IMG/VR virus record: IMGVR_UViG_3300032246_001438
Location: 14,710 to 78,709 of that record
From: a virus
Direction: 5' to 3' (one strand)
DNA length: 64,000 nt
The first letter of the stretch is position 1, and every line of letters starts with the position of its first letter. The position numbers were made by a program, and so were the translations under genes. This document shows positions 1 to 64,000 of the stretch, piece by piece. The notes under the pieces are model-generated. The model was not told where the DNA came from. It saw only the letters and a list, made by a program, of their open reading frames with translations, and did no database searches.

Positions 1-2
1 TT

Positions 3-1001
3 GAAGGTTTAAAATCTGGTAAGCAATATAAATTTAAAATAAAAGCTAGAAATTTAGTTTATGACTCTGATGACTCTACCGAAGCTGGTCCAGTTGATGC
101 CACCACAGTTCCAGGGACTCCAACAAGCCTTAGTGGAAATGATTTAAAAAATGGCGGAGGTCTTACTCTTAGTTGGGTTGCTCCACCAAATGCGGGTGCT
201 GCAGTTACTAGTTACACAATTACCCCAAGTTTTGGAGCCGTAGTTAGTACTGGTAATAACTCAACAAGTTACACTTTTTCTGGTTTAGAGGTTAATAGAG
301 GTTATACATTTACCGTACAAGCAGTTAATGCTAACGGTCCTGGTTTGACTTCAACCCCTTCTCCAACTCTTACTCCTACGTTATATGTAGCACCAGTTAC
401 TCCTACACCAACTCCTCCATCAGTGGGTGGTGGACAGGTATCCGTTGGCGGCGGCGTTACTTGTGGAGCTTGCCAAGTTGTATCTGGAAACGTTCAAGAA
501 ACTGTTTGTATTAGTAACCTTCAATACACTATTTATTATGAAGCACGGGCACAAGTATGCTCTGATGGAAGTCAAGTAGCTTGTTCAAGAGGCGCAGAAA
601 TTACTAGAAGCGGCGGTACTCCAGGAGTAACTGGTTGTGCTGCTGTTACTGTGGGCGGTGGAGGTTGCAGCGCTCTGTTTGGGCAATCTTGTGGAACTTA
701 CTCAGCTGGTTGTGGATATGTTGGAACTTACAACTGTGAGGGTTCTTGCACTGGCATGGTTTGTAGTGGTTGCTGCCAGTGTACTAACACTTGTACTGGA
801 AATACTGTAGGAACTACAACTGTAGGAACTACAACTGTAGGAACTACAACCGTAGGAACTACAACTGTAGGAACTACTACTGTGCAAGCAACAGTGGGAG
901 GTGCTACAGGTACCCCTTCAGTAGGTCCTACCCCTGGATGTGGTGTGGCATGTCAATGCCGTGCAGCTGGCGGTATCTGGAGAGTTATTGGATGTATCTA
1001 A
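3..1001 (+). CDS. Fibronectin type III domain protein with Cys-rich C-terminus (5'-truncated; probable virion/fibre protein)
   Basis: Frame is open from nt 3: EGLKSGKQYKFKIKARN...VPGTPTSLS...LTLSWVAPPNAGAAVTSYTIT...SYTFSGLEVNRGYTFTVQAVNANGPG (FN3 motifs), continuing into the 345..1001 ORF, which has 20 Cys and TTVGT repeats. Confidence 0.8.
   Translation, partial: EGLKSGKQYKFKIKARNLVYDSDDSTEAGPVDATTVPGTPTSLSGNDLKNGGGLTLSWVAPPNAGAAVTSYTITPSFGAVVSTGNNSTSYTFSGLEVNRGYTFTVQAVNANGPGLTSTPSPTLTPTLYVAPVTPTPTPPSVGGGQVSVGGGVTCGACQVVSGNVQETVCISNLQYTIYYEARAQVCSDGSQVACSRGAEITRSGGTPGVTGCAAVTVGGGGCSALFGQSCGTYSAGCGYVGTYNCEGSCTGMVCSGCCQCTNTCTGNTVGTTTVGTTTVGTTTVGTTTVGTTTVQATVGGATGTPSVGPTPGCGVACQCRAAGGIWRVIGCI
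804..883 (+). repeat. 15-bp tandem repeat (ACTGTAGGAACTACA x5+) encoding TVGTT
   Basis: Five near-perfect copies read directly at 804-878 plus a partial sixth. Confidence 0.95.
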
Positions 1002-1031
1002 TACTGTATACTTTAAGCAAAGGAGTAATAA

Positions 1032-1244
1032 ATGAAGCGTAAATTTGCATTTGTAGCTGAAGGTGATGTTTTCATGGTTTGGACCTTTGATGACGAAGAC
1101 ACTGACGGCGTATCCCATGAAAAAGTAGAAATGATTTTAGCTGGAATGTCTTCAAATCCTAAAGTTATTGAATTTATGCCTGACCAGGATATTGGAGAAG
1201 GCTGGACTCACGACGGTATAGGGTTTGTACGACCAAAAGAATAA
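1032..1244 (+). CDS. Small hypothetical protein, possible fibre-associated chaperone
   Basis: AAGGAG RBS; C-terminal GWTHDGIGFVRP resembles KWTLENGVFYPP of the 25058 ORF, which also follows a fibre gene. Confidence 0.65.
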   Translation: MKRKFAFVAEGDVFMVWTFDDEDTDGVSHEKVEMILAGMSSNPKVIEFMPDQDIGEGWTHDGIGFVRPKE

Positions 1245-1254
1245 GGAGCAAAAT

Positions 1255-1527
1255 ATGACAACGCCTGAAGAGGGTAACCTAAGCCCTTGGAAACAATGGA
1301 AGAAAAACCTTGGTGAAACAAGACCTTGGGATTTAGTAAATCCAAACGTTGAACGTGTTTCAGATGAAATTCACAAAACTAGGTACGACATGTGCTTGTC
1401 ATGCCCAGAGTTAATTAAAATTACAAAACAATGTAAAAAATGCGGTTGTTTTATGCCAGAAAAATCAAAATTAGCTAAAGCTGAGTGCCCTTTGCATAAA
1501 TGGGGTCAAGTAGAGGTAGCACAATAA
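1255..1527 (+). CDS. Cys-rich small protein (DUF6171-like)
   Basis: RYDMCLSCPEL...QCKKCGCFM..KSKL..AECPLHKW motif; TAAGGAG RBS before ATG 1255. Confidence 0.7.
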   Translation: MTTPEEGNLSPWKQWKKNLGETRPWDLVNPNVERVSDEIHKTRYDMCLSCPELIKITKQCKKCGCFMPEKSKLAKAECPLHKWGQVEVAQ

Positions 1528-2144
1528 TGGGATTTAACCGAGAAGAGTTGGCCCCAGGTATTTGGGCTTATTACGATGTTATGGAAAACCCACAAAATTT
1601 TATAAGTGACATAGAAGGCCTTGTAGAAATAAAACAGCTTGTTTGGCAACTTGGTACTATTGGAAGTGTTGGCGATACCAGCACTGGTTCTTATAAAGTT
1701 AACACCGATATAAGAGTTGTTGAAACTATCGGTTTGCAAAGTTTTGATAGAAACCCTAGTTTAAGGAACTCTAATTTTGGAGCAGGTATTCAAGTACACG
1801 ACCTTTTAAATGAGAAATTGCAGCCAACTATTTTAGATTATGCTACTAATCATGGGTGTCAACCGTACGCTACGGGGGAATCCTGGCAAATTTTAAAATA
1901 TGGTAAAGGCCATCATTTTGAAAACCACGTAGACGATAATAAAAACATGCCTAGAACTTTCTCCATCTCTTACTACTTAAACGATGACTATGAGGGTGGG
2001 GAGATTGAGTTCCCACGTTTTGGATTAAAGATTAAACCTAAGGCAAATATGGCTATCCTCTTTGCTGCCAATTACGTCTATAATCACAAGATATATCCAG
2101 TGACTGAGGGCTTGCGTTATACGGTCGTCAACTGGTTTGAGTAA
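1527..2144 (+). CDS. 2OG-Fe(II) oxygenase, prolyl 4-hydroxylase-like
   Basis: LKYGKGHHFENHVD (HxD), YLNDDYEGGEIEF, YNHKIYPVTEGLRYTVVNW (distal His and Arg); TAATG coupling to the upstream gene. Confidence 0.9.
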   Translation: MGFNREELAPGIWAYYDVMENPQNFISDIEGLVEIKQLVWQLGTIGSVGDTSTGSYKVNTDIRVVETIGLQSFDRNPSLRNSNFGAGIQVHDLLNEKLQPTILDYATNHGCQPYATGESWQILKYGKGHHFENHVDDNKNMPRTFSISYYLNDDYEGGEIEFPRFGLKIKPKANMAILFAANYVYNHKIYPVTEGLRYTVVNWFE

Positions 2145-2152
2145 AACCCCGA

Positions 2153-2188
2153 GTTTCGCCTGACAATAGGTAAATCCTCTTGGAGAAT
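2153..2188 (+). promoter_or_regulatory. Phage promoter motif copy 1 (TTTCGCCTGAC-N18-GAGAAT)
   Basis: Same motif and spacing at 7980, 10602 and 59902. Confidence 0.6.
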
Positions 2189-2248
2189 GGTAACCAGCGC
2201 CCCCGATATCAGGCGTTATTACCACTCTAGAGAAAACAGGTACTTTTA

Positions 2249-3196
2249 ATGGCAACAGATACATCAGGTCAGCAAGCCGTTGACTTTGTATGGGGTAACT
2301 TCCCTATGCAGCCAAATGATGACCGTGCTGCGGCAGTGACCCCAGCAAACATCGGCGGCTCAACAGGCGACTACGCATGGGCAGCTACTACACGTGTAGC
2401 AGCAGACCGCTTAGACGCAGCTCTTGACAACCACGCAAACGCAGAAGCAGGTTGGTCAGGATTCCCAGCATTTGTAGCTGGTACAGGCAATTACATCATT
2501 ACAGCAGTTTCAGGTAATGGAACAACTGTTACATACACAGCACAAAACAATCTTGCAGTAGGTGACTCTGTAAACATTACAGGTCTTACAGCAGGTGCTT
2601 ACAATCTTTCAGCAGCAACTGTTGCTACAGCAGATGCTCTTAAGTTCACAGTAACTAACGCAGCTAACGCTGGAGCTATTACAGGCCAGTACGGCAAGGT
2701 TCAGCTAACAACTGCTTTAACAGCAGCTGATGGCGCTGGAATTGGTTACATCAACGTACCTTCAACAATTGGTGACACACTAGCAGTAGCTCTTGATGAG
2801 CTTAAGGATGCTGGTTACGAGACTGCTAATATTACAACTGCAACGGCAGCTACAAACGCAGTTTCAACAATTACAGCAGTTGCACGTACAGGTACAACAG
2901 CAACAATCACCTCAGCAGGTGCTGGTGCTAAGTACCCAGTAGGTACAAGGATTACAGTTGCATCACTTGTTGCACCAAATGATGTACTTAACGGTACATA
3001 CACAGTTACAGCAGTTGCTACAAACACTGTTTCTTACACAACAACAACTTCAGGCACACTTTCAACATCAGGCCTTACAGTTGCTGGTCTTTCAGGCGTG
3101 GCTGGAACAATCAAGACCCAGTCAACAGCAGCGGGTGCAGCAACAATCTCAACAAACGCAACAATCACAATTACACCGTTTGCAACAGTTTCATAA
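2249..3196 (+). CDS. Ala/Thr-rich probable virion protein with two beta-modules and an interrupted PASTA-like domain
   Basis: VPSTIGDTLAVALDELKDAG ... AGTIKTQSTAAGA...TITITP resembles the PASTA consensus; internal duplicated beta-module; highly biased codon use. Confidence 0.6.
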   Translation: MATDTSGQQAVDFVWGNFPMQPNDDRAAAVTPANIGGSTGDYAWAATTRVAADRLDAALDNHANAEAGWSGFPAFVAGTGNYIITAVSGNGTTVTYTAQNNLAVGDSVNITGLTAGAYNLSAATVATADALKFTVTNAANAGAITGQYGKVQLTTALTAADGAGIGYINVPSTIGDTLAVALDELKDAGYETANITTATAATNAVSTITAVARTGTTATITSAGAGAKYPVGTRITVASLVAPNDVLNGTYTVTAVATNTVSYTTTTSGTLSTSGLTVAGLSGVAGTIKTQSTAAGAATISTNATITITPFATVS

Positions 3197-3210
3197 CCTC
3201 AAAACAAACA

Positions 3211-3246
3211 AAAAGCCCCAGCCAATTGGCTGGGGCTTTTTTATTT
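3211..3246. terminator. Bidirectional rho-independent terminator
   Basis: AAAAGCCCCAGCC-AATT-GGCTGGGGCTTTTTT between convergent genes. Confidence 0.9.
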
Positions 3247-3553
3247 AAATTTTTCGTCTTTTTATCGAATGTCTGTCTTTCTCGTCAGTGCCCGCCCAAA
3301 TACCAAGTTCTTGGTTATCAAGCGCCCACTGTAAGCACGGGTTTTGAAAGCTACAACTCCCGCAGACTGTCTTTAGAAACCGTTTGGATTCTAATAACCG
3401 TTCTGGGGCTGGAAAAAACATTTCAGTATCAATTCCTTTGCAGGGTTGGGTACCGTCAAAATTTGGTGCGTTAGTACCACTTGTTATTCTGCCAGAATCT
3501 CCAAGCATTACATGCGCCATTTGGCTCATTTTCACTTCCATATCTTTTTTCAA
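3245..3553 (-). CDS. whiB: WhiB-family transcription factor (start uncertain; overlaps the SLT gene)
   Basis: PCKGIDTEMFFP...VCGSCSFQNPCLQWALDNQELGIWAGTDEKDR: four Cys plus the GIWxG turn. Confidence 0.9.
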   Translation of the reverse strand: MKKDMEVKMSQMAHVMLGDSGRITSGTNAPNFDGTQPCKGIDTEMFFPAPERLLESKRFLKTVCGSCSFQNPCLQWALDNQELGIWAGTDEKDRHSIKRRKI

Positions 3554-4028
3554 TATAACGAAGCCCGTATTTTATTTGAAGTTGTGCACTTTCTGTTTTT
3601 TCTACCCTGTAGTTGCCCCACGTTGAGGGCATGAACTGTGCAATTCCGTAAGCACCAGAAGACTTATTTAAAGCCTTAGGGTTAAAGTGGCTCTCTTTAG
3701 TCCACAGGTTACGGAGACATGTCCATTCGCCAATTGACCAATCTTTTGTATAGACGGTCAGAAAAGCGAGCGCTTCAGCGTCAAAGTATTTGACGGTGTC
3801 ACTTGCCAAGGCGGCCTTGGCTGCTGATTTTGTTGTTACTACTTTAAGGCGGGAAAGCGATACGGTTATAGGCTTTTCATTGGCTACCAAGAATTTCTGC
3901 TCGGCATCCTTTGTACTGCTTAGTGCGTATGCTGGGGTAACTATATGTGACAAGATTAAAAACCCTGCCATTACAGCTGCTCCTACCTTCTTTAAATCAA
4001 CTGTTAGATTGATTCTGATATTAAGCAT
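3471..4028 (-). CDS. Membrane-anchored or secreted lytic transglycosylase (SLT/lysozyme-like)
   Basis: N-terminal hydrophobic segment; CLRNLWTKESHFNPKALNKSSGAYGIAQFMP...QIKYGLRYIEKRYG...CNAWRFWQNNKWY; GAGAGGAG RBS before ATG at 4028. Confidence 0.85.
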   Translation of the reverse strand: MLNIRINLTVDLKKVGAAVMAGFLILSHIVTPAYALSSTKDAEQKFLVANEKPITVSLSRLKVVTTKSAAKAALASDTVKYFDAEALAFLTVYTKDWSIGEWTCLRNLWTKESHFNPKALNKSSGAYGIAQFMPSTWGNYRVEKTESAQLQIKYGLRYIEKRYGSENEPNGACNAWRFWQNNKWY

Positions 4029-4083
4029 TTGATTGCTCCTCTCAGTGCGAAAAGCCACCATCACTGGTGGCTTATCACCTACA

Positions 4084-4113
4084 AGGTTGCCACAGCCTTA
4101 CAGGGTAAGTCAA
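4084..4113 (-). promoter_or_regulatory. sigmaA-like promoter for the SLT-whiB operon
   Basis: Minus strand TTGACT-N18-CAACCT, with TG upstream of the -10. Confidence 0.45.
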
Positions 4114-4256
4114 GTGCAAACAGGAAAATTTAAATATTTTTATTTTAATGAGACAAATAGGGTATTTACCTATTTAATTGTGTATTACATCACGCTTGTT
4201 TTTATCATATGGACGACATAACGCGCTAATCAAATTTAAACTAGGATTGGTATATT

Positions 4257-4502
4257 ATGTCATTAGCAGAGTGGGCTGGCACATTAGCTGGATTTGCAGC
4301 TTTTGGTGCAACTATAATTGCAGCCACATCATGGGTATTAAAATCATACCTAAAGAATTTTGTACATGAGCTTAAGCCCAACGGCGGAAGCTCGATGAAA
4401 GATACCGTCAATAAAATTCATACTGAGATGGTAGACCTACGCATCTCTGTTGCTCGTCTTGAGGGTCGCTTTACACAGCACCTAGACGAAATCGAAAAGT
4501 AG
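4257..4502 (+). CDS. Membrane protein with coiled-coil tail (lysis-cassette type)
   Basis: One N-terminal TM helix, then ELKPNGGSSMKD and a coiled coil. Confidence 0.65.
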   Translation: MSLAEWAGTLAGFAAFGATIIAATSWVLKSYLKNFVHELKPNGGSSMKDTVNKIHTEMVDLRISVARLEGRFTQHLDEIEK

Positions 4503-4549
4503 GAGTACTCTTTTACTATCCCCACACACATAGGGATAAAAGGAGAAAC

Positions 4550-4744
4550 ATGAATAAAGAACAACTTATATCAGCTCTTGGTACTTATTTACGTGCCTCA
4601 GCTGCGTCAGTCGCTGCTCTGTACATGAGCGGGATTTCAGACCCAAAGACCCTGCTAAATGCTTTCATTGCTGGTCTAGTCGGTCCACTTGCTAAGGCGT
4701 TAAATCCTAAGGATAAGGCGTACGGAATCGGCTCTACTAAGTAG
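4550..4744 (+). CDS. Holin-like small membrane protein
   Basis: Two hydrophobic helices, ALNPKDKAYG end motif, AAGGAG RBS. Confidence 0.55.
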   Translation: MNKEQLISALGTYLRASAASVAALYMSGISDPKTLLNAFIAGLVGPLAKALNPKDKAYGIGSTK

Positions 4745-4791
4745 AATAAGGGGAGGCGGGTAACTCCGCCTCCCACTATTAGGAGGATATT

Positions 4792-5025
4792 ATGGCAAAC
4801 GTAAAATGCGACAACTGTGAAACTAATGCAGACTATACCTGCGCTGACCCTGGCGTAAACCCAGTTAACTACTGCTCTACTTGTTTGCCAGCATGGCTAC
4901 GTGACCGCGCTAACTTGGGTCACTTCCCATTAGTAGAAGCTATTGATGAAAAGCCTGCTGATAAATCTGCAAAGAAAAAAGCAGAACCAAAAGCGGACGA
5001 AGTAGCCGCGGATGAAAGTAACTAG
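4792..5025 (+). CDS. Hypothetical protein with two CxxC motifs
   Basis: CDNC...CSTC; AGGAGG RBS. Confidence 0.65.
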   Translation: MANVKCDNCETNADYTCADPGVNPVNYCSTCLPAWLRDRANLGHFPLVEAIDEKPADKSAKKKAEPKADEVAADESN

Positions 5026-5275
5026 ACGACAAGCAGTTCAAGTTCATCCAGTTCCAGATTCAGTCATAAATCCGCAAGGACCTTTCCCAAGCGAACTATT
5101 TAGGGAATCCCGAATAGTTACTGATTATGACTCTCCTCAAGATGAGGATGGCTCAGACTTTGAATTAGGCGCTACTGCCCAAAATAATTACAACCCACCT
5201 AAGTATCTTCGCTGCGCTCGTTGTTTTGCACGTGTTTTAGAGACTGAGACTCAGTTACATAGCTGTGAGGAATAA
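5012..5275 (+). CDS. Hypothetical protein (C-terminal CxxC...HxC zinc finger)
   Basis: CARC...HSC; overlaps neighbours. Confidence 0.6.
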   Translation: MKVTRRQAVQVHPVPDSVINPQGPFPSELFRESRIVTDYDSPQDEDGSDFELGATAQNNYNPPKYLRCARCFARVLETETQLHSCEE

Positions 5276-5733
5276 TGGCTACAAAAAAACAAAAAGAAAC
5301 GATGTCGGCTCGTTTTAAAGAAGTTAGCGACGAATTACAAAGAAAAAACGATTTTGACTCTCGAGTTCCAAAAGATGTTACTGAAGCGGGTACTAAACTA
5401 GAGACAGCACCTACCAGTAATCCGCCAAGGCCACGAGCAAAAAGTATTGGGTACAACGCTACTTCTAGAACTCTTTATGTTGTATTTAGAGACAACACTT
5501 GGTGGGAATACAGAAACGTGCCTACACAAATATGGGTAGGACTTCAAAATTCTTCATCTACTGGAAAATACTTAAAATCATCTGGTTTAGATACTTGGTC
5601 TGATATGGGACCAGCAAACTTAGACACAATGTCTACAGAAGCTAAAACACGAATGAGTGATAACGCATCTAAAGCTGATAAAATTCAAGGACTGCCCACT
5701 TTAGACAACTATCTGTTTGGACCCAGAAACTAA
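5275..5733 (+). CDS. KTSC domain protein
   Basis: SIGYNATSRTLYVVFRDNTWWEYRNVPTQIWVGLQNSSSTGKYL matches the KTSC pattern. Confidence 0.8.
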   Translation: MATKKQKETMSARFKEVSDELQRKNDFDSRVPKDVTEAGTKLETAPTSNPPRPRAKSIGYNATSRTLYVVFRDNTWWEYRNVPTQIWVGLQNSSSTGKYLKSSGLDTWSDMGPANLDTMSTEAKTRMSDNASKADKIQGLPTLDNYLFGPRN

Positions 5734-5734
5734 G

Positions 5735-6025
5735 ATGAAATCATACGGACCACTATACGGAGGAACTTTAAGGTACTGGCACAAGAAAGCTTTACCTGTA
5801 CTTGAGGTGGGAACCACACAAGAAATTGAACACCCATACCGTTTAGGCAAATGCCTAGTTTTTAGAGTACCATTTACAAACCCTGGTTTCTATTTTGGGG
5901 TTTGGATTAATAACCCAAACGTTAACCCTGATGATGACGCAAGGGTAGATGAGATATTAAAAGGAGCTATGAGAGGGCGAACTGCCTGGAAACCAGAGGA
6001 CGGGGCATATGATGAGTTTTTTTAA
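5735..6025 (+). CDS. Hypothetical protein
   Basis: ORF in a tightly packed operon. Confidence 0.6.
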   Translation: MKSYGPLYGGTLRYWHKKALPVLEVGTTQEIEHPYRLGKCLVFRVPFTNPGFYFGVWINNPNVNPDDDARVDEILKGAMRGRTAWKPEDGAYDEFF

Positions 6026-6257
6026 AGATAAAGAGCCATGGGTAAAACCATTTTCTGAAAAAGTGGCAAGACGTGTATCTAAGATACCTACTGGTGAATT
6101 AGAAATGTGGTCAGAACAGGCCCTAATTGATATATCTAGATGTCTATCGTCTTACTCTAAAAATAGAGACATGGTATTTTTAAATGAAGCTTTGCAAGGT
6201 TCCGAAGCTTTGCACGCCGTTGTCAACGAGTTGCACACCAGAATGAAAAGCCGTTAA
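6009..6257 (+). CDS. Hypothetical protein
   Basis: ORF in a tightly packed operon. Confidence 0.6.
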   Translation: MMSFFKDKEPWVKPFSEKVARRVSKIPTGELEMWSEQALIDISRCLSSYSKNRDMVFLNEALQGSEALHAVVNELHTRMKSR

Positions 6258-6290
6258 ATCTATTTGTCGATTTTATGCTAAACTTTGTTC

Positions 6291-6360
6291 TGCCTCTCTT
6301 CCTCTCCCCGTGTGGTGGCATCAAAAGGTCCTGGGTATAACTGCCCAGGCTTTTTGTTTT
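6291..6360 (+). ncRNA. Candidate small RNA or attenuator leader upstream of the terminase
   Basis: TGC-TAAACT -10 just upstream; TGCC/GGCA-closed CU-rich loop; CCTGGG/CCCAGG hairpin followed by a T tract. Confidence 0.35.
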
Positions 6361-6379
6361 CTATTAAACTAAGGTTAAT

Positions 6380-7972
6380 ATGGACAACAATATTGTTTTA
6401 GAAGAAGATGACGAAGAGTTTTTCCCTGAGGATGAACTCGAAGACGATGACGCCCTTCCCGAAGAAGAGGAAGAAGAACTTGATGAGTTATCTAAAGAGT
6501 TTGTTAAAAAACTAGTTGACCGTTGCATTCAATTTATGGATGCTCTTGTAGGTCACACCCTTCACCCCTATCAAATGCCGCTTGCTCGCCGCATTATTGA
6601 ATCTGTACTTATTAATGATGGTGAAGAAATAACCGCACTTGCTGCACGTCAGTCAGGTAAATCAGAAACTATTGCTAACACTGTAGCTACACTTATGGTA
6701 CTTCTTCCAAGACTTGCAAAAATGTACCCAGACCTACTTGGTAAGTTTGAAAATGGTATTTGGATTGGTATGTTTGCTCCTGTTGAAGGTCAGGTAGAAA
6801 CCCTTTTTGGTCGTACTGTTAATCGTCTTACATCAGAGCGAGCGCTTGAGATTCTTGGTGACCCAGAGATTGATGACTCGTTAGGTAAAGTTCCTGGTGT
6901 TACACGACAGATTAAATTAAAGAACTCTGGTTCATCTTTAATGATGATGACAGCTAACCCTAGAGCTAAAATTGAATCTAAGTCTTTCCATCTTATTGTT
7001 ATTGATGAGTGCCAAGAAGCAGACGACTTTGTGGTATCTAAGTCTATTTCACCTATGTTGGCGTATTACTCAGGAACAATGGTGAAGACTGGCACTCCTA
7101 CTACTCATAAGAATAACTTCTATCGTTCGATACAATTAAATAAACGTCGTCAAACAGGTACACGAGCACGGCAGAACCACTTTGAGTGGGATTACCGAGA
7201 CGTATCTAAGTGCAACGCTAATTACGCAAAGTTTATTAAAAAAGAGATGCTTCGTATTGGAGAGGACTCAGATGAATTCCAAATGTCCTACTGTTGTAAA
7301 TGGTTGCTGGAGAGAGGGATGTTCGTCACATCCACAATCATGGACGAACTTGGAGACACCTCACAAGAGTTGGTTAAAGCTTGGCATCGTTCTCCAGTTG
7401 TGGTCGGCATCGACCCCGCTCGCAAATTGGACTCGACGGTCGTCACGGTGGTCTGGGTAGACTGGGATAGGCCAGATGAGTTTGGATACTACGACCATAG
7501 AGTTTTAAATTGGTTAGAGATTCAAGGCGATGACTGGGAAGACCAGTATTTTCAAATAGTTAACTTTCTTGGAAGTTACGATGTACTTAGTGTAGGTGTT
7601 GACGCTAACGGTGTGGGTGACGCAGTTGCTCAAAGATTACGGTTGTTACTTCCTAGAGCCGAAGTGCATTCAATTGGCAGTAGCCAACCAGAACAATCAA
7701 AACGTTGGAAACACCTTAAAGCGTTAATTGACCGACGTATGGTTGGTTGGCCTGCTCACGCAAAAACACGACGGTTACGTACTTGGAAGCGGTTTTACCA
7801 ACAAATGACAGATTTAGAAACCAAGTTTACTGGTCCTAACTTTCTTGCCCATGCCCCAGATGAAGCCCATGCCCACGATGACTATGCCGATAGCCTAGCT
7901 ATTGCTTGTGCACTAACCCTAGATTTAACCATGCCTATGGTTGAGGTCTCTAGCTCTCCATTCTTTAAATAG
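6380..7972 (+). CDS. terL: Terminase large subunit
   Basis: ARQSGKSE Walker A, LIVIDECQ Walker B, TGTP coupling motif, VGIDPA and HDDYADS nuclease motifs. Confidence 0.95.
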   Translation: MDNNIVLEEDDEEFFPEDELEDDDALPEEEEEELDELSKEFVKKLVDRCIQFMDALVGHTLHPYQMPLARRIIESVLINDGEEITALAARQSGKSETIANTVATLMVLLPRLAKMYPDLLGKFENGIWIGMFAPVEGQVETLFGRTVNRLTSERALEILGDPEIDDSLGKVPGVTRQIKLKNSGSSLMMMTANPRAKIESKSFHLIVIDECQEADDFVVSKSISPMLAYYSGTMVKTGTPTTHKNNFYRSIQLNKRRQTGTRARQNHFEWDYRDVSKCNANYAKFIKKEMLRIGEDSDEFQMSYCCKWLLERGMFVTSTIMDELGDTSQELVKAWHRSPVVVGIDPARKLDSTVVTVVWVDWDRPDEFGYYDHRVLNWLEIQGDDWEDQYFQIVNFLGSYDVLSVGVDANGVGDAVAQRLRLLLPRAEVHSIGSSQPEQSKRWKHLKALIDRRMVGWPAHAKTRRLRTWKRFYQQMTDLETKFTGPNFLAHAPDEAHAHDDYADSLAIACALTLDLTMPMVEVSSSPFFK

Positions 7973-7979
7973 TCGTTAC

Positions 7980-8014
7980 TTTAGCCTGACTTTAGATTCA
8001 AATCGCAGGATACT
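7980..8014 (+). promoter_or_regulatory. Phage promoter motif copy 2 (TTTAGCCTGAC-N18-GATACT)
   Basis: Conserved motif and spacing. Confidence 0.6.
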
Positions 8015-8053
8015 TTTCTACGAGGTCCTCAACCCTTATAAGGAGTAATAAAA

Positions 8054-8452
8054 ATGGCAATTGCCCCAACACCAAAGTTTCCTGAACGTCCAGGCAACAC
8101 TTACGACCGTAAGATGTCCCCTGCAACTCCAGGACAACGCGGCCCTCTTCGCTTTGAAGAAGGTCTTGCAACAGACACCGACATTCCACAGGAATTTACT
8201 AACGGTGCAATGCAGGGATACGAACCTGCAGCAGGTCGTCCTAACCGTAACAAGCCAGTCCACACAAAGACAGCTGAAGAAACAATGCGCGAGCGTGCTC
8301 ACGTAGGTTCAGCAGCTTGGGTAGAAGCACCAGCAAACTTGTCAGAATTTTCTGCTGGCGCATTTGCTGACCATGGCGATAACCGCTTTGAGGAAGTTTT
8401 CCGCAGCGGCGCTAATCAAAAAGCATCTAACCCTTCAGTCGTAAACGATTAA
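8054..8452 (+). CDS. Hypothetical head-module protein
   Basis: Strong RBS, biased codons, lies between terL and portal. Confidence 0.7.
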   Translation: MAIAPTPKFPERPGNTYDRKMSPATPGQRGPLRFEEGLATDTDIPQEFTNGAMQGYEPAAGRPNRNKPVHTKTAEETMRERAHVGSAAWVEAPANLSEFSAGAFADHGDNRFEEVFRSGANQKASNPSVVND

Positions 8453-8460
8453 TTAGGTTT

Positions 8461-8519
8461 CCTACCCCCGTTTTTCTACAGGCGTTTAACATACCTGGCG
8501 GGGGTAGGTTCCTTATTTA
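8461..8519 (+). terminator. Long GC-rich stem-loop or terminator
   Basis: CCTACCCCCG...CGGGGGTAGG enclosing an inner CAGG/CCTG hairpin. Confidence 0.55.
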
Positions 8520-8533
8520 TAAAAGGATTTGAT

Positions 8534-8839
8534 ATGGCATTAATTAGAGGTAAAGAAGTAAAAGAAACGGAAAAACGGGAAGCCGCTAATCCTAAACTTT
8601 GGAACATGATTACTGCTCAAGCAGGGACAAAATTTTCTAAAAACTCTCCCGCCCGAGGTCACTGGATTCATGCCAGATACAACCAAATGGGCGGTCAATA
8701 CGTTAAATCTAAAAAAGAGGTGGACCCCCGTTTTAGAGATTACACACACGAAGCATTAGAGAAAAAAGAAGAGTCAGAAAAAAAGAAGGTCACTAAGCCA
8801 GTTGCTAAAAAAGTTTTAAGCAAAAAGCGCTTTAGCTAA
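8534..8839 (+). CDS. Basic hypothetical protein
   Basis: Lys-rich ORF with RBS. Confidence 0.65.
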   Translation: MALIRGKEVKETEKREAANPKLWNMITAQAGTKFSKNSPARGHWIHARYNQMGGQYVKSKKEVDPRFRDYTHEALEKKEESEKKKVTKPVAKKVLSKKRFS

Positions 8840-8891
8840 ATTTACTATTCGTGGTATTCTTAGCGCCTCTTAAGTTAGAAACAGGTGAGTT

Positions 8892-10598
8892 TTGAGCGGT
8901 ATTGATTTTTCGCCTCCCTCATACAGGGCTGCATCTAGCGACCTTACAATATCTATCTCTCCCCTTGGATTGGTGGAACTAGCAGATGAAGAGTTCGAAG
9001 TTCACGGCCCTCGTCTTAATCGCTATTCTCTTAACTGGGCCATGTATCTTGGTCATCACTATTCTTACCGCCGTCAAGTAGGCGAATCACAATTAGTTCT
9101 TAACTATTTCCGCGCTTTTTCAGATTTTATTATTAACTTTACTTTTGGTAAAGGTGTTAACTTCCGCTCACCAAAAGAAACAGAAGCTATTGTTCCCGAC
9201 CTTCTTGAAAGAGTATGGGAAGTAGATAACAATAAAGCTACAGTATTGTGGGAAATGGGTCAGCAAGGCGCTGTATCTGGAGACTGTTTTGTTAAGGTTG
9301 CCTACGAAGAGCCTTGGACAGACCCTTCAGGAATGCAACATCCAGGTCGCGTACGCATCCTTCCACTTAACGCGTCTTTTTGTTTTCCAGAGTTTCACCC
9401 GCATGACCGCGAACGTTTAATACGTTTTAAATTAAAGTACCGTTTCTGGGGCACATCTCTTGAAGGTACACGTCAGGTATTTACTTACACTGAAATCCTT
9501 ACAGAAGATGTGATTGAGGAATACATCAACGATGAACTTATTGATTCTCGCCCTAACCCGCTTGGCACTATTCCCATTATTCATATCCCTAATATTCGTA
9601 TTAGTGGTTCTCCTTGGGGTCTCTCTGATTGTCACGACGTTATTAATATCAATCGTACTTATAATGAAACTGCTACTGATATCGCTGACATCGTTAACTA
9701 CCATGCTGCGCCCGTCACGGTCATCATCGGTGCTAAGGCTTCTCAGCTTGAAAAGGGCGCTAACAAAGTCTGGGGTGGTCTACCAAAAGACGCAAGAGTA
9801 GAGAACCTAGAAGGTGGAGCACAGGGTCTTAAAGGCGCTATGGAGTTCTTAGCTATGCTCAAGAAGTCCATGCATGAAATGATTGGTATTCCTGAGACCG
9901 CTCTTGGTCAAGCACAGCCTATCTCTAACACATCAGGCGTTGCGCTATCTATCCAGTTCCAGCCTTTGATGAACCGCTACCACCAAAAGATTATTCAATA
10001 TGCACGTGGCCTAGAACGAGTTAACGAGTTAATTTTACGTAGCCTTGCAGTTAAAGAACCAGAAACCTTTACCTGGAACCCAGAATCAGATGTTAAGTTG
10101 AAAAAGGGACAAGTTGCTCAACTAGACCCTAATGACCCCATCACATACCTTTCATATGTACATTTCCCACAGCCTCTGCCATTAGATAAGTTAATTGCTC
10201 TTAATGAGGTTCAATCTATGCTTTCTCTTGGTCTTGAGTCTAAAGAAGGCGCACTTAGAACTCTTGGAGAAGAGTTCCCTGCTGCAAAACTTAATGAGAT
10301 TCGTCAAGAACTTCTTGATGACGCTACCGCTGACGGAGCGCTTAAGTTGCTACAAACTCAAATTGAACAAGAAATTGCAGAATTAACAGGAACTATGCCA
10401 AATCCAGAAACTGGTGGTGCCCCAGGCGCTCCAAGCGCAACTGGTAAACCAGGCGCTCCTGCTGTATTACCACCAACAATAGATGGCGCACTAGCAGCCG
10501 CGGACATGGGTGAAGCCGACCTCCGCAACAAGCTAGTAACAGAAGCTTATGGAACAGTCCTCCCTCAGAGGCGCGTTCCAGAAGAGTACGAAAAATAG
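8892..10598 (+). CDS. Portal protein (SPP1-like family)
   Basis: Size and position; NPLGTIPIIHIPN...PWGLSD, SNTSGVALSIQFQPL motifs. Confidence 0.9.
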   Translation: MSGIDFSPPSYRAASSDLTISISPLGLVELADEEFEVHGPRLNRYSLNWAMYLGHHYSYRRQVGESQLVLNYFRAFSDFIINFTFGKGVNFRSPKETEAIVPDLLERVWEVDNNKATVLWEMGQQGAVSGDCFVKVAYEEPWTDPSGMQHPGRVRILPLNASFCFPEFHPHDRERLIRFKLKYRFWGTSLEGTRQVFTYTEILTEDVIEEYINDELIDSRPNPLGTIPIIHIPNIRISGSPWGLSDCHDVININRTYNETATDIADIVNYHAAPVTVIIGAKASQLEKGANKVWGGLPKDARVENLEGGAQGLKGAMEFLAMLKKSMHEMIGIPETALGQAQPISNTSGVALSIQFQPLMNRYHQKIIQYARGLERVNELILRSLAVKEPETFTWNPESDVKLKKGQVAQLDPNDPITYLSYVHFPQPLPLDKLIALNEVQSMLSLGLESKEGALRTLGEEFPAAKLNEIRQELLDDATADGALKLLQTQIEQEIAELTGTMPNPETGGAPGAPSATGKPGAPAVLPPTIDGALAAADMGEADLRNKLVTEAYGTVLPQRRVPEEYEK

Positions 10599-10601
10599 TC
10601 G

Positions 10602-10636
10602 TTTAACCTGACATTTTCGTGCTGAAAGGACAGAAT
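10602..10636 (+). promoter_or_regulatory. Phage promoter motif copy 3 (TTTAACCTGAC-N18-CAGAAT)
   Basis: Conserved motif and spacing upstream of scaffold and capsid genes. Confidence 0.6.
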
Positions 10637-10703
10637 ATAAACAACGTTTGGTCATATGTGTTATTAATTCGGACAACGACCCCTAGGATGTAAGGAAGCA
10701 AAA

Positions 10704-11483
10704 ATGGAAACAGCAGAAGTAAACGCCGAGGCCTTTGCGGTCGAAGCAGGAGTAGTTCCAGTTGTAGCGCAGTCGTCAGACAACGCAGTTGTCGCTGACG
10801 CACCTACTACTAAGGCAACTTCCAAGTTTTATACGGAAGATGACTTGGCAAAAGTTCGTAGCCAAGAGAAAGAAAAACTCTATCCTCAGATTGATAAGTT
10901 AAAGGAAGAACTAGATTTACTTAAGCGTGAGCGTGAAGAAGCAGCAGCAGCACGTGCAGCAGAAGAAGCAGCACGAGCAGCAGCAGAAAAAGAAGCTCTT
11001 GAAAGTGATTTAGATGTTCGTTCTTTACTTAAGCAAAAAGAATCAGAGTGGCAGGAGCAGTTGGAGCGTGAGCGCCAAGAGCGCGAACGAGCCTTTGCTC
11101 TTCTGGAACGCGAAAAGTCTTTTGCTGATTTACAGAGCTACCGTACACAACGTGTAGAGGCAGAACGTGATAACATTATTCCTGAACTACTTGACTTAAT
11201 TAGCGGTAACAACCGTGAAGAATTAGATGCAAGTATTGAAGGTTTAAGAGAACGTTCTGCAAAAATTCTTGAATCGGCGCAATCTGCTATGCAGAACGCT
11301 AGAAAAGAAATGACGGGGACACGGGTAACCACGCCCCCAGCTGGACCACTGGAAACTAATATGGAGCAACGTAACTTTACGGCTGAGGATATCTCAACCA
11401 TGTCGATGAACGATTACGCAAAATACAGAAGCAAGCTATTGAGTCCAAAAGCTCAAGGCAAGTCTTCGGGGCTGTTCGGTTAA
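10704..11483 (+). CDS. Capsid scaffolding protein
   Basis: Charged coiled coil, FYTEDDLAKVR motif, immediately upstream of the MCP. Confidence 0.8.
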   Translation: METAEVNAEAFAVEAGVVPVVAQSSDNAVVADAPTTKATSKFYTEDDLAKVRSQEKEKLYPQIDKLKEELDLLKREREEAAAARAAEEAARAAAEKEALESDLDVRSLLKQKESEWQEQLERERQERERAFALLEREKSFADLQSYRTQRVEAERDNIIPELLDLISGNNREELDASIEGLRERSAKILESAQSAMQNARKEMTGTRVTTPPAGPLETNMEQRNFTAEDISTMSMNDYAKYRSKLLSPKAQGKSSGLFG

Positions 11484-11523
11484 TCCCACCAAAACCCAAA
11501 TTCAACTAAGGAGTCATAGCTAA

Positions 11524-12594
11524 ATGGCATCAGGTATTACAGGTACAGGCAATCTTGCCGCAGCACCTACAGCGTACTCAGGTACAAATACACAGCTGAC
11601 TCAAGCGATTCAGACAATTTGGTCAAAGGAAATTCTTTTCCAGGCCATGCCAATCTTGCGCTTTGAGCAGTTTGCAGTAAAGAAGACTGAACTAGGAGTT
11701 GCTCCTGGTCTTCAGATTAACTTCATGCGTTACAACAACCTCGGCTTTGCGGGTTCACTCGTAGAAGGCGTGCGTATGCAGACTAACGCACTAACAGCAC
11801 AGCAGTTCTCAATCACAGTATCAGAGCATGGATATGCTCTTGCTGTTTCAGAGCTATTGCTTAATGCTTCATTCGATGACGTAATGGCTTCAGCCTCACG
11901 TCTTCTTGGTCGTAACATGGCTATCTATCTAGACCAGCTATCACGCGACACACTATACGCAGCAACTTCAACCATTTACGGTGAAGACCGCTCATCACTC
12001 ACAGCAGTAAACAACTGGTATGCAGATGGTACAACCGCTGCTAACCGTGCTGCTATGACAGGTACCTACTACTTGACACCTCATACAGTCAAGGATGCAG
12101 TAGAGACCCTAAGCACAAAGAACATCCCACGTCTTGGCGAAACCTACGTGGCGTTTGTTCACCCCCACCAGAGCCGTAAACTTCGTGATAATCCAGAATT
12201 TATTGAAGTCACAAAGTACGCTGCTCCAGGTAACTTCATGCTTGGTGAAATCGGTCGTCTATACGATTGCGTATTCATTGAAACAACTCAGGTTCTTAAG
12301 GTTGCTGGCGGCGCTGGTTCTTCTTACTCAGCTGATACAACTGTTGCTAACCCAACAGTAACAGCTGGTGGAGGATATACAACTCCTGCAACAAAGACAG
12401 GTAACGGTGGTTCTGACCGCTATGCAGCTATCTTCATTGGAGATAACGCATTCGGACACGCAATCTCACTTCCTGTTGAACTACGCGATGGCGGTATCTT
12501 AGACTTCGGTCGTGAGCACGCTCTTGCTTGGTACTCAATCTTCGGTCTTGGTCTAATTACTGACCAGTCTGTAATCATTGCAGAAACCAACTAA
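11524..12594 (+). CDS. Major capsid protein (N4-gp56-like, HK97 fold)
   Basis: 356 aa; YVAFVHPHQSRKLRDNPEF, GEIGRLYDCVFIET, DFGREHALAWY motifs; most biased codon use; followed by a terminator. Confidence 0.92.
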   Translation: MASGITGTGNLAAAPTAYSGTNTQLTQAIQTIWSKEILFQAMPILRFEQFAVKKTELGVAPGLQINFMRYNNLGFAGSLVEGVRMQTNALTAQQFSITVSEHGYALAVSELLLNASFDDVMASASRLLGRNMAIYLDQLSRDTLYAATSTIYGEDRSSLTAVNNWYADGTTAANRAAMTGTYYLTPHTVKDAVETLSTKNIPRLGETYVAFVHPHQSRKLRDNPEFIEVTKYAAPGNFMLGEIGRLYDCVFIETTQVLKVAGGAGSSYSADTTVANPTVTAGGGYTTPATKTGNGGSDRYAAIFIGDNAFGHAISLPVELRDGGILDFGREHALAWYSIFGLGLITDQSVIIAETN

Positions 12595-12610
12595 TTAGTT
12601 TAACCCGCTG

Positions 12611-12640
12611 AGGGGGTGGAGATAAAACTCCACCCCTAAA
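12611..12640 (+). terminator. Stem-loop after the MCP gene
   Basis: GGGGTGGAG-ATAAAA-CTCCACCCC. Confidence 0.65.
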
Positions 12641-12675
12641 GCACCACTTAACAGACATTCAATCGGAGGATACAA

Positions 12676-13044
12676 ATGGCAAGTAAAGTAAAACCAACAG
12701 ACGTCACGGGACGCGCTCGTGAAGCTCAAATTGCAGATAATATTGAGGCTCTTCAGGAACGTGCTGGTGAAATGTCTATGGCTACCGCAGCCGCTCAAAT
12801 TAAGCTTGAAACAGAAGTAATTGATGCAACACAACCAAATCGCGCAACTGTCATCATTGATGAACCAACAGTTGTAGGTTCAGCAGATGAGGACAAGGTT
12901 CTTATTCGTGTTGTAGAGGACATTGAACAAATGACTCTAGGTGCAGGAAATTATTTTAGTTTTAAAGCTGGACAGAAGTACAAGGTATCTCGTCAAGTTG
13001 CTCAGCACCTTGAAGAAAAAGGCTATCTAGCTGGAGTTATCTAA
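12676..13044 (+). CDS. Hypothetical head-associated protein
   Basis: GGAGG RBS; position after the MCP. Confidence 0.7.
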   Translation: MASKVKPTDVTGRAREAQIADNIEALQERAGEMSMATAAAQIKLETEVIDATQPNRATVIIDEPTVVGSADEDKVLIRVVEDIEQMTLGAGNYFSFKAGQKYKVSRQVAQHLEEKGYLAGVI

Positions 13045-13064
13045 ACTTTTATATTTGGCGTAGC

Positions 13065-13095
13065 GGCGGGCACATTGATGCCCGCTTCTTCGTTT
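13065..13095 (+). terminator. Rho-independent terminator
   Basis: GCGGGCA-CATTGA-TGCCCGC-TTCTTCGTTT. Confidence 0.6.
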
Positions 13096-13155
13096 ATACA
13101 GAATTTATTACTAATTACTGACACTATGTACTAGCTAGTGTGAGGGGTGGATTAA

Positions 13156-14214
13156 ATGGCTTTAATGGCAGATTTGGTCTCTCGAGTACGACTAGAACTC
13201 GGTGACATGCCTAAAATGTTTACCTTTGCCGTTACTGGCGATGGTTCCACTAAAGACTTTTATTTAAAAGAAAAACCTATTGACCCTTACACACTATATG
13301 TATCTATCAACAATGCCGCTGTTTTATCTGGAAGCGGATACAAATTAGAAAAAGATAAAGGCATGCTTCATTTTAGGTATGCGCTTACAGCATCTGAAAA
13401 TCTATTTGTTGCTGGAACTTCTTACCGCTACTTTACAGATGCAGATATTGAAACTTTTATTAACACTGCTGTAACCCAGCATTTGCACGAAAGAACTGAT
13501 TCATACGGAAGCAACATGTCTCTTGCAAAGCTTCCACCTGTTGAAGAGTACCCAGTTGCTATCCTAGCTGTAATTGAAGCCCTATGGGCTCTTGCTACTG
13601 ATGCATCTTTTGATATTAACATTAGCGCTCCAGACGGGGTTGTCATCCCACGTAACCAGCGTTACGAGCAATTGACTAATACAATCAATCAACGTTGGGA
13701 ACAGTACCGACAGCTATGCCAACAGCTAAACATTGGCCTCTGGAGAATTCAGGTCGGTACACTTCGTCGTGTTAGCCGCCTAACTAATAAATTTGTTCCT
13801 GTATATCTATCACAAGAAATTGACGATAGCCGTAAGCCAGAGCGGGTTTACCTTAATAATGACCTAATGGGAAGAACCCCTACCCCAAGCGCTGTAGAGG
13901 TATATGACATACAGATGTACCAAGGCGACTCATTTGAACGCCAAGTTGACTTTGATTTCAATATTACGGGGCTAGTTTGGAAAGCTCAAATTCGTACATA
14001 TCCGAATTCACCATCTTTATATGGCACCTTCAATGTTACAATTTTAGATGCTGCAACAGGTAGAATTAAGCTGTCAATGACAAACAGCGCTACAAAATAT
14101 TTGCCAGCACGAGCGTTTTGGGATTTACAGGCTACATCTACAACAGATGCAACCTTTGAGAGAACTTTTTTGCGAGGTCAAGTGTTCGTAACTCAACAGG
14201 TAACGGTGGACTAA
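13156..14214 (+). CDS. Head-tail adaptor/neck protein with C-terminal Ig-like (BppU-like) domain
   Basis: [11 protein letters not shown]...[11 protein letters not shown] adaptor pattern; YQGDSF...KAQIR...GRIKLS...WDLQ C-terminal domain. Confidence 0.65.
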
Positions 14215-14218
14215 GACT

Positions 14219-16921
14219 ATGCCAATTACCGTCATTGGACCAGACGATTCGAACTGGTACGTACCCGCAACTGGAACCACAGGTACCACAGGTACAACAG
14301 GTACAACAGGTACTAGTGTAACTGGACCAACAGGTCCTACAGGTGCAGCAGGCGCAACTGGACCAACAGGTCCCGCTGGAGCTGTTGGCCCTACTGGTGC
14401 TGGAGCAACTGGAGCAACTGGTGCTACTGGTCCTCGTGGTTTTTCTGGTTTACAAGGTAATGCTGGTGCAACAGGTCCAACTGGTGCACAAGGTATTTCA
14501 GGTTTGCAAGGACCAACAGGTGCTACAGGAGCCGCTGGTCAAGCAGTAACAATCAAAGGCGAGTACGCTAACTTAACAGCGCTTCAAGCGGCAGTCCCAG
14601 TTGGTCAACCTGGTGATGCTTATCTTCTTGCTAATGGAAATCTTTGTGTTTGGAATCCCCAAACATCTTCATGGCAAAATGTAGGTAACCTAGAAGGCCC
14701 TACTGGTGCAGCGGGTCCAACTGGTTCAACAGGACCTACTGGTGTTGCTGGTCCTACAGGACCACAAGGTACACAAGGCGTTTCTGGTATTGCAGGTGCA
14801 ACAGGTGCTACTGGCGCTGTTGGTCCAACAGGTGCACGAGGTGACACTGGTCCTCAAGGTGCTCAAGGTTTCTCTGGTTTAATAGGTCCAACTGGTTCTA
14901 CTGGTGCAACAGGACCATCTGTAACAGGTCCACAGGGCCCTGGATATAGTGGGGTGACCTCTTCTTCCGCAGTAACTATTGGTGGTGGAAATAAAGTATT
15001 TACTTTAAATACAACTAATCACGCATTTGTTACTGGACAACGAGCAAGAATTATTGCAACAGCAACTACTAATACTTGGATGGAAGGTTATTTATCCGTT
15101 GCTGGAACTAACTTAACAATTGCTGTTAATGCGTTAGACGGTGCAATTGGAACTCCATATAGTTCTTGGGTTCTTTCCTTAACGGGTGAGTTTGGTGACA
15201 CTGGCCCAACTGGTCCAACTGGTCCAACTGGTGCAACTGGTGCAACTGGTGCAGCATCAACTGTTGTCGGTCCTACAGGTCCTACAGGTATTTCTGGTGG
15301 TATCACATTTGTTATTACTGCAAATGGAACTACAAACTATGTAATCAATGGATTATCAAATCCAACTCTTACTGTTATCCGCGGTATTCGTTATCGTTTT
15401 GACGTAACAGCTGCGGGTCAACCATTCTTTATTCAAACAACTGCTGGTGCATATAGCCCAGGTAACCTTTACACAAATGGTGTAACAGGAAATGGAACTG
15501 CAAGCGGAAGCATTGTTTGGGATATCCCATTTGATGGTCCATCAACTCTTTACTATGCATCACAAAACAGTGCTAACTTAATTGGAACAATTAATGTAAC
15601 AACCGCTGGTCCCGTTGGAGCAACAGGTCCTACAGGAGCAACAGGAGCAGCATCTACAGTTGCTGGTCCTACAGGAGCAGTTGGTGCTACTGGCCCTACT
15701 GGTGCCGCTGGTGCTGTTGGTGCTACAGGTCCAACAGGTTCTGCGGGTACTGCAGGTCTTCCAGGAGCTATTGGTCCAACTGGTGCACAGGGTCCACAAG
15801 GTATTCAAGGTGTTGCTGGAGCGGCTGGTGCTACTGGTGCAGCGGGTCCTACTGGTGCACGTGGTGCAACTGGTAACACTGGTCCTCAGGGTACTGGCGT
15901 TGTTATTGTTGGTTACTACGATTCTTACGCGGAGTTGATTTCCGCACATCCATTTGGTGCAGCAGGTGATGGTTACCTAGTTAATGGTTACTTATATATC
16001 TGGGCTGGCTATGCATGGATTAACGCTGGTTATATTCAAGGCCCTACTGGTCCAACAGGTATACAAGGTGCAGTTGGCCCAACTGGTTCACAAGGTATTC
16101 AAGGACCAACAGGTGCACAAGGTTCACAGGGTCTTCAAGGTTTAGTCGGTGCTACAGGTTCTGTAGGACCAACAGGTCCGCAGGGTGCGCTTGGACCAAC
16201 AGGTGCTACAGGCGCTACTGGACCAACATCAACAGTTCCAGGACCAACTGGACCTACTGGTCAAACAGGTGCGGGTTTATCTCTCAAAGGTTCTTACAAT
16301 TCATATGCGGAACTTCTTGCTGCACGACCATCTGGAAACGCAACAGGTGATGGCTATCTAGTTCTTGGTCAACTTTATGTATGGCAAGGAACTGCGTGGG
16401 TTAACGCTGGAAATATTGTTGGACCAACTGGTGCTACAGGTTCTATCGGTTTAACTGGTGCTACAGGCGCTACAGGTGCTCAGGGTATTCAAGGTGTAAC
16501 AGGTCCGACTGGTAATACTGGTCCACAACCATTTACAGTTATTGGAACTTGGCAGAGCGGTATTGCCTATGGAGTTGGGCAAGCAGTATTCTATGACACC
16601 CCGACTTTAAAGGGTACATATGTAAGAATTAATTCACAATCAACAGCGGGAATTAATCCGCTTGGAGATGTTGGAAACTGGATTCCACTTGTTGCTGCGG
16701 CAATTGGACCTACTGGTCCAACAGGTGCTCAAGGTTTAACAGGTTTGCAAGGACCTACAGGTGTTACAGGTCCTCAAGGTGTTACAGGTCCAACAGGAAA
16801 TCAAGGTTTACTAGGTCCAACTGGCCCTACAGGCATTACACTATTAAACGTAGATGCTGGCAGTCCAACAAGCAATTATGGTGGAACTGACACTATCGAT
16901 AGCGGAGGAGTTAACGGTTAA
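14219..16921 (+). CDS. Collagen-like fibre protein (G-P-T/G-A-T repeats with interspersed globular domains)
   Basis: Long Gly-X-Y runs; repeated GDAYL/GDGYLV...LYVW...W.NAG.I.GP modules. Confidence 0.9.
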
Positions 16922-17334
16922 TGGCAATTAAAGTACAGTTCCGACGCGGTACTGCAGCTCAATGGACTTCAGCAAACCCTCTTCTTGCAGAAGGTGAATT
17001 GGGTCTTGAACTAGACACTGGAAAATTTAAAGTTGGTAACGGCACACAGAACTGGAGTGCGCTAGTATATGCTAGTGGTATCCAGGGTCCAACAGGACCT
17101 GCAGGTGCTAATGGAACTATTGGTGTTAACGGTGCTACTGGTGCAACAGGTGCAACAGGTGCGACTGGACTTCGTGGACCAACTGGTACGGCAGGTCCAG
17201 CGGGCGATGGCGGTCGCGGTGAACAACTGGTATTAGATGCTCAATTAGAACTTGGCATTTTCTTCCCTCGTTATTCACAGACCACAACAACATACACAAC
17301 AACCACTGTTGTTCCACCGATTACACTAATCTAG
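16921..17334 (+). CDS. Mtd-N/hyaluronidase-N-like domain protein with short collagen segment
   Basis: [41 protein letters not shown] motif. Confidence 0.8.
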   Translation: MAIKVQFRRGTAAQWTSANPLLAEGELGLELDTGKFKVGNGTQNWSALVYASGIQGPTGPAGANGTIGVNGATGATGATGATGLRGPTGTAGPAGDGGRGEQLVLDAQLELGIFFPRYSQTTTTYTTTTVVPPITLI

Positions 17335-17346
17335 GAAGGTAATTTA

Positions 17347-20300
17347 ATGGCACGTAATATTGCTCCCGAGGAGTACGCGTTTAATCCAGCGACTCGTCAG
17401 ATTACGCTTAATCGTTATATTCAAGAGAAGCACATCTTCCTTATCGCTAATGCGACTGACAACATTGTCATGTTCAACTTCTCTGACCCAAGTTTAAAAG
17501 CAACTATTTCGTATACCTATCCAACATTCAGCATTTCAAATGACACTGGAACAACTGTATACCAAACAGTTATTACTCTTCAATATGACACAACATCGAT
17601 GTCTTCTACAGACGTGCTTCAAATTATTATTGATGACGAACACCAAAAGGTAACTTTTGATGACACTATGATTGATGGAGCTCAGAAGCTAAAGACTTCA
17701 ACTCCACAGTCTTTGATGGATACAGACTTTGAATACTCTGTTCAGCCATCTAAGTGGGAAGCAGTATTCCTTTCAAACAACTACCCTTCATTCTTTGCTA
17801 AGCCTTCAGGCGGTAACGCTGTTGAAGTTGCATCTGTTGTTGGTGACGGAGTTAGCCCACGTTCAACTGTAACAGTAACAACTACTTTCCCTCACGCATT
17901 CTTGCCAAACCAAGTGTGTTCAGTTCAAGAAACGCTTAACTACCTTGCAGAAGGTACAGCGCTTATTACTTCAACTCCTACACCTAACTCATTTACTTAT
18001 ATTGCTCGTGGTGTGGTTTCTGGAGATATCCTTTCTGGAACATTAACATCTATCTATGGTGGAGACATCTATGATGGCGCTCACATCCCTGGTGGTAACT
18101 ACCCAGGTCTTGGATACAACGCAGCTGGTATTAACACTCTTAACCGTTGGATTGCCTCAACTGATGGCGCTGCTCCAGTTTCAACAGTGACAGTTACATT
18201 TGATAACCCACACGGTGTTTTTCCAGGAGCTTCAATTGTTGTTGCTGGTACAAACAGCTTTGATGGTAACTGGCAGGTTAGCCAAGTTGCTACAACTCGT
18301 ACATTAAGTTTCCAGCTCTCACGTCAGCAGTCCGCTGTTTCAGTTCCTACAACAGCTTTGATTATGACAAAGGGCGACGGATACATTATTCACCGTCCAT
18401 ATGATGGTGGCGTTGCTTTGACAACAGCTACAAACTCAATGGGCTCACAGACAATTCGTCAGACTCGTCGTTATTTCCGCTACCAGTCTGGTAAGTCAAT
18501 GCAGTTCTCAACTGGAGCTCAATTGACTCCTGTTTATGATGTTGAAGCCATGTACTTAAATGGCGGCGCAATTGGACCAGCTTATGTAACAGTTCAAACT
18601 GTACAAGACCACGGTTTCCAAGCTGGTGTTGTTATTGGTGTTGAAGGTGTAGAAACACGATACCCTTACAACCCATTTAATGGTCAATATACAGTTACAA
18701 AAATTATTAACAACAATACATTTGAATATGCTGTGACTCTTACATCAGTAATTCCTACAGTTGATATTAACCCAGCTGGTATTAACGTATACATCCACGC
18801 TCGTGCCTGGGATGGCGCTGTTACACGCTGCGGATTGTTTGATGACCAAAACGGATTTTACTATGAGTATGATGGTCGTGAAATGTACGTATGCCGTCGC
18901 CACTCTGAAAAAGAAGGTATTGGTCGAGTTAACGTAACAAAGAATTCAAGCCTTGTTACTGGTCTTAGCACACAGTTCCGTAAGCAAATTAATACAGGAC
19001 AGTCTGTTGTTATTAAGGGAAATACCTACAAGGTAATTCAGATTAACTCTGATACATCTTTCAATATTGCTCCAGCGTATCGTGGCGTTACTGCTACAAA
19101 AACTCGCTACTTAATTACACAGACACAACGTGTTGCACAAGACGAGTGGAATATTGACCACTTTGATGGAACAGGCCCATCTGGTTACAAGATGGATGTA
19201 GGTCGTATGCAGATGGTTTACATCGACTACACATGGTATGGCGCTGGAACTATTCGTTTTGGTATGCGTACTGTTGACGGTAAGATTAGATGGTGCCATC
19301 GTATGTCGCAGAACAACGTTAACAACGCTGCGTACCAGCGCTCTGGTAACTTGCCTGCTCGCTACGAAGTAGCTAACGACCCAGCTTACTTCTCACGCAT
19401 GCTTGCTGGAGACGCTAATGGAACTCTTGGCGCAGCTCTAGGACCTAACGCAAATATTGTGTGGGTTGAAGATACTCATGACTGGCCTGAAGCTGGCTAC
19501 ATCTATGTCAAGGATGACACTAACTGCGAAATTATGAAGTACTCTTCAATTGGAGCTTATAATCCTACAAAGGGTTGTGCACCAATTTATATCTCAGAAC
19601 GTCGCTCATCTATCACACAGATTTATCCAGACATCCCATTCACATTCTCTGGTACAAAGTCTCCAGTAACATTTACTCCAGACTCATCAATCACAGGTAC
19701 TGGTGGAAACGCTCAGGTAGCAGTTCAATCAATTACTCAGAACTGTGCTCCAATGATTTCTCACTGGGGTTCTTCTATCATCATGGACGGTGGATTTAAC
19801 CAAGAAGGTACATTCGTCTTTACTGGTGGTATGAACAAGTACCTATCAATAGCAGCGGGTGTTACCCGCCCTCTAGTAGCTGTGCGTCTTGCTCCATCTG
19901 TGGACAACGCGATTGCACGTAACTTTGGTGTTCGTGAAATTGTGAACCGCATGCAGCTTCAGATGAACGGTATCGGTATCCAGGCAAACGGTTCATTCCG
20001 TCTTGACGCTGTACTGAACCCAATTGCTATTGAATATACAAAGTGGACAGCTGCTCAGCTAGCAACTACTCGTACTTCAGTAACAGGTTCTGGTGGTCAG
20101 ATTTATGTAACTATCGGTGATACAACAGGTACTGTGGGTCTTGCTCCAGGTATGTTTATGACTGGTTCAAATTTAAGTGCTGGAACAACAATTGCAGCAA
20201 TTGCTGGTAACCGACTTACACTATCACTACCTCTTACTGGAACAGCAACAGGTACTTATACCTTTACTCCCACACGTGGTTTTGATGGTATCCCTACTGA

Positions 20301-20646
20301 CTGGACTCGCGACCTTGTAGGTTCTGGTTCTTTGGCTCAGGTTCTATACTTTGACAATACTGGCCCTGGTCAGGGGCAGGCACAGTCAGCTTCTGGCCTC
20401 ATCACAGGCGGCGATAACATCGCGTCCTTCTACTCAGAAAACGGTTCAGCAACCTCTTACAACAAGACTGACGTAGACTTGACTAAAATCCGCGACTTGG
20501 GTAACTCAGTACTTAGTGGTGACGGCAACGTCTCTACCCCTGGATATCCAAACGGCCCAGATATCTTGGTTATCACAGCCACCAACATCGGTAGTGGTGC
20601 AGCCAACATTGGTGCTCGTATCTCATGGACGGAAGCACAGGCATAA
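17347..20646 (+). CDS. Large virion structural or fibre protein
   Basis: 1099 aa, beta-rich; repeated TVT..PH.F..G..V.V.G modules; RQTRRYFRYQSGK motif. Confidence 0.75.
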   Translation: MARNIAPEEYAFNPATRQITLNRYIQEKHIFLIANATDNIVMFNFSDPSLKATISYTYPTFSISNDTGTTVYQTVITLQYDTTSMSSTDVLQIIIDDEHQKVTFDDTMIDGAQKLKTSTPQSLMDTDFEYSVQPSKWEAVFLSNNYPSFFAKPSGGNAVEVASVVGDGVSPRSTVTVTTTFPHAFLPNQVCSVQETLNYLAEGTALITSTPTPNSFTYIARGVVSGDILSGTLTSIYGGDIYDGAHIPGGNYPGLGYNAAGINTLNRWIASTDGAAPVSTVTVTFDNPHGVFPGASIVVAGTNSFDGNWQVSQVATTRTLSFQLSRQQSAVSVPTTALIMTKGDGYIIHRPYDGGVALTTATNSMGSQTIRQTRRYFRYQSGKSMQFSTGAQLTPVYDVEAMYLNGGAIGPAYVTVQTVQDHGFQAGVVIGVEGVETRYPYNPFNGQYTVTKIINNNTFEYAVTLTSVIPTVDINPAGINVYIHARAWDGAVTRCGLFDDQNGFYYEYDGREMYVCRRHSEKEGIGRVNVTKNSSLVTGLSTQFRKQINTGQSVVIKGNTYKVIQINSDTSFNIAPAYRGVTATKTRYLITQTQRVAQDEWNIDHFDGTGPSGYKMDVGRMQMVYIDYTWYGAGTIRFGMRTVDGKIRWCHRMSQNNVNNAAYQRSGNLPARYEVANDPAYFSRMLAGDANGTLGAALGPNANIVWVEDTHDWPEAGYIYVKDDTNCEIMKYSSIGAYNPTKGCAPIYISERRSSITQIYPDIPFTFSGTKSPVTFTPDSSITGTGGNAQVAVQSITQNCAPMISHWGSSIIMDGGFNQEGTFVFTGGMNKYLSIAAGVTRPLVAVRLAPSVDNAIARNFGVREIVNRMQLQMNGIGIQANGSFRLDAVLNPIAIEYTKWTAAQLATTRTSVTGSGGQIYVTIGDTTGTVGLAPGMFMTGSNLSAGTTIAAIAGNRLTLSLPLTGTATGTYTFTPTRGFDGIPTDWTRDLVGSGSLAQVLYFDNTGPGQGQAQSASGLITGGDNIASFYSENGSATSYNKTDVDLTKIRDLGNSVLSGDGNVSTPGYPNGPDILVITATNIGSGAANIGARISWTEAQA

Positions 20647-20719
20647 TGTCATCCGTTTACAGTTTCAAATCTTTTAAAAATGCTACACTTTTAATAACCT
20701 CGGAAGGTAGGTAATATCA

Positions 20720-21058
20720 ATGCCCGATTACAGCTCCCTCAGTACACAGATTAATGGTGTTAAAGATGAAATTACCGCAAGTCTTGCGGCTTCTACTTAC
20801 ACAGCACAAGATTTAATCTATGTATCTAAGTCACTTGAAACTTTAGGCACCCTACTTGGAGTCAATGACATTGTTGCAGCAACTGCTGCAAACGTTACAA
20901 CAATCACCACTGCTGGTACAACACAGGTAGCTGCTGTTAATACTGCAGGCACAACACAGGTTTCTGCAGTTAATACTGCGGGAAGTACTAAGGTCGCTGC
21001 AATTGCTGCAGAGTCCGCTAATTTAACCACACTAGCCTACATTGGAGTACTAGCATAA
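20720..21058 (+). CDS. Small structural protein with 11-aa repeats
   Basis: TAGTTQVAAVN/TAGTTQVSAVN/TAGSTKVAAI. Confidence 0.7.
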   Translation: MPDYSSLSTQINGVKDEITASLAASTYTAQDLIYVSKSLETLGTLLGVNDIVAATAANVTTITTAGTTQVAAVNTAGTTQVSAVNTAGSTKVAAIAAESANLTTLAYIGVLA

Positions 21059-21363
21059 TGGCAACTACAGTAACTCGATTTAAAGCTGTTACTGCTGGGC
21101 TAACCGATGCCTCAGCATACGCAGTTCCTGCATCAAACACTGCTATCGTGACAAATGTTATTTTGTCTAACAAGACAGCAGCAACTCGTACCGCAACCAT
21201 CACGATGGGCGGTTTTTCATTTTGCACAGGTCTACAGGTTCCAGCAAACGGTACTGTAAACTTTGACGTTCGTACAGTTTTAAACGCTGCAGAAACAATC
21301 ACAGTTGTAGCAGATGTTGCTTCAGCAGTTGATGTTTTAATCTCTGGCGTATTGATTAGCTAA
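21058..21363 (+). CDS. Small beta-rich virion protein
   Basis: TAATG coupling; YAVPASNTAIVTNVILSN motif. Confidence 0.7.
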   Translation: MATTVTRFKAVTAGLTDASAYAVPASNTAIVTNVILSNKTAATRTATITMGGFSFCTGLQVPANGTVNFDVRTVLNAAETITVVADVASAVDVLISGVLIS

Positions 21364-21393
21364 TTAACCACGGAAAAGGACAGGTAACTATCA

Positions 21394-24300
21394 ATGGCAA
21401 TTTCCTCAAGTAAAGACTTTATCGTCTTCCCGAATGACAATTCGGGGCGCGTTTACATTAACGAGGCGTCATTTACCGCCAGCGGTACCTGGACTGCACC
21501 TGCTGGTGTGACTAGCGCCCAGGTAATTCTCGTCGGCGGCGGCGGTGGCGGCGGTGGCGGCTCTCGTGACATTGCTGGTGGCGGTGGCGGTGGCGGTCAA
21601 GTAATCGTCAAGAACCTCACTGTTACTCCTCTTACAACCTACCAAGTATCTATTGGTGCAGGTGGTCAAGGTGGGCTTGGAGCACAAAATAGCACAGCTG
21701 ACGTTGTGTCAACTCTTCCAGGTGGTAACGGAACTCCAACTACATTTGGTACTGTTTCCGTATTTAACCTTTTAACAAATACAGATTTTGATTACGGCAT
21801 TAATGCTTGGGACCCAGCGGTTATTTTCCGTCAAGGTACAGGTATCTCAGGTCAGTCTTCAATCACCGTATATCCAAATGCTAACGGCCTTGCTGCTGGT
21901 ATGTATGTAGCTGGTACTAACGTAGGTACTAACGCTCAGATTGTTTCTATCTCAGGAAACATCATTACAGTATCTGTTGCTAACGGTGGTACTATTCAAG
22001 CGCCTTTGCGTTTTGATACTGGTCAGAACGTAGTACGTCCTGCAAACCAGTTCTTCTACAACGTATCTTCAGGTGAAGTTACAAACAACACTCAGACTGT
22101 TGGCGTAGCATCTTCACCATTCTTCCAAAATCTATCTAACAACATTATGCAGCCAGAAGTTGCTCAGCTTGAAGAAGCTGCTATCCTTACTAACAACTAT
22201 ATTCGTCAGTTTGGTACTGCGCTATCTTCATTCTCAATCACAAACGCAGGTGTTCCAACAAAACTTGCTGAAATGGTTGGCGGATACGCTAAAGTAGCTC
22301 AACTAACTCTTAATTCAACATCTGTAACAGTTGATAGCACTCTTAACATCTTCCCAGGAATGTTTATCACAGGCACAGGTGTTGCTTCAGGTACAACCGT
22401 TCTTAGCGTTGACAGCTTGACAACACTTACAATGTCAGCTGGAGCTACACAGACTCGTGCAAGCGAGCCTGTAACAGTTTCATACACTGGTGCTTTTGGT
22501 ATCAACGGTCTTATCTGCGGTACAAGCTCATCAACATCTGCTGGTGCACCTACATGGATTAGCTTCTCAAACCTTAACTCAACTACCACATCTAACGGTA
22601 CTCAGACAGTAACTGGCTTCCAGGGTGTTCCATACATCCCAGGTCAGTCATACACATTCTCTGCTTATATCTCTACTAACGTAAATATCAGCACATCAAC
22701 ACCAATCCTCTTCCAGATTCGTTCTGCAGGAGCTTCATGGAATGCTATCTCAAGCACTTCATACCTTGGTGGTTCTAACTCTGGTACAACTAACTCAATT
22801 GATGCTGGTCAAACTAACGGATTCTTCGTACGCCAAGGTACCCCAGCTACATTGACAAACTACGGTGGTACATTTGGTACTACAGCTACAGCATCAAACG
22901 GTGCTACAACAATGACCGTTGCTGATGCAGCAGGTATTTTGATTGGTATGGCTGTAACAGGTTCTGGTATCCAGTCAAACACAGTTGTTTCATCTGTGGC
23001 TGGTACTTCAATCGGTATCTCACTTGCTACTAACGCACCTCTTTCAACAACAGCGGTTACATTTGCTAACCCAGCAGGTGTTCAGATGCTTGGTTCTAAC
23101 GTAACTGTTGGTCAGACAGGATGGCGCCGTCTTTCAGCTACATTCTCAACACCTGCAATTGCTTCAGCGCTTGCTAACGGTCAATATGCTTGGGGCTCAA
23201 CACCTCAGTTTATTGCTCCAACAATCGTCTTCCAGCAGCCATCTGTTAACTACTGGATTGACAACGTTCAGCTAGAAGTTGGTGGAACTACAACTACATG
23301 GCGCCCACCTGTATACCGTGAAGCACAGACAGCTATGATGATGTCAACAGCTTCTACAACAGGTAACCTTGAGACATCACACCGCTTTGTTAAGGCAACA
23401 GCTGGTACTGTGTACTCAGGTTCTATGTTCGTAATTGGTGGAGGTACGTCACAGCAGTACCGCCCAGTTCGTGCTTTCCTTGAGTTCTTTGATAAAGACT
23501 ACAACTCATTGACTCGTTTTGAAGGTAACAATACATACATTGGTTTCAATGGTGTATCAACTCTTACACAGCAGATGCCTAACGTTACTTACCCAGTACG
23601 TGTTGGTATTGCAAACCAAACTGCTCCTGTAAACACCGCATTTGTGAAGTTAGGTCTTTTGAACTTCCAGGGTGCACAGAGCGCAACAGCTAACGCAATT
23701 GAGTATCACTTCTTAGCTCCACAGCTAGAAATTAGCGCAACAAATACAGTTTATAAGGAAGTTGATAACGTCAACTACTTCTTTGCTGGAGAAGCTGGAG
23801 CAACACCTATTGTTAGCTCAGCTCTTCTAACTGCTGAAGGTGGCGGTGGTGGAGGTACATATAACTCCAACATGACTACATGGCAGTGGGGTATTGAAGG
23901 TGGCAACAATGGTGGTCACGCTGCAAACGGTTCTTACAGCTACATGACTCTTGCAGGTGGTGGAGCAGGTTCAGGTGGCCCAGGCTACAACGCAATCTCT
24001 TACACACCAGCATTCTCAACCTCACCTTCAGGTGGTTTTACTTCAACACTTGGTAATACACACAACGTATTCCCAGCTCGTGGATTCCACGGTGGAGCGT
24101 CACAGACTAACTCTGGTACAGGTAACACTAATATTCCTGGCTTTGCTGGTGACGGTGGTGAAGGTCAGTTTATTAGCGGCCTTAACTCAGGTTCACCTCT
24201 AGGCCTACCACTTGGCGGAGGCGGTGGTGGAGCTGGTTGGACAGCCATCTCAACATCACAGCTAACACCTGGTCGCGGAAAAGCAGGCGGCGGTAAGGGT

Positions 24301-25047
24301 GGCGGAAACTACATCTACAACCAGTCAACTGCATCAGGCGATTACTACGCTCGTGGTCTTGACGCTATCCAGAACACTGGCGGCGGCGGAGGTGGTGGTG
24401 GTTCTAACAGCAACAACGACCCACTTACACCTATCTCACACGCAGCGGCTAACGCAGCAGTTAACTACGAAGCTATCTCAGCTGATTACTTCAAGTGGTC
24501 TCCTGTATATAACGCAACGCTAGCTATCTCATCACAGGCTGGGTTCTACGGTTCAAACGTTCTTCGTGCAACTATCCAAGATACTGGTAACGCTAAGTTG
24601 GTTACAGATTGGCAATCATTCCCAATCCTTCCACGTATCCCTCTATACTTCCCAGGTGTTGCAGCTCGTCTGACAACAGCTCCTGGTGGTGTAACAAGCT
24701 CCCAGTTCCCTGGTCTTGCTAAGCGCGTTCGTCCAACAGTTCGTTGGAAAGACCAGAACAACACGCTTATCCGTGAAGACCGTCCAGCATACGACATTAT
24801 CTTTGCTGGTACTAACACAATCACATACCTAGGTGCAGTCGGCGCTACTTCAGGCTCATGGCAGACACTAGTTGCTCCAGCTAACGCAGCGTTCTTTGAT
24901 GTTACATGGGAACTCTTGTACATGGACGCAGGCGATGTTGTTGATGTTGACTTCGGTGGTTGCCAGTACTACGGTTACTGGTCATTCGGTGGAAACGGTG
25001 CAGATGGTTACGCACTAGTTCGCTGGTTTGACAAGGCAGTTCTCTAA
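21394..25047 (+). CDS. Glycine-rich fibre or adhesin with carbohydrate-binding-like inserts
   Basis: FTASGTWTAPAGVT...VGGGGGGG Gly-rich N-terminus; NLLTNTDFD...W, YTFSAY, WIDNVQLE CBM-like motifs; GGNGADGYALVRW end. Confidence 0.8.
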   Translation: MAISSSKDFIVFPNDNSGRVYINEASFTASGTWTAPAGVTSAQVILVGGGGGGGGGSRDIAGGGGGGGQVIVKNLTVTPLTTYQVSIGAGGQGGLGAQNSTADVVSTLPGGNGTPTTFGTVSVFNLLTNTDFDYGINAWDPAVIFRQGTGISGQSSITVYPNANGLAAGMYVAGTNVGTNAQIVSISGNIITVSVANGGTIQAPLRFDTGQNVVRPANQFFYNVSSGEVTNNTQTVGVASSPFFQNLSNNIMQPEVAQLEEAAILTNNYIRQFGTALSSFSITNAGVPTKLAEMVGGYAKVAQLTLNSTSVTVDSTLNIFPGMFITGTGVASGTTVLSVDSLTTLTMSAGATQTRASEPVTVSYTGAFGINGLICGTSSSTSAGAPTWISFSNLNSTTTSNGTQTVTGFQGVPYIPGQSYTFSAYISTNVNISTSTPILFQIRSAGASWNAISSTSYLGGSNSGTTNSIDAGQTNGFFVRQGTPATLTNYGGTFGTTATASNGATTMTVADAAGILIGMAVTGSGIQSNTVVSSVAGTSIGISLATNAPLSTTAVTFANPAGVQMLGSNVTVGQTGWRRLSATFSTPAIASALANGQYAWGSTPQFIAPTIVFQQPSVNYWIDNVQLEVGGTTTTWRPPVYREAQTAMMMSTASTTGNLETSHRFVKATAGTVYSGSMFVIGGGTSQQYRPVRAFLEFFDKDYNSLTRFEGNNTYIGFNGVSTLTQQMPNVTYPVRVGIANQTAPVNTAFVKLGLLNFQGAQSATANAIEYHFLAPQLEISATNTVYKEVDNVNYFFAGEAGATPIVSSALLTAEGGGGGGTYNSNMTTWQWGIEGGNNGGHAANGSYSYMTLAGGGAGSGGPGYNAISYTPAFSTSPSGGFTSTLGNTHNVFPARGFHGGASQTNSGTGNTNIPGFAGDGGEGQFISGLNSGSPLGLPLGGGGGGAGWTAISTSQLTPGRGKAGGGKGGGNYIYNQSTASGDYYARGLDAIQNTGGGGGGGGSNSNNDPLTPISHAAANAAVNYEAISADYFKWSPVYNATLAISSQAGFYGSNVLRATIQDTGNAKLVTDWQSFPILPRIPLYFPGVAARLTTAPGGVTSSQFPGLAKRVRPTVRWKDQNNTLIREDRPAYDIIFAGTNTITYLGAVGATSGSWQTLVAPANAAFFDVTWELLYMDAGDVVDVDFGGCQYYGYWSFGGNGADGYALVRWFDKAVL

Positions 25048-25057
25048 GGAGTAACTA

Positions 25058-25360
25058 ATGGCAAAATATGCATTAATTGATGGCACTAAAGTCGCACAAG
25101 TAATTGTTGCCGACAATGAAGATGCTCTTGGGGTTATGGGCCAGTTGTTTGACGTCGTTGATGTCACTAATCTGGTCCCACAACCAGCTCAGAAGTGGAC
25201 GTTAGAAAACGGTGTTTTCTATCCACCAATGAGTACGGCAGTTAAGGCTCTTTGGAATGGTGCAAGCTTTGATGACCCTAACGTCATTGACGCTGAAGTT
25301 ATTGAAGAAGAAGTTAAAGAAATCGAAGCCCCAGCAAAAGGAAAGAAGGCAAAGTCATAA
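25058..25360 (+). CDS. Small fibre-associated protein
   Basis: MAKYALIDGTKVAQVIVAD...KWTLENGVFYPP; follows the Gly-rich fibre gene. Confidence 0.65.
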   Translation: MAKYALIDGTKVAQVIVADNEDALGVMGQLFDVVDVTNLVPQPAQKWTLENGVFYPPMSTAVKALWNGASFDDPNVIDAEVIEEEVKEIEAPAKGKKAKS

Positions 25361-25743
25361 TGGCAATTTCATCGCAGCCAACAGTATTGGCACAGTCTAA
25401 TGATGCCTACATCAACGTTGGTGTAACAGGTCGCCTTCAGACCTTTTCAGCATCAACAGGTGCGGTATCTATCAACCCAACAAGCGGTTCATTTATTCGT
25501 ATTGCTAACCCAGTAGGTGCAGTAACTGTAACCTTTACTGGTGTGCCATCAGGATATGGAACTCGCTGGCAAGTAGAAGTAGCTAACCGCGCTTCTAACG
25601 CTGTGTCTTTCAATGGTATTACATGGGATGGTGGCTCAACGCCAACTATTGCATCTGGTACAAACAAGACAGTTTTAAAGTTTTACTCATACGATGGTGG
25701 TTCAACCATCTACGGTGGCGTAGACTTTGCAACTATTGCTTAA
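25360..25743 (+). CDS. Small virion protein
   Basis: ITWDGGSTPTI...VLKFYSYDGGSTIYG motif typical of fibre C-terminal modules. Confidence 0.65.
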   Translation: MAISSQPTVLAQSNDAYINVGVTGRLQTFSASTGAVSINPTSGSFIRIANPVGAVTVTFTGVPSGYGTRWQVEVANRASNAVSFNGITWDGGSTPTIASGTNKTVLKFYSYDGGSTIYGGVDFATIA

Positions 25744-25758
25744 TTTATAAGATTAGTT

Positions 25759-25795
25759 CCCCACCGTCCCCAGGGACTGGTGGGGCTTTTCTTTT
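25759..25795 (+). terminator. Rho-independent terminator
   Basis: CCCCACC-GTCC..GGAC-T-GGTGGGG-CTTTTCTTTT. Confidence 0.75.
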
Positions 25796-25813
25796 TAGGG
25801 GTACAATAAGCGT

Positions 25814-26872
25814 ATGAAAATAGCCGTATACACCATAGCTCTCAATGAAGAACAGTTTGTAAAACGATGGTATGACTCTTGTAAGGAAGCAGATTACCTA
25901 CTTATAGCCGATACTGGTTCTACAGATAAGACAGTAGCTTTGGCTAAGAAATTTGGCATTAACGTATTTAGTATCTCTGTAAAACCATGGCGCTTTGATG
26001 ACGCCCGTAACGCAGCTCTTGCTCTATTGCCAGATGATATTGATATGTGCATCTCTTTAGATATGGATGAACTACTTGCCCCAGGTTGGCGTGCCGAGAT
26101 GGAAAAGGTAAAGCCTAGTGTTAACCGAGTTAGGTACAACTACACATGGAACTTTAATCCAGATGGTTCTCCTGGTTTAACTTTCGGGGGAGATAAGATT
26201 CACTCTAGACATGGATACCGTTGGCGACACCCCGTACACGAGTGTTTATACACAGACCGTCTAGAAGTTAAAGAACAATGGATTGAATTAGGGCTTTGGC
26301 ATAAAGCCGATGACACTAAGTCTCGCGGTCAATACCTACCGCTTCTTGAACTTTCAGTTCACGAAGACCCAATGAATGACCGTAACGCTTACTACTACGC
26401 TAGAGAGTTATTCTTTAATTATCAATATGGTAAAGCTATAAAGGAATTCAAACGTCATCTATCTTTGCCCACAGCTCAATGGAAACCAGAGAGAGCAGCT
26501 TCCATGCGATACATTGCTAAGTGCTCTGAAGATGAAAAAGAAAAAGAGAAGTGGTTTCAGCAAGCTGTAAAAGAATGTCCAGAAAGACGAGAAGCGTACG
26601 TTGAGCTTGGTCAGCTTTATTATAAAGAAGGAAAGTTTGCTGAGTGTGTGACCGTATGTAAGAAAGCTTTAGCTATAGAAGTTAGACCAATGGAGTACCT
26701 ATGTGAAGAATTTGCATGGGGTTCTGTGCCTTGGGATTTGATTGCCGTATGCTCTTATTGGCTTGGAGAGTTTGAAACAGCTCTAAAATACGGAACTAAA
26801 GCAGCTGAGCTAAGCCCGACAGATGAGCGTTTAACGGGTAATCTTGAACTGTACAAGAAAGGTATTGAATGA
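25814..26872 (+). CDS. GT2 glycosyltransferase with TPR repeats (SunS/SgtA-like architecture); probably leaderless
   Basis: IALNEE, ADTGSTD, FDDARN, LDMDE (DxD), WRHPVHE motifs; C-terminal TPR-like helices; TACAAT 6 nt before ATG. Confidence 0.9.
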   Translation: MKIAVYTIALNEEQFVKRWYDSCKEADYLLIADTGSTDKTVALAKKFGINVFSISVKPWRFDDARNAALALLPDDIDMCISLDMDELLAPGWRAEMEKVKPSVNRVRYNYTWNFNPDGSPGLTFGGDKIHSRHGYRWRHPVHECLYTDRLEVKEQWIELGLWHKADDTKSRGQYLPLLELSVHEDPMNDRNAYYYARELFFNYQYGKAIKEFKRHLSLPTAQWKPERAASMRYIAKCSEDEKEKEKWFQQAVKECPERREAYVELGQLYYKEGKFAECVTVCKKALAIEVRPMEYLCEEFAWGSVPWDLIAVCSYWLGEFETALKYGTKAAELSPTDERLTGNLELYKKGIE

Positions 26873-27390
26873 GAGCCTACAATCCTGGCGGTAAGTTTGA
26901 TGCCGATTTTGAAACAAATGAGATACTTGTTGGGGTTGACTCTGATTTAAAAAATCCCGTAGGAACTAAAGCACTTTGGTACATCTGGGATTCGGATACA
27001 ACTGTATTAGACCCTATCTATGATGTTGGTCAAGACAGAACTAGTGCCCTTGGCGGACGTAAATGGAAAGGTCCTTATGAATTACCAGTTGTTAAAGCGG
27101 TAATTAAACAAGGTCAAGTAAAAACCTCTGCGGTTGGTTACTATAACTCCGACGAGCTTCACCTAACTCTTAATATTGAAGATGTAGAAAAGATTGCCCC
27201 TGGGGTTATTGCTAACCCTGATAGGCAAAATAAAGGACGCATAGTTTGGAAAAACCAGGTGTACCGTCCATACGGAGTTCAAGAACGAGGAATTGTTGCT
27301 GAAAGATTTACCTTGTTGGTAGTAGAATGTCTCCAGGTTATGCCTGAAGAAATGGTCAATGACCCTCAGTTCCAGACTTACGCTTCTTAA
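26869..27390 (+). CDS. Probable head-closure/neck protein
   Basis: RIVWKNQVYRP motif and position in the morphogenesis module. Confidence 0.5.
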   Translation: MRAYNPGGKFDADFETNEILVGVDSDLKNPVGTKALWYIWDSDTTVLDPIYDVGQDRTSALGGRKWKGPYELPVVKAVIKQGQVKTSAVGYYNSDELHLTLNIEDVEKIAPGVIANPDRQNKGRIVWKNQVYRPYGVQERGIVAERFTLLVVECLQVMPEEMVNDPQFQTYAS

Positions 27391-27399
27391 GGAAACACC

Positions 27400-27549
27400 A
27401 TGGCTAAAGATACTAACCCTTGTTGGGATGGCTACGTTCAAGTAGGCATGAAGAATAAGGGTGGCAAGAAAGTTCCGAACTGCGTCCCCGCAGGCTCGGG
27501 TAAGAAGAAAGTTGCAAAACCTACTACAAAGAAAGCTGGTAAAAAATAA
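27400..27549 (+). CDS. Lys-rich micro-protein with CWxGY...VPNCVP motif (49 aa)
   Basis: Manual translation MAKDTNPCWDGYVQVGMKNKGGKKVPNCVPAGSGKKKVAKPTTKKAGKK; TAAGGA RBS. Confidence 0.8.
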   Translation: MAKDTNPCWDGYVQVGMKNKGGKKVPNCVPAGSGKKKVAKPTTKKAGKK

Positions 27550-27725
27550 TGTGTAAGTCATGTGGATGTGGCTGTTCAAAGCCAAACTGTAAGGGTGCCT
27601 GCAAAAAGACTGCAAAGAAGTCTGCAGCAAAGAAGATGTCTCCAAAGCAAAAAAAGCTTGATACAGACAAAGACGGCAAGCTAGAAGGCTCTGACTTCGC
27701 TGCCCTACGAAAGAAGAAGAAGTAA
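27549..27725 (+). CDS. Cys/Lys-rich micro-protein with EF-hand-like loop (58 aa)
   Basis: MCKSCGCGCSKPNCKGACKKTAKKSAAKKMSPKQKKLDTDKDGKLEGSDFAALRKKKK; TAATG coupling. Confidence 0.8.
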   Translation: MCKSCGCGCSKPNCKGACKKTAKKSAAKKMSPKQKKLDTDKDGKLEGSDFAALRKKKK

Positions 27726-27865
27726 TGTGCGCTACCTGTGGCTGCATGAAGCCAAAAGATAAGCACGGCATGAAGTCCCTTAAGGAAGCTAACAAGAAGT
27801 TTGCTAAGAAGGCTGCGCCTTCAAAAGCTAAGAAGGCATCTATGCCTAGAAAAAAAGGCATGTAA
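27725..27865 (+). CDS. Lys-rich micro-protein (46 aa)
   Basis: MCATCGCMKPKDKHGMKSLKEANKKFAKKAAPSKAKKASMPRKKGM; TAATG coupling. Confidence 0.75.
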   Translation: MCATCGCMKPKDKHGMKSLKEANKKFAKKAAPSKAKKASMPRKKGM

Positions 27866-27981
27866 TGGCGCACGACGACAAAAAGTGGACCAAAGGCATG
27901 ACCCCCGCTCAGAAGAAAAAGTTTGAGAAAAAAGATGAAAAGAACGACGCTAAATTAGCTAAGAAGATTAAAAAGAAGTAA
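27865..27981 (+). CDS. Lys-rich micro-protein (38 aa)
   Basis: MAHDDKKWTKGMTPAQKKKFEKKDEKNDAKLAKKIKKK; TAATG coupling. Confidence 0.7.
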   Translation: MAHDDKKWTKGMTPAQKKKFEKKDEKNDAKLAKKIKKK

Positions 27982-27987
27982 GTAGTT

Positions 27988-28015
27988 GAGGGGCCGAAAG
28001 GCCCCTCTTTGCTTT
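27988..28015 (+). terminator. Rho-independent terminator
   Basis: GAGGGGCC-GAAA-GGCCCCTC-TTTGCTTT. Confidence 0.85.
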
Positions 28016-28088
28016 ATCCTTATATTGAGTCCATGCGGGACTCAAAGCACCACCCTTGCGTTAGACCCTGCGCTCCATTGGAGAAGTC

Positions 28089-28250
28089 ATGTCTGAAAAA
28101 GATAAAGTTGATAGAGCTTCTGATATGCAATTTAGAGAAGCTATTATTAAAAGTATCCCCGAATCAGGTGTGAGCAAGTTCTTGCTTGGTGGCGCAACAG
28201 GTTACGCGTTAGGGAAAGCGATTAAAGGTGCCGTTAAACGATATCGATAG
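28089..28250 (+). CDS. Small hypothetical protein (53 aa)
   Basis: MSEKDKVDRASDMQFREAIIKSIPESGVSKFLLGGATGYALGKAIKGAVKRYR; GGAG RBS. Confidence 0.6.
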   Translation: MSEKDKVDRASDMQFREAIIKSIPESGVSKFLLGGATGYALGKAIKGAVKRYR

Positions 28251-28563
28251 CGCTGAAGAAGCCGCGCTTTTTAAAGCCCAAGAGCTTTCTAAGAAGATGA
28301 CAACAAAACTTAGACATGCTGCTTTGGATGCTGCCTGGCCTTCTATGATTGTTTCTAATATGACTGTCCGTGTTAAGGACACTCAATTAGTAATTGACTA
28401 CCCCGAAGACCTTCAAGAAGAAATTAATGACCTTGAATACGGCACTGGTCCTGTCCCACCAGTTTCGGTCATTCGAACTTTTTTAAACCGTACTGACGAA
28501 TATATTTCCGACATCTTTGGAAAAGACCTTATTGATGAGCTAATCAGTGAGGATGTGTTTTAA
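28228..28563 (+). CDS. Probable neck or tail-completion protein
   Basis: DLEYGT motif; position before the tail terminator. Confidence 0.5.
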   Translation: MPLNDIDSAEEAALFKAQELSKKMTTKLRHAALDAAWPSMIVSNMTVRVKDTQLVIDYPEDLQEEINDLEYGTGPVPPVSVIRTFLNRTDEYISDIFGKDLIDELISEDVF

Positions 28564-29213
28564 TGGGTAACGGATTTGTTATTGCAGAAGACCTGGCTCT
28601 TAAAACTATGTTGCAGGGTCTGACTGTGGGGGATGAGAAAAGCTCTGCTCGTCCAGTAAAAGTATGGTTTGGGTATCCAGATGTTGAAGTAAGAGCACAA
28701 GAGTTTCCATTTATGACTATAGATTTAATTGACATTGTCCCAGCAAATGACCGCCAAACATCAGGCCGTCTATATGATGGGGACTACAGAGGAACTATTG
28801 CGCCTGTAGGACGCAGCACATACTCTTATGAGATTCCAGTCGCCTATGACATTGTTTACCAAGTGACTTCGTATTCACGTCATCCCCGCCATGATAGAGC
28901 TATTATTTTTCAGCTCTTAAATAAGTTTCCATCAAAGTTCGGAGTTATAGAGGTACCAAATGAACTTGGTACAGAATCCTCTCGTCGCTCTATGTTCCTT
29001 GATGGATATGTAAAACGAGACGCAGTAGATGGAGAAACGGGAAACCGTCGTTTACTGCGTAATGTTTTTACAGTTAGAATAGTAAGTGAAATGACCCCTG
29101 CTGTTGCTATAGCTGCTACACCAGCTGCTAGTAGTGTTGGTATTAACATACTTACAGAAGATGGTCAGCGTCGCACTAGTTCGTATATCCCATCAGGTCT
29201 AACAGCTGTCTAA
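28563..29213 (+). CDS. Probable tail terminator/completion protein
   Basis: Directly upstream of the sheath; FPFMTIDLIDI...YQVTSYSR pattern. Confidence 0.55.
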   Translation: MGNGFVIAEDLALKTMLQGLTVGDEKSSARPVKVWFGYPDVEVRAQEFPFMTIDLIDIVPANDRQTSGRLYDGDYRGTIAPVGRSTYSYEIPVAYDIVYQVTSYSRHPRHDRAIIFQLLNKFPSKFGVIEVPNELGTESSRRSMFLDGYVKRDAVDGETGNRRLLRNVFTVRIVSEMTPAVAIAATPAASSVGINILTEDGQRRTSSYIPSGLTAV

Positions 29214-29251
29214 TATTTGTAACCATGTCAAAATCTAAGGAGATAATTTAA

Positions 29252-30757
29252 ATGGCAGGATTTAATCGCCCAGGGGTGTACGTTCAAGAGACGTTAAACC
29301 CTGTTCAACCAGTAGCAACTGCTACCTCCGACTCATATGCAACCTTTGCTGGTGCAAATGACCGCGGACCAGTAAGCACTCCTACTCTAGTAACTTCTTG
29401 GAGCCAATATGTTAAAGCATTTGGTTCTTGGAACACAACAGCAGCAAATGATTTGCCTATTGCTGTTTACATGTTTTTTAGTAATGGTGGAAGCGCTTGC
29501 TACGTTGTTCGCGTTGCAGCTTCTTCAACCTCAGCCGCTCGTTCATTAAATGACCGCGCTGGAAGTCCGTCAGCAACACTTGCAATTTCTGCTAATACAC
29601 CAGGTACTTGGGGTAACAACCTTAACATTTCTATTTCAAACTCTAACACCACTGGTTACTTTGACTTGACAGTCTATGCAGGTGGAGTTACTGATTCAAA
29701 TATTGTTGAGCGATTTACTGACCTAAACATGACAACTACTGATACACGCTATGCGGTAACTACCGTTAACTCATCATCTGTTTACATTGGTTTAGTAGAT
29801 TTGAACTCAGGTAATACAGGCGCTACTCGTAACCCAGCGGTTGTAACTAACCAAACTTTAAGCGGAGGAACTGGTGGAAACGCATTAGTAGCTTCAGATT
29901 ACTCAACAGCACTTGCTTCTCTAGACACAGTAAGAAACTCTTTGGTTCTTAATGTTGCTGGTATTACAACAACTGCTGTAGTAAACGCTGCAATTGCTTA
30001 CGCTGCCTCTCGTGAAGACGTGTTTGTAGTTGTAGACAGCCTAGCGCTTACCGCAACTGCCGCTCTTTCTTTAGCTGCAACATACACACCAAGTTCTTTA
30101 GCAGCTGTGTACCACCCAGCTTTGGTCATCTCTGACCCAACTACTGCTCTCGGAGCATCCTCAACTCTTACTAAGACTATTGGTGCTGCTTCTTCTGTTG
30201 CTGGAATTATGATGGCAACAGATGCTTCTCGCGGAGTATTTAAAGCACCAGCTGGTCTTCAGTCACGTGTTGCTGGCGCAGTATCTGTTACTTCATTAAC
30301 AAATGCGGAACTAGATGCTTTGAATACAGCAGCAGCACCAATTAACGCTATTAAATATGTTCCTGGTTCAGGAATCTGCGTTATGGGTTCACGTACTCTA
30401 AAGACAGGTTATGTAGATAAGTACATTCCAGTTCGTCGTACCTTAATCTACTTACGTAAATCTCTTACTTCACTTACAGAGTTTGCAATCTTTGAGCCAA
30501 ACGATGAGCAGCTATGGCGTCGTCTTGAAGCAACTGTTAACTCATTCTTAACAACTTTCTGGTCACAGGGCGGTCTCCGTGGAGCAGAGCCTAAAGAAGC
30601 ATTCTTCGTTAAGGTAGATAAAGAGAACAATCCTCAGTATCTTATTGATAACGGAGAAGTACACATTGAAGTTGGCGTTTCTCTACAGCGTCCAGCTGAA
30701 TTCGTTGTAATCAAAATTGGTCAGTTTGACGGTGGAACCACCGTTACTGTGGCGTAA
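29252..30757 (+). CDS. Tail sheath protein
   Basis: RPGVYVQE, FFSNGGSACYVVRV, RGVFKAPAG, YIPVRR, FEPNDEQLW, PAEFVVIKI motifs. Confidence 0.95.
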   Translation: MAGFNRPGVYVQETLNPVQPVATATSDSYATFAGANDRGPVSTPTLVTSWSQYVKAFGSWNTTAANDLPIAVYMFFSNGGSACYVVRVAASSTSAARSLNDRAGSPSATLAISANTPGTWGNNLNISISNSNTTGYFDLTVYAGGVTDSNIVERFTDLNMTTTDTRYAVTTVNSSSVYIGLVDLNSGNTGATRNPAVVTNQTLSGGTGGNALVASDYSTALASLDTVRNSLVLNVAGITTTAVVNAAIAYAASREDVFVVVDSLALTATAALSLAATYTPSSLAAVYHPALVISDPTTALGASSTLTKTIGAASSVAGIMMATDASRGVFKAPAGLQSRVAGAVSVTSLTNAELDALNTAAAPINAIKYVPGSGICVMGSRTLKTGYVDKYIPVRRTLIYLRKSLTSLTEFAIFEPNDEQLWRRLEATVNSFLTTFWSQGGLRGAEPKEAFFVKVDKENNPQYLIDNGEVHIEVGVSLQRPAEFVVIKIGQFDGGTTVTVA

Positions 30758-30771
30758 AGGAGAGCCAATAA

Positions 30772-31407
30772 ATGACAGATAGCATAATCAATCGCTTCTC
30801 AACGCTAGCGACAGACCCACTACGTTCGTTTAAATTCGTTGCAGAGTTTTCACAAGCGGGTACTGAACCAGTATTTGACAAGCGCATCTTGACATCGTCA
30901 AGCACAGCACCAGCAACCTCTGGAGTTTCTGCAGGTTGGATTGGTGGTTTTAGTAACATCAGCGGGTTGAGTGTTAACACTCAGTCAATTCAGTACCGTG
31001 AAGGTGGCTACAACACCACTGTACACCAGGTACCTGGTATGACTACATTTACCCCAATTACTATGCAGCGTGGTGTTCTTTATGGAAACGACCAAGCAAT
31101 TACATGGATGCGTGGCCTATTTGGCGCTTCATCTGGTGAAGGTTTGGCAACTGGTGGCACTGGAAGTGCCGCAAAAAGCTTCCGCGTTAACATTAACGTT
31201 TACGTTATGAGTCATCCAGATGCTAATTCAGACACCCCAGTAATGGGTTTCAAGATTCACAATGCTTGGATTAGTACGCTAAACTACACAGACTTAAACG
31301 CTGCAGATGGAGCAATTTTATTTGAGTCTATGTCTCTTGTTCACGAAGGCTTGTCAGTCTTCTTTACAGGCTCAGACTACTCTCGTAAAGATGGTCTACC
31401 AAAGTAA
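30772..31407 (+). CDS. Tail tube protein (T4 gp19-like)
   Basis: DPLRSFKF, GFSNISGL, YREGG...PG...FTPITMQRG, ESMSLVHEG. Confidence 0.92.
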   Translation: MTDSIINRFSTLATDPLRSFKFVAEFSQAGTEPVFDKRILTSSSTAPATSGVSAGWIGGFSNISGLSVNTQSIQYREGGYNTTVHQVPGMTTFTPITMQRGVLYGNDQAITWMRGLFGASSGEGLATGGTGSAAKSFRVNINVYVMSHPDANSDTPVMGFKIHNAWISTLNYTDLNAADGAILFESMSLVHEGLSVFFTGSDYSRKDGLPK

Positions 31408-31437
31408 TCTAATTTAAACTAACTAGGAGTATAAATC

Positions 31438-32238
31438 GTGTCCGACCCACAAATCATTACTGATTCGCAACTACTCGAGCAATTTGTTGAAAAGGCCCAG
31501 AAGGAGCCCGCACCAGTCATTAAGACGCGGGCCCCTTCAGAGTCTGAAGTACAACTTCCAGGTGGGCATCTTGACAAAGATGGCGAGTTGCACACCACAG
31601 CAGAGGTAAGGGAACTTACTGGAGCTGATGAAGAAGCAGTATCAAAAGCTGGTTCTTCTGGAAAAGCATTAAATGTATTGCTTCAAAGAGGCCTTACTAA
31701 AATTGGCGGCAACGCGGTATCCCAATCCGACCTTGACACTCTTTTAGCTGGTGACAGAGACGCAATATTGCTGGGTATTCGTAGAGTAACTTTTGGACCA
31801 ACCGCTACATTAGCGGTTCGTTGTCTAGAGTGTATGAGCGAAGGCGCAGAAGAGATTGACCTAACTAAAGATGTTCCTATCAAAAAGTTAGACAATCCAA
31901 TTGAAGACAGAGCTTGGACTATGGAGACTAAAAAGGGAACCGTAGAAGTTCGACTTCCAAATGGATTAACACAAAAGAAGTTGATGGAAAACTATGAAAA
32001 AACATCAGCTGAGATTAATACGCTACTACTATCTGGATGTATTGTTTCAATAGATGGAGTTCAATCAGTAGGTGCAGGAACTGCTTTATCACTTGGTATG
32101 GCTGACCGCACAAAAATTGTTGAAGAGATTATCAACCGTAACCCAGGCCCACGCCTTGGGGAGGTGAAGAAGCCCTGCAAGGCATGTGGTGAGTCTATGG
32201 ATTTACCTCTGAGCTTGCTAGATTTGTTTCGTATATAG
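31438..32238 (+). CDS. Tail/baseplate-hub assembly chaperone
   Basis: VRELTGADEE, LLAGDRDAILLGIRRVTFG, two CxxC motifs; lies between tube and tape measure. Confidence 0.75.
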   Translation: MSDPQIITDSQLLEQFVEKAQKEPAPVIKTRAPSESEVQLPGGHLDKDGELHTTAEVRELTGADEEAVSKAGSSGKALNVLLQRGLTKIGGNAVSQSDLDTLLAGDRDAILLGIRRVTFGPTATLAVRCLECMSEGAEEIDLTKDVPIKKLDNPIEDRAWTMETKKGTVEVRLPNGLTQKKLMENYEKTSAEINTLLLSGCIVSIDGVQSVGAGTALSLGMADRTKIVEEIINRNPGPRLGEVKKPCKACGESMDLPLSLLDLFRI

Positions 32239-32383
32239 CGAAAAAGATTACGAATCTCTTCTTGATGAATACGAAGTTCTAACAAGAACTTTTACTGGAT
32301 GGACGCTTTCAGACATAAGAGGCCTTTCTGTTAGAGAAAGGCAAAATTGGCTGGAACGCTCTACGAGACTTAAAGGACGGTAA
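32228..32383 (+). CDS. Start-less +1-frame extension of the tail chaperone (predicted programmed frameshift product)
   Basis: FVYSEKDYESLLDEYEVLTRTFTGWTLSDIRGLSVRERQNWLERSTRLKGR; no ATG/GTG/TTG in frame; fills the gap up to the tape measure gene. Confidence 0.7.
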   Translation, partial: FVYSEKDYESLLDEYEVLTRTFTGWTLSDIRGLSVRERQNWLERSTRLKGR

Positions 32384-32388
32384 TGTAA

Positions 32389-34575
32389 GTGGCAGACTCA
32401 AAAGCTTCGTTTAACGTAAGCTCTTCTAAGTCTGGGTCTATTATCTCCGACCTTAGAACAGGTATCTCTACTCTTCGCCAAGAAGTTAACCTTTTAAAAC
32501 AAGATACTGGCGGGTGGGTTAATACCCTATCTGGTGGGGTTAATAAACTACGTGGCGGTGGAGCGGGTGTTGGTTCTAATCAAGTAGCCCCTGAACCACG
32601 CTTTGCTGGCGGAGGAGCCTTAGCTGCTCACGATTTTAATCCGCAAGTTTATACAGGCGGTCCAACTGGAAACCAGGTATTTTCTAACGCTAATAGCGGT
32701 GGAGGCGGCGGCGGGGGTCGCGGTTCTTTTGGTGAATGGTTAAGCGCTAACCGAGGTCCTATATCAACAGCTCTATTTACTGGAAGCATCTCAGCTCTTC
32801 CTAAAACATCAGAAGCAGTAGACATGAACTTGGCAACAAGTCGTGCTGTCTTCTACCAGCAGCAGTCATCTGGTTACGGCTCAACAGGCTCTGTAAAGGG
32901 CGACTACGGCAACGTAACAAGAATGATGAAAGAAGCTCAGCGTGCTGGAACAATTACTAATAAATTTGACGCCGCTAATGCTTTAGCTACAGCAAGCTCT
33001 TACGGTATCTCTGGTCCAAACTTTAATGATGTCTTTATGGGCAGTGCCCAGATGTCAAACCTTACCCCAGGTATGGGTCTTGAACAATCAATGAAAGCAT
33101 ATGGCGCTGTTCAACAGGGTCGAAATGTAAACATGCTTCGCGCTGTTGGCATTCGAATTCGTGGTGAAGACGGTTCTATGAAACCTATGCCACAAATTAT
33201 TGATGAAATTTGGTCAAAACTTAACCGTGAAAAAATTGGTGGAGAACCCCTAACTGTTGAAGATATCAAAATATCTTTGCAGCCTGGTAACGCTTTAGAT
33301 ATGATGATTACTAATCTGTTTGGAACAGACTCCCTAGTACGCCGTCAGGTATCAGACGGTCTTATTCAAAAAGCGCGTACTGGCGGAAAACGTTTAGCTG
33401 GAGCTGACTTAAAAGAGCAGGCACGAGAAACAGGAGCTAGCACTAACGCAGTTCAGTCTTTAAGCAAAAGAGTGTCAACTGCCTCTGATACATTGATGCA
33501 ATTAGCTCCTACAATGAGTAACGTCTTTGAATTTGGAAATAAAATTGTAAGCAGTATTACAAGTACTTTAAACTTTATTGATAGATTTCTCCCTATTTTA
33601 AAAATGCTTGGTGGCATTAAGGCTTTTGGTGAAACAGTATTTGGCGGAGGCGGCCTTTCAATGCTCAACCCCCTTAACTGGATTAAAGGGAAAGAAGCTG
33701 GCGGACCTGTTGCTAAAGATAATCCAACTCCTTACATTGTTGGTGAAAAAGGCCCAGAACTCTTTATGCCTAAGGTTGATGGAACAATTATTCCTAACCA
33801 CGAATTAAAAGCTAAGAACTACCCTTTCCGCCATGAGGGTGGAGAAGTTCACAATAAGACTCACAACGCTCCAGACACTCGTCCTGCAGGAAAAGGAAAG
33901 ATTGTTCTTGGAGATAAAGAGTTAGAAGACATCTTAAAGCAAGCTGGATTTAAAGACCAAGGTCTTGAGAACGCTAAGAAGATTGCACAGGCTGAGTCTG
34001 GGAAACGTCCTTGGGCATTTAACCCTCACGACAAAGACTTATCTTATGGCTTGTTCCAAATCAATATGCTTGGTGGTCTTGCAAAAGAACGCCTAGCTAA
34101 AGAATGGAAAGATGCTAACGGCGGCACTTTTAAACTTAATTCTAATGAAGACTTATATGATGCGCTGACTAATGCAAAAGTAGCTAGACACATGTCTGCT
34201 GGTGGAAAGAACTGGAGTCAGTGGTCAACTAAAGGCGTGCTTAGCGGTGGTAGCGCAGGTTCTTCTGGCTCTGGTGCTTTAGAGTCTGGCGATGGGGGTT
34301 CATCTTCTTCCTCCTCTTCTTCTAAAGACGATTCAAAACCAACAACTCTTAGAGGAATCCTTGATGGTTTCAATAAAGATAATAAGAGCGTTTTGGGAGA
34401 CTTTATTAAAGGAGCTTGGGAAAACATTAAAGGCGGAGGACAGGCTCAACACACCTATAACTACGGTGGAGTAACTATTGCTGTTAATGGTTCAAGTAAT
34501 CCAAGTGATACCGTGGCAGCTCTTAAGTCAGCTTTAAGTAGCCAAACAATGATGAATCAGGCAGCACAATCATAA
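32389..34575 (+). CDS. Tape measure protein with C-terminal lytic transglycosylase domain
   Basis: Position; EAGGPV...PYIVGEKGPELFMP...GTIIPN motif; IAQAESG...SYGLFQINM...NWSQWST lysozyme-like domain. Confidence 0.85.
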   Translation: MADSKASFNVSSSKSGSIISDLRTGISTLRQEVNLLKQDTGGWVNTLSGGVNKLRGGGAGVGSNQVAPEPRFAGGGALAAHDFNPQVYTGGPTGNQVFSNANSGGGGGGGRGSFGEWLSANRGPISTALFTGSISALPKTSEAVDMNLATSRAVFYQQQSSGYGSTGSVKGDYGNVTRMMKEAQRAGTITNKFDAANALATASSYGISGPNFNDVFMGSAQMSNLTPGMGLEQSMKAYGAVQQGRNVNMLRAVGIRIRGEDGSMKPMPQIIDEIWSKLNREKIGGEPLTVEDIKISLQPGNALDMMITNLFGTDSLVRRQVSDGLIQKARTGGKRLAGADLKEQARETGASTNAVQSLSKRVSTASDTLMQLAPTMSNVFEFGNKIVSSITSTLNFIDRFLPILKMLGGIKAFGETVFGGGGLSMLNPLNWIKGKEAGGPVAKDNPTPYIVGEKGPELFMPKVDGTIIPNHELKAKNYPFRHEGGEVHNKTHNAPDTRPAGKGKIVLGDKELEDILKQAGFKDQGLENAKKIAQAESGKRPWAFNPHDKDLSYGLFQINMLGGLAKERLAKEWKDANGGTFKLNSNEDLYDALTNAKVARHMSAGGKNWSQWSTKGVLSGGSAGSSGSGALESGDGGSSSSSSSSKDDSKPTTLRGILDGFNKDNKSVLGDFIKGAWENIKGGGQAQHTYNYGGVTIAVNGSSNPSDTVAALKSALSSQTMMNQAAQS

Positions 34576-35891
34576 TGGCAACCTACGTATCTTCTCAATT
34601 ATCTAAAAAAACAGCTGTAATAAATACTAACGCGTCTACCGCTTCTGCAAAAAACCGCGTATCAAAACTTCCATCTTCTAAAACTGTAGCTAACGTAGCT
34701 TTAACAGCAACAGAGGTTGCGGTAAAAACCGCTGGCGTAGCAGCTGTTGTTGCAAAGACTGGCGCTGGAACTGCGGGTAAAAACTTAGCACTTGCTGCTG
34801 TACGAAGCACTGCTCTACGTCTTGCTGTTGGTGCTGCAGTTACTAATCCAGTTACTGGTTTAATTGTTGGTGGAGCAGCTATTCTTTGGGCTGTAAAAAA
34901 TATTAGAGATAATTTAAATAAAGAAGGTACTACGGACAATACTGATAATCAAACAAAAAAAACTAGAACTACTCCTGAACCTGATAGCAAATGGAACTTG
35001 CCTCCCCATGAGTTTAGTCTTCCTGTAAACCCACGAGTTGTGGCTGGAACACGTTATGCCAGCACAATGATTGGTATAAACGATTCTGACGAGCACATGC
35101 TTCGTCGTGGAAGAATTTGGTTTTTTAATACAGCTGGTTCTCTTTCAACTGTAGATAAGAAAAAAGGAACGGTTACAACCGTTGCAGAGATTAACAAACA
35201 GAATCAAGCAGACAATAAAGAAAAACAAGCGGGTACTGATGACGATGCAATGGATGAACAAGAAAGTTACAAGTATGGGTTTCAATTTTTATGGAATCCA
35301 GAAAGTATCTCTGTGTCTGTAGCTCGAAACCAAGACGTAACCCCATCGGCTGCAGATAGATTAAGAGCGGTATCTGGCGCATTCCCTGGACAAGAAACCG
35401 TAAGCTTTAGTATTGTTCTAGATAGAATTAATGATTTTTCAATGGCATACGCTCATCGCAGAAATGAGGAGTTTCAAACTCGTTCAGCTAAATCTCCAAA
35501 CTTAACAAGTTACGACCAGTTTGCTCCCTACTATAAAAGCGGGTTTCACGCCAACGGTTCAGAAACCTTTAACTACAAAATGAGCAACTTAATGAAGTAT
35601 GGAACTATGGCTGACATTGAGTACTTATTTAAAGCTATTAATGGGGACGGTAAAACAAAAAACTCCCCAAATGGTTGGAAAACTTTATTAGGTAAACACT
35701 CAGCAGATATTGGATACTTGAGACCAACTTTAATGGCTGTGCAAATTGGGCCAGATGAAAACTCTATTTCCTATGTTGGTTGGATTACTCAATTGTCTAT
35801 TAATCATCAATACTTTAATCAAATGATGATTCCACTAAGAAGTACCCTAAGCATAAGCCTAGACTGCTTTGCAGGAAGTACAATCGTATAA
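34575..35891 (+). CDS. Probable tube initiator/baseplate protein
   Basis: YGFQFLWNPESISVS motif; follows the tape measure gene. Confidence 0.55.
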   Translation: MATYVSSQLSKKTAVINTNASTASAKNRVSKLPSSKTVANVALTATEVAVKTAGVAAVVAKTGAGTAGKNLALAAVRSTALRLAVGAAVTNPVTGLIVGGAAILWAVKNIRDNLNKEGTTDNTDNQTKKTRTTPEPDSKWNLPPHEFSLPVNPRVVAGTRYASTMIGINDSDEHMLRRGRIWFFNTAGSLSTVDKKKGTVTTVAEINKQNQADNKEKQAGTDDDAMDEQESYKYGFQFLWNPESISVSVARNQDVTPSAADRLRAVSGAFPGQETVSFSIVLDRINDFSMAYAHRRNEEFQTRSAKSPNLTSYDQFAPYYKSGFHANGSETFNYKMSNLMKYGTMADIEYLFKAINGDGKTKNSPNGWKTLLGKHSADIGYLRPTLMAVQIGPDENSISYVGWITQLSINHQYFNQMMIPLRSTLSISLDCFAGSTIV

Positions 35892-36172
35892 TGACTATTT
35901 ACCTTGGCTCTCGTTATGAGTACGCAACCATTGACTTTTTTTCAACAAAACCTGGTGGGGACGAAAATCCAACCGTTTTTTATTCTGTTTCAAATTTAGG
36001 CAAAGTAACTTACTGGACACACACTTATAAAACTGGTGAACGTTTAGACCAAATATCTAGTAAATACTATAACAAACCAGAACTGTGGTGGCTAATTGCG
36101 GAGTACAATCCTGAAGTAAAAGACTTTATGAACATCTCACCAAATACAAAACTTAGGATTCCTCGTGTTTAA
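35891..36172 (+). CDS. LysM/tail-X-like baseplate protein
   Basis: YKTGERLDQISSKYYNKPELWWLIAEYNP...KLRIP. Confidence 0.85.
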   Translation: MTIYLGSRYEYATIDFFSTKPGGDENPTVFYSVSNLGKVTYWTHTYKTGERLDQISSKYYNKPELWWLIAEYNPEVKDFMNISPNTKLRIPRV

Positions 36173-37496
36173 ATTTATTAATGTTGAATTTCCAGACGCT
36201 CCTAGAGGCCCTCAAGTTATATATGAAGCTCGTTTATACCAAAAAATAAATGAACATGAAATGCTTAGTGTTCGGTTTAGGGATTGGAACGTTGCATACG
36301 AGCATATTAAACCTGGCTCTGCAGCTAAATTTAACATAATGGGAAGCAAATCTTCACGAGAATTTATTGGATACGTGCATCACATTCAACCAAGCCATAC
36401 TCCTGGAACAGCGTTTACAGAAGTTGTTTTTATTGGAGGAACTTTTCCTTTAAAGCAAGCTTCTCAAAAAGTGTATAAAAACATTACAGCAAGTAACATT
36501 GTAACAAAGATAGCAAAAATTCACGGACTTGCTGCTTTTGTAGTTCCAACTAAAAGAATTTTTGAAATGGTATCTCACGCAGCCCACACTGATTGGGAAT
36601 TGCTTGTTCGTCTTGCAAAACAACATGGGTACACTTTAAGAGCTCATAACACAGAGCTTTACTTTGAACCTATATTAAATGATTACGCAACCTATAGGTC
36701 TGTTGCCCCTTACTTTGTCATGCGTAGTGAAAGCAGCGCACAAGGTTCTACCCTGTACAGTTTTAGACCTATAATCAGCGATTCCTTAGAAATAGAGGGC
36801 ACCTTCAAAGCTGCAGTTGCGGTTAGTGGTGTTGACAAAGCTTCAAAAAAGACAACATCAATTACTCAACAAAAACGAAATAAAAAAACTAAATCTATAG
36901 AATCTCTTGAAATGTTTGATAGATTTGAAACTAAAGTTGTTGCACCTACCGCAGAGATTGCTAAATTTGAAGCAGAAGCAGCTGAAGCTAGAAATAGTTT
37001 TCCTTACCGAGCAACCGCTGAGGTACTAGGAGAGCCTAACATTCGACCAAACCTTCCAATTTACATTGACGGCGTTGGTGCAGCTTACAATGGGTTTTGG
37101 ACTGTAATTGGAACAGAGCATATTATCATAGAAACTCAAAGAGATATTGAATACAAGTATACAACCATGCTTCATCTTGGTACCGACTCGTTGGGCTTAG
37201 CAACTAGATGGACAGATGGCTCAGCTATTCAAGCTCCAGATGTTAAACAAAAAAGAATTATTACTCCAGGAAAAAAACAAACAGTTGTAAAACCAAAATC
37301 AAAAATCGTTAAAAGTACTAAACCTAAAAATTCTAAAACTGCGGTTTCTTTTGGTAATATTAGCAACCGTTCAAAGCCAACTTCATCAAAAGCGGCTTCG
37401 CTTTGGAAAACTGCAACTCCTAAACTAACATCTATTACTACAGTAGTACGACGTTCTCCAGTTGTAGCTAAAAGAGTAAAGACGGTAAAAGCATGA
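36165..37496 (+). CDS. Baseplate hub protein (gpD/gp27-like) with basic C-terminal tail
   Basis: TDWELLVRLAKQHGY, GEPNIRPNLPIYIDGVGAAYNGFWTV motifs. Confidence 0.8.
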   Translation: MFKFINVEFPDAPRGPQVIYEARLYQKINEHEMLSVRFRDWNVAYEHIKPGSAAKFNIMGSKSSREFIGYVHHIQPSHTPGTAFTEVVFIGGTFPLKQASQKVYKNITASNIVTKIAKIHGLAAFVVPTKRIFEMVSHAAHTDWELLVRLAKQHGYTLRAHNTELYFEPILNDYATYRSVAPYFVMRSESSAQGSTLYSFRPIISDSLEIEGTFKAAVAVSGVDKASKKTTSITQQKRNKKTKSIESLEMFDRFETKVVAPTAEIAKFEAEAAEARNSFPYRATAEVLGEPNIRPNLPIYIDGVGAAYNGFWTVIGTEHIIIETQRDIEYKYTTMLHLGTDSLGLATRWTDGSAIQAPDVKQKRIITPGKKQTVVKPKSKIVKSTKPKNSKTAVSFGNISNRSKPTSSKAASLWKTATPKLTSITTVVRRSPVVAKRVKTVKA

Positions 37497-38032
37497 ACGA
37501 AGATAAAAGATTTTACGGGCTATATCAGGGAATCTGTGTAGACATAGAAGACCCTGATAAAGAAAGCCGCATTAAATTACTTGTTCCACAAGTTTTGGGG
37601 CAAGAGCCTACTGAATGGGCTCGACCTTGCCTACCTGTTTTAGCTAATACTAATCACCCTGACCATAAGTATCATCTAGCTTCTGAGGTAGCGGCCCTAC
37701 TTAATGCCCACGGAGACCACGCCGTATCTGTATCAGGAACTTCTGGACCAGCAACTGTAAGTACTTTTGGTTCTCATACACATAGCTTTAGCGCAACCCA
37801 GACTTTAGCCCATACTAATAACCACACAGGTAAATCTGATACAACAAACTATCTAGACCATGAGCATAAGACGGTTGCTGATGAAGATAACAAGTGGAAT
37901 GATGACCAAGAAACAGACACGGTTCCAGAGCATACCCCGCACCGTCTAGTTCCAAAACTAGACCAAAAAGTATGGGTTATGTTTGAAGGCGGGGACCCTA
38001 ACTTTCCAGTATGGATGGGAGTAGAACTATGA
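37493..38032 (+). CDS. Baseplate spike protein (gp5/gpV/Vgr OB-fold) with His-rich insertion
   Basis: YGLYQGICVDIEDPDKESRIKLLVPQV...WARPC and VPKLDQKVWVMFEGGDPNFPVWMG flank a ~100-aa insert with 13 His. Confidence 0.85.
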   Translation: MNEDKRFYGLYQGICVDIEDPDKESRIKLLVPQVLGQEPTEWARPCLPVLANTNHPDHKYHLASEVAALLNAHGDHAVSVSGTSGPATVSTFGSHTHSFSATQTLAHTNNHTGKSDTTNYLDHEHKTVADEDNKWNDDQETDTVPEHTPHRLVPKLDQKVWVMFEGGDPNFPVWMGVEL

Positions 38033-38436
38033 GTAGAGCAATAAGCTTGCCTTTTTCTTTTGATAGTAACGGGGGTGTAGCGTACACAACCGATGACAAA
38101 AAAATATGGCAAGACCGAGTTGTGCTTGCGGTTATGACCTATTTTGGAGAACGGGTTATGAGACCTAACTATGGAAGCAGTGTTGAAGAAGCAACCTTTG
38201 AAAACACTACTACAGCTATAAGCATGATTAATCAAGCTATTGCTGGAGCTTTCTCTTTTTGGCTTCCAGACTTAGCCCTTGGAAAAGTTGAAAAAATTTT
38301 AGATGACGATAATGGTGTTTTGTCTGTAAATATAAATTATTCCTACGGCCCAGGGCAATTGGAAGACAGTGTAACGATAAGAACTGATATTCTTAGCAGG
38401 TCAGGCGACCTAATTCGGGAGGTAAGAAATGGCTAG
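38029..38436 (+). CDS. Baseplate wedge protein, gp25/gpW-like
   Basis: AISLPFSF...TYFGERVMRPNYGS. Confidence 0.9.
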   Translation: MSRAISLPFSFDSNGGVAYTTDDKKIWQDRVVLAVMTYFGERVMRPNYGSSVEEATFENTTTAISMINQAIAGAFSFWLPDLALGKVEKILDDDNGVLSVNINYSYGPGQLEDSVTIRTDILSRSGDLIREVRNG

Positions 38437-40144
38437 CAGTAACTACGTACCACAGGTTGACTACACCTCTAAAGACTATGAGTCTATTAGAGAAGACCTA
38501 ATAGCGCTTATCCCGTATTTTGCTCCCGAGTGGACAAATAGAGACCCTTCTGATTTTGGCATGACCCTAATTGAATTGTTCTCTTACATTGGTGACAATC
38601 TCAGCTACTACATTGACCGCTCAGCTAATGAGTCTTTCATTACAACTGCTAGCCAAAGAGATAGCGTCTTGTCTTTAGCTCGTGTTCTTGGGTACACCCC
38701 AACCGAAGGAACCGCCGCACTTGTTTACTTAACTTTCTATAACTCAACTGCAACCCCCGCTATTGTACCTGCTTTAACTCAAGTATCTACAAGCATTGTA
38801 TCTAATGGAGTTACAACCCAAGTTACTTTTGAAACTCTAGAAGACGTTACAGTTCCAGCAAAAGTTGGAAACACCTCTGGTTCTGCACAGGTATATGCAC
38901 AAGAAGGCGAAACTAAAACTGAAAAAATAGGAACCTCTGATGGCTCAGTTAATCAAATTTTTCAACTATCTGATTCACCTGTAATTAGTAAAAGTACTAT
39001 TGTAACTGTTGCTGGAATTAACTACACTCAAGTTGAATATATAATTGATTATCAAAACTATGACCCAGTATTTATTGCCGTTGTTGACTCTGATGAGCAG
39101 GTTTATTTACAGTTTGGTGATGGAATTAATGGACGTATTCCACCAAATGGTGTAGATGTATATGCAACCTATAGAGTTGGTGGAGGTAAAAACGGAAACG
39201 TTCCCGCTGGAACTATTAAATACATTTTAACCTCTGTCCCAACAGGAATTAGCGTTAACAATATTGACGTTGGTCAAGTGCTGGGGTCTGGTTCAGGAGG
39301 AGCTGAGCCAGAATCTACAGACTCTATTCGCACTAACGCTCCAAAAAGTATTAGAGCTTTAAATAGAGCGGTAGCTTTAACAGACTATTCTGCTATTGCA
39401 ATTCAAGTAACAGGTGTAGCAAAAGCTATATCTATTGCTGAAGTCTATAGTAACGTGACAATTTATATTGCTCCTTATGGAGACTCAGGGCTTCAATCTG
39501 ATGGGGTAACCTCTTCTCTAGTTTTTAATAACTTAGCAACTCAAATTTTAGATTACTTTGTTGATAAGACAGCGCCTGGAGTAACTATAACTTTGCAACC
39601 GCCTAAGTACGTTAATACTCAATTAAAAATGGATGTTGTAGTCCTTAGTCAATATAAAAATTCTCAAGTAGAGTTTGATGTAAAAGCGGCTCTTCAAGAA
39701 CTATTTGCTTTTGACAACGTATCTTTTAATGACCGCATTAACTTACAAGATGTTCTTGCTGTAGTAAACGATGTAGTTGGAGTATCACGAGCCTCTGTAT
39801 ATAAACTTGTGCGGGCAGATGAAGAGCAAACTTTTACTGTAAATAATAGGGCTCTTACATCAAACGTTGCAACATTGACTACCTCTGTTAATCACAATTT
39901 AACAGTAGGTCAAACAGTGCTTGTATCTAATGTTAACAATACCGTATTTAACGGTACAGCTGTAGTAACAGCTGTTACTTCAAATACATTTAGTTACGCA
40001 CTTGTATCCACAACTGTTGCTTCCGCGGCTACAGCAACTGGTTCAGTTACAGCTCTTACTGTAAAAGATATTATCTGTTCAACAAATGAACTGCCTCAAG
40101 CTGGTACCTTTGATATAACAGTAAGTGGAGGGTTCTTAAGTTAA
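38429..40144 (+). CDS. Baseplate J-like wedge protein
   Basis: DYTSKDYESIR, WTNRDPSDFG, FGDGINGRIP, GGAEPESTDSIR, RAVALTDY. Confidence 0.9.
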   Translation: MASSNYVPQVDYTSKDYESIREDLIALIPYFAPEWTNRDPSDFGMTLIELFSYIGDNLSYYIDRSANESFITTASQRDSVLSLARVLGYTPTEGTAALVYLTFYNSTATPAIVPALTQVSTSIVSNGVTTQVTFETLEDVTVPAKVGNTSGSAQVYAQEGETKTEKIGTSDGSVNQIFQLSDSPVISKSTIVTVAGINYTQVEYIIDYQNYDPVFIAVVDSDEQVYLQFGDGINGRIPPNGVDVYATYRVGGGKNGNVPAGTIKYILTSVPTGISVNNIDVGQVLGSGSGGAEPESTDSIRTNAPKSIRALNRAVALTDYSAIAIQVTGVAKAISIAEVYSNVTIYIAPYGDSGLQSDGVTSSLVFNNLATQILDYFVDKTAPGVTITLQPPKYVNTQLKMDVVVLSQYKNSQVEFDVKAALQELFAFDNVSFNDRINLQDVLAVVNDVVGVSRASVYKLVRADEEQTFTVNNRALTSNVATLTTSVNHNLTVGQTVLVSNVNNTVFNGTAVVTAVTSNTFSYALVSTTVASAATATGSVTALTVKDIICSTNELPQAGTFDITVSGGFLS

Positions 40145-42930
40145 TGGCACGTTACGGTCTTGATTACTATAGCTCGCCGTCGTTTCCTTTAAGTTACTAC
40201 GGTACAGATAGCCCAATTGCGTTTGACGCATCCCCGTTTAAAGCGCTGTCCTCTGGGTACAAACAGATTACTTTAAGCTGGAACAGCCCTTACGGAGCAT
40301 GGGCAAAGTTAAGACTAGTTAGAAACCCCTTTGGATACCCTGTTAACTCAACTGACGGGGAAATTATCTTTACTACTACTAGAGGTAAAGACCCCCTTAC
40401 TTATACCGATAACGTAGGTAAGAATAAAGCACGTTTCTATTACTATTCAATTTTTGTATTAGACCAGGTTCAGCTTCAATGGGTGCTTGCTGGTCAAGTG
40501 ACAGGATTAGCTGTAGAAAACTTTAATACTCAAAACCTTATGTATGACTATATGCCAAGAATTTATAAACTTACTACACCGTATACGGCAAGTATTGCTG
40601 GAGATAATGAAAAATTAAGAAGTTTTTTAAATGTTTTTGGTTTTGAATTTGATTATATAAGAACTCTTATTAAATTAATTACAAATCGATATGACTTTGA
40701 AAATGCTTCTGGAACTTTAATTCCATTAATGCTTGAACAGTTCGGTATTAACTATGAACCAGAGATTGGCTATCAACAAAATAGAGTTTTAATTCGTGAC
40801 GCTATTCAACTTCAAACTGAAAAGGGAAGCACTGCGGGTATTAGAGAATACCTGTCTGCTTTCAGTGGATGGTCTGTGGTGTCTCCCGTTGAAGGTACGC
40901 CTAATCCTAGCGTTGAAGGTCTTACAGTAAGTCACAACTTAATGCTTGATTACAACGATTCCTCATTTGAAGAAGGTATTGGTAACTGGACATCCCCAGA
41001 TTCAAGCGCTCAGCTGCTTCAATTAAAAAAGCAAGACATACTTAAGTTCTCTATCTCTAGTAATAACGCCAACTTATTTTTAGGAGCTCACAACTATAAA
41101 GCTGGGGATAAAATATTTATCAGCGGTTCTAAGCTTCCTATTTTTAATGAGGTTGTAACAGCTAAAACTATTACTGTAGTAGATGCAACTTCAGTTGGTT
41201 ATTCTTTGACAGCAGCAGACCTTACTCAACGCTCTGCTTTTAATACAGATACTAATGCGTACGCAAAAATTACTCCAGTGCCAGCACCTTGGGCTGAGTC
41301 AACGGCGCCTCTTCTTTATCCTAATAAACAAAATGCTTTTTTAAGTGTTGCAAATGCTGGCAGTTCTACTAATGAAGTAACTTTTTCTTGTGGTATAACA
41401 GCTCCAGTAACTAAAGGAATTCCAGTTAAGACTGGTAAGAACTATACTTTTAGTATCTACTCTGCAGCAAGCTCTACCTCTAGAACCTTAACTGCAAATA
41501 TTAAATGGTATGACAGATTTGGTGTTTTAATGAAGACTACAACTGGAGACCCTGTTACAAACAGCGTTGGTACGTTTGGGGCTAGAGCAACAGTTACAGA
41601 TTTATCTCCAACTAACTTAACACTTAACAGTTTTAATAGCACAGCTGGTACAGGCTATGTTGATGGAACATATAATAACGTTCCATTGACTTATGTATCT
41701 GGTAAGCAATTTACAATTGCTCCAAGAGGCTCTTTTACAGTTTACCTGGGCGCAGTTCTTTCTTTAACAATCACAAATGGTGGAGCTGGAGCAGATACAA
41801 CAACCATTCTTTCTGTTGCTAACTCTTCTTTGGGCGGTACGGGTTCTGGATTCCAAGTGACCGTTCAACGATGTCAAGAATGTTACTACGCAGTTCCAGG
41901 AGTTACTGTTTCTAACGTAGGAAACCTAGCAAGCAATGAACGCCATTACTTTGATGCTGCTCAATTTGAACAATCAGCTACCGTTACTTCTTTTGATGAA
42001 GCTAGACAACTGCACGTAACTTTAAAAGCTAATCGCATTAATGAAATTCGTAACCCTCACTTTGTTGCGCCATACACACCTTGGAGTGCAAGCGCATCTA
42101 CATTAAGTGTACGAACAGATGTTGCAGAACCAAACGTAGAGCTTTACAACTCAGTAGCAAGAGTAGCTGGTTCTGGAACTGGAACTATTGAACTTTCTGT
42201 TATCCATACTTTTAAAGCTGGAGACCAGATTTATGTCACTGGATTAGGTTCTCCATTTGACGGTCTTAAAACTTTAACTAGCGTCTCTGACTTTACCGTT
42301 AGCTTTGCTGCTAGTGGGACCGTTGCTAGCGCAGCTTCAACTGTAGGCGTTGTATGTAAAGGTGGGGATGCTTTAGTAATAACTTCCTCTGGTACTTCAC
42401 AAGTTATTTTAAAATCATTTGTAACAACCGCTGACTTAATGGATATACACTATCCAGATACCACATACACATTTAGTCTTTATGCAAAGACTGAACAGTC
42501 ATCAGATGTTGTTATCCCATCTATTGTTTGGTATAACAGTGCCAAAACTATTATCTCTACCTCAACAAGCTCAAGTACGTTTATGCTTAACACTAATTGG
42601 TCTAGACCAAACGTCACAGCAATTGCCCCTAGTAACGCAGCGTATGCTGCTGTACAACTAACGTGGACTCCAGCAGCCACTGGTCATAAACTAAATGTAG
42701 ACACCGCCTTGTTTGAAAACTCTCCCTTTGTTCTTGATTTTTTTGATGGAAGTTCAGGGCCAGCTGCTACAAATGAACTGTTCTGGGAAGGCTCAACGCC
42801 CAACAATGCCCGTAGCCACTACTACAAGAACAGAGTTGCTATTCAAGAAAGACTTATCGGGGGTGCCCTTAAGTACTACCTACTAGCTGGCACTACCTAC
42901 GCGGTGTACTTGGCTCAACCAAAAACATAG
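40144..42930 (+). CDS. Baseplate wedge/tail protein I-like with fibre and CBM-like domains
   Basis: LRSFLNVFGFEFD...KGSTAGIREY gpI-like segment; NLMLDYNDSSFEEGIGNW, YTFSIY, YFDAAQFE CBM-like motifs. Confidence 0.75.
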   Translation: MARYGLDYYSSPSFPLSYYGTDSPIAFDASPFKALSSGYKQITLSWNSPYGAWAKLRLVRNPFGYPVNSTDGEIIFTTTRGKDPLTYTDNVGKNKARFYYYSIFVLDQVQLQWVLAGQVTGLAVENFNTQNLMYDYMPRIYKLTTPYTASIAGDNEKLRSFLNVFGFEFDYIRTLIKLITNRYDFENASGTLIPLMLEQFGINYEPEIGYQQNRVLIRDAIQLQTEKGSTAGIREYLSAFSGWSVVSPVEGTPNPSVEGLTVSHNLMLDYNDSSFEEGIGNWTSPDSSAQLLQLKKQDILKFSISSNNANLFLGAHNYKAGDKIFISGSKLPIFNEVVTAKTITVVDATSVGYSLTAADLTQRSAFNTDTNAYAKITPVPAPWAESTAPLLYPNKQNAFLSVANAGSSTNEVTFSCGITAPVTKGIPVKTGKNYTFSIYSAASSTSRTLTANIKWYDRFGVLMKTTTGDPVTNSVGTFGARATVTDLSPTNLTLNSFNSTAGTGYVDGTYNNVPLTYVSGKQFTIAPRGSFTVYLGAVLSLTITNGGAGADTTTILSVANSSLGGTGSGFQVTVQRCQECYYAVPGVTVSNVGNLASNERHYFDAAQFEQSATVTSFDEARQLHVTLKANRINEIRNPHFVAPYTPWSASASTLSVRTDVAEPNVELYNSVARVAGSGTGTIELSVIHTFKAGDQIYVTGLGSPFDGLKTLTSVSDFTVSFAASGTVASAASTVGVVCKGGDALVITSSGTSQVILKSFVTTADLMDIHYPDTTYTFSLYAKTEQSSDVVIPSIVWYNSAKTIISTSTSSSTFMLNTNWSRPNVTAIAPSNAAYAAVQLTWTPAATGHKLNVDTALFENSPFVLDFFDGSSGPAATNELFWEGSTPNNARSHYYKNRVAIQERLIGGALKYYLLAGTTYAVYLAQPKT

Positions 42931-42942
42931 TAAGATATCCCC

Positions 42943-43224
42943 ATGGTTGAACTTGTACTCCTTGGATGCTTTACAGCTTTCCTACTAGCAATCGTAGGCC
43001 CTCTTGTAGATGTACTAAGTATGTTTATTAGTGCCGTAGTATTAAATGCGGTTTCCTCAATTATCTTCTCCGCTATTGGTACTTGGTTAGTTGAAGCTTC
43101 AACTACTAAGGGGTTTATTCTCCATACCGTAGCTGGGGCTTTCCTTGGTTCGGCATTCTTAGCCTTAGCTGAAAGGGCTGCTACCTATAAACCAGCAGTA
43201 ATCAACAGCGCTAGACCAGAGTAA
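42943..43224 (+). CDS. Small membrane protein (probably leaderless)
   Basis: Three hydrophobic segments; TAAGAT 6 nt before ATG. Confidence 0.65.
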   Translation: MVELVLLGCFTAFLLAIVGPLVDVLSMFISAVVLNAVSSIIFSAIGTWLVEASTTKGFILHTVAGAFLGSAFLALAERAATYKPAVINSARPE

Positions 43225-43264
43225 AAAATTGTGTAGTATAGGGCTCCCCTACAAGGAGGTCCCT

Positions 43265-43945
43265 ATGGACAAATACTATGTGTTAGTCGCTGGTAACGGC
43301 GAGACAAGCAGAGCCAACCTAGAGGCTCTTATGGAAGACCATTACTACGCTAATGGTTCTGATGGAACATTAGTTCTTTCATTTGATATAAAACCAAGTA
43401 AGACACAAGAGTTTGCAGCTCAGTTTGCTAAAGAAAAAAACAAGAACATCATTATGTTTTCTTCACAGGCTGCCGACTTTTCAGCGTTTCCAAATGCAAG
43501 CTTTCAACTATCTTCAAACCCCTTACATGATGCTGTAAAGATGATGTCGGGGGAAAAATCCTCTGCGTTTATTCTTTGGGACGATGAAGACCAAGCATCA
43601 GCAAACGCTTTAGCTATCTGTAAAGAATCGGACATCCCGTGCTTTGACCTATCTGATGGGTTAACCCCTTTAACAGCTTCTAAAGGGCTAAAAGAAGTTA
43701 AGGAACCTACGTTCCCTGAAAAGGAAATCGTATCTAAAGAAGAAGAAGAGGATGAAGAAGAGGATGGCACGGAGGAAGAAGAAAGCGAAGAAGACGAAGA
43801 TTTCGAAGATGAAGAAACAGACGATGCAGAAGAAGAGGCTTTGGATAATCTCTATTTCGGAGTCCAAGAAATAGCCCGTATCTTTGCTGCCGCTTTTGTT
43901 GAGGAAATTGAGGCTCGTAAGAAGGGCAAGGAAGAGCCTAAGTGA
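43265..43945 (+). CDS. Hypothetical protein; Rossmann/SLOG-like N-terminus and acidic tract
   Basis: AAGGAGGT RBS; YVLVAGNG start; long E/D-rich stretch. Confidence 0.55.
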   Translation: MDKYYVLVAGNGETSRANLEALMEDHYYANGSDGTLVLSFDIKPSKTQEFAAQFAKEKNKNIIMFSSQAADFSAFPNASFQLSSNPLHDAVKMMSGEKSSAFILWDDEDQASANALAICKESDIPCFDLSDGLTPLTASKGLKEVKEPTFPEKEIVSKEEEEDEEEDGTEEEESEEDEDFEDEETDDAEEEALDNLYFGVQEIARIFAAAFVEEIEARKKGKEEPK

Positions 43946-44829
43946 TGTCTGCCAGAGCGTTAGGTGTGTTGCTACACCTGTCCACCCAAGGGTCTTCAGG
44001 AGGCGCCAAAGGCCTCTCAGAGGGCTTCAAAGAGGGACGTGAAGCATTCCAGTCCACCCTGACCGAACTTACCGCCCTGGGCTTTATAGAGACAAAAACA
44101 TACCGTCAAACCAACGGCACCTTTTGTCGACAAATTGTCGTTACCGATGCGGGTTTTCAGGAGCTGGTTAACCGAGTACGGGTTTCCAGTACATCTATAC
44201 CGCTGTCACCGCTGTATAGCCTATTAGCAGATTATTCTAATAGCCTAAATACAAATACAGTAAGAGCTACAAAATCCACGGACGAAGTCCGTGAAGAAGA
44301 ATTTTCGAAAGTCGATATAGGAATAGGAGCCCACATGACATGGTTCGGAACGCCAATGGACCCCGACGACGTTGCCGATTTAAAAGCGAAGGACAAGGCG
44401 CGTAAACAAAAAGAGTACGAGGAGGCCAAGGCCGAGAAGGCTCAGAAGGCTTTTGTACACAGAGACAAGAAAGACCCTGCCAACTGGACTGTTAGCGATA
44501 GCGCGTCATACTTTGCCAGCCTTGTACCTGACCAGTGGAACATGCCACCATGGCGTATCCACCAGAGTCGTTTTATTATGGCGTTGAGTACCTTTAGAAA
44601 GAATAACGATTCAGATGGGACTTTAGAGAAAGTTCTTATGGAACGTTTCTTTAGTAGTCTTACTCATGAACAGTCTTTAGATGACCCCGAAAAGCTGTGG
44701 AAACAATTTATCGTCCGCGCTCCTGGAATGTTTGCAGATGCTAAACGTGCAATGATTACAGATGATGATATGGTTACCGCCAAGATTAAATACAAGAGCT
44801 CAATGGAGAAGTTCAATGTTCAAGACTGA
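43942..44829 (+). CDS. Replication initiator-like protein (N-terminal winged HTH)
   Basis: MSARALGVLLHL...EGREAFQSTLTELTALGFIE pattern; precedes a DnaC-like ATPase. Confidence 0.7.
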   Translation: MMSARALGVLLHLSTQGSSGGAKGLSEGFKEGREAFQSTLTELTALGFIETKTYRQTNGTFCRQIVVTDAGFQELVNRVRVSSTSIPLSPLYSLLADYSNSLNTNTVRATKSTDEVREEEFSKVDIGIGAHMTWFGTPMDPDDVADLKAKDKARKQKEYEEAKAEKAQKAFVHRDKKDPANWTVSDSASYFASLVPDQWNMPPWRIHQSRFIMALSTFRKNNDSDGTLEKVLMERFFSSLTHEQSLDDPEKLWKQFIVRAPGMFADAKRAMITDDDMVTAKIKYKSSMEKFNVQD

Positions 44830-45505
44830 TGAATTAAAACTTGGTAGGGCTGCTTGGATTAAGGTTGCTGGCATTCCTTCATCTTTAATTGGTTGGACCT
44901 TAGATGATTGCACAGCCACTGACCCGCAAGACATTCAAACAATCCGTACTTGGATTAACGCTGTTGGTAAAAATAAAATTATTAAAGCTGATGGTGTTCG
45001 AAGCAGTGGTCAGGGGTTACTCCTATATGGAAAGCCAGGCCACGGTAAGACAACCCTTGCCATCTCTATCATTCAAGAGATGATTACTACCCTTCCTATT
45101 GACTCATTCGCGCCATCAAAAAACATGCCTTTAGTAAGGCCTTGTTACTTTTCCACATTTAATCAGGTCCTAGACCTTAAAAGTTCTATGATGGATGGGG
45201 CGACAGACGCAGAGGAGACCCTTTATTATGGGATGTTAGGTGAGTGTGAAAACGATGCCTATAACATACGAGTACTAGTTATAGATGATTTAGGCAAAGA
45301 ACACGCAGGCCTTACTGGGTGGCAGAAGAACATGTTTCATCATGTTCTTCGCACCCGAGTAAATAATGGACTACCGACCATTGTTACCACTAACATTCCT
45401 CTTGAAGGATGGGCAGCGTTATACGGAGATTCGACAGCAAGCTATGCAGTCGAAGCGTTTGGTTACATGCCAATTATTTCAACAGAGGGAGATATGCGTA
45501 AATGA
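44816..45505 (+). CDS. DnaC/IstB-like helicase loader ATPase
   Basis: GLLLYGKPGHGKTT, VLVIDDLGKE, R..NGLPTIVTTN. Confidence 0.9.
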   Translation: MFKTDELKLGRAAWIKVAGIPSSLIGWTLDDCTATDPQDIQTIRTWINAVGKNKIIKADGVRSSGQGLLLYGKPGHGKTTLAISIIQEMITTLPIDSFAPSKNMPLVRPCYFSTFNQVLDLKSSMMDGATDAEETLYYGMLGECENDAYNIRVLVIDDLGKEHAGLTGWQKNMFHHVLRTRVNNGLPTIVTTNIPLEGWAALYGDSTASYAVEAFGYMPIISTEGDMRK

Positions 45506-45819
45506 AAGAGAACATAGTGTCAAGTGACTCTCGTTTAGTTCAGGTGTTTCTTAGCCAACAGCAAACCCCTGGGCCAGGTATCTACGAGGTATCTGTTGAA
45601 AAAGATAGTGATTCACTAAGTTGCACCTGTCCAGGATTTAGAGGACGAGCAACCTGTAAGCATGTTCGTTTTGTTAAAGCACGAATTGATAACAACAAAG
45701 GTAACTATCCATTAGAGATATCTAGTCGGGCAACTAAAGACGACGCCGAAAAAGCTCGACAATCAAACATTGATTTTCGAGAGTTTGTTATTAAGTTCGG
45801 TAAGATAGAAGTTTTTTAA
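45502..45819 (+). CDS. SWIM zinc-finger protein
   Basis: YEVSV...SCTCPGFRGRATCKHV. Confidence 0.85.
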   Translation: MKENIVSSDSRLVQVFLSQQQTPGPGIYEVSVEKDSDSLSCTCPGFRGRATCKHVRFVKARIDNNKGNYPLEISSRATKDDAEKARQSNIDFREFVIKFGKIEVF

Positions 45820-45822
45820 CCC

Positions 45823-46230
45823 GTGAAAAACGGGGATATTAGTAATGAGCTTCCAAAACGCTACCTCATTACTACGGATATATTTTTAGAAATAAATATA
45901 ACTGTAAAGAAAATCGCTAAACTTTTTCCAGTACCAAAAGTCGACAAAAAGTTTAGAAGAGATGTCTTAAGCTTTCTATATTTGTTTACTACTAAAGCTG
46001 GCGTGACATTAGAGGTTGTCTCATTTGATTTATCAGATGATGAGCTATCTAAGGTTATGGATACACTTGACAACATGGGTACTAATCCGTTTAGATACTT
46101 TTCATCATACGAGTCGGTCAATCATTTGGTTTCAGAACTTCCCTACAGGCCCGAGGTTCTTGGAGTTGTTGATGTAGACTCTAGGCTACTTCGATACGGG
46201 CACTGGGGGAAGGACTTCAAAGGTTTATGA
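45823..46230 (+). CDS. Hypothetical protein
   Basis: ORF within the replication operon. Confidence 0.65.
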   Translation: MKNGDISNELPKRYLITTDIFLEINITVKKIAKLFPVPKVDKKFRRDVLSFLYLFTTKAGVTLEVVSFDLSDDELSKVMDTLDNMGTNPFRYFSSYESVNHLVSELPYRPEVLGVVDVDSRLLRYGHWGKDFKGL

Positions 46231-47459
46231 ACAACGAAAGTAAATTATTAAGTAAAGTCTTACATGACCGCGATGTTGCTCCCCTATTTGATAGAGGCGT
46301 ACAAGACACTTGGTTTGTAGACCCTACTAACAAACGTATCTGGGAGTTTACTCGCCAGCATTTTTTTAATTATGCAGAGGTACCGAGCCTTGATGTCATA
46401 AAAGAAAACTTCCCCAACTATGTACCAGCAGCTGTATCAGACTCTGTTGAGTACTTAATTGATGCAGTTGTTGCTACTCGTAGAAAAGCCAACACTATTG
46501 GGATGGTGCAAAGCGCTATCAGTGCTTTGGAAAAAGAACAAAACCATGAGCAAGCTATTCTTAATATTCAAAGCGGTTTAATAAAGTTAGAAGAAGACGG
46601 CCTAAGTAAGACTAACGATTTAGATTTAACATCAGAAGCTACCAAGCGTTTTGATGAGTATGAGTGGCGCAAGAACAACCCAGGGTTACTTGGAGTTCCG
46701 ACTGGTTTTCCAACTATTGACATAGCAACTGGTGGTTTACAGAACGGTCAGTTGATTGTTATTGTTGCTCCACCTAAAACTGGTAAGTCAACCCTTGCTT
46801 TGCAGATTGCACAGAACGTTCACATGACTGATAAGAAAGTAATGTTTCAGTCATTTGAGATGAGCAACCATGAACAGCTCACTCGTTACGATGCTCAAAA
46901 AGCTCGCGTATCACATAACCGATTGATTAATGGAAAGCTTACCCCCGAAGAAGAGACTCGATACAAGAGAGTGCTTCAAGGAATTGAAGGCATGCGTGAA
47001 AGATTCTGGTTAGTAGATTCGGCTGCTGGTTCAACCGTCACTGGCATTACAAGTAAGATTCAAGTACTGCATCCTGATGTTGTTTTTATTGATGGTACTT
47101 ATCTCATGATTGATGAGCAGTCAGGCGAGGCTAACACTCCACAGGCCATTACTAACATCACTCGTTCTTTAAAACGTATGGCACAGAAATTTAAAGTTCC
47201 TGTCGTTATCTCTACTCAGGCTTTAAATTGGAAAATGAAAAAGGGGCAGTTAACCGCTGACTCTATTGGTTACTCATCTTCTTTCCATCAAGACGCTGAT
47301 GTTATCTTTGGTCTTCAAAGAATTGATGATGCTATTGACGACATGCGTATGCTAAAGATTCTTGATTCCCGTAACTCAGGGCGTTCAGAGGTTGCCCTTA
47401 ACTGGGATTGGAACACTGGACAGTTCCGTGAGATGGAAGGCGATGACTGGCAGGTATGA
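46227..47459 (+). CDS. dnaB: DnaB-like replicative helicase
   Basis: GVPTGFPTID..TGGLQNGQLIVIVAPPKTGKST, FEMS, VFIDG, QDADVI. Confidence 0.93.
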   Translation: MNNESKLLSKVLHDRDVAPLFDRGVQDTWFVDPTNKRIWEFTRQHFFNYAEVPSLDVIKENFPNYVPAAVSDSVEYLIDAVVATRRKANTIGMVQSAISALEKEQNHEQAILNIQSGLIKLEEDGLSKTNDLDLTSEATKRFDEYEWRKNNPGLLGVPTGFPTIDIATGGLQNGQLIVIVAPPKTGKSTLALQIAQNVHMTDKKVMFQSFEMSNHEQLTRYDAQKARVSHNRLINGKLTPEEETRYKRVLQGIEGMRERFWLVDSAAGSTVTGITSKIQVLHPDVVFIDGTYLMIDEQSGEANTPQAITNITRSLKRMAQKFKVPVVISTQALNWKMKKGQLTADSIGYSSSFHQDADVIFGLQRIDDAIDDMRMLKILDSRNSGRSEVALNWDWNTGQFREMEGDDWQV

Positions 47460-48385
47460 CAGTAGATGAGATGCAGGATACGTTATACAGATTAGGTGTT
47501 GAGGTTGTATCTGTTCGTGGGTATGAGATTCAATGTTATTGCCCTGTTCACAAGTTAATAAAGGGAGTCGAAGATAGAAATCCGTCTTTCTGGATTAATG
47601 CTGACACTGGTGCAAACCTTTGTTTTTCATGTGGTCACAAAGGCGCCTTAACAACTTTAGTCTCTATGATTCAAGGCTCTGACTATGAAGCTGCAAAAGC
47701 TTTTATTACATCAGGTGACGTTAACTTAACTAATTCATTACAGAGAGCTTTAAAACCTAAAGAGATATTTGAACAACCTACCTTTATTACAGAGTCAATG
47801 CTTTCTGCATTTGTTAAACCCCCACTTGACGCCCTTCAATCTCGTGGTCTTACCGCCTCCGCTGCAATCAAGCATGACCTTTTGTGGGATGAAAGACATT
47901 CTAATTGGATAACTGTTATTAGAGAACCGTCAACAGGTAAGCTGTTGGGATGGCAAGAGAAAGGGCATCGAGCACGGTACTTTAAAAATCAACCTGTCGG
48001 TGTTCAAAAAAGTACAACTCTTTTTGGATACAACCAATACAAAGGGGGAACAATGATTGTTGTTGAGTCCCCATTGGATGTTGTGAGATTAGAGTCTGTA
48101 GGCATCACAGGAGGCGTAGCAACCTATGGTTCCGCCGTGTCGATGGTTCAGTTTAATTTAATACGCGGGGCTGAAAAAGTAGTCTTTGCAATGGACAATG
48201 ATGACTCAGGTAAGGGCTCCTCTTTAAGTTTATTAGCATTAGCTACTGAGATGGGGTTAGAGTGTTGGTTCTTTAACTATGCAGACACTGGTATGAAAGA
48301 TGTTGGCGGTATGAGCAAAGCTGAGATAGAGTGGGGTTTAGATAACGCTAAGCATTGCGTTCACGGAGCAAAGGCTATCGCATGA
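47456..48385 (+). CDS. dnaG: DNA primase (CHC2 zinc finger + TOPRIM)
   Basis: CPVH...CFSC; IVVESPLD; AMDNDDSG; KDVG. Confidence 0.9.
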   Translation: MTVDEMQDTLYRLGVEVVSVRGYEIQCYCPVHKLIKGVEDRNPSFWINADTGANLCFSCGHKGALTTLVSMIQGSDYEAAKAFITSGDVNLTNSLQRALKPKEIFEQPTFITESMLSAFVKPPLDALQSRGLTASAAIKHDLLWDERHSNWITVIREPSTGKLLGWQEKGHRARYFKNQPVGVQKSTTLFGYNQYKGGTMIVVESPLDVVRLESVGITGGVATYGSAVSMVQFNLIRGAEKVVFAMDNDDSGKGSSLSLLALATEMGLECWFFNYADTGMKDVGGMSKAEIEWGLDNAKHCVHGAKAIA

Positions 48386-48921
48386 TTATTGGACTAACTG
48401 GATACGCACAGTCGGGTAAAGATACTGTAGCTAATATCCTTGTAGAGAATTACGGTTACCAACGAGTCGCTTTTGCTGACCCCATACGTGACCTGTTATA
48501 TGAAACTAATCCGATGCTCAAAGAAGGTTATAGAGTTCAAGGGTTGGTAGATGTATACGGGTGGGACAGAGTTAAGGTTGACTACCCCGAGGCTCGTGAC
48601 CTTCTTCAAAGGCTCGGAGTTGGTGCCCGTAAAACTTTTGGTGACATGTTTTGGGTAAAGCATGCGTTAAGTGGTCTTCAGTTATTTGGAGAGGTTAACT
48701 ATGTTATTACTGATGTTAGGTATCCAAATGAAGCTAAGGCTATTAGAGATTACGACAACGCACAGATTTGGCGTATAAAACGTTCAGGCGTTTTAGCGGT
48801 AAATGCTCACAACTCAGAGTCCGCGATGGACGGGGAAAAAGTTGACCAAATATTTATGAACAACGGTACCCTTGATGACCTTAAAGTTCTTATACAAACT
48901 AGGATGCGAGCTTATATCTAA
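48382..48921 (+). CDS. Deoxynucleoside monophosphate kinase
   Basis: IIGLTGYAQSGKDT, AFADPIR, LLQRLG, VITDVRYPNE, HNSE. Confidence 0.9.
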   Translation: MIIGLTGYAQSGKDTVANILVENYGYQRVAFADPIRDLLYETNPMLKEGYRVQGLVDVYGWDRVKVDYPEARDLLQRLGVGARKTFGDMFWVKHALSGLQLFGEVNYVITDVRYPNEAKAIRDYDNAQIWRIKRSGVLAVNAHNSESAMDGEKVDQIFMNNGTLDDLKVLIQTRMRAYI

Positions 48922-49154
48922 TGCAATATTGGTCTTGGATACTAGCCGTTATAGGTGTGTCAGGTATTTACTTTGTAGGTCGTAAGACTATATGGGGTTG
49001 GCTAGTCCTTCTGTTTAACGAGTGCCTATGGATTACATATGCCCTTATGACTGACCAGTACGGGTTTATATTCTCCGCTCTTGCCTACGCTCTTGTTTAT
49101 ATTAGGTCTTACATCCACTGGTCTAAAGACAGAGTTAACGAGATTCCTCTGTGA
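48921..49154 (+). CDS. PnuC-like small membrane protein
   Basis: WSWIL..IGVSG....GRK..WGWL...NECLWITYA...QYGFI: three TM helices. Confidence 0.55.
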   Translation: MQYWSWILAVIGVSGIYFVGRKTIWGWLVLLFNECLWITYALMTDQYGFIFSALAYALVYIRSYIHWSKDRVNEIPL

Positions 49155-50743
49155 CATTTACTGGCACCCTACTTCCTTATCAGCCTGAGGCTGTAGACCG
49201 TATGTGTGAGCAAGGCAAGATGTTGGTTGCCTATGACTTGGGGTTAGGTAAAACAGTTCTTACTATTGCTGCCATAGAACGTTTGATGGATGAGACCAAA
49301 ATTAAAGAGCCAGGGATTATAATCTGTCTATCCTCATTGAAATATCAGTGGGCTAATCAGATAGAGAAATTTACTAATGGAACTTCACGCACTTTGGTTG
49401 TTGATGGAACGCCGAAGAAAAGGGCAGAGCAATATGAACTTGCCTATGACTGGAGGAATTCAGGGGTTGATTACATCATCCTTAACTATGAGCAAGTTGT
49501 TAACGATTGGTCTCACGTACGAGAGCTCCCCCGAGGATTTGTTGTCCTTGACGAAGCCACAGCCATCAAGTCATTTAAATCCAAGCGTTCCAAAGCAGTA
49601 AAGAAGCTTGTCAGTGCGCCCTATCGTTTTGCCCTTACAGGAACTCCTATTGAAAACGGTAAACCTGAAGAGCTTTATAGCATTATGCAATTTGTTGACG
49701 CCAACGTACTTGGTAGGTTTGACATCTTTGATGCTGCTTTTATTGTAAGAAACTCTTGGGGCGCTCCTCAGTATTACAGAAACTTACCAACACTCCACAC
49801 TAAGTTAAAGGAAGCCTGCGTACGTAAGGCTCAGAAAGACCCAGACGTAGCGCCGTACTTACCCGATTCAATCCACAAAGACCCTGTCAAGATAATTCTT
49901 GATAGAAAATCTTCAGCTTTATATGAACGTATAACTAAAGATTTGTTATTTGATTTAGACGAAGCTCAGTCTATGTTTGGTTCTAACTTCAATGTTATGG
50001 CTCACTACGGTGTTGAGTCTAGCCGTCGCGGCGGTCCTGAGGATGAAATGCGTGGAAAAATTATGTCTAAGATTGGGTGTTTAAAAATGCTATGTTCACA
50101 CCCAGACCTTCTTAAGACAAGCGCAGAGAAGTTTCATTTAATGAACGGCGAGGGTTCAGCTTACGCTGCTGACTTAGTTCTTAATGGTTACCTAGATGGA
50201 GTAACTACCTCTACCAAATTAGACTATCTTATTAATTATGTAAAAGAATTTTTAGAACAAAATAAAGATAACAAAGTCGTGATTTTTGCAACCTATGTTG
50301 GTATGCTAGATAAAATTGCTGAAGCTTTAGGGCCTGAACAATGTCGTTTATACTCAGGCAAGCTAGACTCCAAGACTAAAGAGGAGAATAAAATTGCTTT
50401 TAATGAACGTCCTGATGTTCGTGTTTTGGTGTCTAGCGATGCTGGTGGGTATGGGGTCGATTTACCTGCAGCTAACCTCTTGGTCAACTATGACCTCCCG
50501 TGGTCTTCAGGAGCAGCAATCCAAAGAAACGGAAGAATTAAAAGAGCCTCATCAACCTGGCCCTCAATTGTAATTCAAGACATCATAGTCGGGGGTTCTA
50601 TTGAAGAACGTCAGTATGAAGCTCTACAACATAAGAGCGCTGTAGCTAATGCCGTAATTGATGGTGAAGGTATAGATGATAAGGGCGGCGTCCCAATGAG
50701 CGTAGAAGGATTAAAACAGTTTCTGATATCATCCTCTGTGTAG
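49151..50743 (+). CDS. SNF2-family helicase
   Basis: LLPYQ, DLGLGKT, VLDEA, ALTGTPIEN, GGYGVDL, DLPWS..QRNGR. Confidence 0.92.
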   Translation: MTFTGTLLPYQPEAVDRMCEQGKMLVAYDLGLGKTVLTIAAIERLMDETKIKEPGIIICLSSLKYQWANQIEKFTNGTSRTLVVDGTPKKRAEQYELAYDWRNSGVDYIILNYEQVVNDWSHVRELPRGFVVLDEATAIKSFKSKRSKAVKKLVSAPYRFALTGTPIENGKPEELYSIMQFVDANVLGRFDIFDAAFIVRNSWGAPQYYRNLPTLHTKLKEACVRKAQKDPDVAPYLPDSIHKDPVKIILDRKSSALYERITKDLLFDLDEAQSMFGSNFNVMAHYGVESSRRGGPEDEMRGKIMSKIGCLKMLCSHPDLLKTSAEKFHLMNGEGSAYAADLVLNGYLDGVTTSTKLDYLINYVKEFLEQNKDNKVVIFATYVGMLDKIAEALGPEQCRLYSGKLDSKTKEENKIAFNERPDVRVLVSSDAGGYGVDLPAANLLVNYDLPWSSGAAIQRNGRIKRASSTWPSIVIQDIIVGGSIEERQYEALQHKSAVANAVIDGEGIDDKGGVPMSVEGLKQFLISSSV

Positions 50744-50746
50744 TAA

Positions 50747-50819
50747 TGCCCTATAGCTCAGCTGGCAGAGCGAGCGACTGTTAATCGCTAGGTCCCTGGT
50801 TCGAGCCCAGGTGGGGCAG
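50747..50819 (+). tRNA. trnN: tRNA-Asn(GTT), no encoded CCA
   Basis: Acceptor TGCCCTA/TGGGGCA; anticodon arm AGCGA-CTGTTAA-TCGCT; T-loop GGTTCGAG. Confidence 0.93.
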
Positions 50820-50823
50820 CAAT

Positions 50824-50899
50824 GCGGTTGTAGCTCAGTTGGTAGAGCGGCACCTTGCCAAGGTGCAGGTCGCGAGTTCGAGCCTCGTCAACCGCTCCA
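50824..50899 (+). tRNA. trnG: tRNA-Gly(GCC) with CCA
   Basis: Acceptor GCGGTTG/CAACCGC; anticodon arm GCACC-TTGCCAA-GGTGC; ends TCCA. Confidence 0.95.
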
Positions 50900-50900
50900 T

Positions 50901-50972
50901 TCTCCCTTCGTCTAATTGGCAAGACTGCGGATTCTGGTTCCGCCTATCGAGGTTCGAGTCCTTGGGGGAGAG
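50901..50972 (+). tRNA. trnQ: tRNA-Gln(CTG), no encoded CCA
   Basis: Acceptor TCTCCCT/GGGGAGA; anticodon arm GCGGA-TTCTGGT-TCCGC; T arm CGAGG-TTCGAGT-CCTTG. Confidence 0.9.
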
Positions 50973-50979
50973 CTTTACA

Positions 50980-50998
50980 CCCAACGATTATCGTTGGG
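50980..50998. promoter_or_regulatory. Perfect 9-1-9 inverted repeat (candidate operator)
   Basis: CCCAACGAT-T-ATCGTTGGG just upstream of the TACAAT -10 of the RHH gene. Confidence 0.5.
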
Positions 50999-51014
50999 CA
51001 GGTACAATTATTCA

Positions 51015-51161
51015 ATGCCTAACGCACCTAAAACCCCAACGCGTACCATCCGCGTACCAGATGACCTGTGGAAAGCTGTCCAAAAGAAAGCTGCAGCTGA
51101 GAAGGTCACGGTTACCAGTATTATTATTGAAGCCCTTGAACTCTATATTAAAGAGGCGTAA
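51015..51161 (+). CDS. Ribbon-helix-helix DNA-binding protein (leaderless)
   Basis: MPNAPKTPTRTIRVPDDLWKAVQKKAAAEKVTVTSIIIEALELYI; TACAAT 6 nt before ATG. Confidence 0.85.
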   Translation: MPNAPKTPTRTIRVPDDLWKAVQKKAAAEKVTVTSIIIEALELYIKEA

Positions 51162-51164
51162 CAA

Positions 51165-51308
51165 ATGGGGAAACACCACGATAAGATTGCTAAAGCCCTA
51201 GCTCAACGTCAAGCTTCAACTCCAGCTGGCGGAGGCTACAAAAAACCTGGCAGCATGAATAAGAAAAAGACTGGCTACCGAGGCATCAAAGCAAATAACG
51301 CAAAGTAA
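51165..51308 (+). CDS. Small basic protein (47 aa)
   Basis: MGKHHDKIAKALAQRQASTPAGGGYKKPGSMNKKKTGYRGIKANNAK; GAGG RBS. Confidence 0.6.
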   Translation: MGKHHDKIAKALAQRQASTPAGGGYKKPGSMNKKKTGYRGIKANNAK

Positions 51309-51309
51309 C

Positions 51310-51338
51310 TTGACACGCCCTTGAATGGGTATTAAGTT
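51310..51338 (+). promoter_or_regulatory. Canonical sigmaA promoter
   Basis: TTGACA-N17-TAAGTT. Confidence 0.7.
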
Positions 51339-51367
51339 TTCCCCAACACTACTGATTGGGGATAGCA

Positions 51368-51769
51368 ATGGATTTACAATCCGTTAAGAATGAAGTACGT
51401 CAATACCTAAGTTTAAAAGACCAAGCTGATTTACTAAGCAAACGTCAAACAGAAATCAAAACACGTTTAACAGCATCTATTGATGAGCATGGCTCAGAAG
51501 ATGACCGTGGTCATATTGTTTTAAATATTCCTGATGAAGAGAATGAAATCTCTATCATGAAACAAAAGCGCGTATCAAAAAATCTAGATATTGCTGCTGC
51601 AGAAATCATCCTAACTAAAAAAGGTATTAAAGATACCTGTATTAAAATGACCCCTACACTTGATGAATCTGCAATCATGGCTGCTTTTTATAATGGTCAC
51701 TTGACCGAAGAAGATATAGATACTATGTTTCCCTCTAAAGTAACGTACGCATTTATCGTAGGAAAATAA
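51368..51769 (+). CDS. Hypothetical protein (coiled-coil N-terminus)
   Basis: GGGGA RBS; first gene of the recombination/replication operon. Confidence 0.7.
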   Translation: MDLQSVKNEVRQYLSLKDQADLLSKRQTEIKTRLTASIDEHGSEDDRGHIVLNIPDEENEISIMKQKRVSKNLDIAAAEIILTKKGIKDTCIKMTPTLDESAIMAAFYNGHLTEEDIDTMFPSKVTYAFIVGK

Positions 51770-52240
51770 GTGCCTGACGAGATAGACAATATATTTGCTG
51801 GACTGGATAAATTTTATCCAGGCAGTAAAAGAAAACGCCGTGACCTAAAGAAAGTAGACGTGCCTACTGACCTTGGGTGGGATGCTAAACCGTTAATTAA
51901 AAAAATGCCTAACGGTAAAGACATGGAGTTCTTTACTAATGTGGCATTAGCTAACGCTTTAGGACGCCCTTTATCTACGGTTAAGAAGTGGCTATACAAT
52001 GGCTACCTGCCAGTGTCGCCATACCGCAGTCCTGATATCCAAACAAAGGACGGAAAAGTAATCCGTGGGCAGAGGTTATACTCTCGCCCACAGGTTAATG
52101 TGGTAGTTGAACTATTTGGAAAGGCTGGACTTCTAGATAAAACTAGGTTAAAATGGCCTAACCAGAAATTGACTAACGCAATTGCTGAGGCTTGGATTGA
52201 ACTCCGAGCACAAGAAACTAAAACAACAGAACCTAACTAG
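51770..52240 (+). CDS. MerR-like HTH DNA-binding protein
   Basis: FFTNVALANALGRPLSTVKKWLYNGYLP...RLYSRPQV. Confidence 0.75.
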   Translation: MPDEIDNIFAGLDKFYPGSKRKRRDLKKVDVPTDLGWDAKPLIKKMPNGKDMEFFTNVALANALGRPLSTVKKWLYNGYLPVSPYRSPDIQTKDGKVIRGQRLYSRPQVNVVVELFGKAGLLDKTRLKWPNQKLTNAIAEAWIELRAQETKTTEPN

Positions 52241-52252
52241 CAAAGGAAAAAA

Positions 52253-52906
52253 ATGTCAGTAAACCGTACTGAAGAATATATGCCTGAGACTGATGAATTC
52301 TCAGTAGACGCTCGTCCAGAGCAAGCAACATCCACCGCAGTAGCATCTGGCTGGGAAGCAGCAGAACAGCTATCTGTATCAGTAACTAACTATCCAACAG
52401 AGTTTAAGTTTGTTGATGGTGAATTTACTATTGTTAAGTTCATTGACCAGAATGGTCCATTTGCAATCTACAAGCAACACTTCCTACAGCAGAAGACTGT
52501 CGGCAAGCGCTCCTATGTTTCATTAGGTGCCAACGACCCTCTAGCAACAAAGCTTGGAAGCAAGCCTGAAGACAAGCGTGCTTTTACAATTGCAATTGTA
52601 ACTCCAGCAGGAGTTGAACGAAAGATGCTTATTGCATCACCACGTTTATATAAAACTTTGCATGCTGCAGAGTTCTCACCACAAGGTCCACTTACAAAAA
52701 ACTTTTGGGCCATTAGCCGTACAGGCAAACAACAGCAAACTGTTTATCACCTCAATGCCGTAAAGTCTCGTGACCTTATGGAAGACTGGGGCATCTCACC
52801 TGAGATGGCAGAGAAAGAAGTTGCACTTATTGAGCCGTTCGAACGTTCCGTTATTAAGGAACACACATGGGCAGAGCTTGATGAAATTGCTGACTCACTC
52901 CTCTAG
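52253..52906 (+). CDS. Probable single-stranded DNA-binding protein (gp32-like)
   Basis: IVKFID..PFAIYKQHF motif, acidic termini, directly upstream of polA. Confidence 0.55.
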   Translation: MSVNRTEEYMPETDEFSVDARPEQATSTAVASGWEAAEQLSVSVTNYPTEFKFVDGEFTIVKFIDQNGPFAIYKQHFLQQKTVGKRSYVSLGANDPLATKLGSKPEDKRAFTIAIVTPAGVERKMLIASPRLYKTLHAAEFSPQGPLTKNFWAISRTGKQQQTVYHLNAVKSRDLMEDWGISPEMAEKEVALIEPFERSVIKEHTWAELDEIADSLL

Positions 52907-52925
52907 CCACAATTAGAACGCCAAC

Positions 52926-52976
52926 GGGCTGAGCAGACTATCCCCTGCTCAGCCCTGAGGCCCTATTCCAGGGATA
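52926..52976 (+). promoter_or_regulatory. Hairpin or pseudoknot in the polA leader
   Basis: 11-bp stem GGGCTGAGCAG/CTGCTCAGCCC; loop ACTATCCC is complementary to GGGATA in the polA RBS. Confidence 0.5.
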
Positions 52977-52981
52977 AAAAT

Positions 52982-54955
52982 TTGAACATTATTACGACTA
53001 AAAAACAATTAGACGAGATGGTTGCTTACTATCTCCAACAAGATTCTTTTGCTTTTGACTGTGAAACTGTAGGACCACGTCGCGGTGTAACAGTTGTTAA
53101 TGAAGTTATGTGGCTTAGCTTTGCCACCCACGGGCGTGGGGATGTTATCCCAATGGGACATCCACATGGGGAGTTTGAGTCTGAGTCATTTCCATTAACT
53201 GGTCAAGGAGAGAAGAGAGTTGCTGCTGGTTTAGACGCCAGACCAAGTGACTACTCTAGAGACGCAAAGAAATCTACTAAAGTATTTGGTCCAGCTCCCT
53301 CTCAACTATTTCCTGGGGAGGTCTTTAAAGCTTTAGAACCTTTGTTTTTTAACGATGAGATATTGATTATTGGTCACAACTTAGTTTTTGACCTTACATC
53401 GGTTGCTAAATATTTAGGCGGGCGCATACCTTCTGGCCCATACTTTGACACTATGGTTGGTTCATTTATCTATGACAACCGCAATAAAAACAAGTGTGGT
53501 TTAGATGACTGTTTACAACGGGAACTTGGATTTGAAATGACTAAGGGTGTTGGTGCTCAGGTAGAGATTTACCCATTTAGTGAGGTAGCTAAATACGCAT
53601 ACCTAGACGCTAAATACACATTTCTTTTATACAAGGCCGTGCTTCCAAAGATTGAAGCAGCAGAGCTTACAAAGATTATGAAGTTAGAGATGGATGTACT
53701 TAAAGTTCTTTGTCATATGAAGCTTGCTGGTGCACCAATTGACATGTCTGCTTTAGAACAACTTCATGAACAATTAGAGAAAGATATTGAAGCTGCTCGC
53801 TCAGAGATTTATAAGGTTGCTGGAAGAGTTTTTAATATAAATTCAAATCAAGAGAAGCAATACCTTTTGTATTCAAAAAAGTCAGAGGGAGGTCGCGGTT
53901 TAAAACCTAAGATTCTTACTGGCAAAGGTATCAAGAAAGATATGGAAGGCAAAGAGCTTGAGTACATGGACTACTCTGTATCCGCGGAAGCACTAGAGCC
54001 ACACAGAGATAAAGACCCATTAGTTAAAGCGTTACTAGAATATTCAGATTTAAATAAGTTGCTTACTACTTACGTTATTCCTTACCTAGGTGGGGATGTA
54101 ACTAGAACTGTTGGTGGAAAGTCTAAAACAGAATACAAAGATAGCCTTCTTGTCAACGGTCGTATTCATGCAGACTTTATTCAACATGGTGCAGAGACTG
54201 GCAGATTCTCTAGCCGTAATCCAAACTTACAGAACGTTCCTAATCCAGCTACCGCACACGGTAAAGCTATTCGTAACTTATTCTACGCACCTGAGGGTTT
54301 TAAATTAGTTGTTGCTGACTACTCACAGATTGAACCTCGCATCATTGCGTCTATGTCTAAAGACCCTATTATGATGAGAAACTACATGGATGGTGGGGAC
54401 ATCTACACCACTGTAGGAGACACCATGGGTGTTAATCGTCAGGCTGGTAAAGTGCTTGTATTGGCTATGGCTTACGGGGTTGGTCCCGATAAGATTGCCC
54501 GTTCTATAGGGTGTTCAGTTACAGAGGCTAAGACCTTACTCACAGACTTTGCAGCAAAGTTTCCATCGGTAAACATCTATCGAATGAAGGTGGTTGCTCA
54601 GACTAAGGCTAAGAGATATGTCACCACCCTTATGGGTAGAAAACGTTACCTACCAGAGATTGCATCTAGAGACTTCGGTGTTAGGGCTGGTGCTGAGCGT
54701 CAGGCTTTCAACACGCGTATCCAAGGGTCAGCAGCAGACATCATGAAACTTGCTATGATTAGGGCTCATGAGTTGGTACCACCAGAAGCCAAGATTCTTC
54801 TAACAGTTCATGACGAACTTGTAACCCTTACCCCAGACTCTTTAGCAGAGAAGACGGCGGAAAGTATTCGTGAAGCGATGGAAGGCATAAAGGTCTTAGA
54901 CATACCTTTAATTGCTGACGTAAAAACCGTACAGAGATGGGGAGAAGCTAAGTGA
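52982..54955 (+). CDS. polA: DNA polymerase I family A (3'-5' exonuclease + polymerase; no 5' nuclease)
   Basis: FAFDCET, GHNLVFD, YAYLDA exonuclease motifs; TGRFSSRNPNLQN, ADYSQIEPR, IQGSAADIMK, VHDEL. Confidence 0.95.
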   Translation: MNIITTKKQLDEMVAYYLQQDSFAFDCETVGPRRGVTVVNEVMWLSFATHGRGDVIPMGHPHGEFESESFPLTGQGEKRVAAGLDARPSDYSRDAKKSTKVFGPAPSQLFPGEVFKALEPLFFNDEILIIGHNLVFDLTSVAKYLGGRIPSGPYFDTMVGSFIYDNRNKNKCGLDDCLQRELGFEMTKGVGAQVEIYPFSEVAKYAYLDAKYTFLLYKAVLPKIEAAELTKIMKLEMDVLKVLCHMKLAGAPIDMSALEQLHEQLEKDIEAARSEIYKVAGRVFNINSNQEKQYLLYSKKSEGGRGLKPKILTGKGIKKDMEGKELEYMDYSVSAEALEPHRDKDPLVKALLEYSDLNKLLTTYVIPYLGGDVTRTVGGKSKTEYKDSLLVNGRIHADFIQHGAETGRFSSRNPNLQNVPNPATAHGKAIRNLFYAPEGFKLVVADYSQIEPRIIASMSKDPIMMRNYMDGGDIYTTVGDTMGVNRQAGKVLVLAMAYGVGPDKIARSIGCSVTEAKTLLTDFAAKFPSVNIYRMKVVAQTKAKRYVTTLMGRKRYLPEIASRDFGVRAGAERQAFNTRIQGSAADIMKLAMIRAHELVPPEAKILLTVHDELVTLTPDSLAEKTAESIREAMEGIKVLDIPLIADVKTVQRWGEAK

Positions 54956-55425
54956 AATGGTTTAAAAGAAAAAAGAATGCCCCCACTGAGATTGAGTTTT
55001 TAAGAAAAGAACTTCCGTTAAGCACACTGCTTCGTTGGTATATCTATGACTCTGGATTAGGTGAGCCAAATGATTTAGCAACTCTACTTGGTTTGAACCC
55101 CGTATCTGATGAAGGCGAAGAGATGGAAAATGCTGATAGTGATATGCGTATGAAACGCATTGAGTTTATAATGCCTTTCCTTCACACAATTGCGGAGATG
55201 GGTGCAGACGTTATTGTTTCATTACAGGTTGATGAGATTAGAAAAGAAAACCCTGATAATACAGAAGAGGTAGATAAAGAAGAGAACTTGATGAGATTAA
55301 TGTACAAGATGGTAGGAATGTCTGCTTTGGTTGGTGCATTTTCATCAGCAATGGAGATAGGATTGATAGCGCCAGGAGAATTACTTGACGCTGACTTAGT
55401 AGAAATGGAGCATGATGATGAGTAG
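54952..55425 (+). CDS. Hypothetical protein
   Basis: Operon ORF with GTG start overlapping the polA stop. Confidence 0.65.
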   Translation: MKWFKRKKNAPTEIEFLRKELPLSTLLRWYIYDSGLGEPNDLATLLGLNPVSDEGEEMENADSDMRMKRIEFIMPFLHTIAEMGADVIVSLQVDEIRKENPDNTEEVDKEENLMRLMYKMVGMSALVGAFSSAMEIGLIAPGELLDADLVEMEHDDE

Positions 55426-55771
55426 CAACTGGTGGTCAAATAAATTGGGGACAACTCCTCAACCGCAGCAGCCAAACATGCCGCAACAGCAGCCTGTTTA
55501 TCAGCAGCCGACGCAACAACCACAGTCTTACCCAACTTCACAACAGACTGTTCCAATGACACCGCGTTGTCCAGGCTGTAATAGTGGTAACTATGGCGGT
55601 ACAGCTGAGTCACGTCCACGATGTTATGACTGTGGATACCCTATTCAACAATCAGGTTCTGGTGCAGGCACTGGAATTGTTGGTCAAGGTGGGGGCGGTG
55701 GGCCAGCAACCCCAGCTACACAAGTACCAACTGGTGGGTTTAATCCAACAACAATCATAGGACACATTTAA
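55412..55771 (+). CDS. Gln/Pro-rich zinc-ribbon protein
   Basis: CPGCNSGNY...RCYDCGYP. Confidence 0.7.
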   Translation: MMMSSNWWSNKLGTTPQPQQPNMPQQQPVYQQPTQQPQSYPTSQQTVPMTPRCPGCNSGNYGGTAESRPRCYDCGYPIQQSGSGAGTGIVGQGGGGGPATPATQVPTGGFNPTTIIGHI

Positions 55772-56823
55772 TGAATGCTGAATTAACTAAAATATTAACA
55801 AAGATTAATAAAAAGTACGGTGAAGATACCGTAGTCCTTGGTTCAGATATTAGAGATGATGTTTTGAGTCGTCTTACCACTGGCTCTATTAGTTTAGATG
55901 TTGCCCTTGGTGGTGGATGGCCTGTTAATCAATGGCATGAAATTATTGGTGAAGCAAGCAATGGCAAGACTGCAATTGCACTTAAGACTATTGCTGCAAA
56001 CCAAAAGCGTGACCCAGAGTTTACAACGGTATGGATTGCTGCAGAGCAATGGGTACCTGCTTACGCTGAGTTGTGCGGGGTAGATACAAAAAGAGTTTAC
56101 GTAGTTTCTACAAACATTATGGAGGAAGCATATGAAGCGGTTATTGAAATCGTGGAAAGCAAAGCTGTGGATTGCGTCGTTATTGATAGCCTTCCTGCCT
56201 TGGTTCCTAGCTCAGAAGATGAGAAACAAATGGAAGAATCAACCGTAGGTCGGGGCGCCCTTCTTACTAACAAGTTTTTTCGCAAGGTAGGCATGGCATC
56301 TAAGCGTAGCCTTATTGAGTATGAGCGCCCGTTTATTGGGATTCTAATCAATCAATGGCGTTCAAAGATTGGGGTTATGTATGGAGACCCACGCACTACC
56401 CCAGGTGGTTTAGGTAAAGACTATGCGTTCTTTACTCGTATGGAAGTACGACGCGATGAATGGATTGAGTCTGGAACTGGTCAGGAAAAACGTCGCATCG
56501 GTCAGACAATTAAAGCACGTGTTATTAAAAATAAATCAGCCCCACCATCCCAGGTTGCTGTTTTTGATTTTTACTTCTCAGAAGGTGGCGAAGTTGCTGC
56601 TGGAGAGATTGATTTTGGCAAGGAAATACTAGCTATTGGTATTCTAAATAAGGTTATTATCAGGGCTGGGGCTTACTACCGCTATGGTGGTAGGCAGTGG
56701 CAGGGTTCTGATGCTATGCTTAGCTCCATACGCGAGGAGATTGACCTTAAAGAGACTTTAGAACGAGATGTTCTAGATTCAATTAAGGCGGGTTCAAAGT
56801 TCGTTGCTGACGATGAAATCTAA
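55771..56823 (+). CDS. recA: RecA recombinase
   Basis: TGSISLDVALGGG, EIIGEASNGKT, VVIDSLPAL, INQWRSKIGVMYGDPRTTPGG, KNKSAPP. Confidence 0.95.
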   Translation: MNAELTKILTKINKKYGEDTVVLGSDIRDDVLSRLTTGSISLDVALGGGWPVNQWHEIIGEASNGKTAIALKTIAANQKRDPEFTTVWIAAEQWVPAYAELCGVDTKRVYVVSTNIMEEAYEAVIEIVESKAVDCVVIDSLPALVPSSEDEKQMEESTVGRGALLTNKFFRKVGMASKRSLIEYERPFIGILINQWRSKIGVMYGDPRTTPGGLGKDYAFFTRMEVRRDEWIESGTGQEKRRIGQTIKARVIKNKSAPPSQVAVFDFYFSEGGEVAAGEIDFGKEILAIGILNKVIIRAGAYYRYGGRQWQGSDAMLSSIREEIDLKETLERDVLDSIKAGSKFVADDEI

Positions 56824-57157
56824 AGGACAACGAGAATCTAAGAAGCATGAGGACCGATTAGCAAAAGCAATTGGCGGACAGCGTTCAGCTGGAAGCGGTG
56901 CGTTTTGGAGTCGGAAAGGCGATGTCCGTTCACAAGATTTGCTCGTAGAGCATAAGTGGACAGGCAAAGCTTCCGTATCCGTTAAGGCTGCGGTTCTAGA
57001 AAAGATTGTCAGAGAAGCAATTTTTGACAGTCGGATGCCTGTCCTCGGTTTTAGTCTCAACAATGAGAACTACGTATTACTAACTGAAGATGACTTTCTG
57101 GAATTGCGCCAGAATATTCAGGAGTGTACTTGTTCCCAGAAGACGTCGGACACCTAG
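56813..57157 (+). CDS. PD-(D/E)XK Holliday-junction resolvase-like nuclease
   Basis: HEDRLAK..GG...AGSGA...KGDV....LVEHK. Confidence 0.8.
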   Translation: MKSKGQRESKKHEDRLAKAIGGQRSAGSGAFWSRKGDVRSQDLLVEHKWTGKASVSVKAAVLEKIVREAIFDSRMPVLGFSLNNENYVLLTEDDFLELRQNIQECTCSQKTSDT

Positions 57158-57450
57158 AGGGTTGGCGACATAAAGCAAAGTGCCGTGGCATGGACACAGA
57201 AATGTTTTTTCCTCCACGAGATAAAGCAAAGTATAAAAAGATAGCCGACGTTTCCAAAGCTGTGTGCTTTGGTAAAGACGGTCTGCCAGAATGTCCTGTG
57301 CGTAAAGAGTGTTTATTGTATGCCAATGCTATGGATGAGCAACATGGAATTTGGGGTGGCATGAGTCACCGAGAAAGAAATGCATTAAAAAGAAAAGCAA
57401 CTAAAGCTGGTAAATCATTTGGAGAATGGGTAACTACCAAGAAAGTGTGA
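57124..57450 (+). CDS. whiB: WhiB-family transcription factor
   Basis: WRHKAKCRGMDTEMFFP...VC-x8-CPVRKECL.YA...EQHGIWGGMSHRER. Confidence 0.92.
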   Translation: MYLFPEDVGHLEGWRHKAKCRGMDTEMFFPPRDKAKYKKIADVSKAVCFGKDGLPECPVRKECLLYANAMDEQHGIWGGMSHRERNALKRKATKAGKSFGEWVTTKKV

Positions 57451-57462
57451 TAGGTTCTCTTT

Positions 57463-58311
57463 ATGGCAATCACTCAAAAACCAAGCGGCGCTCTAAAGAA
57501 ACTGGTAGATGTGGGCAAAAAACAATCAAGAGTCTTAGGCTCCGTAGAACGATATGTAATTTCAAAACCTCAAGACCAGAGTCGTAGAACAGATGTTCTA
57601 CACCCTTCTGAAATGGTTAAAAAAGACTGGTGTTATAGAGCCTCTTACTTCCAATTGCAAGGCCGCAACCCAATTCAAAAAAGAACTAGCAGCCTACGTA
57701 TGGAATCTGTCTTTGCTGAAGGCCACTACATCCACGCTAAGTGGCAAAAGTGGTTTCAAGAGATGGGCGTTCTTAATGGTAAGTGGTACTGCATTGAGTG
57801 CGATGAGTACTTTTGGGGTGGCTCTGATTGTCACGATGGACCATTGCAATACAACGAAGTTCCTCTGTTCTATGAACCATTAAGAATTTCAGGTCATGCA
57901 GATGGTTGGCTTACTAGTTTAGGTGACCCTTTAATGTTAGAGGTCAAGTCAATTGGTATTGGAACAATTAGATGGGAAGCTCCAGACCTTGTAAGAGAAC
58001 ACAAAGGAGATATGGAAGCTATGTGGGCAGAGATTAAAGCCCCGTTTATGAATCATATTACTCAGGTTCAAATGTACATGAAGTTAGCAGAGCTTCTTGA
58101 ACTACCAGAGCATCCACAAGAAGCAGTGCTTATCTATGAGAACAAAGCCAACCAAGAGGCTAAAGAATTTGTAGTTCCTAAGAGTGACTTTGCAACAGCT
58201 GGTCTATTTGACGCTGCTGCTATGATTATGGAAGCACTTGATACAAAGACTGCACCAGCTTGCAACGTTGCAAACGGTGGTTGTTCAAAATGTAAGGGGT
58301 ATGATGAGTAA
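57463..58311 (+). CDS. Cas4-like PD-(D/E)XK exonuclease (probably leaderless)
   Basis: LHPSE...WC; ISGHADG; LEVKS; QVQMYM; C-terminal C..CSKC; TAGGTT 6 nt before ATG. Confidence 0.85.
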   Translation: MAITQKPSGALKKLVDVGKKQSRVLGSVERYVISKPQDQSRRTDVLHPSEMVKKDWCYRASYFQLQGRNPIQKRTSSLRMESVFAEGHYIHAKWQKWFQEMGVLNGKWYCIECDEYFWGGSDCHDGPLQYNEVPLFYEPLRISGHADGWLTSLGDPLMLEVKSIGIGTIRWEAPDLVREHKGDMEAMWAEIKAPFMNHITQVQMYMKLAELLELPEHPQEAVLIYENKANQEAKEFVVPKSDFATAGLFDAAAMIMEALDTKTAPACNVANGGCSKCKGYDE

Positions 58312-58798
58312 CATTATTTCTACGGGAATTAGTGGCAGAGTACTAGCGCAACTTCAATCTCAGGGGTTGCCAATTAAAGTTAATTTAAACATTGACTTGC
58401 CTGATTTTCCATCGGATATTACTGAAATAGATGACCAAGAGTTGATGATGATGGCAAGTCGTTATATTGAGAACATTAACTTCCTTCGAACCCAGGTTGC
58501 ATGTGCTGGGTTAGCGGAGCTAGAGGCTGAGAACACCTACGAGACCGCGGTCAATCGGGGTATGCTTTCTAAATCAACTGGTAAAAGTACAGAGAAGCCA
58601 GTCCTTTTACGTGCATTAGTACATGAGGAACCAGAGATTCAAGCCCTTCAAGATGCCAAACAATACGCCCATGCTTACAAGGTTCTTCTAGAAAATAACT
58701 TAGAAAACATTGAGCGTTACTACTCACTTACCAGCCGAGAACTTACCCGTCGTAACTCAGCTGCTCGTAATATTATGAACAATCGGTTTACCCCCTAA
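58301..58798 (+). CDS. Hypothetical helical protein (UvsY-like position)
   Basis: Coiled-coil; ends LTSRELTRR. Confidence 0.6.
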   Translation: MMSNIISTGISGRVLAQLQSQGLPIKVNLNIDLPDFPSDITEIDDQELMMMASRYIENINFLRTQVACAGLAELEAENTYETAVNRGMLSKSTGKSTEKPVLLRALVHEEPEIQALQDAKQYAHAYKVLLENNLENIERYYSLTSRELTRRNSAARNIMNNRFTP

Positions 58799-59353
58799 AT
58801 GAGCTCTGTAAAAAAATTTGATGGAGGTCTAACTTTTGAAAGCAGTAGCCCTGTATACGCTGGCATAGACCAGTCATATAGTGGATTCGCTATAACCCTT
58901 TTTGATAAAGATTCCTCTAAGTATCAAACCACAGTGTATAAATCTGAGAAGCGTGGGATTGAAAGACTTAGTGATATTCAAGCGCACTTAATGGATGCTT
59001 TAGTTGAGTGGGATATTGCTGACGTTGCCATGGAAGGATATGCCTTTGGTTCACAGATGGCTAACATGCTTGGTGAGCTCGGGGGAATGGTAAAGCTAGT
59101 TCTATTAGATTTCGGTATTTACCCTTTGATAGTTCCGCCTACTAACCTAAAGAAATACGTAACTGGTAAAGGTCAAGGTGTCCCAAAGAGCCAAATGCTT
59201 CTTTACGTTTATAAGAAGTGGGATGCAGAATTTACTGACGATAACGCTGCGGATTCGTACGCTTTAGCTAGGTTGGTGTCTGGAACCCATACTTTGGCAT
59301 ATGAAAAAGAGGTGTACGATAAGCTACAGGACCCAAAGTTTAGAGAGAAATAA
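58799..59353 (+). CDS. ruvC: RuvC-like resolvase
   Basis: AGIDQSYSGFA, VAMEGY, LGELGG, PPTNLKKYVTGKG, DDNAADSYAL. Confidence 0.85.
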   Translation: MSSVKKFDGGLTFESSSPVYAGIDQSYSGFAITLFDKDSSKYQTTVYKSEKRGIERLSDIQAHLMDALVEWDIADVAMEGYAFGSQMANMLGELGGMVKLVLLDFGIYPLIVPPTNLKKYVTGKGQGVPKSQMLLYVYKKWDAEFTDDNAADSYALARLVSGTHTLAYEKEVYDKLQDPKFREK

Positions 59354-59354
59354 T

Positions 59355-59525
59355 ATGCCTAAATATGATTTTACATGTGTGCCGTGTGACAGCACTGTCG
59401 AAATGCACTTAGCATTTGATTCTACTGACCGCCCAGCATGCGATAGGTGTGGAAACTTTATGACAAAAGTTTGGACACCACCAGCAGTTCAATTTAAAGG
59501 CGGAGGTTGGGGAGGCCAAGGATGA
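59355..59525 (+). CDS. FmdB-family zinc-ribbon protein
   Basis: MPKYDFTCVPC...CDRCG...M.KVWTPPAVQFKGGGW. Confidence 0.85.
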   Translation: MPKYDFTCVPCDSTVEMHLAFDSTDRPACDRCGNFMTKVWTPPAVQFKGGGWGGQG

Positions 59526-59746
59526 GTAAGAAAAAACAAGAAGATGACCTAAGAGAGTACGGCTACATGACTCCTGGTGAGTTTGTAGACAGTTTAGTCC
59601 CAGGTTTAAAAGAATATTTAAAGCATAACTGGGGTTGTAAACCAGATGAGCTATACCACCCAGAAGATTTGTTTTCTAATGCAGAGATTTATATTGAGGT
59701 AGCAAGACACATAGCGGGGGACTTCATTGTTAGACCTAAGAGATAA
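59522..59746 (+). CDS. Hypothetical protein
   Basis: Coupled ORF with GGAGG RBS. Confidence 0.6.
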   Translation: MSKKKQEDDLREYGYMTPGEFVDSLVPGLKEYLKHNWGCKPDELYHPEDLFSNAEIYIEVARHIAGDFIVRPKR

Positions 59747-59906
59747 AGACCAGCCTTTAGAGGTGTGTATTTGTGGGTCCACTTTGTGGAATGTTAAAGC
59801 CATGTTTGAAGAGGGTGAAATAAGCCTTTATATGCTAGATATGGAATGCCATCTATGTGGCGCCTTAGCTACAGCTCCCACCCCTCCTGACTACAGAACG
59901 GTTTAG
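59727..59906 (+). CDS. Small zinc-ribbon protein (59 aa; not in ORF track)
   Basis: TTG start; MLDLRDKDQPLEVCICGSTLWNVKAMFEEGEISLYMLDMECHLCGALATAPTPPDYRTV. Confidence 0.7.
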   Translation: MLDLRDKDQPLEVCICGSTLWNVKAMFEEGEISLYMLDMECHLCGALATAPTPPDYRTV

Positions 59907-59936
59907 CCTTACACCCTTACTATTCGCCGTCATAAT
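59902..59936 (+). promoter_or_regulatory. Phage promoter motif copy 4 (TTTAGCCTTAC-N18-CATAAT)
   Basis: Same motif and spacing as copies 1-3. Confidence 0.55.
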
Positions 59937-59979
59937 AATTACCACGGGGAACTTCTACTATTCGTAAACCGAGGTACAC

Positions 59980-60261
59980 ATGACCGAGCAAAATAATGAA
60001 GAGCAAATCCTACGCGTAGGAGCAGGCTCTAATCCACAAGCAGTAGCATCTGCTATTGCACACAGCATTTATGAGTCCCGTACTTGTAAAGTTCGCGCCG
60101 TTGGCGCAGGCGCTGTAAACCAAGCAGTAAAAGCCATCGCAATTGCACGTGGTTACACAGCCCCAAGAGGCCTAGACCTTACCTGCATCCCTGGCTTCTC
60201 CAGTATTGAAAGTCATGATGGTCAGATTTCTGCCATCGTCTTTGATATTAAGGCCAGTTAA
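59980..60261 (+). CDS. spoVS: SpoVS-family protein
   Basis: ILRVGAGSNPQAVASAIA...VRAVGAGAVNQAVKAIAIARGY.AP.GLDL.CIPGF closely matches the SpoVS signature. Confidence 0.9.
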   Translation: MTEQNNEEQILRVGAGSNPQAVASAIAHSIYESRTCKVRAVGAGAVNQAVKAIAIARGYTAPRGLDLTCIPGFSSIESHDGQISAIVFDIKAS

Positions 60262-60321
60262 GACACTACAGTCTTTAAATAGGCTCTATCCTTGTAGATA
60301 CCTTCGCGCAAAGGAAACTAA

Positions 60322-60648
60322 ATGAAAAAAGATACAAAGAAAAACCCAGCACCGATTGCTCCGACATCTGCGGAACCATCAAATGCTTCAGGTTCAAAGC
60401 CACGCGTTGCTATGCCTGAAAAGGGCACTCTTGTAAAGAAGAAGAACACCGCAGCTGGCGACCCAACAAAGATGGCTAAGCCATCACGTACTAAAATTAC
60501 TGCTACAAGTGGAGCAAGATACGGTATCCGTGTTAAGTTCCAGAAATCCACAGCTCCAGAAGCTGGCGCCACACAAGGCAATGGACGAATCCTTTCTTCA
60601 GCGGTAAATCGCTCAGCACCCAACTTTAAAGATGGCATGTCTGAGTAG
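60322..60648 (+). CDS. Basic, low-complexity hypothetical protein
   Basis: AAGGA RBS; followed by a terminator. Confidence 0.65.
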   Translation: MKKDTKKNPAPIAPTSAEPSNASGSKPRVAMPEKGTLVKKKNTAAGDPTKMAKPSRTKITATSGARYGIRVKFQKSTAPEAGATQGNGRILSSAVNRSAPNFKDGMSE

Positions 60649-60664
60649 TTACAACTAAATAGCG

Positions 60665-60697
60665 CAAAGCCCCTCCATGCGAGGGGCTTTGGCATTT
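60665..60697 (+). terminator. Stem-loop terminator
   Basis: CAAAGCCCCTC-CATGC-GAGGGGCTTTG. Confidence 0.7.
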
Positions 60698-60787
60698 CGG
60701 GAATATATTTTAAATTAGATTGTTGTATACTTTTACTGACCTGCCAATCGGGGGTCACTTAACTTATATCGTCTAAGGAGATATATT

Positions 60788-61273
60788 ATGGCTTCAGGCT
60801 ATCCAATTCAATGGGAGCACCCCAAAAAACTACCTACAGTCACAACTACAACAATTACAGACCCGTTTCAAATTTTACATAACTTTTTAGACCCATGGAC
60901 TGTGGGGTTTGACCGTCAATTAACTTTATTTAAAGAGTTAGAGGACGTACGCATTAAATCTAATTATCCTCCCTACAACATCAAGACTTTGCCTGATGAT
61001 AAGGCTGAAATTGAGCTTGCAATTGCAGGGTTTAAGAAGGATGATGTAACCATTACCTACAAGGAAAATGTCCTAACCGTTGAAGGAAATAGGGGAGAAG
61101 ATGACGGGGAGTATGCCTACAAAGGCATTGCTGCTCGTAACTTTACCCAGAAGTTTGCTATTGCTGATGACGTTGTTGTTGTTGGCGCTAAGCTTACCGA
61201 TGGCTTCCTTACTATTTCTTTAGAGCGCATTGTTCCTGAGGAAAAGAAGGCTAAAAAAATAACGATTAAATAA
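60788..61273 (+). CDS. Small heat-shock protein (Hsp20/IbpA-like)
   Basis: SNYPPYNI, IELAIAGFKKDDV, YKGIAARNFTQKF, AKLTDGFLTISLERIVPEEKK. Confidence 0.95.
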   Translation: MASGYPIQWEHPKKLPTVTTTTITDPFQILHNFLDPWTVGFDRQLTLFKELEDVRIKSNYPPYNIKTLPDDKAEIELAIAGFKKDDVTITYKENVLTVEGNRGEDDGEYAYKGIAARNFTQKFAIADDVVVVGAKLTDGFLTISLERIVPEEKKAKKITIK

Positions 61274-61298
61274 ATCGACAAAACGCAGTTGCCTAACG

Positions 61299-61335
61299 AC
61301 CCCCGCTGGATGTCCCCCAGCGGGGGTTTTTTATT
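61299..61335 (+). terminator. Rho-independent terminator
   Basis: ACCCCCGCTGG-ATGTCCC-CCAGCGGGGGT-TTTTTATT. Confidence 0.9.
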
Positions 61336-61386
61336 CCATCAAGTTGCAATTCTTGTGATAGGCTTGAGGCGTCGAGAGGAATAACA

Positions 61387-61650
61387 GTGAAATCAATTGA
61401 TGATTTATTAACTGAGTTTTCAAGTAACCCCGTTAATACAAGGCGTAAAGGCTATTGCACAACAGCAAAATGGCTTGATAAACAAGACTCAAAGTTGAAA
61501 GAAAAACTTGTTAATACTCTAAGTGATGAAACACTAGGGCTAGATATAAAAAACTTCATGAAGGCATTGGTAACAAATGGATATGAACTACCAATGAAAG
61601 AGACAGCTTTTCGCGACCATTTCAAAGGACGATGCACATGTCGAAAGTAA
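61387..61650 (+). CDS. Small protein (C...H..G.CxC) preceding the phosphoesterase
   Basis: GAGAGGA RBS; YCTT...RDHFKGRCTC. Confidence 0.7.
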   Translation: MKSIDDLLTEFSSNPVNTRRKGYCTTAKWLDKQDSKLKEKLVNTLSDETLGLDIKNFMKALVTNGYELPMKETAFRDHFKGRCTCRK

Positions 61651-62663
61651 CGATTTCAGAGTTATTAGACCAAGCGCTTGTAGAAGCAAACCCACTAGCT
61701 GTAGGTGATTGGTCTTGGCCTCCAATTCAACCAGCAAAACCTACTATTATTAAGCCAGCAACTTATAAAGAACGCAAAAATAAAAAAGATGGACGATTGA
61801 TTATGTTCGTCCCAGACCCACAGATTGGGTACCGTAAATATGAAGACGGCACCTTAGACCCATTTCACGACGAAACAGCAATTGAGATTCATTTTCAATT
61901 GCTTGCTTATATGGAAGAAAAATATGGCGTGGATGAGATTATCCATTTAGGTGATTATCTAGACCTGCCAACAATGGGCAAGTACGCACAAGAAGAGATG
62001 TTTGCACACACCGTACAGCCAGCACTTGATTACGGTCATAACCTATTAGCTAAACAACGAGCTACATGCCCAACTGCAAAGATTACTTTAATTGAAGGTA
62101 ACCACGATTGTCGTATGCAGAAGTATGTAACAATGAACGCTATGGCTTCTAAAGGAATTAAACGCGCAGGCGCAACCCCAGAAGACTGGCCTGTTATGTC
62201 TATTCCTTACCTACTTCGTTTGGATGACCTTAATGTTGATTATGTAGGCGCATACCCAGCGGGGGAATACTGGATTACCCCACATTTACGCGCTGTACAC
62301 GGAACTACTGTACGTTCTGGCGGTTCTACAGCTTCAGCATATGTAAATAAGAATCCACATGTTTCAACAGTTTTTGGTCACGCACACCGACAGGAAATGC
62401 AATATAAAACTGTTGCTAATGGCGATGGCCCTATACGTTCAGTATCAGCATCACCAGGTTGCTTATGCCGCGTTGACGGTGCAGTTCCTTCTTACGGTTC
62501 AGGATTAACAGACCAAGGTCGTCCAGTCAAGCACTGGGAAGATTGGCAACAAGGAGTCATGATTGGATGGGTAAAATACGACGGCAGTTTTACCCTACAA
62601 CCTATTCATATTATGGATGGGTGGGCTATTTACGAGGGTATTGAGTTTAAAGCGACCGTCTAA
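61638..62663 (+). CDS. Calcineurin-like metallophosphoesterase
   Basis: PDPQ, HLGDYLD, EGNHD, VHG, FGHAHR motifs. Confidence 0.9.
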   Translation: MSKVTISELLDQALVEANPLAVGDWSWPPIQPAKPTIIKPATYKERKNKKDGRLIMFVPDPQIGYRKYEDGTLDPFHDETAIEIHFQLLAYMEEKYGVDEIIHLGDYLDLPTMGKYAQEEMFAHTVQPALDYGHNLLAKQRATCPTAKITLIEGNHDCRMQKYVTMNAMASKGIKRAGATPEDWPVMSIPYLLRLDDLNVDYVGAYPAGEYWITPHLRAVHGTTVRSGGSTASAYVNKNPHVSTVFGHAHRQEMQYKTVANGDGPIRSVSASPGCLCRVDGAVPSYGSGLTDQGRPVKHWEDWQQGVMIGWVKYDGSFTLQPIHIMDGWAIYEGIEFKATV

Positions 62664-62686
62664 TATAAAAGGCGTACCATAGGAGT

Positions 62687-63226
62687 ATGCCTAATTCACA
62701 TCAAAATACGCAAAACCTTGGCGCTGCGGGTATGTCGGGAACCTACACCAACTATGGTGGAGGTGGTACTCCCGTTGCTCGTTCAGAACTTGACTTCTTA
62801 CGTATTGGCGTTGGTCGCACTCCACAAGCAGAATATCCAGATGGTTATTTAGGAACTATTCGTACACGTCGTGATGACCGTGGTCGTCCTAACGGTCAAT
62901 CAGAAAATGTATTAGATAGTTTAAAGATACGTGTTGGTCAGCGCAGTTATCAACGTGGTGTTCACCGCGGGGAGCGCATTGACCAATCTGATTATTATTA
63001 CCCAGCAGGTTTAGAAAATACTCGAGGCATCAAACGACAGATGGCCTCAGTTAAAACAGATAATGGGTATTTAGTAAAAAGAAATGTGGAAGATGCGGCG
63101 TTATTCCCACGTCCACATTTGCCAAATGATGGAAAAGCTGGCCCAACAGTTAGAAGCGATTCCCCAATGTCAATCAACAAAGTACGTGTAGAGCAGATGT
63201 CTCGCATGCGCCCTCAATGGAGATAG
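62687..63226 (+). CDS. Hypothetical protein (probably leaderless)
   Basis: TACCAT 6 nt before ATG; EYPDGYLGTI..RRDDR motif. Confidence 0.7.
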   Translation: MPNSHQNTQNLGAAGMSGTYTNYGGGGTPVARSELDFLRIGVGRTPQAEYPDGYLGTIRTRRDDRGRPNGQSENVLDSLKIRVGQRSYQRGVHRGERIDQSDYYYPAGLENTRGIKRQMASVKTDNGYLVKRNVEDAALFPRPHLPNDGKAGPTVRSDSPMSINKVRVEQMSRMRPQWR

Positions 63227-63228
63227 TT

Positions 63229-63534
63229 ATGGCTATTTATCGTAAAGGCGATGACCAGTTTGAATTAAAACGCAGAGCTTCATTTGAACCACAGGGATTT
63301 AAATACCCAGAAACCGTAAAAGCTGGGTTAGATAATCCTAATGCTAAAGTTTTTGTTCCATTTGGTTCTAATAAAACCCCACGTTTATCAGAAAACTATC
63401 ATGAACCAGCTCATACACAAGAGCCAAATGAAGATGGCGGTTGGGATGATGTTGTTACATCCGCTTCATACTACCCGCACAGAGAGTATCCAGTAAGCGG
63501 CTCAGATATTGCAAAACTAAAGCGAGGTAGATAA
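63229..63534 (+). CDS. Hypothetical protein
   Basis: GGAG RBS; operon ORF. Confidence 0.6.
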   Translation: MAIYRKGDDQFELKRRASFEPQGFKYPETVKAGLDNPNAKVFVPFGSNKTPRLSENYHEPAHTQEPNEDGGWDDVVTSASYYPHREYPVSGSDIAKLKRGR

Positions 63535-63699
63535 ATGCCACTTTACAAAGTAAGCTGCCCAGCATGCGGCGACCATAACTTTCACACTGCAAATGATGAC
63601 AACCACTCACTAGAGGTTCACGACACTGCAAGAGCTTCTAGACATAAAGAGTTTGAAGAACACGTTGCTAAATACAAGGGTACAGAGAAAAAAGACTAA
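63535..63699 (+). CDS. Small His-rich CxxC protein (54 aa)
   Basis: MPLYKVSCPACGDHNFHTANDDNHSLEVHDTARASRHKEFEEHVAKYKGTEKKD; GAGG RBS. Confidence 0.6.
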   Translation: MPLYKVSCPACGDHNFHTANDDNHSLEVHDTARASRHKEFEEHVAKYKGTEKKD

Positions 63700-64000
63700 T
63701 GCCAGGAAAACAAGCAGACGGAGTTTATAACCGTAGACCGTGGAACCCTAATCCAGTTGAGGCCGCAATGCCTCCACAGGAATATATTGGGCCGTTTCAA
63801 AGCAATCAAGAGCGTCTCATAAGCCAATCTTTAGCTACTTGGAATATGACTAGCGAAGAGATTCAAGAGTATGTTCGCCCCAACCTTCCTCAGGTTAGGT
63901 TATTTCCAGATAGATACGGTTTCGTATCTGAAGAGATAGGTATTCAAGATATAATTGAGCTACCTGGTCGCAATGAACAGCGTGTAGAGTCTGACTTTAG
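63699..64000 (+). CDS. Hypothetical protein, 3'-truncated
   Basis: TAATG-coupled start MPGKQADGVYNRRPW...; frame open to the window end. Confidence 0.65.
   Translation, partial: MPGKQADGVYNRRPWNPNPVEAAMPPQEYIGPFQSNQERLISQSLATWNMTSEEIQEYVRPNLPQVRLFPDRYGFVSEEIGIQDIIELPGRNEQRVESDF

Follow-up and report, generated by a model that had tools for sequence, protein, structure and literature searches.

In tail assembly chaperone pairs of the class of lambda G/GT and P2 E/E+E', the two products are made in a fixed ratio, tail assembly requires both, and neither is part of the virion. The E' part of P2 is made only by frameshifting, through a -1 shift onto the chaperone E, and the E/E+E' pair was reportedly described by Christie et al. 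in 2002. In a major review, T4 is singled out as the only exception among long-tailed phages to tail-chaperone frameshifting. Few programmed +1 frameshifts are known from bacteria and phages, and the signals that direct them are poorly defined.

Frameshifts in the genes of tail chaperones are classical; according to PMC5009743, lambda and P2 shift by -1 and Mu by -2. The same review attributes the lambda gpG/gpGT pair and the conservation of the chaperone frameshift to Levin 1993 and to Xu, Hendrix, and Duda 2004, 2013, and 2014, and also cites a +1 shift proposed for the tail chaperone of HSTV-2, an archaeal Halorubrum myovirus. In bacteria, the sequence UUU_Ynn has been documented as prone to +1 shifting (Atkins et al. 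2016, PMC5009743), and -2 frameshifting was demonstrated on U6A (PMC3458567).

The locus described here lies in a window of 64,000 nucleotides, which is the whole stretch of DNA analysed (virus record IMGVR_UViG_3300032246_001438, positions 14,710 to 78,709). In the tail chaperone gene of this window, a +1 shift on UUU_C is likely to join the chaperone body to an extension related to P2 E', as judged from the sequence comparisons below. With the lambda pair, the locus shares its position before the tape measure gene and the predicted pattern of an abundant short product and a rare extended product that are nested, whereas the shift direction differs and the two pairs have no sequence similarity. 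The binding partners of both parts have been shown for lambda, whereas we infer those of the window pair.

The resemblance to P2 is closer. Both phages have a contractile tail, the gene order sheath, tube, chaperone, and tape measure, and the pattern W-x2-S-[DE]-[IL]-x2-[LM]-S-x2-E-x3-W, which is common to E' and the extension. However, P2 shifts by -1 on a T-rich heptamer while a +1 shift on UUU_C is proposed for the window, and the body in P2 is E, a protein of 91 residues (PF10109), while that in the window consists of 264 residues of the PF12322 type. HSTV-2 likewise has a proposed forward shift in the chaperone pair and a contractile tail, but its host is archaeal, and the two systems are likened by description only. 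The mechanism, which the earlier note on this DNA had called unusual, is indeed unusual, but it is not unprecedented, since PMC5009743 already records the forward shift proposed for HSTV-2. In the UUU_Ynn class, for example in Yersinia YopN-TyeA, tRNA-Phe moves one base forward from UUU to UUC or UUU, as is proposed for the window. Literature searches turned up no description of a UUU_C +1 shift in PF12322-type chaperones, nor did the genome paper of phage BRock mention a +1 shift. The tail-chaperone frameshift itself is known, and the proposed +1 UUU_C version in a PF12322 gene is well supported by the comparison of sequences.

Organization of the tail module

Open reading frames and domain searches placed a contractile-tail module on the plus strand, in which the sheath, tube, chaperone, and tape measure genes followed one another in order. 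The context was provided by the tail sheath gene (29252..30757; phrog_23, E 5.8e-47; PF17482) and the gene of the tail tube protein of the T4 gp19 family (30772..31407; PF06841, E 4.7e-24; phrog_4542). The tail assembly chaperone gene (31438..32238, plus strand; phrog_150), with a standard-frame short product of 266 aa, came directly after the tube gene and before the tape measure gene (32389..34575, plus strand), and this order was the same in all relatives opened. The tape measure protein of 728 aa starts with GTG and carries a lysozyme-like SLT_3 domain (phrog_5062). The chaperone gene matched PF12322 with an E value of 1.1e-7 and 32.2 bits (gathering cut-off 24.5), and the domain was present in all 120 listed of 970 chaperone homologues. 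By this sequence match, the gene at 31438–32238 belongs to the T4 gp26/gp51 family.

The 3' end of the chaperone reading frame was GAT TTG TTT CGT ATA TAG (32221–32238). The proposed shift site, TTG_TTT_C, occupied 32224..32230, and the standard-frame TAG (32236..32238) was located two codons past TTT. In the +1 frame, a TAG stop (32219..32221, in TGC TAG at 32216–32221) was found just upstream, and from 32222 the frame then had no stop before the TAA at 32381–32383. This amounted to 53 sense codons, or to 51 codons counting from TTC at 32228 (extension 32228..32383; Phe and 50 new residues), and ATG, GTG, and TTG were all absent from the 53 codons. The GTG of the tape measure gene (32389) began 5 nt past the extension stop. 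Every anatomical detail that had been read earlier from this DNA, namely the end of the chaperone, the +1-frame stop, the 51 start-less codons, and the 5-nt gap, was reproduced. In the relatives, the tape measure ATG was located a few bases past the extension stop or overlapped it as TAATG, and in the P2 record NC_001895 the overlap of E' with T was comparable to these junctions. The -1 frame was closed as an extension frame, being open only over 32193–32282.

A long start-less run in an alternative frame that crosses the stop codon was unique to this gene among the 64 open reading frames of at least 100 aa in the window. The other long alternative-frame runs carried canonical starts because each of them was the next gene. 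Therefore, the run at the chaperone junction exceeded the chance expectation. Since the +1-frame TAG closes the space on one side and the standard-frame stop on the other, any shift must be confined to a 17-nt overlap. The 17-nt overlap recurred in many relatives, together with the +1-frame stop just upstream, and within this space TTT_C was the only codon permitting re-pairing one base forward.

Conservation of the junction

The comparison comprised 103 related loci with 62 distinct junctions, at chaperone protein identities down to 33%. The loci, of which IMG/VR supplied 100, formed an aquatic clade (59–100% identity) and a group of Streptomyces phages (33–38%), and six Streptomyces phage records matched the chaperone in the latter range. 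An actinobacterial host for this phage is only a guess, made from these matches to Streptomyces phages at 33–38% identity. No close DNA match was obtained when the region was compared by megablast with 50,697 phage records.

YTG TTT C was invariant in all 62 distinct junctions, and in each it was followed by a conserved +1-frame reading frame that reached the tape measure gene and had a length of about 50–80 codons across the 103 loci. In LuckySocke, GiJojo, and BRock, the gene order was the same and the chaperone genes ended in CTG TTT C(AG/GC) GAA CTC and a stop. The standard-frame stop followed TTT after two codons in the aquatic clade, three in the Streptomyces clade, and 5–6 in the Bacillus and giant-phage relatives. 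Four PF12322 genes that are far more distant (26–29% identity or less) also contained an in-frame TTT_Y and a related +1 reading frame; they too were located between the tube and tape measure genes and ended a few codons after TTT_Y. Their sites were TTT TTT CAC in Bacillus phage SP-15, TTC TTT CGT in Bacillus phage HSE3, AAC TTT CTA in an uncultured 484-kb phage, and TTT TTT AGT in Listeria phage LIS04. The shift-prone bacterial sequence UUU_Ynn was thus found in 62/62 near junctions and in 4/4 distant lineages. Contigs from two different metagenomes, whose chaperones were 100% identical, carried exactly the same junction and +1 reading frame, and an assembly indel was therefore excluded. At least eight deposited phage genomes carried the +1 reading frame, namely LuckySocke, Alone3, GiJojo, pSt2308, BRock, SP-15, HSE3, and LIS04.

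The earlier note had suggested that homologous junctions between chaperone and tape measure genes be aligned. In this alignment, TTT_C, the +1 relation, and the absence of any conserved start of the extension were common to 62/62 junctions and extended to the four distant lineages. The interpretation as a +1 slip gained support from this comparison, in which site and frame were conserved in near and distant relatives.

Selection at the proposed shift site

In 71 chaperone genes, synonymous variation was assessed as relative entropy at 128 conserved codon columns. The mean relative synonymous entropy was 0.70, and values near zero were obtained in 8 of the 128 columns, with the TTG and TTT of the proposed site among them. 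TTG accounts for 11% of the Leu codons in this phage. An in-frame TTT was followed by C in 39 of the phage's 422 TTT codons, and the only in-frame TTT_C of the chaperone gene was the proposed site. The Streptomyces relatives prefer TTC (58–67 against 8–23 TTT) yet retain TTT at the site. The conservation of Leu-Phe also reflects a constraint on the protein because F264 was invariant in the chaperone alignment; therefore, the case rests on the codon choice and the following base rather than on the residue.

The residue after Phe was always Arg or Gln with a leading C in the near families. The codon after TTT was CGT, CGC, CGA, CAA, or CAG in these families and CAC, CTA, or TTT in the distant ones. 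AGA and AGG never followed TTT although AGA represents 23% of the phage's Arg codons. The earlier note had proposed UUU_CGN as the motif. This form did not hold, since CAA, CAG, CAC, and CTA also occurred, and the conserved part was reduced to UUU_C, or to UUU_Y in the distant relatives.

At the site UCC_UUU_CGU of influenza A PA-X and the amalgaviruses, the re-pairing step of tRNA-Phe is the same as that proposed here, and the window literally contains UUU_CGU. In PA-X, however, the rare CGU causes a pause and the E-site codon is UCC, whereas the preceding codon of the window site was conserved as UUG or CUG. CGT was the commonest Arg codon in the window phage (41%, by the phage's own codon usage, from which the tRNA levels of the host may differ). 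Therefore, neither a slow-codon pause of the PA-X type nor a rare next codon as the stimulator was supported. Of the analogy with PA-X that had been drawn for this site, the re-pairing step thus stood and the pause did not, as CGN was not conserved and CGT was common. The bacterial UUU_Y rule fits all lineages and is the better analogue.

A second region of suppressed synonymous variation was a stretch of the chaperone gene at 32151..32185 on the plus strand (CGC..GGG GAG GTG..AAG GCA). It included a perfect, extended Shine-Dalgarno-like element, GGAGGTGA, at 32160–32167, which was located 59 nt before TTT. This was the only Shine-Dalgarno-like element, and its distance is far from the 3 nt at which such an element is effective in prfB. 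Similar purine-rich motifs were found in distant relatives at -31 to -82 nt. Because this distance varied in the distant lineages, no role in the shift is claimed for GGAGGTGA. RNAalifold on 40 diverse sequences detected no conserved RNA structure downstream of the site; helices were predicted only upstream, on invariant bases, and three pairs showed a compensatory change.

The UUG_UUU_C site is minimal and deeply conserved, without a recognisable stimulator. It was kept across phages from freshwater metagenomes, phages of Streptomyces, Bacillus, and Listeria, and the 484-kb phage, which differ greatly in host and in base composition. A minimal site conserved across such diverse hosts therefore offers a natural test case for what constitutes a sufficient signal for low-level +1 shifting.

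Coding character of the extension

The entropy of the +1 reading frame at codon positions 1, 2, and 3 was 0.75, 0.41, and 1.29, respectively. This pattern demonstrated, at the level of sequence, that the +1 frame evolves as a coding sequence under purifying selection. A canonical start was absent up to codon +8 in 32 of the 62 junctions and absent throughout in 15 of them. In the Streptomyces phage records opened, the +1 frame was open and its protein sequence conserved beyond the GenBank start codons, as far upstream as TG TTT C.

The best 120 of the 970 chaperone homologues, all of 246–276 aa, included no in-frame fusion of chaperone and extension, and a search with the extension found no longer protein that contained it. 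When 1.84 billion representative proteins were searched with a profile, 120 clusters were obtained, 117 of which were proteins of 31–84 aa. The matches in the three long proteins were scattered over 5–11 short stretches and were taken as spurious uninspected, and none of the 120 clusters was an in-frame fusion to the chaperone. Pfam searches on ten distant small-protein matches gave one weak match, to PF06528. The extension domain therefore appears widespread by profile search and was never found fused in frame to the chaperone body; this absence of in-frame fusions is what a required frameshift predicts.

Relationship to P2 E'

PF06528 represents the -1 frame E' extension of P2 (E 2.7e-22), and the body of P2 E corresponds to PF10109. 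Against the window extension, PF06528 scored 13.7 bits (E 0.045), and against the extensions of two relatives it scored 14.9 and 14.3 bits (E 0.019 and 0.029, respectively), all below the gathering cut-off of 23 bits. Profile comparison with hhalign still supported the relationship: 32 extensions aligned with nine P2-like E' sequences over 36 columns with a probability of 91% and an E value of 9e-7, and the probability was 85% with a wider profile. The resemblance to the C-terminal extensions of tail chaperones, which had first been suggested from the translation, was thus real at the profile level. These comparisons support the extension as a remote homologue of P2 E', although it is a non-member of the family by Pfam's rule. 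By its profile match to E', the start-less reading frame would be a remote relative of a domain that is made only by frameshifting, and it occupies an equivalent position in the gene order.

Predicted fold of the chaperone body

The AlphaFold model of the chaperone had a pLDDT of 87 and a pTM of 0.80. It was composed of two similar modules, each consisting of a β-hairpin and helices followed by a CxxC knuckle, and the body contained four conserved Cys residues. The HK97 tail assembly chaperone (PDB code 2ob9) was aligned with the model over 96 of 104 residues with an r.m.s.d. of 4.0 and a Z score of 6.4, and Z scores of 6.1 and 6.0 were obtained for YqbN (PDB code 3klu) and for the structure with PDB code 3fgx, respectively. 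These three ranked first among 48,161 chains, with Z values that were middling. Foldseek returned the chaperone fold with a probability of 0.90 and an E value of 0.39. In addition, predicted viral structures named 'Baseplate hub assembly protein, T4-like' matched the model at an E value of 1e-20. The body may have a chaperone-like fold.

Proposed mechanism and alternative explanations

In the proposed mechanism, most ribosomes would read the chaperone gene to the TAG at 32236 and produce the 266-residue protein. A fraction of the ribosomes would slip by +1 with tRNA-Phe on UUU (32227–29) in the P site, where the GAA anticodon would re-pair with the overlapping UUC (32228–30), which is the better match. 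Reading in the +1 frame would then continue for 50 codons to the TAA at 32381 and give a 314-residue protein. This predicted long product (31438..32383, plus strand; translated by reading TTTC as one step) would consist of residues 1–264, common to the short form, and 50 residues from the +1 frame. The predicted junction is ...LLDLF-VYSEK..., with junction peptides of the ACGESMDLPLSLLDLFVYSEK type. We infer from the conserved site and frame that the shift occurs and that its direction is +1 rather than -2. The efficiency is probably a few percent, since no strong stimulator was found; a low value, similar to that for lambda gpGT, would naturally be expected. If the two forms act like lambda gpG/gpGT and P2 E/E+E', the body shared by both forms would coat the tape measure protein. 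The rare long form, by the same analogy only, would add a second contact that starts the assembly of the tail tube. Transcriptional slippage was ruled out as a source of the long form because the three-T run is too short and the C that follows it is conserved.

The 51 codons could instead encode a separate, free E'-like peptide that starts at a non-canonical codon, for example ATT at 32222, or is made by ribosomes that restart close by after termination at 32236–38. Separate small genes are annotated at this position in LuckySocke, GiJojo, BRock, SP-15, and HSE3, gene callers yielded the proteins of 31–84 aa noted above for 117/120 clusters, an in-frame TTG or GTG was located 3–4 codons before the site in about half of the junctions, and the annotation of T4 gene 26 includes a second start within the gene (26'). 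However, there was no conserved start, and the reading frame of the window had none of ATG, GTG, and TTG. The annotated starts cut into the conserved domain and differed between close relatives, being an ATG in LuckySocke and a TTG 22 codons earlier in GiJojo. ATT at 32222 was rejected as the start of the extension because it is not conserved; it becomes ACT in several lineages in which the overlapping Asp codon has changed synonymously from GAT to GAC. No purine-rich ribosome binding site was seen before the extension when the sequence was read by eye. Furthermore, a free peptide leaves unexplained both the invariant TTT_Y and the suppression of synonymous change, in lineages down to 26% identical, and this explanation is considered unlikely.

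A -2 shift would reach the same frame as a +1 shift, as would an out-of-frame incoming tRNA, so that the long form could be made by either of these routes rather than by forward re-pairing of tRNA-Phe. A -2 shift is used in the chaperone pair of Mu (Xu et al. 2004, as cited in PMC5009743), and the six-T runs of LIS04 and SP-15 would permit it. Yet the site was G TTT C in the window and in 62/62 near relatives, where a -2 move would bring tRNA-Phe onto TGT and tRNA-Leu onto an unrelated triplet, so that re-pairing is impossible, whereas after a forward move the match to UUC is perfect. Only such a move accounts for the invariance of the C that follows TTT. These routes are accordingly rated as very improbable. 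Least probable of all is that the arrangement is an artefact or a decayed gene, in which an assembly indel split a longer gene or the +1 frame is a non-functional remnant. All that speaks for it is that indels are generally frequent when metagenomes are assembled; against it, the same frame relation recurred in 103 loci, which came from dozens of independent metagenomes and from isolate genomes sequenced by different groups, the exact junction was shared by contigs of two samples with identical chaperones, purifying selection in the +1 frame was strong, and an in-frame version was absent among the listed results of both protein searches. The +1 shift on UUU_C is therefore retained as the preferred explanation.

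Relationship to T4 gp26 and gp51

The T4 baseplate hub assembly proteins gp26 (208 aa) and gp51 (249 aa) are both PF12322 proteins, as is the window gene product. T4 gp26 ends in ...EFFELL, which was aligned with ...DLFRI of the window protein. T4 gp51 contains PF12322 over residues 1–201 and 48 further residues, which continue in frame from the aligned position and are about as many as the 50 residues of the window extension. In T4 the two proteins are encoded by separate genes, neither of which is beside the tube gene. After T4 gene 26, no E'-like frameshift reading frame was found; the corresponding site is TTT_G, and gene 25 follows at once.

It is possible, although doubtful, that a frameshifted PF12322 gene was the ancestral state from which gp26, as a fixed short form, and gp51, as a fixed long form, arose in T4. 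The architecture supported this idea, in that both proteins are PF12322 and the tail of gp51 begins at the aligned site, whereas sequence homology between the gp51 tail and the extension was not supported. The hhalign probability for the two was 0.1–0.7% and not significant. If the idea is true, T4 makes the same chaperone pair from a duplicated gene, and the hub 'catalysts' gp26 and gp51 would act as chaperones for the tape measure protein. The present comparison assigns the T4 gp26/gp51 family to the chaperone position that precedes the tape measure gene, and the missing G/GT frameshift of T4 thereby becomes a directly testable question.

The proposed shift also bears on annotation. The joined product or the shift was annotated in none of the public records opened, and in these deposited genomes the extension is recorded as a truncated separate gene or omitted. 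It was a truncated, separate 'hypothetical protein' in 5 of the 6 records opened, and in LIS04 its reading frame was located within a 230-nt unannotated stretch. The upstream chaperone gene was deposited as 'baseplate hub' or 'hypothetical'.

Extension ORF in annotated phage genomes

In the Streptomyces phages LuckySocke, GiJojo, and BRock, a small gene was annotated 3' of the chaperone gene (L001:4785-5024, L002:4710-4949, and L003:4791-5015, respectively). The annotated starts of these genes, ATG or TTG, truncated the conserved domain, and the frame was open and conserved upstream as far as CTG TTT C. Therefore, a joined frameshift feature is probably needed in the three records. In the Listeria phage LIS04 (OQ999172; L105:5584-5889), 230 nt between a gene annotated as 'baseplate hub' and the tape measure gene were unannotated. 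This stretch contained the conserved +1-frame ORF, with access at GAG TTT TTT AGT; the records of the distantly related Bacillus phages SP-15 and HSE3 list the same ORF in truncated form, as a hypothetical protein.

Comparison with phage T4

Phage T4 (L106) carries two full-length PF12322 proteins, the products of gene 51 (L106:8480-9229) and gene 26 (L106:7803-8429). The gp51 protein had 48 additional C-terminal residues, which began at the end point of gp26. The start of this tail corresponded to the start position of the +1 extension in the window.

Fold of the chaperone

The AlphaFold model of the window chaperone (m6ad4a353ae0c; gene at 31438-32238) was internally duplicated and was composed of two modules, each containing a β-hairpin and helices. 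Each module was followed by a CxxC knuckle, formed by Cys129 and Cys132 in the first and by Cys247 and Cys250 in the second, and all four residues were invariant. They probably constitute a single four-Cys zinc site linking both halves of the chaperone.

Sequence context of the proposed shift site and the tape measure junction

Synonymous variation among 71 homologues was nearly absent in a second block (32151-32185), which comprised the codons CGC, GGG, GAG, GTG, AAG, and GCA. A perfect extended Shine-Dalgarno-like sequence, GGAGGTGA (32160-67), was located inside this block, within the chaperone gene and 59 nt 5' of the shift site, with no start codon at a usable distance.

In many relatives, the ATG of the tape measure gene was located a few bases past the extension stop or overlapped it as TAATG, and in the window the start was a GTG 5 nt past the stop (32381-32391). 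This arrangement suggests that translation of the tape measure gene depends on ribosomes arriving in the +1 frame in addition to its own binding site, with coupling to both.

Among all plus-strand ORFs of the window, the base after an in-frame TTT was C in only 39 of 422 cases, G in 197, A in 144, and T in 42. The plus-strand genes may generally avoid TTT_Y, as expected if TTT_Y were shift-prone. The three-gene tRNA cluster at 50747-50973 encoded Asn-GTT, Gly-GCC, and Gln-CTG and included no Phe or Arg tRNA; therefore, the phage provides no tRNA relevant to the shift site.
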